64,000 nucleotides of DNA, from contig OZ176059.1 in the NCBI GenBank assembly GCA_964247055.1, positions 1,860,001 to 1,924,000 on the forward strand, in the 5' to 3' direction. The notes under the pieces were generated by a model, which worked only from the letters and a program-made list of their open reading frames with translations, was not told where the DNA came from and did no database searches. The position numbers and the translations under genes are program-made. This document shows, piece by piece, positions 1 through 64,000 of this stretch (within the stretch, counting starts at the first letter, position 1; the number at the start of each line of letters is the position of its first letter). This DNA comes from Paragordius varius. Its lineage: Eukaryota; Animalia; Nematomorpha.

Positions 1-199
1 TCAGTGAGATCCAGCAAAATAATGTCATCACTACTAAAAAAACAGCATAAAATTTCCATAAAAACAAATATAAACGCCAATTTTCGCCGAAAAATGCAAT
101 TTAAAAGGAAAAGTTTTTTTAAAACACTTTCAAAGTTTTATACATCATGTCATCCATATATCATTATTTTGCTTTTCTTTTGTGGGTGACAAATTAATT

Positions 200-4185
<3,986 letters not shown>

Positions 4186-5524
4186 GTTGAAAGTTAAACA
4201 CAGAAATGTGATTCTATTGATATATAAATGACGCGATTAGTACATTCTGTTTAATAAAATCAATTTTACTTTATAAACTAGAATATGTTCGTTAATTAAT
4301 AGCTTGCTATCCAGTAAAACTAAAAAACTAAAAAAGTTTTTTCAGTATTTTTTAAAAATTAATCTTTTAGTATGCGCAATTTTATATTTTAAGTTCTGTA
4401 GCTTCTTTCAGGATTTTTTTCCAAAATATCTATATAAATATAGTAGGGGTTTGTATAAACTCCGTTTTGAAACAAATTAAAAAATAAAATAACTGAAATC
4501 TTATTTCTTTAATCTAGAAACAAATGCAACATGTTTTTATTAAGATATTGACCTCAATAAATTCTTGTCTTACTCACATAGTTAAAATCGAATTAAAAAA
4601 TAATTTTTAAAATCCATATATCTGGAAAATATTTTTAAATTCGCTTTTGGGATTTACAATACACTGGGCTCAAAATCGGGGGATATAAAAAATATCTGAT
4701 GAAAAAATATATTCTGATAGGTGAATGTATCAAGAATATCATGGTATTTGGTTTTCGTCCTTCCAAGTAATTTAAGAAATGTTCAAACCTTTATGGTAGG
4801 TATTCTATATCAGGAAATGGCAAAATTTGCGCACATTTTTTTAAAAAGATTTTTGTAGTGACAAATGCTTTATTTTAAAAATACTTAAAAATTTATTATA
4901 CAAAATTTTGTTAAAAAAATATTAGGAGAGGGCTCGAAAGACAAAAGTTTTTGCTCTTTTAAAATGAGTTAAAAAAATTAACTTAAAATGCCGATGCGCA
5001 ACAAATATAAATTAAATAAAATATTTTGTTAAAACATATTTTTTAGGAAAAATTCAATTTTAGCAAAATTTTATTGAAGAAGCGTTCTTAATATTTTGGG
5101 TTATATAAATGTGTAACGCCTTATTATTAAAAATATAATTAATTAATGGTGAACATATTTATCTCCTCATTTTTACCAAAATATACGTTCATCTTCTAAT
5201 TAATATTAAAAATATTTTGTAATATTTACAAAACTTCACCAAATTTTGAAAGCAAACGAACCTTTAAATTAATTGACGGGATAAAAATATTTGCCATTGT
5301 GATAAAGTATTTTTGTAATAACTTAAAGCATTTTTATACCGATTCCATCATGCCTCCAAATAATAAGACACCGCGCTGTTTTAGTGAAAACTAAATGGTT
5401 AATTCAAAAAAATATCTATTCACTATTCAGAATAATTTAATAATTAGACATATTCGCAATGTTGGATATTTTTGGAACCTTTAAAAATAAACAATTTATT
5501 TTTAATTAACGCAAAAATACCGAG

Positions 5525-5697
5525 GAAGGCGTGATGGTATAGTAGGTAGGGTGCCGAACTCCTAAACCGCAGAGTTCGAACCTCTAAATTCACTAACAGC
5601 CCTGGGAAAGCAAATGTTAAAGGATTTCTTAGACTAGATATTTCATTCCTTACCCTTTAAAAAAGGAAAAAGAGACTCTAAATTGTATATTTATTAT
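5525..5697 (+). mobile_element. tRNA-derived SINE with 19-bp target-site duplication
   Basis: A-box TGGTATAGTAGG (5535-5546), B-box GTTCGAACC (5574-5582) and a short TTA-type tail. It is flanked by the perfect direct repeat TTAACGCAAAAATACCGAG at 5506-5524 and 5698-5716. Confidence 0.65.
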
Positions 5698-8612
5698 TTA
5701 ACGCAAAAATACCGAGAAGATGATTTTTAAACAAAACGCCGATACTTTCTTCATATCTAAATTTTTTGGGAAGGATTTGTGATATTGATACATTGTGGAA
5801 CAGGTACAAAACTGTTTAAAAATCTTTAATCTGTGATTAACATATATAATGCCTCTTAATTCTGAAAAAAAGGTTGGTGTAAAATTTGTAAAGATACTAT
5901 ACATTAGGTCCAATATCAGTGGTTAAAAATATCCTGAAATATACCAGGGTTATTGTGGTGCTTTTAGTTTTAACCCTTACGCGTGATTAAAAAAATTATA
6001 AGCACTTTTGTGGTAAATCCATATTAGAAAATGGCAAGTTTTGCTCTTATTTTGTCAAAAACACGGAAAGCTTAATGACTCAATCTAAAAAATACCACTA
6101 AAATATATGAGAAACCACACATAACGCAAAATAATGTTTTTTTAAATTTTTATTTTTGAATATTGGCAGAGAAAATCCCAAATATTTTCGCCCTTCTAAA
6201 ATCGCTCGGTCTCATAACACTTTGATATAAATTGGGTCTAATTACCCCAGACCATATTTAAGTTGTTTATTTATGAAATACTGAAAAAAGGGTTCCAATT
6301 ATAATTTGCTTCTTTTTAATAAAATTATATAAAGAGCCAAAATATCTAAATAAAATTTAGTTTTGGAAAGTTCCGCATCAAACAACCTGGACGCCATTTT
6401 GATTCACTACATTTTTGCAAAATGTCCTGTCTATTTGATTCTAAGTCTAATTAAATTTAATTTTTAAAATCACATATAACACAAACAGAAAAAGTGGTAT
6501 ATTTTGCATATTTTTTAAATTTAGTTAATGCACATGTCATGTTGACTAAATTTACCTTTGTATTTTACCTTAAGAATGATATAAAGCATTTTTGAATCCA
6601 TTATTTTAATATCTGGTTCATACTAATGACCCAGTCAGTTATTTTAAAAAACAACTGTTTTTTCGAAAAATTGCATTCAAATATATTAAATAATCGATAT
6701 TTAAATATGCTTCTTTAACAATATATTAAAAATTGTTAAACATGCATCCTGATAACATTAGCATATGAGCATTCCTGGTTATTTCGAATAACAAAACAAT
6801 CAAACCTTTGCAAAATATGCAATTACAAATATGTTCGGCCAATAAAATGAAAAAACATTTTATATTTGGAAATCGATTCATTGCTGAAAGAAAGTGTAAA
6901 ACAAACTTGGTAAATTTTTTTTGAAATATCCAGTATTAAAAGCTATGTATTTGAAGTTTTCGAAGGTCACAAACATGTGGCCGAATTCATTCGAAAAGAA
7001 AATTCTTGATTAAATTTGATTGAATATATTTGTAAATAATAAATATAAAAAAAAATGTATGATTTTTATGAAACGTAAGTTTCAGCATTATATTCACAAT
7101 CTCCAATATGGCATAATATTAACTTAAGTAACAAGTGGTTATGACCATGGTCTGACTGGGTCTGACCGGACTTTTTTGGAAAAGCAGTCAAATACACAAC
7201 CCTAGTTGTATCCAAGTAGTAAACAAGAAGGAAAAAGTCCATATTGCATAATTAAACTTTTAAAAATTGATAAATTTTATCATTAAAAAAGGTTCTTCTA
7301 TACAAATTAATATTTTGCTTAAAAATTGAATATATCCCAATTTTTTCGGGATGGAAACGATTAAAGAAAATTAAGATATTTTATCAATATTTTATGTATA
7401 TAATTTGAGGATGGTGAAATTCCTTTCACCTAGGAATTTTAATTTAAAGGTTCGTTGATGTTAAATTTGGGTATGCTGTAAAAATAATCATTAAAGGTAA
7501 AGAAGTACGCTTCAACAATTTTTTTCCCATAACTTGAAATAGGTCGCCATTTCTTAATAAAATTTTTGTCTTTCAAAGTTTTAACATAAATTTAAAATTA
7601 TCGCTCAATTTCGGCACTCCCTAGTATATTTTAAGAGTATTAGCCTATATTATAATGATAAACAATTGGGCGGAACACATATCTAAAAATTAAAATATTT
7701 TGCTTTTTATATGTAGTTTATGATATATTAGTAATATTTGGAATAATGAAGCATTTAGTTTTTGCCAAAAGAATTTATTTAAAAGAATGTAAGCAATGTC
7801 TATTTCTGATCTGAAGCAGTTACCAGAAAAGAGCAAGTAACTATCTTATATAAATAAGGGCCAACAAAAGATCATGATAATTCTGGTACAATCCTATCAG
7901 AATGTAAAATATTTATCAGCATTTGAACTTTATAGTTTTTTTATAATATTTTATAGAGTTTTTATACCGTTTCCATGTGCCTAATACCCTTTACAAAAAT
8001 GCTAAAAATTAAATTTTTAAGCAAGGTGTGCTATTCTCGAAAATATTTTTATATGTTACGATCTATCATATACTACCCAGTTTATTGTAGTATCTCGGCA
8101 TTCCTTTTAATTTATAAGAAAAATTGCATTTTAAGGGCAAAATTTTTTGCCATGGTAGCTTATATCAAAATAATATAGACATATAGTTTTCTCTTTTATA
8201 TTTAGTAAGCATCTTGCTTTCATCAAAGGTTTTAATTACTAAATTTGGCGTTAACTGTAAATACTCATAGGCCCAAAACCAAAAGCAAAATGCGCTGGTA
8301 TCTATCATATATTATTTCATCAGAATTAGTTTGGACGCTGGCGTAAGGCTCCAAACCTAAACACCATGAGATTGCTAATAAAAATATCTTTATGACTCCT
8401 GCACTTGATTTGGAATATATCAATTGTTCTTTTTTAATTTCCCTTTCTCCTAAATAAAGTATTTAAACCTATCTTCTTCTATAATGTTTAATTACTCCAG
8501 ATAAAAATTTTACTTTAAAATACGTATTTTTATAAAAGTAATTATTTACCTAGTGCATTGGTTTTACACGGGCCAACATGCTTTCAAAAAATTAATCAGT
8601 TTACATTGCAGT

Positions 8613-16538
<7,926 letters not shown>

Positions 16539-16955
16539 AATTACCCTATTTTATTTATATCAGTGAAAAAATAAAATTTTAAAGAGAAAAAACATATAAA
16601 TTAGAATATAAAAGGCCAAGAAGCATTTTTTATAAAATGGAATATTAATTACCGGTCTATGGTTTCGAGTTGAAATAGAGAGCATAGACTAATAAAATTA
16701 ATATCTTAACTTTTTATTTCAGAATCGAAACCTATAGCGTTTATGAAATAAATAAGGTATCAATCGAAATATATGGTTTCACTTGTGTATAAATATTGGT
16801 CTTTTACTATTTTTTCATTTTAAAATTATTTTTTTTACACTTTATTAATCAAACCTCATTCAAAGATAAAATCATTGGATATATATATATATATATATTT
16901 GTTTGCCTTAAATACACTTACATGTCTTCACCGCATTTTGTTAGTTGGCTATAAG

Positions 16956-16995
<40 letters not shown>

Positions 16996-19673
16996 TATCA
17001 CACACACATATAAAACGAAAGTTTTCAAATAAATACTTAAAAATTTTCCACTTTATAAATTATTTAGGAAATTTATAATCAATTTTTTGGATAAACTTAC
17101 TTTAAATAATTTTTATTATTGAATATGATACTTATAAATATTCCATTTTAAATATAATTATATATTTATAATTATTTTTTTATTTTAACTAATGCAGCAC
17201 TCACCCATTAGACTATTTTTCATTTATTTAATAAAAATTGATTTTTCTGTTAATTTATTGCACATAATAATTTTTTTTACCACTAATAATATATTAACAT
17301 ATAATTCTTATATATATTTTTTGTTTATAAATCTAATATAAGAATAATATTAAATAAAAATTATATACATTGTTTAGCGATAAAATACAATTTGTTAAAA
17401 TTTTGCTTTTTTGCAGATATAAAACAGGAATATTCAAAAAAATATATGTTATGGTATCGAATTTTGATGGTTCTTTCGCGGTTTACAAGTTTAAAAGGAA
17501 TATATTTTGGTTATTGCTTGAATTTTTACAAAATTACTGCACATTATTAAAATTTATTCCTTTATAAAATTGATATTTATTAAATATATTAGGGAAAATG
17601 TTAATATTAAATTTTTAATATTATAAGACACCTAAATTCTCATATTTTTAGAATCTGTTATGGATTAATGTGTTTAAAATAACCTAAAAAGCCAAAAGCA
17701 CAAGTTTTATAATGTATTGTTAGCTTATACATTAAAATATTTTCAAAAAAAGCATATTTAAGGTAATTTTTAGCATGATTGGATAAGACGGTGTATAAAC
17801 ACCTTATAATATTACTTAAACACTATTTCTTTATAATTCGATGCCGTTGATAAATTCCATTATCTAGATTAAAAAATGTTGTGTTCGTATTTTAATTTAA
17901 ATTGATAAATTTTTAATGAGTTAAAACAATTGATATTCGATATTTAGCTGCAATGAATTTTTAATAGTCCTATTAAATACCGTTTTTTTAAACCTTATAA
18001 TACGCTCGCTAAAGTTTGTTTTTGAAACCATAGTGTATAAAAAATTATTTACGTTAAATTTTTTTAAATGATGAATATAAATTGAAAGCAAATATATATT
18101 TAGCATTCTGAGGTAATGAAATCTTTAATAGAATTAAATCATATTAAAGTATTTATATACATTTAACGGGTGCATAAATCTGCAATTTAACCTCATAAAG
18201 TAAATTCACAAACAGGGGCAATAAATATTTTATTTATTTATAGGTTTGTTAACTAATATGTTTTAAACGATTTTTGGACTAACAAAACTAATGGAACATA
18301 ATGAGTCCTAAATTTGCGCTTTTTGATTTTATGTGAATACGTTAAAAGGTAAAAAAACTTTTTTAAATGATTTCTAAACCCCTAATCCAAATACCCATAG
18401 GTATCCTAATGTATTCCTATCAAAATGTATACAACCTAGCATTTTTGTGACCACCTCAAGTTGGCCTTAGCTTTTTTTATCAATTGATTTTACGTTTAAG
18501 GATAACGCATTAGATTTTATTTTTAGTTATTAAGTAAGATATTGCCACAATCTGACTTTGAAAGCCTTAATAAAACATGTCTTTAGAATTTAGAGATTAT
18601 GATTAAAGGCAAGGTGATATAAAATAACCAAATGACATTGCCAACGGGAATATTCTTGATTTAATCACATTTTATTTTTTAATTAAGAATCATGGTCGCT
18701 GACTGATTATTTACTACTACTACTAGTTTTTATATATTGGTCGTATTTAGGGCTTTATCCAGGTGTAAATGCTGATAATAAAAATTAAACCACCATTACA
18801 CCAAGTTCATAAAACGATGGATATTGTCCGCAAAATAAACGTGAATACTGTACTTTAAAAAAAGTTTACTGTAGCGTTTTTTCCTATATTTATTCCGATT
18901 TGGTATAATTGAACTTATTATAAAATATATATTATTTTGTTAAAAAAATTTAGGATAACATTTATGTGGTTCATGCACTTTGATACAATACAGTAAATGC
19001 ACATGTTAAAACGTGTATCTTTTAAATTTGAACTTTGATTATATTAATATACCATTAAAACCGTTTCAAAAGATAAAGAAAAAACGCAAAAAATTATAAA
19101 TTGTACTACGCATATTTAATTTTTGTTAAAAAATGTTAGGACATTTATGGTGCTTTAAGTATAATACTTACAGCCATTATGGCAAAAGTAACGCACATGT
19201 TAAAAAACGTGGATGTTTTGACTTTAAATTTTAATCATATAATTGTTTTAGTACAAAACTTTAATATAAAAACATTCTTGAAACTACAAATATCAATCTC
19301 ATTTGTGAACTTGAATATGAGAAAAAACACATCTCACTTCTATTATAATTGAGTTAACTGAATTAACAATACATCAACGCTATCATAAATTTAACATACA
19401 AAATGATTTCTTTCTGTTATTTTATTTTGTTTGTTTATATCAAAGATAGTGCAAAGTTATAAATTTTTAATTCTGGAAAAAAAATTTTCCACAAAATTTA
19501 CAGAAAAATGCATGTTTTTTAAAAAAAAATTATGTGATTTTAAGGTTTAAATGGTAATATAAGCCAAATTTTTTTGATAAACATTAAAAACCATTATGCA
19601 ACTATTAAACCTTTAATCCATTCTTACAGCATTTTTATATAAGCCATAAACTTTTATAAAAAAGAAAAGTATA

Positions 19674-19965
19674 TACAGTAAAAACCGAAATTATACGGAA
19701 AAAACATAAACATAAAAATATAAAGACAAATATTTTTTTCTAAAAGACAACCATACTTTTTGAAAAAAATTTCAAAATATAAATTATTGTTTCAAACCAT
19801 AAAGTATGAGATAGGAATGTTTATTGGTAACACAATGAATTATACAATTTGCAGTTTTAAACAATCAGATATATAAAAATAATTCAAGATTTAAAAAGCA
19901 TTGAGAAAAAAATATTTATCTTTATATTTTTACCTTTTGTCCGTATAATTTTAATTTTTACTGTA
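19674..19965. mobile_element. MITE family B (TA-CAGTAAAAATTGAAATTATACGG termini, Tc1/mariner-like), about 300-bp palindrome
   Basis: Inverted arms of about 110 bp with TA|CAGT ends. Further copies lie at 24388-24467 (internally deleted), 25025-25317, 25352-25653, 26260-26548, ~26590-26915, 27731-28021, ~36225-36540, 38261-38577, ~41290-41575, 43174-43456, 47026-47328, 49818-50138, ~51270-51590, ~53870-54110 and 61059-61362, with partial copies at ~1870-2100, ~35875-35990 and ~59855-59920. Confidence 0.88.
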
Positions 19966-19989
19966 AACTATTACTAATCTAAATTAATA

Positions 19990-20452
19990 CATCAAATTTG
20001 CGGTCACATATCGTAGCTAACATGCCTCTTGTCTTGTGGCAATTGGTTCGAATGAGTATGATCATGAGAGGACAATCTTAATATATCTTTCATATGAACA
20101 TCTGTCGAGCGATTTCTACATGTATTTTACACTACCTCATCAGTTGGGATACAACAGTAAAGATAAAACTTGAATGTATTATTTGTATGTATTATTGGCA
20201 CATCTTGTTAAATCTCAATATACCTTTCTTCTTTGAGAGTTTTGGCTTAAAAAAATTCACTACATAAAATTCCTGAAAATCCGAATATTATAAACTTAAA
20301 ATATACGGAAACCGAACACAAAATAAATAATTATCGAAATCAGTCATAATATGCATCTCTAAGCAATCGTTTAATAAAAATTAAAAGAAGGTATAGTTCA
20401 GGGCCAGAAAAATCCTTTAAGGGCCCCGTGGGCTGCTGTTTGAGTATCACTG
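19990..20452 (-). mobile_element. Decayed hAT (Buster/SPIN-like) element remnant
   Basis: The minus strand begins CAGTGATACTCAAACAGCAGCCCACGGGGCCC, a hAT-type end. It contains a frame reading RNRSTDVHMKDILRLSS, reminiscent of the hAT transposase C-terminal RNRL..HL...LRL motif. It is truncated by the family B MITE. Confidence 0.4.
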
Positions 20453-21028
20453 ATATAGAGTTTTATATGTACATCCATATGTTTCTATTTTTGCGCTCAC
20501 CGTGTAAATAATAATATTTTTGATAAAACGGTTAATAAAAAAATTCAATTGAAATTTTCAGCAATATTTTAAAGTCTAAAAAGAAATAATTTTGGTTAGC
20601 ATAAAAAATCTGTTTTAAAGCTTCAATCCCTAAAAAAACTTATATAATTTGTTTTTATGATTATCATTTAGTGTGGCATTTTTAGCGGTGTTTAAGGCAT
20701 ATTAACCAGATGTAGAGATATCATACTTTGCCAGAATTCATACATCCTCTGTTATCTAATAACTACCGCCTTATCCAAATGTGACTTTTTTTAACTTTTT
20801 AAAGCTATAAAAATGTTGTTTTTATTATATTAGGTTATCTCAATTCAAATTTATTTTTTGGATTAATGTTGGTTGTTTTGCTAAAATAATTGCATCAATC
20901 TTTTGGCATAATATTAATATAATTTACAGATGTAAATTATCTTGTCGAAACATTATTTTTAATAAAACTGTTTCAAATTTAAAATTTTATTATTAATTGT
21001 AACAAAGTTTTTTCAAAGTTTAAAGAGC

Positions 21029-23467
21029 ATGAAATATACATTCTTTATATTAGCGATAGCTATCTGGACGGGATGTTTAATAGTTAACCCTATAGGTAAA
21101 AAATTTTATTTTATTGCGTAAAAATTTATTCGATATTATTTATATTGTTTTTTATACAATTTTGTTTATTATGTAGATTGTGGTTGTACCGAAGTAAGTT
21201 ATATACTTACAGTCATGTATCCTTTATTTTTTCAAAAATTTATTTTTTTTCGTTTAATGGAGGTATAAATATTTGGTAAAGAATGGAAAAAACAAGAGCT
21301 CTATGGTAATACTTACACTTTTTTAATATACCATAGAGCTCTTGTTTTTTTACATTCTTTACCAAATATTTATACCCACACATTTAACAAAAAAAATAAA
21401 TTTTTGGTTAAATAAAGGATACATGACTGAATATATATATTAAGTCTATATAATAAAAATTGAAAATGGATAAATACTTTTTAAAAGACAAAATCGTGTG
21501 TGTTAGCAATTTACATCTCTTCCCTATTGTGGGATTCAAAATGATGAGTTATGTTGAAAAAAATGAATGTTTAAAATGGTTGGCTATTAGTTTTAACATT
21601 TTGTCTGTATAATTTTAATGTTTTATAATGGTAAATAACGGATTGGTTATGTTTTGTAATAACAGTTGTTAAATCCGTAATAAAACGATAAAGGACAATT
21701 TAGAATTAAATGAAAGTTTAAATAGAAATTTCTTATCAAAATAGAGTGCTTCTTAGTTATTAAATTGATTTCTATGAAATCCCTAAGTAGCTATACTCTA
21801 AATCTAGGCTCACCCCTAGAGTTAATTTTCAGTTTATTTTCAAATTTTCAGTTTAATTTTCATAAATTCCATTAAATTAATTTAAATTTGTATAACCAAC
21901 TGCATTTATACCAAAAGTGCAAAGTTGAATATATATACGAAATCGATATGTGAAAACCCCAATAAGTCAAATAGTTGTGTCGTACTGATGAGTGCTAACA
22001 AGCACAAAACCAGTCTGCGATTACTATTGACGAAGGGTTTCACATAAGGTTTATAATTTCTATTTATACTTTCATTTAATTCTATTTAATTATCCTTTAT
22101 CGTTTTATTAAGGATTTGACAACTGTTATTAATGTTTTATGTCAGTTCAAATTCACCCTTGAACAATTAAAATTCACCCTAAAAATAAATTGTGTTTTCG
22201 AATTGTAACTCATTATTAATATAAAATATATCTTTAAGGAATAGTTTATTATTTTTTCAGTATTATTTTAATTTAAAACAAAATTTTTATTTTTTAAAAA
22301 TATATAAAAATATAGGTATTTTTCTCAAAAACAATTATTTATACAAGGATAAATTTGAATTGTAAATGGTATATACGCATATTCATATTGGCCGATGTGC
22401 AATACAGTAGCGTATGGGTGAAAAAAATAAATGGTTAAAACTAAACCATTTTTTTCTCATAATTTAGGGCGGTTTTCCTACACTCCTGTAATAAATACCA
22501 ATTAGTCAACAATAAATGTTCGTGTATATTAAAAGCTTTTTTTTCACAATAATATTAAATACAGACAATAATTATTGATACTTTTTAAACAATAACCTGC
22601 ATATAAACAATATAATATTGTTTTTTTATAAAAAAGCATCACCCACACGAACATCGAATAGTTCGCCTAAAACGAAATGTTTGCAGTTGCAGTTCGAATC
22701 CGAATAAATTGATCCCAGCTTCGGGATGCCAGTAATATGAATTTATTTATTAAAAATTTACACATATTTGTCTACAGTTTTTTTTATAATTCATCCAAAA
22801 ATGTGTGACTTGATTCAACTTTGTTTCATTGCTAGTTTTTATTAAAGTTTCCAAACAGGTCTTAGAAGGAGCTTATAATTGCTAAAATTAAGAAAATTAA
22901 AAAAATATTAGCTAATAATACTGGTGTTTAAATTAAACACCATCTGTCAATATTTGAAAAACTAGGATGCTTCCTAATTCACATTGTAATGTAACAATTT
23001 ATTCAATATTATCGTATTGAAGTATACTTTTTTATTTTGAATCCTTTATACCATGAATAAGAAATTTTTTAAATAAATTCAAAATGTGTAAAACCTTTTA
23101 AGCCATAATATATTACGATTGCGATTTCATTTAGTGAAATTATTGTGGCGACAAAACATAAAAAGTAAAAGGTTATTTTTATATAACTTGCACATATTTT
23201 TTAAAATTTAACAACCTCGAACGCTAAGGTTATTTCACACAAAAGAATTCTGGTTTATAATGGTGAAAAATATCAGTGTTGTTTACTTTTTTGAGTTTGC
23301 CTTTCATAATTTCAATTTTTACTGTGGATGTTTAAAAAATTTTATTTGTCAGAGGTTTCAATGACTGTCGTGCCGGAGGGGCTTATATAGCATGTCCCAG
23401 CAATTTGCTCTTCAATTTTGATAAACAATGGTGTGATTGGCCCGTTAATGTTAATTGCCCTTGTTAA
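21029..23467 (+). CDS. Secreted single-domain chitin-binding (CBM14/peritrophin-A) prepropeptide, 97 aa
   Basis: Exons 21029-21095, 21177-21193, 22637-22731, 23353-23467 (294 nt, phases 1/0/2 all match). Protein: MKYTFFILAIAIWTGCLIVNPIDCGCTEHHPHEHRIVRLKRNVCSCSSNPNKLIPASGCQGFNDCRAGGAYIACPSNLLFNFDKQWCDWPVNVNCPC*. It has a hydrophobic signal-like N-terminus and the CBM14 signature CP...FN.....CDWP.NV.C. Confidence 0.86.
21208..21431. mobile_element. MITE family C (TA-CAGTCATGTATCCTTTAT termini), about 225-bp palindrome
   Basis: Near-perfect inverted arms; a second copy lies at 55463-55688. Confidence 0.85.
21657..22131. mobile_element. Inverted-repeat-bounded element enclosing a hammerhead motif (Penelope-like/retrozyme remnant)
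   Basis: About 75-bp inverted arms at 21657-21730 and 22055-22131. Inner stems TATGTGAAAACCC/GGGTTTCACATA and GTCAAATAGT/ACTATTGAC enclose the hammerhead core. Confidence 0.5.
21980..22020 (+). ncRNA. Minimal type I hammerhead ribozyme motif with a G12>A core substitution
   Basis: TCGTA-CTGATGA-GTGCT(AACA)AGCAC-AAAAC-CA-GTC-TGCGA. Stem I is TCGTA/TGCGA, the core is CUGAUGA, stem II has 5 bp, and the short stem III ends in a GUC cleavage triplet. The required GAAA reads AAAA. Confidence 0.62.
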
Positions 23468-25774
23468 TTAACTCTACTACATGCGAGATATAAACCGAAA
23501 AAATATGTTTAAATGCTTGTTTTGATCGCAAAATTCATTTTTAATATTTAGTGATATATATATATATTTATAAAGTGTATGATTTATAAATTGTATAATA
23601 AATTAAATTATTATTCAAATTCAATATACATATTTGTAATATTTATATAATATTTATTAATAATGATTTACAGTATGAGTAAGTATACATTGCTGGAAAG
23701 TTATTAATTATTGTCAAATAGCATACATATACAACAAAGGGCAGTATTATTGGCTTACAGTTATTTTTATTTAATTTTTACTATTAGCCAATAATAATTC
23801 TTTTTTATGCATATGCTATTTGGCAATAATTAATAACTTTCTAGCTATATTAGATTACTCACACTGTATATTTATATTATATTTGGATTATAATAATAAT
23901 ATAAAACATGTGTATGTTAAACATCGTGAAGTTAATCAAAATTTTTATTTGGTACTTTTTTTGAATAAATTTTGTCCCATAACCTATAAAATTATTCTAA
24001 TATTTCTTTCTATACAAAATATTTTATTTTAATATAAAATACTTATTCCCAAATCGTTGAGTCTTTTAAATAAACCTTAAAAACCTAAACAAATACCTCG
24101 CTTAAAACACGAGGTCATACTTAATCCTTAAACGAAAATTCGTTTTATTGGTGCTTATTAGAGTTTTAACCATTATCTTTTGTATAAATAGTAAGTTGAT
24201 TTTTCTTACATAAAATATCAAAGCACTTTATGTATATATAGTAATAATCTTTGTAATTGCATTTGCAAAAATTAATTAGTATATAATCAAATCAAATTAA
24301 GGTTTTTTGAATATATATATATATATAGGTTGTCGGTTAGAATTGCACGGATATCAAAATAAATTTTTAAATCACAACAGTTGTCATACAGTAAAAATTG
24401 AAATTATACGGACAAAACGTATAAATAAAAAGACAAATTTGTACGTATAATTTCAGTTTTTATTGTATTATTCAAACAAATATATGGTTTAAATATTTAT
24501 TTTATCGTAATTATATAATAAATTAACTAACAAACAAAAATCCCATAAAAAATATTAGATGTAAAATAGGCAATACAAAACATATATAAAGATGTAAGTT
24601 GCACATATCCATTGCATTGTTATTAATATAAATTTATATAGGAAAATATATAAAAATACAAATCTTGGAACAAAAAAAATTAACAAAGGTTCTAATAGAT
24701 AATAAAACACATATTTATGATTTCATATGATATATATATAATACTTTATAAAATAATACAGTTTTAACCATGATTATTAAAGTAACATTGTAAATAAATG
24801 CAATAGTATAAAGGGTGTCAGTTTTATCCAATAAAACGCCACCTCTCTATTGATAAATGCGTAAATCCAAAAAAATGGATAGTAAAAATTAAATTAAAAA
24901 AAGCAAAATATAAAAAAGAGTTCATATATTTTTGGTTATATAATGAAAAGTATAATATTTGTTAAAGTATCGTTTTTGAATGCAGTATAATGAATCTAAA
25001 TGTTGATTATAGCCACGCACTATTTACAGTAAAAATTGAAATTATACGGACAAAACTTAAAAATATAAAGATAAATATTTTTTCTAAAAGACAACCATAC
25101 TTTTTTAAACTTCATTTTTAAAAATATAACTCATAGTTTTAAATTGTAAAATATAATTTGATATGTATATTGGTGACACAATCAATTATATATTTTATAA
25201 TTGTAATTATATAATTTATATTAGAAAAATTAAGGTTTTAATAAAAGTATGGTTGTCTTTTAGAAAAAATATTTGTACGCATATTTTTACTTCCGTATAA
25301 TTACAATTTTTACTGTAATATTCCACAATACTGTATTCATATAGGTTATGATACAGTATAAAACATTTTTTTATACAGACAAAAAGTAAAAATATAAAGA
25401 CAAATATTTTTTTAAAAAGAAAACCCTATTCTTTTAAACCTTAATATTTCCTCCATAAACTATTTAATTACATTATTAAATAATATAATTAAGTGTATTA
25501 ACTTACATATCTATTCGCTTTTTTGCAACGCAAAACATTAAGTAATCTTTATATAAATTGAATTTCTAAAAATATGGGGTTGTCTTGAAGAAAAAAATAT
25601 TTGTCTTTACATTTTTATGTTTTGTCAATAGTATATTTTCAATTTTTACTGTATAAAAGCAATTAGTAATATAAGGGCCTTCACACAAATTTGTATTTAA
25701 CAATATTTTTTGTGAAAAAAATGTGGTAATTAGGAAAAAAACCCAAAAAACAACATAAAAAATTATATATATCA

Positions 25775-28700
25775 TTATTGATATATTCCATTAATCCTAT
25801 CATTTTTGGTATCAAATGGTGATTTTTTATAGCATTGAGCTCGATATCGTTTTCCAAAACTTTCAATCTCATAAAAAAGTGCACTTTCAATATATTCCTC
25901 AATACTCATCGGTTGTTGTTGATGATTAATTTTATTTTCCTGGTTATTTTCGTGTTTAACGTTGGATAAATCATTCATTTGTTTGGCTAAAACTCCTAAT
26001 ATATGAAAAAGACGATTTTAAAACAACTATATTTGTTTAATTCAATAAAATTAATGCAAAAAATGTTAAGGATGAATAATTTCTATATTATTATATGGGG
26101 GGAAAATAAGATATAAAAAAAACTAAATTTTTCTACGTTTTTTTCATGTAATAAATTAAATTTGAAAAATCTTTCATTAATTAAACCGTTAAGAAAACAG
26201 TAGTGTGTGTGTAAAGATGAGTTTCAGAAATATAGCAAAAAGAATAATCCAAGATTATATACAGTAAAAATTAAAATTATACGGATAAAAAATATAAAGA
26301 CAAATATTTTTATCTAAAAGACAACCATACTCTTGTAAACCTTATTTTTTTCATATGTTATAATTACAATTTTAAAATATATAATTATAATTGTGTCACC
26401 AATATACATATCAATTCTATAATATGCAATTTGAAACAATGAGTTATAATTAAAAAATGAAGCTTAAAAAAGAATGGTTATCTTTTGGAAAAAAATATTT
26501 GTCTTTATATTTTTACGTTTTGTCCGTATAATTTGAATTTTTACTGTATAAATCTTATAAAATTAAAATATAAACCCAACTTTCAATTTACAATGTAAAA
26601 AAAGTGAAATTATATACGGATAAAACGTAGAAACATAAAGATAAGTTAGTTTATTTTTGAAAAGACCGCCGTCGCTGTACATTTTTAAAACTTAATCTAA
26701 TTTCTATGAATAAAACTCATTGTTTCAGCTGCAAAGTATGAAACAGTGATGTAAATTGATAATAACACAATCATTTATATATTTTTCACAATTAAAGTCG
26801 AATAATTATCTGAATATAAACAAGGTTTAAAAAGTGTATATTACTCTTTTTTTTGGTTAAAAAAATATTTTCCCTTATGTTTTAACGTTTTATTCGTATA
26901 ATTTTCTCATTTTGAATGTTAAAATTCTTACATTTATATATATAAAACCTTAAAATCTCATTCAGTTAAACACAATTTTTTTACACGTTAAAAAAAGTTA
27001 AACTTGATTAAATTAAAACTACCATCTATAGGTCGGTGATTCGGATGATATATGTAACCCATGCCAATCGATTTATCCAAATAATAGCCAAAACCGGCTC
27101 GCCGAAGAAAACCGCAACATTCAGTTCCATTACGCCATATAGTTTCGAGACCAAAGAGTGGTACTTTACTAAAAACCAATTCGTAACAAACATTTTTATT
27201 TTATTGAAAACATAAAATAAAATGAGATTTCATTTTATTTTATTTAAAACATTCAAATAAAAATTAAAATATTTTAGAATAAAGTAATAAGTGCTAAGTT
27301 TTTATAAAAAGAAGGGTATAATTTTTTAATATAAGGGAATAAATGAGGTCTTAGGATATGAAAAAAAGACATTGTAAAACATATTGTTAAAGGAATTGGA
27401 AATAATTTAAATATTAATGTAATATTTGCACAAAAATTTTTAAAAAAAAATTTATAATAGATATATGTATATGAAAGATTAGTTTTTCAAAATATCATTT
27501 AAAATGAGAAACCTTTATTATAAATATCTTTTGCATTTTAACTACTCAACATATATAATTAAATGAAAAAAAAGGTATATTTAAACAACATATTAAATCT
27601 ATTCTTTTAAAAAAACTGCGGAATTAACTTTCTCACATAAAATATAATAATTAAGTTTTATTTAGTTAAAATAGTCAAATAACCAAATGGAAAAAAAGTT
27701 AATAAAATTACCAATAGTGTAGTATTAATATACATTAAAAATTGAAATTATACGGACAAAACGTAAAAATATACAGACAAATATTTTTTTCTAAAAGACA
27801 ACCCTATACCTTTTAAATCTTGATTAATTTAAATTTAACTCACTCATTGTTTTCCATTTCCAAAGTATAAAATAGAGATGTATATTGGTAACATAATCAA
27901 TATAAATGGTTTTTAAATAAGATTAATTTAAATCTAAAATAGTATGGTTGTTGTTTTTTAGAAAAAAATATTTGTCCTTATATTTTAACGTTTTGTCCGT
28001 ATAATTTCAACTATTACTGTAATATTAAATGAAAAGACATACTTATCAGACAATGCGAAAAAAACCAGCTTTTTCGTCATTTTGTCACGTGCTCTGTACG
28101 TTAATAATGCGGTTTTACCCAAAAAATCTGTGCTATTCTTATTCTTATTATCATTATTTAAATTTAAATTATTATGAGGTCCACCCTTCATTTTATTACA
28201 TAGGAATGATAAATTAGCTTCAAATGGGCTATCTTCTGTCCGTATTTCACTATGCCAATGGTAATAACCTAAATATGATTACCAAAATAATTTTAAACAT
28301 AAAGTTAAAAAAATATCATAAAAAGCAAAAGTTCAATATTTTTTGGTAAAATCGATATTTTTAGCAAAAAATGAGATAATTTTTATCGTTTGAGATAAAT
28401 TCAATTATAAAACATAAAATTGAGATTGTGACCAAAATAACATTTATCGTTACTAAGTTATCATAAAAAAAGTAAGTTTTAATAATAATTTTCCTTTTGT
28501 AAAGTATTTGTTTTCGTTGTTAATTTTATATAAATTAATTACAGTGTATATATATATAATATGTAAACTGTGTGCAAAAATTAACGAAATTTTTTTTTGC
28601 ATGAGATAGCTTATGACCAGCGAATTCATTTGCCACAAAAAATTTTATTTATCGACAACCTAGTTTTTTCGAAATAATATGGAGAGGAAATCGAAATCGG

Positions 28701-29266
28701 GCCAAAAAGTGGTGAAAATTAAGGACAATTCAAAAAATAATGATAAAATTGACATATTATGGTTTATTATCATGCAATTTTCAATATATAAATAGCATAA
28801 AATCATAGATTATGAAAATTAGATTGGATAATGTTGAAATGTTTTAAGCCTCACAGAGTTTATGCACTGAAATCATTGCCATAAACCAACCGAGGTTTAC
28901 CCTATCGAATAATAACTGATACCTCGGCCAAGGTATCCTCATCACCCATGGTATTGGATATTATTGGATTTAGTAGAATACTCCGAGTTGAAATCACTTT
29001 AAGCATCTATCGATAGTTACCAAGCAGTAGTAACTGTCGCACGGGTCAACAATATCTATATGTAAAGCCGTTCCCATGACAACGTATTAAAATTCCATCT
29101 ATAGGGTGGATTTTTGGGATTGGATCGGTTGGATTGACATGCCTCGCAATTGTCAACGCAACGAGTGAGATCGTTACCCATATCTGACCAAAATACCAAA
29201 CTGCGGGCTTGGGATTTTAGGTATTATTGGTTTGGCCCAGTTATTGGGATTCCATGGAATAATTTA

Positions 29267-29305
<39 letters not shown>

Positions 29306-32300
29306 CGTTTCGAGGTATGTTCATGAATTTAAAATCTTATTATATGATTTAAGTCCAAGTTGTTTTAAGCCTCCCTTTTCGGTTGGGGGCAGGGATCTGT
29401 AAATCAAGAATTACTTTTGCAGATGAGTCTATATTAGATCTGTCTATGTGTCCAAAATACCAAAGTCTATTTGCCCTGATAAAAGCTGTTATTGGTTCTA
29501 GTTCATTTAATTTTATAGACTTTAACCCATTATATCCGGGGCGTGTAAGAGCGTTAGCCTTGTGTTTTGCATTGCGTGGCAGATTACTAATCGATCATTC
29601 AGGTATTTGCAACTCGTTTTTATATATTTGCTAAAGGGTTTTTGATGAATCCCTTTTCCTCCCGATTGTTTGTCGTTAACGCCGTTTTAACCTTGTTTAG
29701 ACATGGTCATTTATGATAGATTCCTCAAAGGTTTTCCTTTTCATATAGAGATCGAAAGACTAACACTGTAGAAAACGGATATACAGGCATTCTGGATAGG
29801 GGGTCTGCTAAATTTTATTGGCCCTTTTTGTAATATATGGATCATAGTCATATTCAATGGACACTAATAAATACAGCTAAGTATCTCACCTCTTCAAAAG
29901 GCGGCCCAGCAAGGATTTGTGGTGGTCAGTATAAATTTTGAAATACCTTTCGTATATCAAAAGTAATACTCAAATTTTTTGAGATCAAAAAATTATTGCT
30001 TTAGCTTGTCTTACAAGTGTAAAATATCCTTTTTCCGATATCGAATATGTCCGAGAAAAGCGTAGGGGTTTTATGAATAACAAAATTGTCAGAAATCCCT
30101 TGTTTGGCATCTGTTTTGTCAAACAAAAGGGATAACGTGTACTTAAAACTATTAGTACCTGGGATTTGGTTAATAACATATTTGCTATAAAAAATTCATT
30201 TTCTTCTTGTTCACGTCCATTGTGAATTTTTTTCAGCAAAACTTGTGCAGTGCATAATTAGTTAGGTTTAGATGTAAATTACGTATAAAACATTCATGTA
30301 AGTTGAATAAAAAGGTCGCAATTCAGTTTTATTTGATGGTGTGATGGACTACATTTAGAAATGGCATCTAAATTCTCATTGGTGAGTTGAATTTCCATTC
30401 CCAGAGATCGCATAACTCATGTATTTTACTTGGGATATCATGATTTGGAGTTTATCCTTGCGGAATCGTAATCCGCCCTTGTGTAACCTGATTAAAACAA
30501 CCCTTAACCTTTTATCATATTCATATTAATGGCACCTGAGAACACATGTTCCAGATACATCCCCCAAGAATTTGTCCACACATCTTTGAAAAAATTATCG
30601 GTGCGGAAGTTAATTTGAAGGGAAGCCACCAGCCGTTGGTACGTAAAGAAACCCTATGGGTAGTATAGTCGTAAGGTGTAACTGAAAAGATTTGTCCATA
30701 GGGAACTGTAGGTAGGCGTTCTTTTAAGTCTAACAAAATGGTATGCCATTTGATACCTTGGCAACTCACTCATCGAATGTGGGTATCAGGTACGAATCCG
30801 GTGACAGATAGCTGATTAATATTTATTCGAAAATTGGCGCATAATCTAACTTCGCCGTTTCCTTCAAGTATGTTTACAGTGAGAAATGCGCACGTTATCT
30901 GACTTCTTTGAGTCGGGTCCAATGTTCGGAGTATTTTCAGATTACCCAGTCGGTCGATTTCTTTTTCGACAAACGATTGTAAGCTAAAGGGACTCGACAA
31001 TATGGTGAATAATTTAATTGGTGGACTCATGAATGTTCCCAATTCGTCCAAAGAAAATAATTTATCAAAACATATGATATTATATGTGCGTGAAAAAAAC
31101 ACGTCCTTTGGCAAATCCAACCTGTATGCTTTCATCCAATTAGTTACAAAAATGGGTAGGGGGTTAAATTTGGCGACAAGACATGGTAAGACCCGGCTTT
31201 TCCCTTTCTCAATATCAACGGCTACCATGACCTTGCCAAGTACAAGCACTGGAATATGGTTGTAGGCCTGAGTAGGCTTGCAGATGGAACCAATCGAGAT
31301 TTACCCCTCGCTTCCCCATAACTGATACCTCGGCCCCGGGTATCGAATATACCATTTACAGGTCATATTCACCCTTGAACAATTCAAATTCACCTTCGAA
31401 CATTCAAATTCACCCTAAAAATAAATTATGTGTTTTCGAACTAATATAACTCATTATTAATATAAAATATATCTTTATGGCATAATTAATTATTTTTTTC
31501 ATTATTATCTTAATTTAAAACAAAATTTTATTTTTTAAAAATATATTAAAATATAGGTAATTTTTAATCTTAAAAAACATGTTATTTATTTGAGGGTGAA
31601 TTTGAATTGTTCAAGGGTGAATTTGAATTGTTTAAGGATGAATTTGAACCGTAAATGGTATATCATTTATCACACATCTTACTCTTATTTGGGGTCAAGG
31701 CCCCACTAGCTGGCCATCGTGTGAATTCCCAGGCGACTAATATGGTGGCACTGGCCCTACACTCACTGCCAAAGTGATTATATCTGTTACACTTGTTTCT
31801 TACCTTTCGCTGTGGACATGGAGCAAAATGCATTGTTAGTGATGATTTTGTTGATTATGATTACACTTTTAGTTAAGGGCCGATCGTTCTTATCCTTATA
31901 GCTATTATTCTCATGTATTTTTTCAATGTTTAAGCATTTTAGCTTATTGAATTCGTACGAATACGATATCAACAATCATATGGAACTTCCCAGGAATAAT
32001 GTCTTACATTGTGGCATCTGCTTCTCCCTCTCAAGTTTTGGGTTTGCTAATCCAACCAAATATAAAAATGCATCTCACAACTTTGTTTAAACATCGCCTT
32101 CCAACTGACACCACGCGTCACAAGCGCTGCTTTTAACCGTTTTAAGAAATCAATCGTAACTTCGCCCCGATCCTTTGTCATTTGGTAAAATTTGACTCTT
32201 GTTTAACCATAAACTATAGAATGGACAATAATAGATTTGCATGGCTAAGTTTGATATTTCCTTCCTCCCATTCCATATCGTCTCGTCATCAGCTTTGGAT

Positions 32301-35300
32301 AAGCAAGTCTTTCCTATTTTCATAATATTGTTGACACGGCTACATCAAAGGCTAGAAAAAAACTTATGAAATTTCCATCGGTGCATTCTAAGTTTGTTCT
32401 CGTAATTAGCAAGCGACGAATATGGCGAATATATTGAGTAAAAATAATTTCCTTGTAAGGGACTCCAGAATTAATTTGGAAATGTCCAAGCGTTGATTGG
32501 CCATCACGACACCAATAATAGAATACAAATCAAGGAAATTTATTTATTTATTTAACATGAAACAAAATAATAGTAATGCTACATTGCGATCCCACTTTTT
32601 CGCTATCGACCATGTCCAAGAAAAGCTTAATTTTATGAAGTGAAATAAAATTGCCCTAAACTCCCCTTGTTTAAGGCATCTGTTTCAATAAACAAAAGGG
32701 ATAATGTGAGTTAAATAACATTTTACCTGGGGTTTTTTGGTTAAAAACTTTTTTGCCATATGTAAATTTTTTCAGCAAAACTTGTGCAGTGCAAATTAGT
32801 TAGATTTGAATGTAAATTTTGTATAAAACGTTTGAAAGATTATGATAAACCTCAAAAAGGTCGTCGCAATACGATTTTATTTGACGGTGTGATGGTTTAA
32901 ATGGCCTTTAATTTTTCATTGGTGGTTGAATCCCTTTTCACGTGATATTACTGCATCATCAAGTATAAAATAAGATAATTATTTCGGAATGTAGTATTAC
33001 TATTTTTTTGTTGTCGATTAAATAAATTTCCTTGATTTGTATTCCATTATTGGTGCCGTGATGGCCAATCAACTATTAGACATTTCCAAATTATTTGTGG
33101 AACCCTTAAAGGAATCAATAAACTTTACTCAGCAATATATTCGCCATATTCGTCGCGTGCTAATTACGAGAACAAACTTATAATGTGCACCGATGCAAAT
33201 ATCAAGAGTATTGTTTGCCTTTAGTGTTGTGGCATCAACATTTAATATGAAAATAGATAAACACTAGCTGCTTATCCAAAGCTGACTGACGAGACGATAT
33301 GGGGAATATACAAAGAGTAATAAAAACCTCGAAAATCAAATATAACTCCACTAAAGCCGACGACTCAATGCCATGCATTCATATAAAGCAATTCCTAAAG
33401 AAAGAGTTTCCATGCCCCCGTTAAAAGATTCCGCTTGGTTCCTAAGAATGTCAAGTGCACAACCCTATCACGCGGGTAAAGTCGACCCCGTCCAAATTTA
33501 TAGAATATGAAGAGTAGAACCGCGTCGCATATTTCGGTCCCAATCCACCTATCAACATGAAAAATGAGTTGAATTAGGGGTGGAGGCAGGGTGCCATATC
33601 ATAGAAAGAAGTAGACTTCTCTATCTTATAAAGTCAGAAACGAAATGTAAATAGGAATCATCCAAAAACACGCGGATCAGCTATGCGAATGATTAGAACA
33701 TCTCGATACGGACATTAATATGGCATCCGGGGTAAATGATTTTTCTTTCATCCTTGACAGCCATTAACCTCTACAGCTGAATTAAAGCCCAATCTCTACA
33801 ATAGACACCATAATTTTAACCCAAAAACCTTTGGAAACACAACGCAATCATACTTATCACCGGATGAAAGTAGCCCTAATCAAAGTGTTGTAGTAGAAAA
33901 CCCAAACCAGGAAAGAAGATTTGCGCAAGCATCAACCCCCTCCCGATAGGCTTAAGTTAAGAAGAAAAGAAATGTAAGATATTTTATGCAATGAAATATT
34001 TTATATATACCATTTTTCATGCAAAAACATCATTTTTTCAAGCAAACGCACCACTTTTTCAAGCAAACGCAACATTTTTTCAAGCAAACGCACCATTTTT
34101 TCATGCAAATGCAACATTTTTTCAAGCAAAGACAACATTTCAACGCAACATTTTTTCAAGCAAACGCAACAACCAAATACAACATTTTTTCAACCAAAGA
34201 CAACATTTTTTCAAGCAAAAACAACACTTTTTTTAATTTTACAAAAAATTACTATTTATTGTTAATTTTAAATTATTTATTAAATTTTAAGTTAATGTAA
34301 TTTATTTTTAGCGTTGAATTATGATTTTTATCGTTTTATCATCAATATTTCATGATAAAATTGATTTTCAAACATTTTGATTTTGCCCATAAATTGCCCT
34401 ATTTATTTATATTAATTATATTTTTCTTTTACAACTTTAGTTTCGCCTATAATCAATTTATTCCATTTGCACTTCAAGAGTGTCCTTGAACACTTCAAGT
34501 TGGTCTTTGAACATTTCAAGTTGGTCCTTGAACTCTTTAAGTTGGTCCTTAAAATTTATAAATTTTGTTTTACCCCAATTTTTGCATTTATTTTTTAATA
34601 TTATTATTTATTAACCTTTCTTTATTTATTATATATTTATCCATTTAAAAATTAAAAGTTTTTATTGAAAAACCACTTTTGTGTTTCAAAATATTTTTTT
34701 TTAATTTAACAAAATTATTAACTTTTAATGTTTTTAATGAAAAATTTTTAATAACCCAGAAAACTCATATATTTTTTTTCGTGTTATAAATATCTAAAAT
34801 TATTTTAAGAACTTAATATACGGTTTCTCAAAGATTAAAAGATGATATCGATTTAAAATTTATGTTAAATAATAGAAAATAGGTTAAAAACAATAAAATA
34901 GATAAATTATTTTCGATTTAATTAATAAAAGTTAAAAACAAAACAAAAAAGTCAAATGACCAACTTGAAGTGAAGGACAACTTTATACTTTCAAAGACAC
35001 TCTTGAAGTGCAAATTATATAAATTGATTATAGGCGAAACTAAAGTTGTAAAAGAAAAATATAATAAATATATTAAATAAATAGGGCAATTTATGGGCAA
35101 AATCAAAATGTTTGAAAATCAATTTTACCATCAAATATTAATAATAAAACGATAAAAATCATAATTCAACGCTAAAAATAAATTACATTAACTTTAAATT
35201 TAATTAATAATTTATAATTAACAATAAATAGTAATTCTTTGTAATATTAAAAAAGTGTTTTTGCTTGAAAAAATGTTGTCTTTGGTTGAAAAAATGGTGC

Positions 35301-38300
35301 GTTTGCTTGAAAAAATGTTGTCTTTGCATGAAAAAATGTTGCGTTTGCTTGAAAAAATGATGTTTTTGCATGAAAAATGGTATATGAATATATCCAATTA
35401 GATCATGAAAATTAGATTGGATAATGTTGAGGAGATGTTTTGAATTACTTTTTATTTTTCGCCTATCATGTTATAATACAATAAGATGATTATTACACAA
35501 TGTATTTATATTTTGTAAAATCTAAAACATCTAATGTGTAAAAATTAACCTTTCTCCAAGCTTAAGGAGTCCAAAGCACGATAACCAGCATCACGTAATG
35601 GTATACCCAATTTATAGGCATGGGAATGTATTTGTTCATATATGGTTACACAATCCTAATGAAACAAAACATTCTCATTATAAAAGACAAGGCACAAATA
35701 TAAATATAATGTAATATACAGTATTTTATCAAAAAATTTTATTTAAGAGTGAATTCGAATTGTTCAAGGGTGAATTTGAATTGTTCAAGGGGCGTGAATT
35801 TGAATTGTAAATGGTATATTATTATAGAGTAGTAAAAGATTTGATGGGAATCAGAAATTAAAGGAAAGATATAATGTAAAAATTTAAACTATATTCGTGG
35901 ACAAAACGTAACAATATTAAGACAAATATTTTTTTAGCAAAGACAACCAACCCCATACTTTTTTTAAACTTAATTTTTCAAAAATTTGAGAATTACAACT
36001 TTAAAAAAACTTTGAAAAAAACTAAAACTTTAGCATCTGCATGTAATTCCCAGCCCATTTCCCCCACGAACGAAACGCGGACCATACGAACGGGTATAGG
36101 TTTACCCGCTAAATCATCTCCGCTAAACATAGCGGTAGCATGAGAACCGGGTGGGAATGTTTTATTCGAAAGATCAATCGAAACGAGCAATTGTAAAACG
36201 GTTCGACTATATAAATATATATGCATATAAAAATGGAAATTATATACGGTAAAAAACAATGTAAAAATATAAAATTATAAAGACAAATATTTTTTTTACT
36301 AAAAGACAACCAACCCCATACTTTTTAAATCTTGATAGTTCTAAATATAAGGGATTATGTTTTAAACTGAAAAGTATATAACAGAAATAGTTAATCAATC
36401 ATCTATTTTACCATTGTAATTAAACAATTATTATAAGAAGATCAATTAAGGTTTTGAAAAGTTAGTTTGTCCTTTGAAAAAAAATCTTATCTTTATATTT
36501 TTACGTTTTCTCCGTATATAATTTCAATTTTTATTGTAGATAAAGAGAAAATGTATAACAAAAAAGGTTTGAGAAGAATATTAAAAATTTTGAGCAGAAT
36601 ATATATATATATATATACATATTTATATAAATTTTTGTGTTTCATTCAAATTTATATGTTTATTGATTGTTTGTTGGTGTTTTTGGATATTTTATCAGAA
36701 CCTTAAATTAGAACAATTCAAAATATCATGTGAAAACTTTATGTGGTCAAATTAATTTTTTTCCTATATCTTAGTGTCATTTGCATTGTATGCCATTTAA
36801 ATAACCCTTAAACAATTCAAATTTACCCTTGAACAATTCAAATTCACGCTTAAACAATTCAAATTCACCCTAAAATATATTATGTGTGTTTTTTAAGATT
36901 ACCTTTATTTTTATATATTATTAGATTAAAAAAAATAAAATTTCGTTTAAAATTAATATAATTCTGGAAAAATAGTAAACTATGCGCCATAAAGATATAT
37001 ATCATATTAATAATGAGTTATTTTAGCTGCCCAAAAACAGATAATTTACTTTTAGGGTGAATTTGAATTCTTCAACGGTGAATTCGATTTGTGAATGGTA
37101 TACAATAGAATAATTAAGTATAAATTTTTTCAATTAAACTTAATTAACATTAATAATATATTTAGACATATATAAACTTATATTTACTCTTACATACTTG
37201 AAAAACGACAAAATATGTTTAAAAAAAGCCGTTTTTACGTAGGTATAATTCATAATAACTACTAGGTAATAAAAAGACATCTACCTTTAAATAAAAAAAA
37301 TTTTCATTTTAAAAACTGTTTTTAGAAATCCAAATTTCTCAAAATTGATATAGCAAAACAATTTGATATAAAAAATAAAAATAAAAATTAAAAACCTACC
37401 TTTCAGGTCCTTGTACGCTAATTAAACCCATCTCATCCGTTTTATCGATAAGCTTAACGTAAGGTTCAAAACCCAAGGAAGTTATAACCCTTTGTACATG
37501 AGTTTCAAAATGTTGGGCTAACCCGCCCCCCACAGCTAAATAGTACATGGCATCTAGAAAAATCATAAAATAAAATATATCTCATTAAATATTTTTACTT
37601 TATAATTTAAATTTTAGTTTATAATTTATGTTTATTTTTACGTTTGACAAAGATTACTTGTAGTAATCGAAATATCATAATTATTTTATATAATTTTTGC
37701 TGAATTATTGCATATATAATAAAATATAAATTGTTTTTGCAGAAAATATAAAAACTAAAGTGAAATATAAAATTAAATGTGTTACCAATTTTATATTTCT
37801 AAAAAACTTTTATATCATAAAAAAAAAGCTATAAAAAGTTGCAAATAATTAAAATTTTTCAGGAAAATCATAAATTGTAAACCCTAATCATAGGTATACT
37901 ATTTACAATTGAAAATTACCCTTGAAAAACAATTAAAATTCACTCTTGAGAAAACAATTCAAATTCACCCTTGAAAAACAATTCGATTTCACCCTAAAAA
38001 TAGATTATGTGTTTTCGGGCAGCTAATATAACTCATTATTAATAAATATAATCTTATGGCATAGTTTATTATTTTTTATTATTATATTAATTTCAAACAA
38101 AATTTCATTTATTAAAAATATATAAAAATATAGTTAATTTTTAATCGTGAAAAACACATTATTTATTTTAAGGGTGAATTTGAATTGTTTAAGGGTGAAT
38201 GGTATATATATATATATATATATAATAGATAACCTTATCAATTTGTGTAAAATAAGTAAGTACAATAAAAATTGAAATTATACGGATGACAAAACGTAAA

Positions 38301-38372
38301 AATATAATGAAATTTTTTTTATTTTTTTTTAAAAGGCATGACAACCATACTTTTTTAAACCCTATAAAAATC

Positions 38373-38416
<44 letters not shown>

Positions 38417-38692
38417 CATTACATAGATTATATTACCAATTAACATTTCTAATTTGTAATTAAAAACAATCAGTTATATTTAGCAAAAAGATTGAATATT
38501 TATGGTTGTCTTTTAGAACAAAAATGTTTGTCTTTATATCTTAAAGTTTCCATAGTATAATTTTAATTTTTACTGTAAATGGAAATATAAAGTGGTTAGT
38601 TAAACATTAAATTTTGGAAAAATATATATAATTAATTTCGAAAATCTTTCGCTAATATAGAAACATCAAGAATAAAAAAAATATTTCCATAT

Positions 38693-38736
<44 letters not shown>

Positions 38737-41700
38737 CCATTTACAATTCAAACTCACCCTTAAACAATTGATATTCTAACCTTAAACAGTTCAAACTCAC
38801 CCTTAAAAAATTTAAATTCACTCTAAAATAAATTATGAGTTTTTTAGAATCAAAAATTACCTAAATCTTTTTATATTTTTTAAAAATGCATTTTCGTTTA
38901 AAATTAATATAATACTGAAAAAATGACAAACTATGTCATAAGAATATATTTCATATTAATAATGTGAGTTATAGCTGTCCGAAAATACATAATTTATTTT
39001 TAAGGTGAATTTTTGTTTAAGGGTGAAAGTGAACTGTAAATGGAATATATATATAAATTGCCATAAATGAATTTTTGTACTATATTGAAATCAATCATTA
39101 ATATATTTTATCTTTGCACTGTACATACATAAAAAAGATATTAGTCTAAATATATACATTTGCCGTATTTTTGCCTTACAATTTTCAATAAAAAAAATTA
39201 TATATTTACTTTTAAAGCATTTTTCCTTCTTTCGTTACAATATATATTTCTCCTAAATAAAATTAAAAAGTTAAATTAAACTAAAAAATTGAATAAAACT
39301 TAAAAACTAAAAAGTTAAAAAAATCTAAAACTCTAAAATAAAACACAAACTAAAAACCTTTCGGTTCACACCCAAGTTGTATAGAGTGGTGATGTTGATG
39401 TTCTTGTTTTTGGAAATTCTCTAAAACCTTAGATTTAGTTTCAGAGTTCAAATTTAATTCTTTGGTAAAATTCGATTCTGTCTTTGTGGAATTATCATTA
39501 TGATTATTGTTTAATTTGGAGGTAGTTATGTCCGTATTTTGCCCAAAATTTTCGTGAAAAAGCACGGAAACAGTTAAATCAGCTTCAATACCCCCTTGAG
39601 CATTAAGGGCACACGTATAAAATGTATTTTTAGTTGATAAAGTCTTAGGGATAGTTTTATTAGAATTATTCTTCGATAATGTAAAGTTTTGAAAGTTGTC
39701 CCTACTATATGTTGTGGTGGGTATACGGGTACAAAATAACCAATCAACCAATTGTGATACCTTATCATAACATTCTTTGGTCTATAGAAAGTAAAAATTT
39801 AGAAATATGCAGACAGATAAAAATTAAAAGAATTACAAAAAATTTTTTTTGTTCTCTACAATCGTAATTAAACTTTAATGATCATAAACTATATAAAATT
39901 CAAAATATATATATATATAATTAAGTGTGATGTATTACCATTTTACATCTCTAACCCAAAATTTTGCAATTTAAAACAACGAGTTATACTATATTTAAAA
40001 TTCAAATTCACCCTTAAACACTTTAAATTCACCCTTGAACAATTCAAATTCATCCTTGAACAATCCAAATTACCCTTCATTTCAAATTCACCCTTGAACA
40101 AATCAAATTCACTCTTTAACATTTCAAATTCACCCTTCATTTCAAATTCACCCTTGAAAAAATCAAATTCACTCTTTAACATTTCAAATTCACCCTAAAA
40201 CATTTCAAATTCACCCTTGAACAATTATTCATCCTTGAACAATCCAAATTACCCTTCATTTCAAATTCACCCTTGAAAAAATCAAATTCACTCTTTAACA
40301 TTTCAAATTCACCCTAAAACATTTCAAATTCACCCTTGAACAATTCAAATTCATCCTTGAACAATCCAAATTACCCTTCATTTCAAATTCACCCTTGAAA
40401 AAATCAAATTCACTCTTTAACATTTCAAATTCACCCTAAAACATTTCAAATTTACCCTTATTTAAATTCACCCTCAAAAAAATTTAGAGTATTTTAAGAT
40501 AAAAAAATTACCTATATTTTTATGTATATGTAAAAATAAGATTTTGTTTTACATTGAAAAATACTTTGTGGCGGCATAATAATGCCGCTATAAAGATATA
40601 TTTTATACAATGATGTTTTTATATTAGTTCGAAAACACATAATTAATTTTTAGGTAGAAATTATTCAAGGGTGAATTTGAACTGTAAAAGGTATATTTAA
40701 TAATCAAGATTTTAAATTTTTTTAAAAAAAGTTTCATTACTTGTTTTGTTGGGGCCAAATAAAATTTTCCAAAATATGACATATCGAAAATTGCGACACT
40801 TTGACGACAAGCTAGACATTCATCCCTTAACACGGTTGTATGATGTTTTGGAAACTCTGAGAGAAAAAAATATTTAAAGTTTAAATTAGACGTAAAAAAT
40901 ATAATTTTTACGTATATAAATGTCATCTATCAAAAAAACATGTTTGATATTAGAATCCAATCTTATAAAATCCCCTCCCCAAAATACATACGATAGTGGT
41001 AAAAAAGGTGTTTTGCTCAATATTCGCATTATAAAGTTTTTTAATAGTGAATTTTTATATATTACAAAAAATTAAATTTATATATTAATTTTTTTTTTCA
41101 ATAATTTGGAAAATTATTTTTTAAAGTTTTTTGAAAATAAATATATTAATTTTAATAACATGTTAAACCTTGATAAATTATAGCATAAGTCAATTTGTTA
41201 TCGCTATGTGCTTAAAATTTAGCTAATAATTTAGGGTGGGAATATATTATATGTATAATAATGAAAGCTTGGCAATATAAATAAATAAAATGTAGTAAAA
41301 ATTGAAATGATAATGGTAAAGACAAATGTTGAAAATATATAAATAAATTTTTTAAAAAGACAGCCTTGTTTATATATTCTATGATCTTGGATTAATAATC
41401 AGGCATCAGAGATATAAATATTGGAAACACATTTAATAATACATTTTACATTTGTAATTAAGTTAATAAGAAACAAAATTTGGAAAAGACATGGTTATCT
41501 TTTGGGAAAAAATATTGACTTTACTTGTAGTTTTTACTTTTTGTCTTAACATTTATTTCATTTTTACTGTACTGTAAATAATTAAAGGTCACTTTTCAAA
41601 AAAAAATTTTTTGTCATAAATAAAAAAAAGAAAAAAATAATGAATACCAAAAGTATAATCCATTTCAAGCGCTCGTGCATAAGGGTAATGTTTATGAACG

Positions 41701-44700
41701 GTACCTAAATCAGGGTAAGCCCCATAGTAATCGTAAGCGAGGGCTGGAAAATCTCCTTGTTGTAATGTAGATATGGTAGGTTCAATTGTGCCTTCAGTTA
41801 TATCTCTAAATTTATTCATGTATAATTATAAACCTTTTTAAAATATCAATTCTTTATTTGATTCAAAATATTGTATACATCGAATTCTACACTATTTGCC
41901 CATCTCTCAGAAAATATGAGCCACCATAGATGACTGACTTTGATGGAAAACATTCGTTAAGCCATTTTCCAACCTCTTTGAAATAATCAAAGTGCCGATA
42001 CGCCAGGGTGTGCCCCATTATCACGACTATGTGCTGGGTGAGGAAAGTTCAGCGGATGCAAAATAATTTCCCATAAAGTGATTTTAAGGTGTTTACACTA
42101 ATTTTGCTATGTGTGACAATGGCATGTAAATCACTTAAAGGGTTCTGGCCCATTGTGGCTTTTTTCCAGTTAATAAATGAACTAAATTGAGCATTTGTTG
42201 GCGAGAGTGTTATGTATGAACGGTTTGATCTGGCCTCAAAAGTTCATATTAAACAATACCGCCCTAGTCCTACCTTGTTCTTGTCAGAGCGATTTAGCCA
42301 TGATGTTAGGGGCCGGTTGACAGAGTGTCACTCTTTTTCGGGTTTGGATTTACTAAAGCCAAATCTCATCACCCGTCCCGATTCGATGTAAAAATAAATT
42401 CTTTTCCCGACGTCGAAGCAGAAATTCATAAATAACTTTTCGTTTTTCGATTTGTTCATAATACTGTTAGACCCATTTACCAAGTTTTATGATGTTTCCC
42501 ATTGCTCGCAAACATCCAATGATTGTTGTTGTAATACATGTAATGCTTCTGCCAATTAATGTTAAGTTGGAGTTGGGTCATCCAATAACTTTTGCACTTT
42601 AGAGTCTTTATAGTTGAGTGGCCTACCAGAGCCACGCTCTTTCACACATGAAATCACAACATTTCATATTTCGAAACCATGTTTCACACATGTGATAATA
42701 GATAAAGCATGTCACCATATGTTGCCAGCAAAAGATAACTTTCAGTAGCTTTCTTTTGGCAAATGTACTTATTCAGGCATACAATTCGACGTGATTACTG
42801 ATGATATAAGTTAGACACTAGTTTATGGCAAATTCAACTTGTGTGTATTCGTATTTTAATGTTAGATGAATAAAATGGGTCTGCATTAAACTAATCGTCT
42901 GCGTACTTTTTGACGTATTATAAATTAAACCGTTAATAACTTATGACTAAACTTGATATGTATATAATAATAAAAATGTATTAAGTGTAGAATTAAAAAA
43001 CTGTATAAGGGAAATAATTGGCGTAGATATAAAAAAACCGTAAATGTACATTTTTTGTTCTTACACACTATATCATTAGACTCAAAAAAATATAATGTTT
43101 TCATAAATTTTGATAAATACCAATTTGAAACATTTATAGCGTATAATATGGCTCCCCATTACAGAAATATATTTACAGTAAAGATTGAAATTTTACGGAA
43201 GGATAAAACGTGAAAACATAAAGACAAATATTTTTTATACAAAACTGTACTGTTTCAAACTTGATTCATATAAATGCATCTCATTGTATTACGATGCGTA
43301 TTTGTTAAAGATGGAGATTACGACAATCCTAAATATTGTACAATTGTAAATCAATAAATATGGGAAAAATAAAGCTTAAAAAGTATGAGGTTGTCTTTTA
43401 AAAAAATTTGTTTTTATATTTTTATCTGTGTACGTATAACTTCAAGTTTTACCGTATAAAAAATATTTTTTAAGTTTTTTACGTGTTTTGTCTTTTCTAT
43501 ATTTTAATTTTTGTAATATTTATCAAAAAATTTAAAACTTTATATTTTCATCCGCAGTATTATTGGTTTGAGTAGAAAATAGGGCGGTCTTATATTGAGG
43601 GGCTAAAAACCACCCCGGACGTTCCCAACCTCCTCGTTCTTGATAAATGCATCCACGGTGTAATAAAGCCTAGCACACAATATTAAAAATTTGTATTTTA
43701 AGTTGATTTTTTAAAATATTATTAACGCTTTTTTATTAATTGATTAATAGTTCTTATAAGTATATAATATTTGTAATTAACTTAATTTTGTGTTTTCAGT
43801 CAATCTTATTTTTTAATAATGAATCTTGTATATATTTAATTTTAAATAAATTTTTTTATTTTTTTCAATCTTTTCCTTTTTGATTCCTTTACAATAATAT
43901 ATGAAACATATATATATATATTGTTGTGTAAACTTTTTTTCCACAATAAAAAATATTAAAAAAAGTTTTTAAATTATATTAAAAAAATGCATTTTATTGG
44001 TGAATTGCCCAACTATAGTGTGTGTAAAATAAGCAACCATCAAAAGGCATACTGAAATTTTAAATTTAAAAATAAACCCAATAAAATTCAAAAAAACTAC
44101 CATATATTTTTGAGATTATCTGATATAAAAATTTGAATTTTTTTGCAAAATTTTTTGTAAAATACATCGCAACTATTTAATAATACAGCATTAATTTTAG
44201 TAGCAAAATAATAAATATATAAACCAAAAAACTAAGGTAACAAAAATGAAATGAACATTTCTGGTACAAAATTTATATTAGTGGAGCTATTAATACAGCT
44301 TTAATTTAACGAAAATAAACTTAAAAATGATAAAATTAACTAGTTTTTTTAACACACAAAAACTCAACTAAAAAATTAATCTAAAACCTCAAAAAAATTA
44401 AATCAAACTACTTTCTATATAAAGGGATATTGTCTAATGTTTAATTTTGAATTTATTTCCAAAATCATACAAAATTTATAAAGCTATAAATATAGCTTTA
44501 ATTTAACCAAAAATTATAAATGATAAAAAATTACTAAGTTTTTAACTTAAAAAAAATAAAATCTACTTTTATACAAGGGATATTGTTTAATATACAAATT
44601 TTATATTGGTTCTTAAAATCAATTAAAAAATTTTTTTTTGCTTCAAACATAAAAATATTAAAAAACTATAACTATAAAACCCCAAAATTAAAATTAGATC

Positions 44701-47700
44701 AAACTACTTGATATATAAGGGAGAATATCGGATTTATATTAGGAATGATACTTTTATTTGGCTTAAATTAAAAATAAGAAATAGTAATTTTTTTAATGCA
44801 AAAATCCAAAAAATCCACCTTACGAAGGGAGATTATCTATTAATATTCAAAATTTGTATTGGGAATGCTTTATAAAAACGTAGAACCTCACAAAAACCCC
44901 AAAAATAAACTACCTTATATAAGTGAAGCCTTATATTTTTGGATTTTATCAAAACAAATGTTAATTATAAATGCTATGTATCGATAATTTTTCTTTGAAA
45001 TTCTAAATCAATAAAAATGTTTTTTAGCTCTAAACATAAAAATATTAAAACTAAAACCTTTTAGAAAAAACCCAAAATACCTATATGTGAGGTTGCTTTA
45101 TATTTGGATTTTTCTATCACAAAATTTCACAAAAATATTATATAATCGCTATGTATCAATATAATTTATATTAGAAATTCTAAATATCAATAAAAATGAT
45201 ATTTTTAGCTCAAAACATAAAAACTTAAAAAAACTAAAACTAAAAAAACCCAAAAAACAAACTTACCTTATATAAGGGGGATTGTCTAATATTTCGACCC
45301 GCTAAAGGTTCATCATAGGGAAAAACGATACTATAATTTTTAGCGTAAGCTTCATGACTTCGTTCTAGGATCCATCGTCGATTATTGGCATAGCGTTTAT
45401 TGAAACGTCTAATTGATAAAAAAAAGTTTTTTAAAAAAAGTTTTAAATTAAAAAAATAATTTTTGAAATAAAAAAAATGTTTTATGATTAGGGGAATTTA
45501 TTAGAAAATCACAAATTTTTAAGCGGAAAACGCCATCTTTTATAGTAAAATACTAAATTTTATGATATTAAGTTTTATTATACAATAACCAATAAAGCAA
45601 TTGTAAAATGAAATAGAGTATACAATCAATTTAATATGTCTTTTCTTTATTTTTAAGAAAAACATAGATAGGTTATATTAAAAAATCAAGGGTTAAAAAC
45701 TATAATAAATTTTTTTTCCCTTTTACTTGTTATATATTTTTTACATTTATTTTCATTTACTGGGAATTTAATTAAAATTTGCCCGTGCGTTTACAAGTGT
45801 TTTACTGCCATTTGCTATTTAAGATAAAAATTTGCTGGAAATTAAGTGCGTAAATCTATACTAAAATTTAAGTCTTTTGATGGGATTAATGAATTACAAT
45901 AAAGTGATGAACTTTAAATATTTTTTATTTAAAAATAATTACGAATTCTCCAATATTTTTGACTAAAAAAATGGAATTTTTTTATTTTTTAAGCCCTTTT
46001 ACATATTTAAAAAGTAGTTGAATTATGTAAAATCTCACATAATTTTAACAGATAAGCTTGGTTATCTTTATATATCAGTTTAGCAAATTAGGATAAGTAA
46101 AAATTAAAAGACAAATATTGTTGTTAAGAAAATACCCATATTTTTTTGAACCTTGGTGTTTCCTGCTAAAATACTGTATAATAACAATTATGACATATAT
46201 AACTCATTGTAAAAGTTAACAATTTATCATCAGCTCGATTCCTTATTTTGCAAACGCAAAAAACGATGTGTTTCATGAACTAAATAAAATCTAGATTAAT
46301 GACATTATTAAACACAACCAATATTTACAATAAATTTAAGTTTTTATTCGACAAAAATTAAATTGTTGGACTTGGGAACTCATAAAGATATTATGACAAT
46401 ATTATAGGCACCCCCTCAATACCAATTCTTTCCTTAGATATTTGTCGAAAGAATATAAAGAATATAAAGTTCCCGTAATATACCATTTACAATTCTAATT
46501 CACTCACCCTTGAACAATTCAATTTCACCCGCCTTGAACAATTCAAATTCCCCCCTAAAAACAAATTATGTATTTTCGGGCAGCTAATATAACTCATCAT
46601 TAATAAGAAATATATTCCATATGGCATAAATTAATATTTTTTCAGTGTTATGTTAATTTTAAATAAAATTTTATTGGTGAATTCAAAATTTTTCAAGGGT
46701 GAATTTGAACTGTAAATGGTATATCAAGCATGTATGTAACTTTTGCACGCCATACCACCCTCGGGCCAAATGGTTAAAGGCAAAAAGGGTTATTCAAAAC
46801 CCCCTTGAAAATGCAATATTATTCTAAAGTAGCACAGATCTAGAACGCCAGTTAAACCAGGTATACTGTGGGCTTATAGGTCAGCCCATTACAATGGTAA
46901 AAATTAGACACGTGCAACACGATTATGCCTAAAACGAAATTTACCGACAGAAGGAAAATCAAAGGGGATTATATATTGATTTTAACTCACAGACAGTGTA
47001 CGTGATTTCGTTCCAGGTGACAAAGTACAGTAAGGATTGAAATTTTAAGGATAAAACTTGAAAATATGTAGACAAATATTTTTTACAAAAAGACAACCAT
47101 ACTTTTTAATCTTGTTTTTTTATATATATATAACTTATTGTTTTAAAATAAAAAGAATAATATAGCTATGTCAATTGGTAACACAATCAATTATATATTT
47201 TACAATTGTAATAAAATGTTTTTTATAACATAATTAAGGTTGAAAAAAGAATGGTTGTCTTTTGAAAAAAAAATTTGTCTTTATATTTTTACATTTCGTC
47301 CGTAAAATAAATTTCAATTTTTACTGTATTTATAATGAGAATGACTTAGAAGCCGGTTGGCAAGAAGGGAAAATAATAGGGCGGACTGGATTATTGTCAT
47401 ACAATATAAAAGATAGATGACGGTTTTACAAAAACATACTGATTAATTAATAGTTCGAAAAGAAAGGTCCGTATGAACTTAGGCTCGCCCGACCAGAAAG
47501 AATTGGAACCGGAACAACAGAAATTCACCCTTGAACAATTTAAATTCACCCTTAAACGATTAAAATTCACCCTTAAACAATTCAAATTCATCCTTGAACA
47601 AATCAAATTCACCCTTAAATTATGTGTGTTTTTTAAGATTAAAAATTACCTATATTTTTATATATTTGATAAAAAATAAAATTTTGCTTTAAATTAAAAA

Positions 47701-49571
47701 AAAATACTGAAAGGTAATAATAAATTATGCGCCATAAAATTATATTTAATAATATAGAGTAATATTAGTTTGAAAACACATAATTTATTTTTAGAGCGTT
47801 GAATTTGATTTGTTTAAGGGTGAATTTGAATTGTTCAAGGGTGAATTTGCACTGTAAATGGTATATTACAATTTAATTCATTTTACTAAAAAAATATAAT
47901 ATTGGTGCTGTTCTCAATTATTTGGATGGACAAAATAAGTGTTGAAAGTTATAAAATCAATCATAATTCTACGGAATATATTAAATATATACAAAGATAT
48001 TTTAGGATAATAATGAGAATGTTAAATTCATCTTTCTTGCCCAATCGGGTATTAATAATATTTCTAAAATGGCAACAATTCTTTTACCCCCTTAACATTG
48101 AAATTAACATTTCTTGGGAAGAAATTTATATGAAGCTGGAGTGAAAATATTTCAACCAGCCAAAAATACTTTTCTAGTCCCCGATAAGATTTCCTTAGAT
48201 CGGAACGAGTATCTGGTGAAGGATTCTTGGAATTTCGGATATGACTTAAAAGTTTAGCAACCGCGTATATCAGTTCAAAGGTAACATCGACGAGCTAATA
48301 CGAGATGTATTCATATGTGGTTTAAAGGAAAAACAACTAGAGGCAGAATTACTTAGAAGGTTAACACGAGGGCATTAAACAATGATAGAGTAGTGTGGGC
48401 TTAAATAAAGTTTTACATTTGGCTTTAGCGCATATATGAAAATTCAAATTCTCGCCTGGAATCAAACTCAGTGAGAGCGATAAGGTAATAAAAATGATGA
48501 AAGCTATAATAAATGAAATCTATAATGACAGATAATAATAATGAAATATATCTGGTTAGACCCAAATCTAGCGTAAAACCATGTTTCAAATGTAGTCGCA
48601 TATGATATTATCAATATTATTATTTTTCTATTGCTCCGATTCCAATGCTTTCTGGTCGGGCGAGCTTAAGTTAATCTGGACTTTCTTTTCGCCCTCTTAA
48701 TTGATTAGTATGTTTTCGTTAGACCCTACCTCTAACATTGATATTATATGACAATAATCCACAGTCCGTTCTGCTACTTTTCCTTCTCACCTGGAACGAA
48801 ATCACGTATATACCATTTACAGTTCAAATTCACCCTTGAAAAATTTTGAATTCACCAATAAAATTTTATTTAAAATTAACATAACACTAAAAAAATATTA
48901 ATTTATGCCATATGGAATATATTTCTTATTAATGATGAGTTATATTAGCTGCCCGAAAATAGATATTTTATTTCTAGGGTAAATTTGAAATGTTCAAGGG
49001 TAAAATTGAACAGTTCAAGGGTGATTAATTACGTTTTAGAAATATTCGTGTCGCAGGTGTCTCATTTATACCATTGTCATGTGCTGACCTATAAGCCCAC
49101 AGTATACCTGGTTTAACCGGCGTTCTGAATCTGTGCTACTTCACAGAATTACATATATATATATATATATAATAGTGCATTTTCAAGGGTTTAAAATAAC
49201 CCTTTTTGCACTAAACCAATTGGCCGAGAGTAGTATGGCGCGCACAAGTTACATGCTTAATATTAGAGGAACTTAATACTATACTCTATTCTTGAAAAAT
49301 CACCGGACTTATAATACGACGCCATTATCAGTTACAATCATCTCTGGGGTTTCATATCGTTCGTACAAACCACACAACTTTCTAAAACTTTTAAAATACT
49401 GATCGAGTTTACTGATTGTTTTAAGCTGTGTCACTTCCACCCAATAAAATTATAAAGACAAATATATGTATTGCAAAAAGAGAGCCATACTTTTTTGAAC
49501 ATAGATTTATTGTATACCATTTACAATTCAAATTCACCCTCAAATAAATTATATAAGATTAAAAACTACCA

Positions 49572-49610
<39 letters not shown>

Positions 49611-52600
49611 TACAGTGATCTATAAGTAGGACCCAGTAGAGTTTATCTACGGGTGCTATATCGAGAGAGTCGGACTTACTTCAATGTTGAACACCGTAAC
49701 TTTTGACAACTTGAACATCTTTGGACCCATTTTTCGATATTTCTATTTAAGGCCAAAACACACCAGTCTTATCTAACGCTTTCATGGACCGGATACCAGG
49801 TGTGACATTTATGAAGATACAGTAAAAATTGAAATTATACGGGCAAATCGTTAAAATATAAAGACAAATATTTTTTTCTAAAAGACAATCATATACTTTT
49901 TTGAACCTTAGTTTTTCTCAGATAAAATAAAAATATTAAATTATACCTGGAAAATATAAAATTGATTGTGTTACCAAATTAGACAACTATATATTTCATT
50001 CTTCTTTCGAATTTAGAAAAATAAGCTATAATTACAAAAAGATAAGATTTACAAAGTATGGTTGGTTGTCTTATAGAAAAAAATATTTGTCTTTATATTT
50101 TTACGTGTTTTGTCCGTATAATTTCAATTCTTCCTGTAAGTTAGAATATCAACCCTCATGCTTTGGGGAACAATAGGACAGTCACCTAGATTAGATATAT
50201 AAAGCAGTATGACTTTTCAATATCATTTCTCAATGGTTTATAGGACTGTACCCCGGAATAATACCAATCATTGGTCTTTCGTGCTGCCTTAATTTGTTTA
50301 CACATCTCATGGCTTATAGTTCCCTTTGTCCTTGTTTAAGATTAACTTCGGACACCATAGCAAACCTAGCTACTGCGCTATATCCTCGTCATTGTCACAC
50401 TCTTAAGTTAGTTCAATTTGTAGTCTTGATAGTGAATCTGTTAGATTTTCGGTTATCGAGTAGAATATTAGGTTGGAGTCGAAAATAAATGTTTTTGTGA
50501 TCCATCCGAGCAATTTACTATTGTTTAGCTCACCTAATATACGTTGATCGAATACTTTAATGAGAGGTTTATGGTTTGCTCTGATATGGAATTTTCTACC
50601 ATTTTTACTACTTTCTATATGATCATTCTTATTTATCGTTCTGACAGAGTTCGATTCCAAGCGAGAATTTTCATATATGCGCTAAAGCCAAATTTAGAAC
50701 TTTATTTAAGCCCGGTGTAACATTGCCTAATGCCCTCGCGGGTAGGTACTTGCTAAGTAATTCTGTCTCTAGCTATTTTTCCTTCAAACCACATATGAAC
50801 ACATCCCGTATTAGCTCGTCGATGTAACCTTTAAACTAGTATGCGCGGCAACTAAACTTTTAAATCTTACTAAGAACTCCAAGAATCCTTCCCCAGATAG
50901 TCGTTACGATGTAAAGAAATCAAATCGGGGGCTAGTAAAATATTTAGGGTTGGTTGAACTATTTTCACCCCATTTTTTTCCGTTTAGTATCTTTATAATT
51001 TAAATTTTAAACATTCTGATAGAAAAAAAGAAAAAAAACGAAAGAAGGGGGGTTATAACTATACATACTAAACTATACACCTAACATCCAAATGTGATAT
51101 ATCAAGCGTAGTTGAACCACGGGCAATTAACTGTGCCAATTGTTGAGCACATCCTCCGCTAAGCATAATACCGCTACTATTGAAACCCGAACCGTGGAAA
51201 TAACCCGCGACATTTATATCCGCTCCAATCAACGGTTTATGATCCGGTGTAAAAGATTCTACATATCGTAAACAAAAAAATAGATAAAGTCAAAATTATA
51301 CCATAAGTGTGTGTCAACCATACTTTTTAAACCATATTTTGCTATAGAAACTATCGTTTTGTGTTACGAAATATGGAATTGAAATTAAATCAGGGAACAC
51401 TTTCAATTATATAATCAACAATTGTAATTAACTCATATATGAAACAAAGAATCAAAAAGTATGGTTGTCTCAATAGTAAATATATGTGTCTTTTCGTTTC
51501 AACATTTTATCTTTTAATTTTAATCGTACGAAAAAAACGAGCAATAAATTTCCATCTTTATATAATTTACGAACATGTGAAAACTTTAAATTTATTATAT
51601 ACCATATCCACAAACAGTTGATTTTATGCCCGTATGTTTTAGGGCTGGCATAAGCTCCAAACTGGCCCGTAAATTAGGTTCAAACACGGTCCAATCCAAC
51701 TCAAACAGGTGAAAAGGTTGTTGCGAAAGAGTATCAGCTGATTTTTCCAGGAAATCATCAGCTGATTTTTCGGAAGAATCCTTTGTTGTTGAAATTTCAA
51801 TTTTTTTCTCATCAATGCTAAAGTTATTTTTTTGTGCAAATAAAATTCCATTCGTTTGTACAGCTATGGGGTTTTGTTCATAACCACCAAAAGCTAGTAC
51901 TTGACGGCCTTGAAGTTTAATATATACGCTCCGGTCATGGTCTCTAACATTGGGGACTGGTTTATCTAGGGGTGTAATTTTTGCGGAGTTACCATTTTCT
52001 AAAAACATACACACACAAATATAGAAATAGAGATTTTTAAATGTGATTGGATGATAGTTAAAACTTATTTATATAGCTCTACTAAATTGGCTAAGAAAAT
52101 ATTGAGCAATAAAAAACATGTGTATATTATTTGACAATTTTAGCGTCCTATGGACATAGACTCACAAATTTTTAAAATGATAAGATGATGGATATAATTA
52201 ATTATAATAAAAATTGATGATTGATGAATATAAATTTCGCAAAAAAAACCTTCTTCAAGGTTAATGAAACTCAGTGTGTAAGGTTTAAATTTTTAGTTAT
52301 ACAAAAATGTTAGTTTTAAAAAATGAAAAAAAATGTACTTTTTGCCCATGTATTTCTAATATATAGAATTATTACCTATAAGTCACCCTTGACCGATCCA
52401 AATAAACATCTCGAATTTACACTCGATATTTTAAATTCACTCTTGAACATATCATATTTACTCTAAATAAATTACGTGTTTTCAACCGAAATTACCTATA
52501 TTTCTAATAGTATAAAAGAAGCGTTGCTTAAAATTTATATAATAAAGAAAAAAATGATAAACTATGACATAAAGTAATAATTTTGATAATGAGTTAGAAT

Positions 52601-55600
52601 TGCCCAAAAACATATATTCGTTATTTGGGTTAATTTAAAAAGTTCAAAGGGTGAATTTGATTTAAATAGGTATACCATTTACAATTCAAATTCACCCTTA
52701 AACAATTCAAATTCACCCTTAAACAATTCAAATTCACCCTTAAACAATTCAACTTAACCCTCAAATAAAAATTAAAAATTATCTCTATTTTAATATATTT
52801 TAAAATATATATTTTGTTTTAAATTAAATTAATACAAAAAATAATAAACTATGCCATAAAGATAAATTTCATATTAATAATGAGCTATATTATTTCAAAA
52901 ACACATAATTTTTTAGAATAAATTTGAATGTTTAAGGGTGATTATAAATTGTTCAAGGGTGTTGTTTGAATGGCATATTGAAACACGTCTAAAAACATTC
53001 AAAACTTCATTCTATTTACAATCCTATTACCTTATTTAAAAATTAAAAATAACATATTTAAAAGGCATTCATACGCTTTGAAATTTCATAAAACAAACTA
53101 TTTAAACAAAGTAACTAACTAGGAAAATGGCGTCCAAAAGCGTAAGGTTGAAACTTTGGGAGTAAGTTGAGTCCGCCCGGTTCAAAGATTGGTTCACTGA
53201 CAACGTAGCTGTGTAGGAACGCGGTTTGTGGCACGGTGATCACGTGATCCCCACGTGAACTACACGTGTTTGCCAAGTCAGGTGCCCAAACGCCACATGC
53301 ATTTACCAGCGCATCACATGTGACATCATGTGATTGCTTAGCAGTAGCACCATCATCCATAAGCAGACGAACACCCTTAATACGTGACGAGGTATGCGTC
53401 ATCACGTGTTGTTGTTCATCGTTTGGAGCGGTTAAAATTGATTTAACAGATGTATTTTCAAATACCTATAAGGTGTGTTTTAAATGCTATTTTTAATCCT
53501 TTTTTTTAATTTTTAGATTTAAGTTTAGTAAATACAATAACCAGTAATAGGACATAGCTGTATTTTAAACGGATAAAATGGTATTTAATTCATAAGTATT
53601 TTTACATGTTAAGGATCTAAAGCTTTTAAAAATGCTTTCAAAAGTTCATAATTGGTTATTTTTTATAAAAAAAATATTTCTCTACCTGAGCACCGCGGGT
53701 TTTAGCCCACCCCACAAGAGCGTTACAGTAGGTGTTAGGGTCAACACCCCCATCCCCAGGGCTGTAAAGTGCCCCAAAAACTTGGGACGGGTCAATCAAA
53801 CAATGGACGTCGGAGAGTTCGCATGGCCGTAACATGTAGGATTGAACATCAAAAAATTTACCAAGCTAGAGATAAGATATATTTTGATGGAAAAATGTAA
53901 TAATTTAAAGACAAATATTTTTTTATAAAATGACAGTCCTAATTTTTTAAACTTGATTCCTTTGAATTTATTTGACCCGTGTCAAACTGCAATTACAATT
54001 GTGAAATTTATATAGGATAGATTAAGTTTTAAAAAGTATAGTTAGTAGTCTTTTGAACAAATAATTTGGCTTTGTATTTTACGTTATATCTGTATTATTT
54101 GAAGTTATACCTGTGTATATTCTACCCATAAAAAAATTAGACAATTAAATCGTATTAATGCGTGACAATTTTTAATGCTAGCACCATCATTAGACTAATG
54201 GAGGTTTGTCGCATCTTTTCACATATATTTTAAACCCTAATATTGCATTTATATCAAAGTAGCTTAAAAAGTTTAAAAGATATTTGAAAAATGACATATA
54301 AATGTAAAAATTTTAAGTTACATTCGTTCGCCATTTAAAAAAAAATATAGAAAGGCGGCGTGAGATGAGAATTTACAATTTTATATTTTTTAAAAAAATA
54401 AAATTTTTGGTATAATGCGCCTCAAACGCTAAAGAACGCATTTTTTACAATCGGCTTAATATCTTACATACTTTTTAAATATTTAAATTTTAAATCGCTC
54501 TGGGATACTAATCTGCCCAAAGGGTGTTGGGGTGTTAAACAAATTTAACTCTGTAATAGAAAAAAATGGGAATAAGTTCCTTTTTTATACTAAAAAAGTA
54601 TTATAATTATTACTAACGCAATACAAACGCAATTTTCGGTATAAACATTGCCATAAAATGAAAAACGGCTTATTTGGTGACATTAAATAATAAATATATT
54701 ACAGTAATGAGAAATTTTTGGTGATTATCATTAAATGGTTACAATAAGGGCATATATTCCACATGTGCATTATTATGTATCATTTTAGATATTTAACATT
54801 CCGATTCAAATTGGGGTACACAAATACCGCAGACTATATTTATTAGGTTAATATTTTTAAAAAGCTACTGAAAGAAACAATCCCATTTACATTTATGCTT
54901 CTATCCTAATAAAAATTATATAGGCGTATCTAAATAAAATTCAGTTTCGAAATAAAAATTTCATATCATAATACTTCAATACCATTTTTATTTACAACAT
55001 TTTGCACAATATCATGTATTTTTAATTTTAAAGGTAAAATTAAGCTAATTTTATATTTAAATCACTTCTAACATAGATAGAAAGAGAAAACATGGTTAAT
55101 TTTGTATATTTAGATTTAGTTAATGCATATATGTCATCGTTTGGTTGCCTTAAAATAAGTAAAGTATTTTTAAATAATTTTTTTCATATTTCGGTTCATT
55201 AATGTTTTATAAGTGCAAACATTTGCTATGGTTTCAATTCCTTCCATATTTTTTAAAGTATTTAATGAGGATCCAACGACCCCAATTTGAATCGAAGGAC
55301 CAAAAATGAATGTGTTCTATTCTAATGTTAATTAAACAGTGCATTTTTATTATCCATTATTTCAGAAATGTATAATATATCTTATAAAAATAAAAAATCT
55401 CATACATGTGGTGGCAACAACAACAGACGACAAATAAATTAAACCAATCATTTTTAGTTATTTACAGTCATGTATCCTTTATAAAATTTATTCTTTTCAT
55501 TAAATTTGTATAAATATTTGGCAAAGAATGGATAAAACAAGAGCTCTGTGGTAATTTTTATACTTTATTGATGAATATGATATTGTTAATACCATATAGC

Positions 55601-57026
55601 TCTTGTTTTTTCCATTATTTACCAAATAGTTATACCCATTTAGTGAAAAAAAATAAATTTATGATAAAATAAAGGATACATGACTGTAATATACGAAACT
55701 AGCCAATAAGAGCAGTCGTTCGTTATTGTATAAAAGTGATAGGTTAACCATAGTACGCACATGCGCACATGAAACAAGTAGTATGGTCTCGCCTAACATT
55801 GGCTAAAATTATAATTCGCAGTATCTAAAATAAGTTTATAACGTTTGTATAAAACTGTAGTAAAAAATCCATATTTCACTCAACATGTCATAACAGGAAA
55901 ATTTAGTTTAGACCAAAAAAAATTTTAAATTAGATTTTTAAACAAGGTCAAGTCAGGCTGTCACACAAACAAAAATACAAGACAGAAATTAAGCATTAAA
56001 CAATCAAACACCAAATATAAAAATATGGGAAAAAAATTCAAAAGCATTCAAATCTACTTCTTATGTATGGAAAAAAACAAATGGTTATAAAATTTAACAT
56101 TTTTCCCCTATTATTCATTCAATTTTGGATTAACTTTCTTTCATAGTATACGCTACTGTATTATATAGTAATGACCTTTTATAAACATAAAATGTTATAA
56201 CATTATGTGAAATAAAATTTCAAACATATGTTAAATTATCATAAATAATTTATATCAAAAAAATAAATATAATTTAATGGCATTCCGCATAAATTAAGAT
56301 AGAAAAGTTATGATAAATCCTTAAGTAACTTTAAAATATTATAATATATTAAATGATTGATAATTATAAAATAATTTATAAATTACTAAAAAAATGTAAT
56401 TCTATAAAAAAATAACTGTTTGTAAGCGTTGGTATTCTTTAAGGCGTTCAGCATTAGAGGCGATAAATACGCCTCCATTTTCTTCCCAGCCAGATGGTTG
56501 ACCAGTTTCTTTCTCCAAATTTTTCATGAGCCAACGCGTATAATTAAGTAATTGTATCTCGGTATCATTTGGTCTAAGTCTCCAAACTAAACCTATAGAA
56601 TTGTATTTAAGCAAAGTTTTAAAAATAAGGTTTGATAAAATGAAACAAAAAAGATTAAAAACCTCCAGTATGCCAGGTTGTACCGCTTGTAAGTTGGGCC
56701 CGTTCAATAAGGGCTACATTTGTAACATTATCTTTAACTAAATGATATAACATGCTACAACCAAATACACCTCCGCCAACGATAATAACGTCATAATGTT
56801 TTTTCAATTGATGATCTGTCGAGGCGTTCGAACAAAGATTTCGAATAATTTGGAAATGTAAGTTACTAGCATATTTATTTACAAGGAATGATTTATGTTT
56901 TTTATTTATAGAAATGCTATAGTTATTTGAATGTTTAAATGTTAAAAAATTATTAAATTTTAAACAAGCGTGGATACTAGACATATGTGAATGCACCAAT
57001 GGAGGTGTGCAATATGAAAAAATCAT
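25775..57026 (-). CDS. SARDH: Mitochondrial sarcosine dehydrogenase, complete, about 1,210 aa (1,196 aa from the second ATG at 56984)
   Basis: Exons (minus): 57026-56663, 56592-56417, 53865-53686, 53465-53120, 51998-51603, 51258-51081, 45408-45267, 43669-43539, 41805-41648, 40856-40741, 39781-39358, 37553-37400, 36206-36029, 35655-35550, 28268-28043, 27168-27023, 25986-25775 (3633 nt, open frame). Motifs: FAD-binding [21 protein letters not shown] (covalent-flavin His), [63 protein letters not shown] and C-terminal [15 protein letters not shown]. The N-terminus is basic and acid-poor, like a mitochondrial presequence. Confidence 0.95.
28900..32520 (-). mobile_element. Decayed Ty3/gypsy LTR retrotransposon (PBS-gag-protease-RT-RNase H remnants) in SARDH intron 14
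   Basis: PBS-like TGGTGTCGTGA at 32514-32504. Gag-like [25 protein letters not shown] and a zinc-knuckle remnant [14 protein letters not shown]-like VEKEIDRL...[11 protein letters not shown] and [12 protein letters not shown]. RNase H-like [16 protein letters not shown]. Many stops and frameshifts; boundaries approximate; interrupted by a family A MITE. Confidence 0.8.
33010..33990 (+). mobile_element. Internally deleted gypsy-type element (U5-PBS-gag start ... pol end-PPT-LTR start)
   Basis: PBS TGGTGCCGTGA (33051-33061) overlaps the ATG of [10 protein letters not shown]. The pol-like end [10 protein letters not shown] is followed by the purine tract AAGAAGAAAAGAAA and then TGTAAG at 33973. 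Confidence 0.58.
34006..35384. mobile_element. Foldback-type element, about 1.38 kb, with about 500-bp inverted arms and 21-bp subrepeats
   Basis: It starts TATACCATTTTTCATGCAAAAACATC and ends GATGTTTTTGCATGAAAAATGGTATA. The arms (about 34006-34510 and 34955-35384) contain TTTTTTCAAGCAAACGCAACA-type tandem units. Confidence 0.85.
41885..42860 (-). pseudogene. Decayed mariner (DD34D-type) transposase in SARDH intron 8
   Basis: Minus-strand fragments in the correct order: HTH-like TCETWFR...[20 protein letters not shown] (first catalytic Asp), [20 protein letters not shown] (degenerate YSPDL) and [19 protein letters not shown]. Multiple stops and frameshifts; no intact TIR pair was recognised. 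Confidence 0.83.
44390..45300 (-). repeat. Degenerate tandem array of the SARDH exon 7 3' end plus its 5' splice site
   Basis: ATTAGACAATCCCCCTTATATAAG|GTAAGT (true donor 45266) is echoed with GT at 45080, 44913, 44818, 44707, 44566 and 44411. Confidence 0.72.
46727..48605 (+). mobile_element. Gypsy fragments (integrase, then gag) in SARDH intron 6
   Basis: KPGILWAYR and [10 protein letters not shown] are integrase core/C-terminal motifs. [36 protein letters not shown] is gag-like, and KPCFKCSR is a zinc-knuckle remnant. The region is interrupted by family A and B MITEs. Confidence 0.7.
48630..50980 (-). mobile_element. Decayed gypsy element (gag - RNase H - integrase) in SARDH intron 6
   Basis: The gag segment 50980-50660 is the inverted homologue of about 48130-48470. 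RNase [18 protein letters not shown]...[10 protein letters not shown]. Integrase zinc finger [10 protein letters not shown]...FWP...[13 protein letters not shown]. Integrase C-terminus is homologous to 46727-47520. Confidence 0.8.
55463..55688. mobile_element. MITE family C, second copy
   Basis: TACAGTCATGTATCCTTTAT...ATAAAGGATACATGACTGTA termini; homologous to 21208-21431. Confidence 0.85.
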
Positions 57027-59435
57027 AAACAGAAATTTTTATTTAAATATGTAAAATGCTGGCTTTGTGACATTTTTGGGAAAATCAAGTCGGCCCATCC
57101 TTGTAAGGAAATTTATATATATATATATATTCAAAAGGCGCCTACGGTTACTAGGTCATTTTCTTGTAAAATATAAGTTTTTGCTATACAAAAGTCCAAA
57201 ATTATTAATTACTATTGGACAAACAATAGGAATCGTATGCTTATTCGAGTTTAAAAGCGGGCGTTTTGAACGTTTTTAATGGCCGAGGGTGACAGAGTGA
57301 TCTTTTTTGAACAAGCTCCACACCACATGGAAAAATGGAAATTTATAATGAACATTGGCATTAAAATAAATTATTAAAAAAGCGTAGAATTTAACTTTAA
57401 TAATAGGTTTTAATAATTTAAAATTCAGAGAAGTAAGTTAACATATTAATCAGTCCATTCTTGACCCTATAAAATAGGTTTTTTATTTAAAGATATTTAG
57501 GCAATTTTCGGAAAGTGCTATTTTTACTATCCTGATTAATTTAAGAAAGAAGTATTCACACTTGGTGGAAATGTTTACCATCACTGAATGTGATAAAAAA
57601 GCGTTTTTATAACATAAAATGTATTTTAACCATTTATCGTGACTCAAAATTGTATGAAAAACGCTTCAAAAAAAATTTGCTGAAAAATTAGATTTTTAAA
57701 ATATTTTTAGTCCATATCAAAATTTAACATATATTTATTATCACACAATTCCGACATTTTTGCGTTTATTTTAACAGAACTAGCATTTTAGCACAGCAAA
57801 AAAATGGTACTTTCGCAGTCTACATCTGCAAATATTTTTTGAAAATATTGCTTTTAGGTTTAAATATATTAGGAAAATTATTACCAAAGTCTCTAGGTTG
57901 CACTAAAAAATAAAAAATGTGCGTAATTTTGTCATTTTTTTTATATGGAGCACTTATCACAAAAGTGTAAATAATTTTCTGAAATCTTTCAAAAGGGTCA
58001 AAACCTAAAGCAATGATAATCTTGAAATTTTCGTATCATAATATATTTCATCAGGTTATTTTTTATACACCCCGTTTCTAACGCGGTGTAAGGAAATGGC
58101 AATTGCTCACGTTTTGTTAAATAATTTTTTTTGGTGAAAGCTGAATGCTATTTTAAATATATCACTAATATCATAAAATACATATAAAAAGCAAAACAAT
58201 ATTTTTATTAATTTTAATATTTAGATGTCAGCGAATGTACCAAATTTTGCCCTTTCAAAATGAGCTAATTCTTTAAAACTAATTCAAAAGCACCGAGATC
58301 TATAAAATTTTTTCATATACGCTGATTATGACATTATCATTGGAAATAAATGAAACCTGCCCAAAAATTGCATGCTATTTTGAAGCATGATTGTAACTGT
58401 ATAAAAGCGCTTTAAGAATTCTAAAAACATTTGTAATTATAATAAACTTCTATCGAATCAGAATTGATATTTAAAATATTCCTTTGTCCTAAAATGTTAA
58501 GATAATTTGTCTTCTTTATAAATTATTCCCTCAAATTTATAAGCAAACGTGACTTTTAAATTCTGATTGAAAAAATGCTTAGCCTTATTAAATTTTATAA
58601 AATAAGAATTTTATTAACCAACTTGAAAATACCATAAAACTTGCTTCGCTAATCTCATAAATTTTTTATCAAAATACCCACTTCTTTGAAATATGGAAAT
58701 TTAACATAAGAACTAGCCCATTTAAAGAAAACATTATTACTTTCGGAAATGACACCTAATTATTTTATAAAATTATGTTTTTTATATGTAATTTATGATA
58801 TATCTCTGATATTGGAATGAACTATTTTTTACCAAAAAAATTATTTAACAAAGTCTCTAATGCCATTTTTTGTGATGGAGTAGTCACACAAAAAGTGTCA
58901 ATCTCAAAAGGGATAAAACCAAAAGCACTATGATAATCTTGATACATTTTATTAATATATATATATATATATATATATCAGAATATCTTTGTGAACATGC
59001 TCTATTTGAAAGTGTTAATTCCTTTAGTTATAAATGTCGGAAAGAGGAAGCGCCATATAATCCTTATGTTCATGTCCCCTCTCTCTCTGAAAATGCTGTT
59101 TTATATAAATATAAATTTTAAAGTGATTTTCCAGGAGGCTAGGCTCTTTTGATTTTAAAAATATTTTTGCACTCTATCAGACGTGCCCTGTTCTTGAGCC
59201 TATATAGAAATATTTATATTTAAAGTATTCCAATTTAATACGCAGCATATATGTGAATTGGCTTTTGGTAGCCAAAAGAATCAAACTAAAAATTTAGAAA
59301 AGGTTCCCATAGTTACGATGTACACTTATGTAATTGTACGTTTAATTAATTCTGCATCTCGAAGGTTAACAGAACAATTTTATAAATTAGCTCCTGCTCA
59401 TACCCTTAGAAGTGATATGTACTACATTTCAACCA

Positions 59436-59722
59436 GGTGTCCAACACAAATGGCTTTGCGGGACGCATTATATCATAAATTCTAGCGGTCCGCATTCGCC
59501 ATATACATGGGCATATATAATTATTTTATTGGATTATATAAGACTGTAAAATGCAAACATGTTATAACAATTTTTCTAGTTCGATACCAATTGTACAGAC
59601 TTTTTCTAAGAAATTATTTATAAAATATAAATTTTATTGAGATTTTATAAGCATGTTTTGCCAAATTATAAATTTCCAAATTTTTTCGCGGGCAGCTCAA
59701 AGGGCCCCATGTTGTACCCCTG
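59436..59722 (+). mobile_element. hAT-like MITE
   Basis: CAGGTGTCCAACACAAATGGCTTTGCGGG...GGGCCCCATGTTGTACCCCTG. The flanking 8-mers ATTTCAAC and ACCTAAAC may be a decayed TSD. A further partial left end lies at about 59929-60000. Confidence 0.55.
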
Positions 59723-61405
59723 ACCTAAACTAATATTTAGAATCATATTTTAAGTTGATTGATAAACAACTCCTGCCAATGCCCGATTCCGAAAAATTAA
59801 CATTTAAATTATATTGAATCTTATTCAAACAATATTTTCTAATACTGTTCTAACAGTAAAAATTAAAATTATAAGACAAAACGTAAAAATTTAAGAGGCA
59901 AATTTTTTAAAAAGCAACACACTGTATCACCAGTGCCCAAAAATGAATGGCTTCGTGGGCCGCATTTTTAACTAAAAAAATCAGGCGGGGCACTTTCCAA
60001 AATATGTGTGCTGTAAAAAAATTATGAAAAATATAATTACCAATTATTTGATTTGCTACTTCATACAAAATTTAGTAAAAAAACATTTCAGAAAACTTGT
60101 TTGAATAATATTAATTTTACGTGTATTTTGTAAACTGCATTTTATAAATTATATATTTGGTATTTTTTGAAATTTTTATACGGGTTGCAAAATATTTTGG
60201 AATGACGGATATTGACCTTTGATTATCTTTTGGGTGGCAAAAGACCAAATGTAAATTGCTAACTTTAATATATTTTAAAAGTTAATTATATGGTTTATGT
60301 GGGAAAATCAAAGTTTCATAAAGTATGATTTTGTTTATTTAAAAAATTATCTTTTATCTTTTACGTTTGTCTCTAAATTTTAATTTTTATTGCATTTTGT
60401 TTTATATTTATCCTGGGGATAGAGCGGTTTTTAAGGCTCAGCTCAAAGTATTAAATCTAAAAATCTCAAATTTAATTAAAAATCTAAACCCCCTAATGGC
60501 TCTAATTTTTTTTGTTTTAATCTTTATTTTTGAATTCTTCTATCCTTACTATAGTATGACCATTGTCCAATTAGAGTGTGCACATTGATGCTGGCCTATT
60601 TTGGCATTCTTGTTGGCCAATTGGCAACACAGTAGTGTATGGGTAAAAACGACAGAATATTATTGAAAATAAACGATTTTTTCCTTTTTTATGATTAATT
60701 ATGGACAAAATTTGTTTTTTAACACACGCTACTTACTGCATTTGGCGAACAATAAAATCTAAATAGACCAGTATGTGCGCATTTTTTTAACCAAATTTTT
60801 ATAAGTTTGAATTACAGCGAGGCAGGAGTAAATGCTAGCCAATTATTAATAAAAATAAAAAAATAAATCTAATTAATTAAATCAACAAACTCATTGAATA
60901 AAAATCATGTTGTCATGGAATTTTTTAACAGTATGTCGAATGTATATTGTCATATAACTGTGAAACCAATAATGTACCATAAAACAATTAACAACAATAA
61001 TGAAACGATTCAATTGGGATAAAGTACGAAATATAAAGTACTTACTTTTAAATAAAATTACAGTAATAATTGAAATTATACAGACAGAACGTAAAAATAT
61101 AAAGACAAATATTTTTTCTAAAAGACGACCATCCTTTTTAATTCGGGTTTTTTTGAATATAAATCATTATTTTTTACTGCAAAGAATAATATAGAGTAGT
61201 AATTAATAACAGAATCAATTATGTATATTACGATTGTAATTAAATTATTTTTATAGGATAAATTGAGATTTAAAAAAAAGTATGGTAGGTTGTCTTTTGA
61301 AAAAAAATTTTGTCTTTATAATTTTACGTTTTGTCCATAGTATAATTTCAATTTTTACTGTAAATAGTTTAATGACATAATATATTTTTTATGATGATAA
61401 TCAAA

Positions 61406-64000
61406 TCACGGTTGCACAAAACGACCATAGTAAAGGATTGGACCACTCTTATGATAAACCATGTAACTGAAGGGTCGATTCAACACCAACTTTTCAATCG
61501 TTTCAGCTGGAATAATTTTTTTGCCATCGGTTGGTTTTGCAGCAGCTGCCGCTTTAGCCAAATCTCGACCATTGAAATAATCATCGCCGTAATAATCATC
61601 GTCATAACCCTCTCCTTCTTCATAATCCGTTATCTCCTCATATAAAGTAGGATCGTGAGATTCTGTATCTCCAACCAATTTTTCCATATCTTGGATATTG
61701 TTCATCATGTCAGCAAAATTGAAGCTAAATGAAAATGGTTTACTAGCGTTATTTTGAGTCGTCTCAGTTTGAGCTGCTTGTCTTGATTGAACTCCATCAC
61801 CAGTTTTAACGGTTGGTTTTTCAACCATTTCTTCCTCCGGCATATTAATGCCAAAAGCATTTAGCGTAAATGGAACGGTATGTTGAAAAACATCGAGCGT
61901 TAAGTTGAGTTTAGTATCATCCATGATACGGTTTAAGCGTCTAGAGAGAGATAGAGAGTACAGCAAATAAAAATAATAATTTATGGCATAAGGAAAAATT
62001 TTTTTTGACAAAATTAGTTCAAAATTTTAATGATTATATATTGATTCAATAAAATTAGACCATACTTTTCATCAAAATGGGTATTTATCAATTCAATAAT
62101 ATATCTTTATATAAAATAAAAAACTTTCTACCTCGTTTTTAGCAAAAAAATTTAACTACTTACGAAATAATAAAGGCAAAACATAAAAAGTGAAAATCAA
62201 ATGCTTTTTTAATAAAGAGACCATATTTTAACCCTTAATTTTGTATATATATTTTTGGTATGATGGTAATCTTTTAGGTTATGTAAAAAATTAAAAGATA
62301 AAAAAAATGTTAGCCATTTTACGTTTTATCCTTATAAGTTCATTAAATAGTTTTGCTTAAATGTAATTTTTTGAACAAATATTAAATATACATATCTCTT
62401 GTATGATTTAGGTAGAAAACGGATATACTTTTTATGACATGCTAATCTTTCACCAAATAAATCCATTACGTTTGTATGATGTATCGTTTGTTGATGTTTA
62501 ATTTTAGGTATAAGAAGTTGCATTTTTTTCGTGGTTGGTTTAAGGCCATCAATACCCATTCCAATTTCTCTCCAACTGAAAGCTTTATCAAAAGCGGAGA
62601 TGCTTGAATTCACATAAGGTACCATAAGTAACAAGACAAAATCCTTACCTTTCAAATCTAGTTTAATTAGTTTAGCTTGAAGGCTAGCCGAATCGAATGT
62701 CGTAAGGTGCGTAGGTTCCATTAACTCCATATATGGTATAATGGTGATACCCCCATCTCCGGCATGAAATATGTTAAGTTTTTGGGCTCTATAAAATTGA
62801 AAGTTTGTTTATGCGTATGCAAGAGTCTATGGTTAACAGGGATTAAGACTTTATTTTGCTACTTATTAAAGGTATTTTAAGTGCTATCGATACAAACACG
62901 GATTATAGGGTGTTATCGAATGACTTTATGGTTTTAGTAAAAACGTTTAAAACCATTTATACAAAATAAGCTATGAAATTAGGGAAACAATCATTTTTTG
63001 GCAATTGTTTAGCAAAAATATACTAAATATTATGCGCCCCTAAATTTAAATAATACAAATAGCTACATTATATGTCATATTATTAACTTTTAATTATATT
63101 TTCAAAAAAATATATAAATAAACGAAGATTTACAGGTTTTATTAAATGTTTTTAATTATCGAATTTTAAAAAGTTTAAACTGCAAACAGCTATGATACTT
63201 TAAAAACACAGCTTAAACCTGCTTTGTATTAAGACTCCTTAAAATCTATATTTTAAGCATTTGCTAATTAAATTTGGGTATGGTTTTCTAAAAACAAGCA
63301 GCTTTATTTATTAATGTACCTTCTTCTTTCTCCCTACTAAATTCAATAGTCTACTAAAATGGTTTTAATCATTTCACACCCTTTTTATCAAAGCTTGAAG
63401 ACATGAAAAGAGTAGATACCCATAATATTGACATTTATCTGACCGCCTAGGTTTGACAATGATAACGGATAAACCATACAGTTTCGTATATCGAACTGCT
63501 GACATAATTTAAAAGTTTACCCTTTCGTATCGAATGGGACATCCCATGAACTTTGAAAATACAACGTATTAAACACTAGGACTGAGAAAGGTTTAATTTT
63601 TTTTCCGTCATGAATTACATTTAGCATGACACCGTTTGAATCTTTAGCTACGAGTCGGTTAACCCGTTTCACCGTTTCGGGAACGGTTGACCATTTGTTG
63701 GTTCGGATAATTTTAACATTGAAAGCATCTCTAACACTCTTTTTGTAGGCGGCTTTAAGGTGTGGAACAGTACTATTTACAACCACATACGTTGTTAGTA
63801 TCAACGAGCTATCCGGTAGTATATTTTGTGCGTCCCCCTTATTTTTAGCAACTACTGACCTTGCAATGGATGTGGTTAAATTTTGGTTAGTTCGTTTATA
63901 CATTGCCGTGTTTGAGGGATGGGCCACACCCGCTATCCCATTTAGGCATGTTGAGCCGAGTTGGATAGCACTCAGCCCAAGCGTTAAACCATGAGGGCTA
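61406..64000 (-). CDS. Divergent serpin family protein, 3' part (5' end outside the window), with a greatly extended reactive-centre loop
   Basis: Exons (minus): >64000-63521, 62788-62429, 61940-61406; phases 2/2 match, 457 aa visible. Serpin motifs: SPHGLTLGLSAIQLG (shutter), VKRVNRLVAKDSNG, FNTLYFQSSWDVPFD (breach), IKLDLKGKDFVLLLMVP, LLIPKIK and C-terminal LVLNRPFSYMVYHKSGPILYYGRFVQP*. Confidence 0.9.

Follow-up and report, generated by a model that had tools for sequence, protein, structure and literature searches.

The 64,000-nt stretch of the Paragordius varius genome that was analyzed (contig OZ176059.1, positions 1,860,001 to 1,924,000; hereafter the window) very probably contains a real four-exon gene whose product would be a small secreted protein that binds chitin, as judged from its sequence and from that of one paralogue in the same genome. 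Taken jointly, the evidence makes it reasonably probable that the gene is intact and stands alone, encodes a signal peptide, a pro-piece with an RLKR site and a 56-residue CBM14 peptide, derives from a chitinase gene and provides a coat on the worm's own matrix. Exon-by-exon translation (21029-23467, forward strand) gave a frame of 97 codons plus a stop, 294 nt in total over the four exons, and all of the introns were GT-AG when read at their three pairs of junctions, which reproduces the four-exon, 97-aa model of the original prediction. It had also been claimed that no exon of this gene appears in the open reading frame (ORF) track, and none of the four is listed there even at a threshold of 45 aa.

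The N terminus encoded by exon 1 is signal-peptide-like, as judged by eye from the translation, with MK followed by a hydrophobic run of 11-13 residues and the small residues T-G-C. Exon 2, read with the carried-over G, gives D-C-G-C-T-E and brings the phase 1 frame left by exon 1 back to phase 0 for exon 3; this mini-exon is the least certain element of the gene model (Table 1). Base composition follows the proposed structure at both loci, with a GC content of 0.41-0.46 in exons 2-4 versus 0.14-0.24 in introns and with steps that coincide with the proposed junctions. The gene is surrounded by repeats, and its second intron contains MITE-like palindromes. All searches described below were run by separate exons, and the figures for selection and charge are counts summed over exons.

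Table 1 Features of the window gene, with the first exon of its paralogue; slashes mark exon-intron junctions
Feature	Position	Strand	Description
Exon 1	21029..21095	+	ATG; 22 codons plus 1 nt (phase 1); donor AG/gtaaaa
Exon 2	21177..21193	+	17-nt mini-exon; acceptor ttattatgtag/, donor /gtaagt
Exon 3	22637..22731	+	His-rich pro-piece, RLKR and start of the predicted mature peptide; last 2 nt are part of a Gln codon
RLKR site	22664-22675	+	Inside exon 3; predicted mature peptide from 22676
Exon 4	23353..23467	+	Closes the Gln codon; C-terminal two thirds of the CBM14 domain, W-C-D-W, C-P-C and stop
Candidate AATAAA polyadenylation signal	23597..23602	+	130 nt past the stop, read directly; weak evidence, in a region of ~80% A+T
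Exon 1 equivalent of the C7 paralogue	L011 7552-7615		ATG, hydrophobic start; ends in phase 1 at AG/gtattt

The best support for the gene model is a paralogue, which had been proposed as something to look for and was the only one found when the exon 3 and exon 4 peptides were searched against the worm's own genome. It lies on another contig (C7) and is identical to the window copy at 60% of positions over exon 3 residues 8-32 and at 70% over exon 4. The two copies share the four-exon layout, the phases, the eight cysteines and a stop directly past the last cysteine. Exon 3 of the C7 copy is in phase 0 and reads V-R-N-K-R followed by Ser-Pro-Cys-Ser-Cys, and its last exon ends Cys-Arg-Cys-stop; in exon 3 of the window copy, RLKR is followed by Asn-Val-Cys-Ser-Cys, 12 residues and another cysteine.

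The mini-exon is also found in both copies, 11 nt long and 68 nt past exon 1 on C7 as against 17 nt long and 81 nt past exon 1 in the window. Exons 1 and 3 are 1.0-1.5 kb apart (1.5 kb in the window gene), and each locus offers just three frame-restoring candidates for such an exon within that interval; in each, one candidate is placed directly past exon 1 and has the best donor. From the density of candidates, the chance of a mini-exon at the same relative place in both loci is roughly estimated at ~0.01, and a chance origin of the mini-exon was therefore judged unlikely. Evidence for the signal exon and the mini-exon comes from this one paralogue.

Comparison of the two copies over 60 aligned codons revealed a saturated pS of 0.78 and a pN of 0.25, which indicates that both have long been kept as coding sequence by purifying selection. 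At the DNA level, no exon-level similarity was detected between the two loci, which had only MITE-like repeats in common, and the duplication is therefore not recent.

Exon 4 alone (37 aa) matched the Pfam family PF01607 (CBM_14) at 25.5 bits, over the cut-off of 22.1, and its counterpart on C7 was likewise above the cut-off at 30.3 bits, in agreement with the CBM14 assignment first made from cysteine spacing. The match begins at profile position 20 and runs to the end of the profile (20-53 of 53). An upstream exon therefore has to supply the initial third of the domain, with its first two cysteines, and the spacing in exon 3 fits. Exon 3 alone is too short for a Pfam match, and the first two canonical cysteines are assigned from their spacing and from the paralogue. 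The length of the C-terminal part (56 aa), its six canonical cysteines at 12-5-8-12-7 and its outer CSC and CPC, with an extra cysteine two places outside both the first and the last canonical one, were all correct on re-reading.

A comparison of exon 4 with solved structures placed Avr4 of the fungus Pseudocercospora fuligena first (PDB 4z4a, E = 1.6e-5); chitin-binding domains of chitinases, a chitin-binding protein of squid beak and the Avr4 of Cladosporium came next. The W-C-D-W of exon 4 falls in the stretch aligned with P. fuligena Avr4 (PfAvr4), in which Trp94 and Asp96, like Trp100 and Asp102 of CfAvr4, are essential for binding of (GlcNAc)6 (PMC6128652). Because exon 4 keeps this motif, including the Trp and Asp that are indispensable in Avr4, we infer, on good grounds, that the predicted peptide binds chitin.

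Upstream exons that would make the peptide the tail of a chitinase, named in the original prediction as grounds against it, were looked for and not found. A scan of the assembly for GH18 (PF00704) yielded 51 matches, none of them on the gene's own contig (C10); on C7, a distance of 3.2 Mb separates the paralogue from the nearest match. Upstream, the same-strand neighbor encodes the mu subunit of an AP complex, and the last of its domain exons stops near 16535, leaving 4.5 kb to the ATG. Given this neighbor and a contig free of GH18 matches, the chitinase-tail reading was rejected.

Chitinases are nonetheless the probable source of the gene. A six-frame CBM_14 scan of the whole assembly gave 29 exon-level matches, of which one, exon 4, is in the window. 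Almost half of them (14 of 29) start at profile positions 15-18, and in these 14, as in the window gene, an intron separates the second cysteine from the third. Eight of the 14 (five from C9, two from C1 and one from C4) have same-strand GH18 exons a short way upstream or, at one locus, next to them. At the six of these chitinase loci that were read fully, the exon for the first half of the domain opens with a Thr/Pro/Gly-rich linker, giving the classic architecture with a linker between the catalytic and the chitin-binding domain. An extra cysteine follows the last canonical one (C-x2-C) in seven of the eight chitinase domains, with the stop 0-4 codons on, and in six of those seven one was also found before the first canonical cysteine (C-x7-C); a tandem two-domain gene on C2, with no GH18 exons nearby, has the same extra-cysteine form. 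The eight-cysteine form predicted for the window gene is therefore not unique to it and, with other spacing, is usual in the C-terminal domains of this genome's chitinases.

Exon 4 is 30-49% identical to these chitinase-type domains, and the nearest kin beyond the C7 copy are mostly C-terminal chitin-binding domains of the genome's own chitinases. The GH18 C-terminal domains on C9, C4 and C1 share with the window peptide the CBM14 signature, the intron position and one extra cysteine at each end, but they come after a GH18 catalytic region and a linker rich in Thr, Pro and Gly, lack R-x-K-R and show C-x7-C and C-x2-C, whereas the window peptide is free behind a signal and a pro-piece and has C-x-C at both ends. 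Most likely, then, the window gene and its paralogue would go back to the copied last two exons of a chitinase gene: this terminal pair would have gained a signal-peptide exon and a mini-exon, and the spacing of the outer cysteines would have tightened to C-x-C on both sides. We infer this origin as the simplest account, a tree of 37 residues being too short to carry it.

The distribution of the extra cysteines bears on how they are paired. Among the genome's CBM14 domains with readable flanks, ten have both, four have neither and one has the N-terminal one only, an association that is strong but inflated by shared descent. That the two are present together or absent together fits the fourth disulfide that had been proposed, which probably joins the outer cysteines and so staples the termini. 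Outside this genome a trailing extra cysteine appears to be unusual, as one was found no more than 3 residues past the last canonical cysteine in 6 of 1167 CBM14 matches, in the 150 proteins listed of 709 from a profile search. Avr4 pairs its canonical cysteines first-third, second-sixth and fourth-fifth, and its extra bond (Cys50-Cys56) closes a local loop (PMC6128652); its eight-cysteine pattern is a different solution from a staple between the termini.

When the pro-pieces of the two copies were aligned, only V-R-x-K-R was kept, along with the three cysteines of exon 3, and the basic site itself is therefore argued to be under constraint. It reads RLKR in the window copy and RNKR at the same place in the C7 copy, matching the convertase motif R-X-K/R-R, and exons for a convertase P-domain (PF01483) were found at two loci of the genome (C4:9885459 and C3:7708481-7708875). 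A furin/kexin-type convertase probably removes the pro-piece at this site, which the original prediction had named as furin-type. The pro-piece of the window copy also has two or three further cysteines, an odd feature that is not present in the C7 paralogue.

Assembled into a mechanism, these elements suggest that the precursor would enter the ER and its domain would fold with the three canonical CBM14 disulfides, while a fourth, between the cysteines just outside the first and last canonical ones, would staple the termini. A furin/kexin-type convertase would cut off the pro-piece in the late secretory pathway, and the freed domain would bind chitin via the conserved aromatic and acidic W-C-D-W patch. 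With just one binding module, coating of chitin is possible but cross-linking is not, which favors a coat or protective role. The most likely role, at the level of a guess, is that of a coat or protective part of the worm's own chitin-bearing matrix, such as the larval or juvenile cuticle or the eggshell; we rank this above an Avr4-like effector or shield at the host interface, and the latter above an antimicrobial peptide.

An effector that binds the chitin of the arthropod host (in peritrophic matrix, tracheae or cuticle) or, like Avr4, covers the parasite's own chitin against the chitinases of the host is an unlikely alternative. It draws on P. fuligena Avr4 being the best solved relative of exon 4, with the essential Trp and Asp aligned (PMC6128652), and on a layout of signal, pro-piece and cysteine-rich peptide that is typical of secreted effectors and toxins. 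Fungal Avr4 (4z4a, 6bn0) is also a small secreted single-CBM14 protein with eight cysteines and the W-C-D-W kept. This likeness, however, is that of a generic CBM14 core. Avr4 comes from another kingdom and has an extended binding site; its fourth disulfide (Cys50-Cys56) is local, within an N-terminal loop, and does not staple the termini, and its extra N-terminal helix and long loop are without counterpart here. Conversely, the extra cysteines of the window peptide are at the termini, and only 2 residues come before its first cysteine, which sets it apart from the Avr4 family. We think it quite unlikely that a chitinase end was freed as a convertase-released, stapled mini-lectin that works at the host interface, masking the worm's own chitin from the host's chitinases and immune lectins or binding host peritrophic matrix or cuticle; if true, it would be an independently reached animal counterpart of the fungal Avr4 strategy.

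We would give equally little credence to a gene that does not work, either as the decaying copy of a chitinase end or as two CBM14 exons of another transcript with exons 1 and 2 present by chance. Hydrophobic open frames begun by an ATG are fairly common in DNA this A+T-rich, and the repeats around the gene and in intron 2 would also suit such a reading. So would the outcome of the suggested RNA-seq check of the splice junctions, for which a search of sequencing runs listed DNA-like ones and five small ones of the same species label that are putatively RNA. Three of these five putative RNA runs were compared with positions 18800-24700 (5901 letters) and gave no contig on the gene, with only one 19-nt chance touch at each of two places; this empty result is no proof of silence. 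A DNA run compared with the same region showed low depth, identical pieces and very deep repeats. Against a non-working gene, the frames, splice sites, eight cysteines and basic site are intact in both copies despite saturated silent sites, a frame-restoring mini-exon is found at the same place in both with the low joint chance estimated above, and the contig is without GH18 exons.

Tachycitin of the horseshoe crab (1dqc) and the mytichitins of mussels, small stand-alone invertebrate peptides with the same core motif, have been described as chitin-binding antimicrobial peptides (PMC11767717). An antimicrobial or antifungal peptide of this type is improbable here: although the predicted product is likewise a CBM14 peptide of small size that stands alone and would be released from a precursor, the genome's chitinase-type domains match tachycitin (E = 1e-4) and the mature part of the C7 paralogue is cationic (~+4, plus three His), the mature peptide of the window copy has 3 basic and 3 acidic residues, for a net charge of 0, which counts against this copy being an antimicrobial peptide of the classical cationic kind, and it has no amphipathic or cationic signature. 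Tachycitin, moreover, has ten cysteines and is antimicrobial, whereas the window peptide has eight in its mature part and is uncharged overall. The processed chitin-binding peptide of the original prediction stands as far as its gene, its CBM14 domain and its stand-alone state are concerned, and its antimicrobial reading is weak in this copy.

Among known proteins, the predicted peptide has several further partial parallels. Mytichitin-CB is the chitin-binding end of a chitinase-like precursor and would parallel the origin proposed here, with the difference that in the worm the release from the chitinase would have taken place at the gene level and not by cutting of the chitinase protein. Moulting animals commonly have CBM14 proteins with a single domain, and the single-domain peritrophin-A proteins of arthropods (CPAP1-type cuticle proteins and the mite allergen Der p 23) resemble the window precursor in having a signal peptide and one CBM14 domain in ~80-100 residues; to our knowledge, they have six or fewer cysteines and no convertase-type pro-piece. 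The nearest clusters in the ESM Atlas, which serve as leads only, were generic arthropod CBM14 proteins of 77-94 residues with scores of 0.76-0.82 (all <0.9).

A profile built from the two exon 4 sequences found 709 proteins, and the 150 listed were all multi-domain CBM14 proteins; their summed scores crowd out any small orthologue, and the search is mute on novelty. A word search with a 43-residue open frame around exon 4 gave no match, within a length window that excludes precursors of 90-100 residues. No orthologue from another species was retrieved by the profile search (150 listed of 709) or by the word search.

Few animal phyla have been studied as little as the horsehair worms, and annotation based on ORFs misses small genes of several exons like this one. 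The gene extends the known theme of single-domain CBM14 proteins, and its novelty lies in the freed, probably convertase-released and probably termini-stapled form. If expressed, it would clearly illustrate the release of a domain from an enzyme gene, in which a chitinase exon pair became a stand-alone prepropeptide. Its product would be a compact 56-residue chitin binder, probably with four disulfides and possibly of use as a stable chitin probe, and would be a candidate molecule at the interface where a parasite producing both chitin and chitinases meets a host built of chitin.

The eight-cysteine arrangement, in which one extra cysteine lies outside each end of the six canonical CBM14 cysteines, recurs in chitinases of the same genome (contigs C1, C4 and C9). 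Each of the four GH18 chitinase genes in a tandem array on C9 ends in an eight-cysteine chitin-binding domain, and chitinases with such an end occur elsewhere too: on C9 at 3.04 Mb, on C4 at 9.51 Mb and on C1 at 12.60 Mb. Last exons are identical between the first two genes of the array, which points to a recent duplication or to two haplotypes set side by side.

The arrangement is also present in both domains of a tandem two-domain CBM14 gene on C2 (C-x7-C and C-x2-C), near which no GH18 exons were found. On C4, two CBM14-type last exons (L018 and L019) are identical, 18 kb apart, and carry an unusual tail beyond the domain with additional cysteines and an acidic end; this pair is either a gene duplicate or an assembly duplicate.

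Features in the window and on other contigs of the genome
Feature	Location	Strand	Remarks
AP-complex mu-subunit gene exons	window 9813-16535	+	Pfam Adap_comp_sub
MITE-like palindromic element 1	window 21200-21439		intron 2 of peptide gene
MITE-like palindromic element 2	window 21657-22131		intron 2 of peptide gene
Tandem two-domain CBM14 gene	G000:C2:3392496-3392967	minus	L023
Convertase P-domain exons	G000:C3:7708481-7708875		within C3:7708481-7711085
Two CBM14-like exons	G000:C3:7710246-7710374 and 7710960-7711085		L026, second part of C3:7708481-7711085
CBM14-type last exon	G000:C4:4898994-4899089		L018
CBM14-type last exon	G000:C4:4916819-4916914		L019
Four GH18 chitinase genes, tandem array	G000:C9:2514750-2595037		L012-L015

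Within the window, the peptide gene is neighboured on its upstream side by an AP-complex mu-subunit gene, with exons at about 9813, 11763, 13434, 14191 and 16410-16535. Intron 2 of the peptide gene contains two MITE-like elements, whose palindrome arms span 51 nt and about 75 nt with 88-97% complementarity. Contigs from X3, a low-depth DNA sequencing run, were stacked thousands deep over both elements, indicating that they are high-copy repeats. Matches to microRNA families at 21271-21369 scored far under the gathering scores and reflect only the MITE-like hairpin. Within the second element, a match resembling hammerhead HH9 (21974-22025, plus strand) reached just 21.7 bits (E = 0.047), where the gathering score is 52.

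On C3, two CBM14-like exons lie 1.4-2.2 kb downstream of convertase P-domain exons on the same strand. This locus could encode a convertase carrying chitin-binding-type end domains, or could simply comprise two adjoining genes. The pro-piece of the window copy opens with four histidines in six residues (H-H-P-H-E-H; 22637-22654), and its mini-exon contributes two cysteines (D-C-G-C); both features are missing from the paralogue, the second copy of the gene on contig C7. Together, the histidine cluster and the mini-exon cysteines could mark a metal- or pH-sensitive pro-piece, or could be mere drift.

Follow-up and report, generated by a model that had tools for sequence, protein, structure and literature searches.

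By its motifs and splice junctions, the gene described here is a very divergent, lineage-specific and intact serpin, in which the core motifs of the family are present and in which a long run of additional codons lies in frame between the end of strand 5A and strand 1C. We give about an even chance to the reading as a whole, namely that of a constrained coding serpin carrying about 94 extra residues, possibly a decayed duplicate of its own downstream part, and probably non-inhibitory. As read from the DNA, it would stand as a well-supported oddity of a gene model, not as a demonstrated mechanism. Serpin function depends on a short reactive loop with the hinge placed directly after strand 5A, and few features of the family are as tightly constrained as the length of this loop. 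A natural gene under constraint that has some 95 additional residues exactly at this point would show how much disruption the fold tolerates at its mechanical pivot.

Gene Structure and Core Motifs

The 64-kb window (by which we mean the whole stretch of DNA analyzed) has a GC content of about 25% and contains spliced genes. The serpin gene is encoded on the minus strand; three of its exons are visible, and it continues past the window end at 64000. The coding part inside the window amounts to 457 codons and already exceeds the length of an ordinary serpin, the N-terminus being situated beyond the window. The visible exons and introns are the following:

63521..64000, minus strand: serpin exon a by translation, helix B to strand 3A, 5' end outside the window; donor GG/GTAAAC, phase 2 from the junction context; Pfam Serpin profile positions 65-173, 31.8 bits
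62789..63520, minus strand: intron 1, 732 nt, GTAAAC...TTTTATAG, GC 27%, without codon periodicity
62429..62788, minus strand: serpin exon b, spanning the sheet B/C region through strand 6A and helix I; acceptor TTTTATAG/A and donor AA/GTATAT, phase 2 by frame check; Pfam Serpin profile positions 178-283, 27.2 bits
61941..62428, minus strand: intron 2, 488 nt, GTATAT...CTCTCTCTAG, GC 21%
61406..61940, minus strand: last exon, acceptor CTCTCTCTAG/A, 177 codons plus the stop at 61406-61408; Pfam Serpin profile positions 324/325-370, 17.8-20.6 bits

The phases agree across both introns (phase 2 in each), and all four splice junctions are intact, with good GT/AG signals. Scored one by one against the Pfam family Serpin (PF00079), the three exon pieces match colinearly and in the order of the profile, the Pfam cutoff of 27 bits being reached singly by exons a and b; the top PDB match of exon b is tick Serpin-8 (7pmu). 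Exact-product look-ups of three versions of the open reading frame (ORF) found none on record, and Rfam gave no match over positions 58000-64000. A high-copy MITE lies 43 nt past the serpin stop codon.

Residue numbers used below count along the last exon, with Arg1 at 61939-61937. Its minus-strand translation (61406-61954) passes through VFQHTVPFTLNAFG, continues into 120 stop-free codons, and ends with LVLNRPFSYMVYHKSGPILYYGRFVQP and the stop. The open codons (I to K, 61849-61490) lie between TLNAFG, at the end of strand 5A, and LVLNRPF, in strand 1C, and 123 residues separate the P15 Gly from the Asn of LVLNRPF; alpha-1-antitrypsin has 22 residues over the comparable interval. INMPEEE stands directly after TLNAFG, and the hinge-like NGRDLAKAAAAAK occurs 26-28 residues ahead of LVLN. 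Furthermore, QHT is present within VFQHTVPFTLNAFG, and we take its His to be the conserved serpin shutter residue. The C-terminal block of the family (N-[KR]-P-F ... G-[KR]-x-x-x-P) is also found, with NRPFSYMVYHKSGPILYYGRFVQP aligning with the C-terminal peptides of PAI-1, SPI-1 and ZPI, among others, in the PDB. Within the last exon, the elements are arranged as follows:

61850..61903, minus strand: strand 5A and the canonical P15 Gly, including the shutter His, LTLDVFQHTVPFTLNAFG, residues 13-30, placed by profile-position bookkeeping and motif resemblance
61571..61852, minus strand: extra segment ("copy 1"), Gly30 to Asn123, 94 aa, net charge -18, predicted disordered
61574..61642, minus strand: acidic Tyr-rich run, YEEITDYEEGEGYDDDYYGDDYF, residues 100-122, with six Tyr
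61535..61570, minus strand: displaced hinge-like stretch, GRDLAKAAAAAK, residues 124-135, its Ala run put by HMMER at Serpin profile position 324 onward
61409..61534, minus strand: distal reactive loop, strands 1C/4B/5B and C-terminus, PTDGKKIIPAETIEKLVLNRPF...GRFVQP, Pfam Serpin 324-370, 20.6 bits

Profile positions 284-323 have no HMMER match. The distance from the last match of exon b to the Gly of TLNAFG is 39 residues vs. 40 profile positions, which would make this Gly P15 and would place about 99 extra residues exactly at the junction of strand 5A and the hinge. The strand 5A piece presumably corresponds to the serpin s5A motif, which in our reading it resembles; because the piece alone found no match in the PDB, its assignment rests on the profile bookkeeping together with this resemblance.

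Coding Status of the Extra Segment

The 120 uninterrupted codons between TLNAFG and LVLNRPF, which the earlier note had reported, are confirmed by translation, by composition and by coverage in two samples. The loop segment has a GC of 0.38, distributed over the codon positions as 0.53/0.35/0.27, and this pattern matches that of the two other exons; the introns and the 3' flank have a GC of 0.21-0.27 that is flat over codon positions. Only 0.25% of random 120-codon windows taken from the 64 kb are stop-free, and the loop-bearing ORF is the longest in the whole window. Contigs from two separate samples (X1 and X3) span the segment without indels, so that it is not an artefact of assembly. Over 61440-61951, the contigs of the second sample, which is from the same species, show eight substitutions and no gap; all eight fall within the loop, where four are synonymous and four are conservative replacements (S>G, E>D, T>M and A>S). 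The noncoding DNA on both sides (introns, 3' flank) shows several indels between the samples, intron 2 of the second haplotype being one of the places where they occur.

Across the three exons, 15 of the differences between the second sample and the window are synonymous and 9 alter the amino acid (pN/pS about 0.17, binomial p = 2e-5), and the gene is under purifying selection. The loop taken alone, with 4 changes of each kind (pN/pS 0.24), is borderline at p = 0.053. The loop thus behaves as coding sequence, in frame, and is somewhat less constrained than the serpin core. With regard to transcripts, no record bearing the locus is listed as RNA, those that bear it are DNA contigs, and the one presumed RNA run (X6) gave no match.

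Among the alternatives, the one that survives best, unlikely as we judge it, is that the segment is partly spliced out, always or alternatively, as an exitron or an unrecognized intron, leaving a mature loop of near-normal length. Acceptable in-frame GT...AG pairs exist, and at 61743 there is a donor hexamer, GTAAAC, that intron 1 really uses; with 41 in-frame GT..AG pairs in the stretch, however, chance alone would be expected to produce such motif matches. The strongest of the in-frame candidates extends from the donor CTG/GTGATG (61800) to the acceptor TTATTCCAG/C (61507), and removal of these 294 nt (61800-61507) would leave 25 residues from the P15 Gly to the Asn of LVLNRPF, near the canonical spacing. 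On the other hand, this candidate, like all the others, would keep the non-inhibitory INMPEEE hinge, and the candidates have a GC of 36-38% vs. 21-27% in the real introns. The strong codon periodicity of the segment and its 120-codon open frame also argue against splicing, as do the lack of indels between haplotypes and the synonymous excess within it. A cryptic GTGATG...CGAG intron, which the earlier note had named as an example of an intron that could remove most of the segment, is disfavored in the same manner: GAG is a disfavored acceptor, the composition is exon-like, and the frame stays open.

Hinge Sequences and Inhibitory Capacity

Inhibitory serpins share a hinge consensus with Glu at p17, Glu, Lys or Arg at p16, Gly at p15, Thr or Ser at p14 and Ala, Gly or Ser at p12-9, and inhibition is abolished when p14 is charged or when p12 or p10 is Pro (PMC2689274). 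The canonical hinge of the present protein, A-F-G-I-N-M-P-E-E-E, fails this consensus, since P12-P9 contain no small residue, with Pro at P11 and Glu at both P10 and P9; INMPEEE had been considered incompatible with inhibition from the outset, and the published rule (PMC2689274) upholds that view. The displaced hinge, F-N-G-R-D-L-A-K-A-A, fails at P17, P14 (Arg), P12 (Leu) and P10 (Lys), and the alternative register in which the Ala run becomes P12-P8 loses both the P15 Gly and the P17 Glu. The proposal of a displaced Ala-rich hinge therefore stands as far as its position is concerned, at a roughly normal distance from strand 1C and aligned by HMMER to hinge positions, but the stretch does not have the inhibitory consensus. 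Besides, the loop falls outside the length of inhibitory serpins (20-28 residues, with 17 from the start of the hinge to P1); the reactive loops annotated in UniProt span 20-28 residues (PMC13215094).

Because neither hinge candidate meets the published consensus, the protein is probably non-inhibitory, and most likely a serpin that would carry out no suicide trapping of proteases. The non-inhibitory scaffold suggested in the earlier note keeps, in this respect, the probability it was given, as both hinge candidates fail the sequence rule.

An active inhibitor that uses the displaced hinge is, in our judgment, unlikely. Here the 94 residues would loop out where strand 5A turns into strand 4A, with the Ala run entering sheet A once the loop is cleaved near KK/II, and the acidic Tyr run would act as an exosite accelerator, or else trimming of the loop would switch activity. 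Such an insertion at the s5A-s4A turn would be topologically compatible with loop insertion, and the Ala5 run is kept at a roughly suitable spacing from strand 1C, aligned to the hinge positions of the profile; however, a 94-residue flexible tether should slow insertion and favor the substrate pathway, judging from the branched-pathway mechanism. The only replacement of the second haplotype in the displaced hinge stretch, Ala131 to Ser, keeps a small side chain, and heparin cofactor II offers the precedent of an acidic serpin appendage that binds a protease exosite (PMC3601010). Nevertheless, with the Gly as P15 the loop would have Arg at P14, Leu at P12 and Lys at P10, and a charged P14 abolishes inhibition (PMC2689274); placing the Ala run at P12-P8 instead leaves P15 without its Gly and P17 without its Glu.

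The Ala5 run kept at the displaced hinge is an observation in its own right, which could mean that loop insertion still matters.

Nature and Origin of the Extra Segment

By the charge-hydropathy boundary the extra segment, with its net charge of -18, is classed as disordered. An Asp/Glu-flanked context is found for 4-5 of the 6 Tyr in residues 100-122, and a 15-nt tandem micro-duplication is located at 61576-61605, inside this acidic run; if the protein is secreted, the loop would be a good substrate for tyrosine sulfation. Neither the insert nor its N-terminal 61 residues belong to any Pfam or PDB family, and copy 1 (residues 30-123) has no serpin match of its own in these two resources. Two near matches in these searches were discarded: the acidic Tyr stretch of emerin resembles the insert in composition only, and a proteasome match is due to chance. 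Searches of the window with blastn and tblastn gave no source for the insert elsewhere in it, and Tandem Repeats Finder reported nothing.

The insert does align with the downstream module. When residues 30-123, which begin at the canonical P15 Gly and stop just short of the second hinge-like Gly, are aligned globally over their full length with residues 124-177, the 54-residue hinge-to-C-terminus module, 16 of the 53 aligned positions are identical, and the colinear anchors are G-x10-KPT, DG, [KR]PFS[FY], P-x-L and YYG. For these unit boundaries, picked after inspecting the sequence, and with the YYG anchor sitting on the 15-nt micro-duplication, the score reaches a z of about 4 over residue shuffles (p 0.0003-0.002 in three gap schemes) and lies above all 146 circular shifts and the reversed controls; block shuffles exceed it in 0.1-2% of cases (p 0.001-0.02). 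The DNA of the KPT anchor is identical at 13 of 14 nt, which 0 of 30 shuffles reproduced. Local alignment alone is borderline (p 0.05-0.08). We consider it somewhat better than an even bet that the insert is a decayed in-frame tandem duplicate of the hinge-to-C-terminus module. The earlier picture of a domain of about 94 residues inserted at the start of the loop is correct in that extra coding residues do occur there; their look of a foreign domain is not sustained, as the segment aligns colinearly with the protein's own downstream module.

In the mechanism that we favor, the hinge-to-C-terminus module would have been duplicated in tandem and in frame within the last exon. The downstream copy would have retained the serpin consensus and would complete the fold, and the upstream copy would have decayed and been enlarged by the acidic Tyr-rich run, partly through the micro-duplication. 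The product would be a serpin fold with a flexible and highly acidic loop, some 120 residues long, atop sheet A, exposed and accessible to proteases, and possibly a Tyr-sulfated binding or bait segment; this last role is speculative. Were the duplication true, it would point to a way for duplicated loop cassettes to turn into new disordered appendages instead of alternative exons.

Further removed, and the least probable of the readings considered here, is that two reactive-loop modules work in series, the upstream relic as an acidic exosite or bait arm of the sulfotyrosine type and the downstream Ala-rich hinge still inserting into sheet A. A 94-residue arm at the strand 5A-4A turn would then steer or switch the capture of a target protease, or cleavage by it, an arrangement that would be new among described serpins.

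Relatives and Comparison With Known Serpins

An exhaustive phmmer search of the last exon against 1.84 billion protein representatives yielded two matches only and no true relative; both matches are long, internally repetitive proteins whose score is summed over repeats, and they were rejected as relatives. A word-index protein search with the first and the last exon found nothing, in a length-limited search whose blank is weak evidence. No other copy of the last exon and no further cassette downstream was detected with tblastn in the window. Searched by features, the ESM Atlas returned serpin fragment clusters only, the nearest cluster being mostly arthropod. AlphaFold2 prediction of the last exon alone, run without an alignment, gave an uninformative pLDDT of 38.

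A silent or dying paralogue, that is, an unexpressed gene whose bloated loop would be tolerated junk and which would be a pseudogene in the making, could be suspected from the extreme divergence (18-32 bits per exon against Pfam Serpin), the lack of a relative among the 1.84 billion representatives and of any RNA record of the locus, and the high-copy MITE 43 nt past the stop, but it is very unlikely given that all visible exons are open with the four splice junctions intact, that pN/pS is about 0.17 between two individuals (p = 2e-5), and that the coding parts have no frameshifting indels despite the indels in nearby noncoding DNA.

As a constrained and probably non-inhibitory serpin, the protein can be set beside several known systems. 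Ovalbumin carries an Arg at P14. Non-inhibitory serpins of the ovalbumin type and of Drosophila are alike in their core motifs and have no run of small residues right after strand 5A; in Drosophila, 12 of the 29 serpins are without the hinge motif (PMC2770083). The charged P14, a classic non-inhibitory signature according to the rule in PMC2689274, is found here in the displaced hinge. Those serpins, however, have a loop of normal length, whereas the present one has about 120 residues, among them another stretch resembling a hinge.

Alternative reactive-loop cassette exons are described in exon 9 of Manduca serpin-1, in Bombyx serpin-1 and in exon 8 of Pteromalus PpSPI1 (PMC5691223), and they repeat in tandem the same hinge-to-C-terminus module as proposed here. 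The insect cassettes are separate, mutually exclusive exons with their own stops, in contrast to the single ORF described here, from which both copies would be read one after the other. Alternative cassettes require a set of mutually exclusive 3' exons, each running from hinge to stop, and these are absent here: the window has no second copy, and no intron-like sequence lies between the internal copies.

Large insertions within the fold also have precedents. Spn100A has 294 extra residues between an N-terminal block of 44 aa and a C-terminal block of 235 aa with serpin homology (PMC2770083), and PpSPI4 has about 80 ahead of strand 5A (PMC5691223). Both cases show that 80-300 extra residues can be accommodated in a serpin fold that is still conserved; unlike here, neither insertion is situated between strand 5A and the hinge. 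In the literature, we found no described serpin insertion at that point, i.e., inside the reactive loop.

The nearest functional analogue of the acidic run is the N-terminal acidic extension of heparin cofactor II, which is rich in Asp/Glu and Tyr, binds exosite 1 of thrombin, and has been described as unique in the serpin superfamily (PMC3601010). If the acidic Tyr arm is sulfated and the protein secreted, this would be, after heparin cofactor II, a second and independent serpin with an acidic module of the exosite type. Both have an acidic Asp/Glu-Tyr appendage; that of heparin cofactor II is the N-terminal tail of an inhibitory serpin, whereas the run described here is part of the reactive loop itself, in a serpin that is probably non-inhibitory.

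Genomic surroundings of the serpin gene

Two features lie on the 3' side of the serpin gene:

61058-61363, MITE-like foldback element
39350-57026, minus strand (the same strand as the serpin), next gene 3' of the serpin, marked by a motif in its first-exon ORF

The foldback element lies 43 nt beyond the serpin stop codon, and the inverted repeats at its two ends (61058-61130 and 61288-61363) are imperfect and about 73 nt long. It belongs to a very high-copy family in the Paragordius varius genome, since its summed contig word-depth reaches hundreds of thousands to millions, far above the value of about 180 in the flanking single-copy DNA. Further downstream, the minus-strand gene appears to encode an FAD enzyme of the sarcosine/dimethylglycine dehydrogenase type; an 11-residue motif lies in its first-exon ORF (56655-57026).

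Variation among samples

In the second sample, another individual of the species, one haplotype differs at 61400-61405, immediately past the serpin stop codon, where 1 nt is deleted and CT is inserted. It also has two synonymous changes in the last serpin codons; the stop codon itself is intact. Low-depth contigs matching the locus (60800-64000; runs X5 and X1) were also observed in a run from another study whose label names a different organism, organism B. These contigs show 0 differences from the locus across pieces of 100-205 nt, an identity suggesting that the sample contains the same species, or a problem with labelling or between samples, rather than a diverged relative.

Short motifs in the acidic run

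Within the Tyr-rich acidic run of the serpin loop (61574-61642), LYEEI matches YEEI, the core of the classic ligand for Src-family SH2 domains, and phmmer paired GYDDDYYGDDYF with emerin GYNDDYYEESYF. Both resemblances are probably compositional coincidences; they would be relevant if the serpin protein were intracellular.
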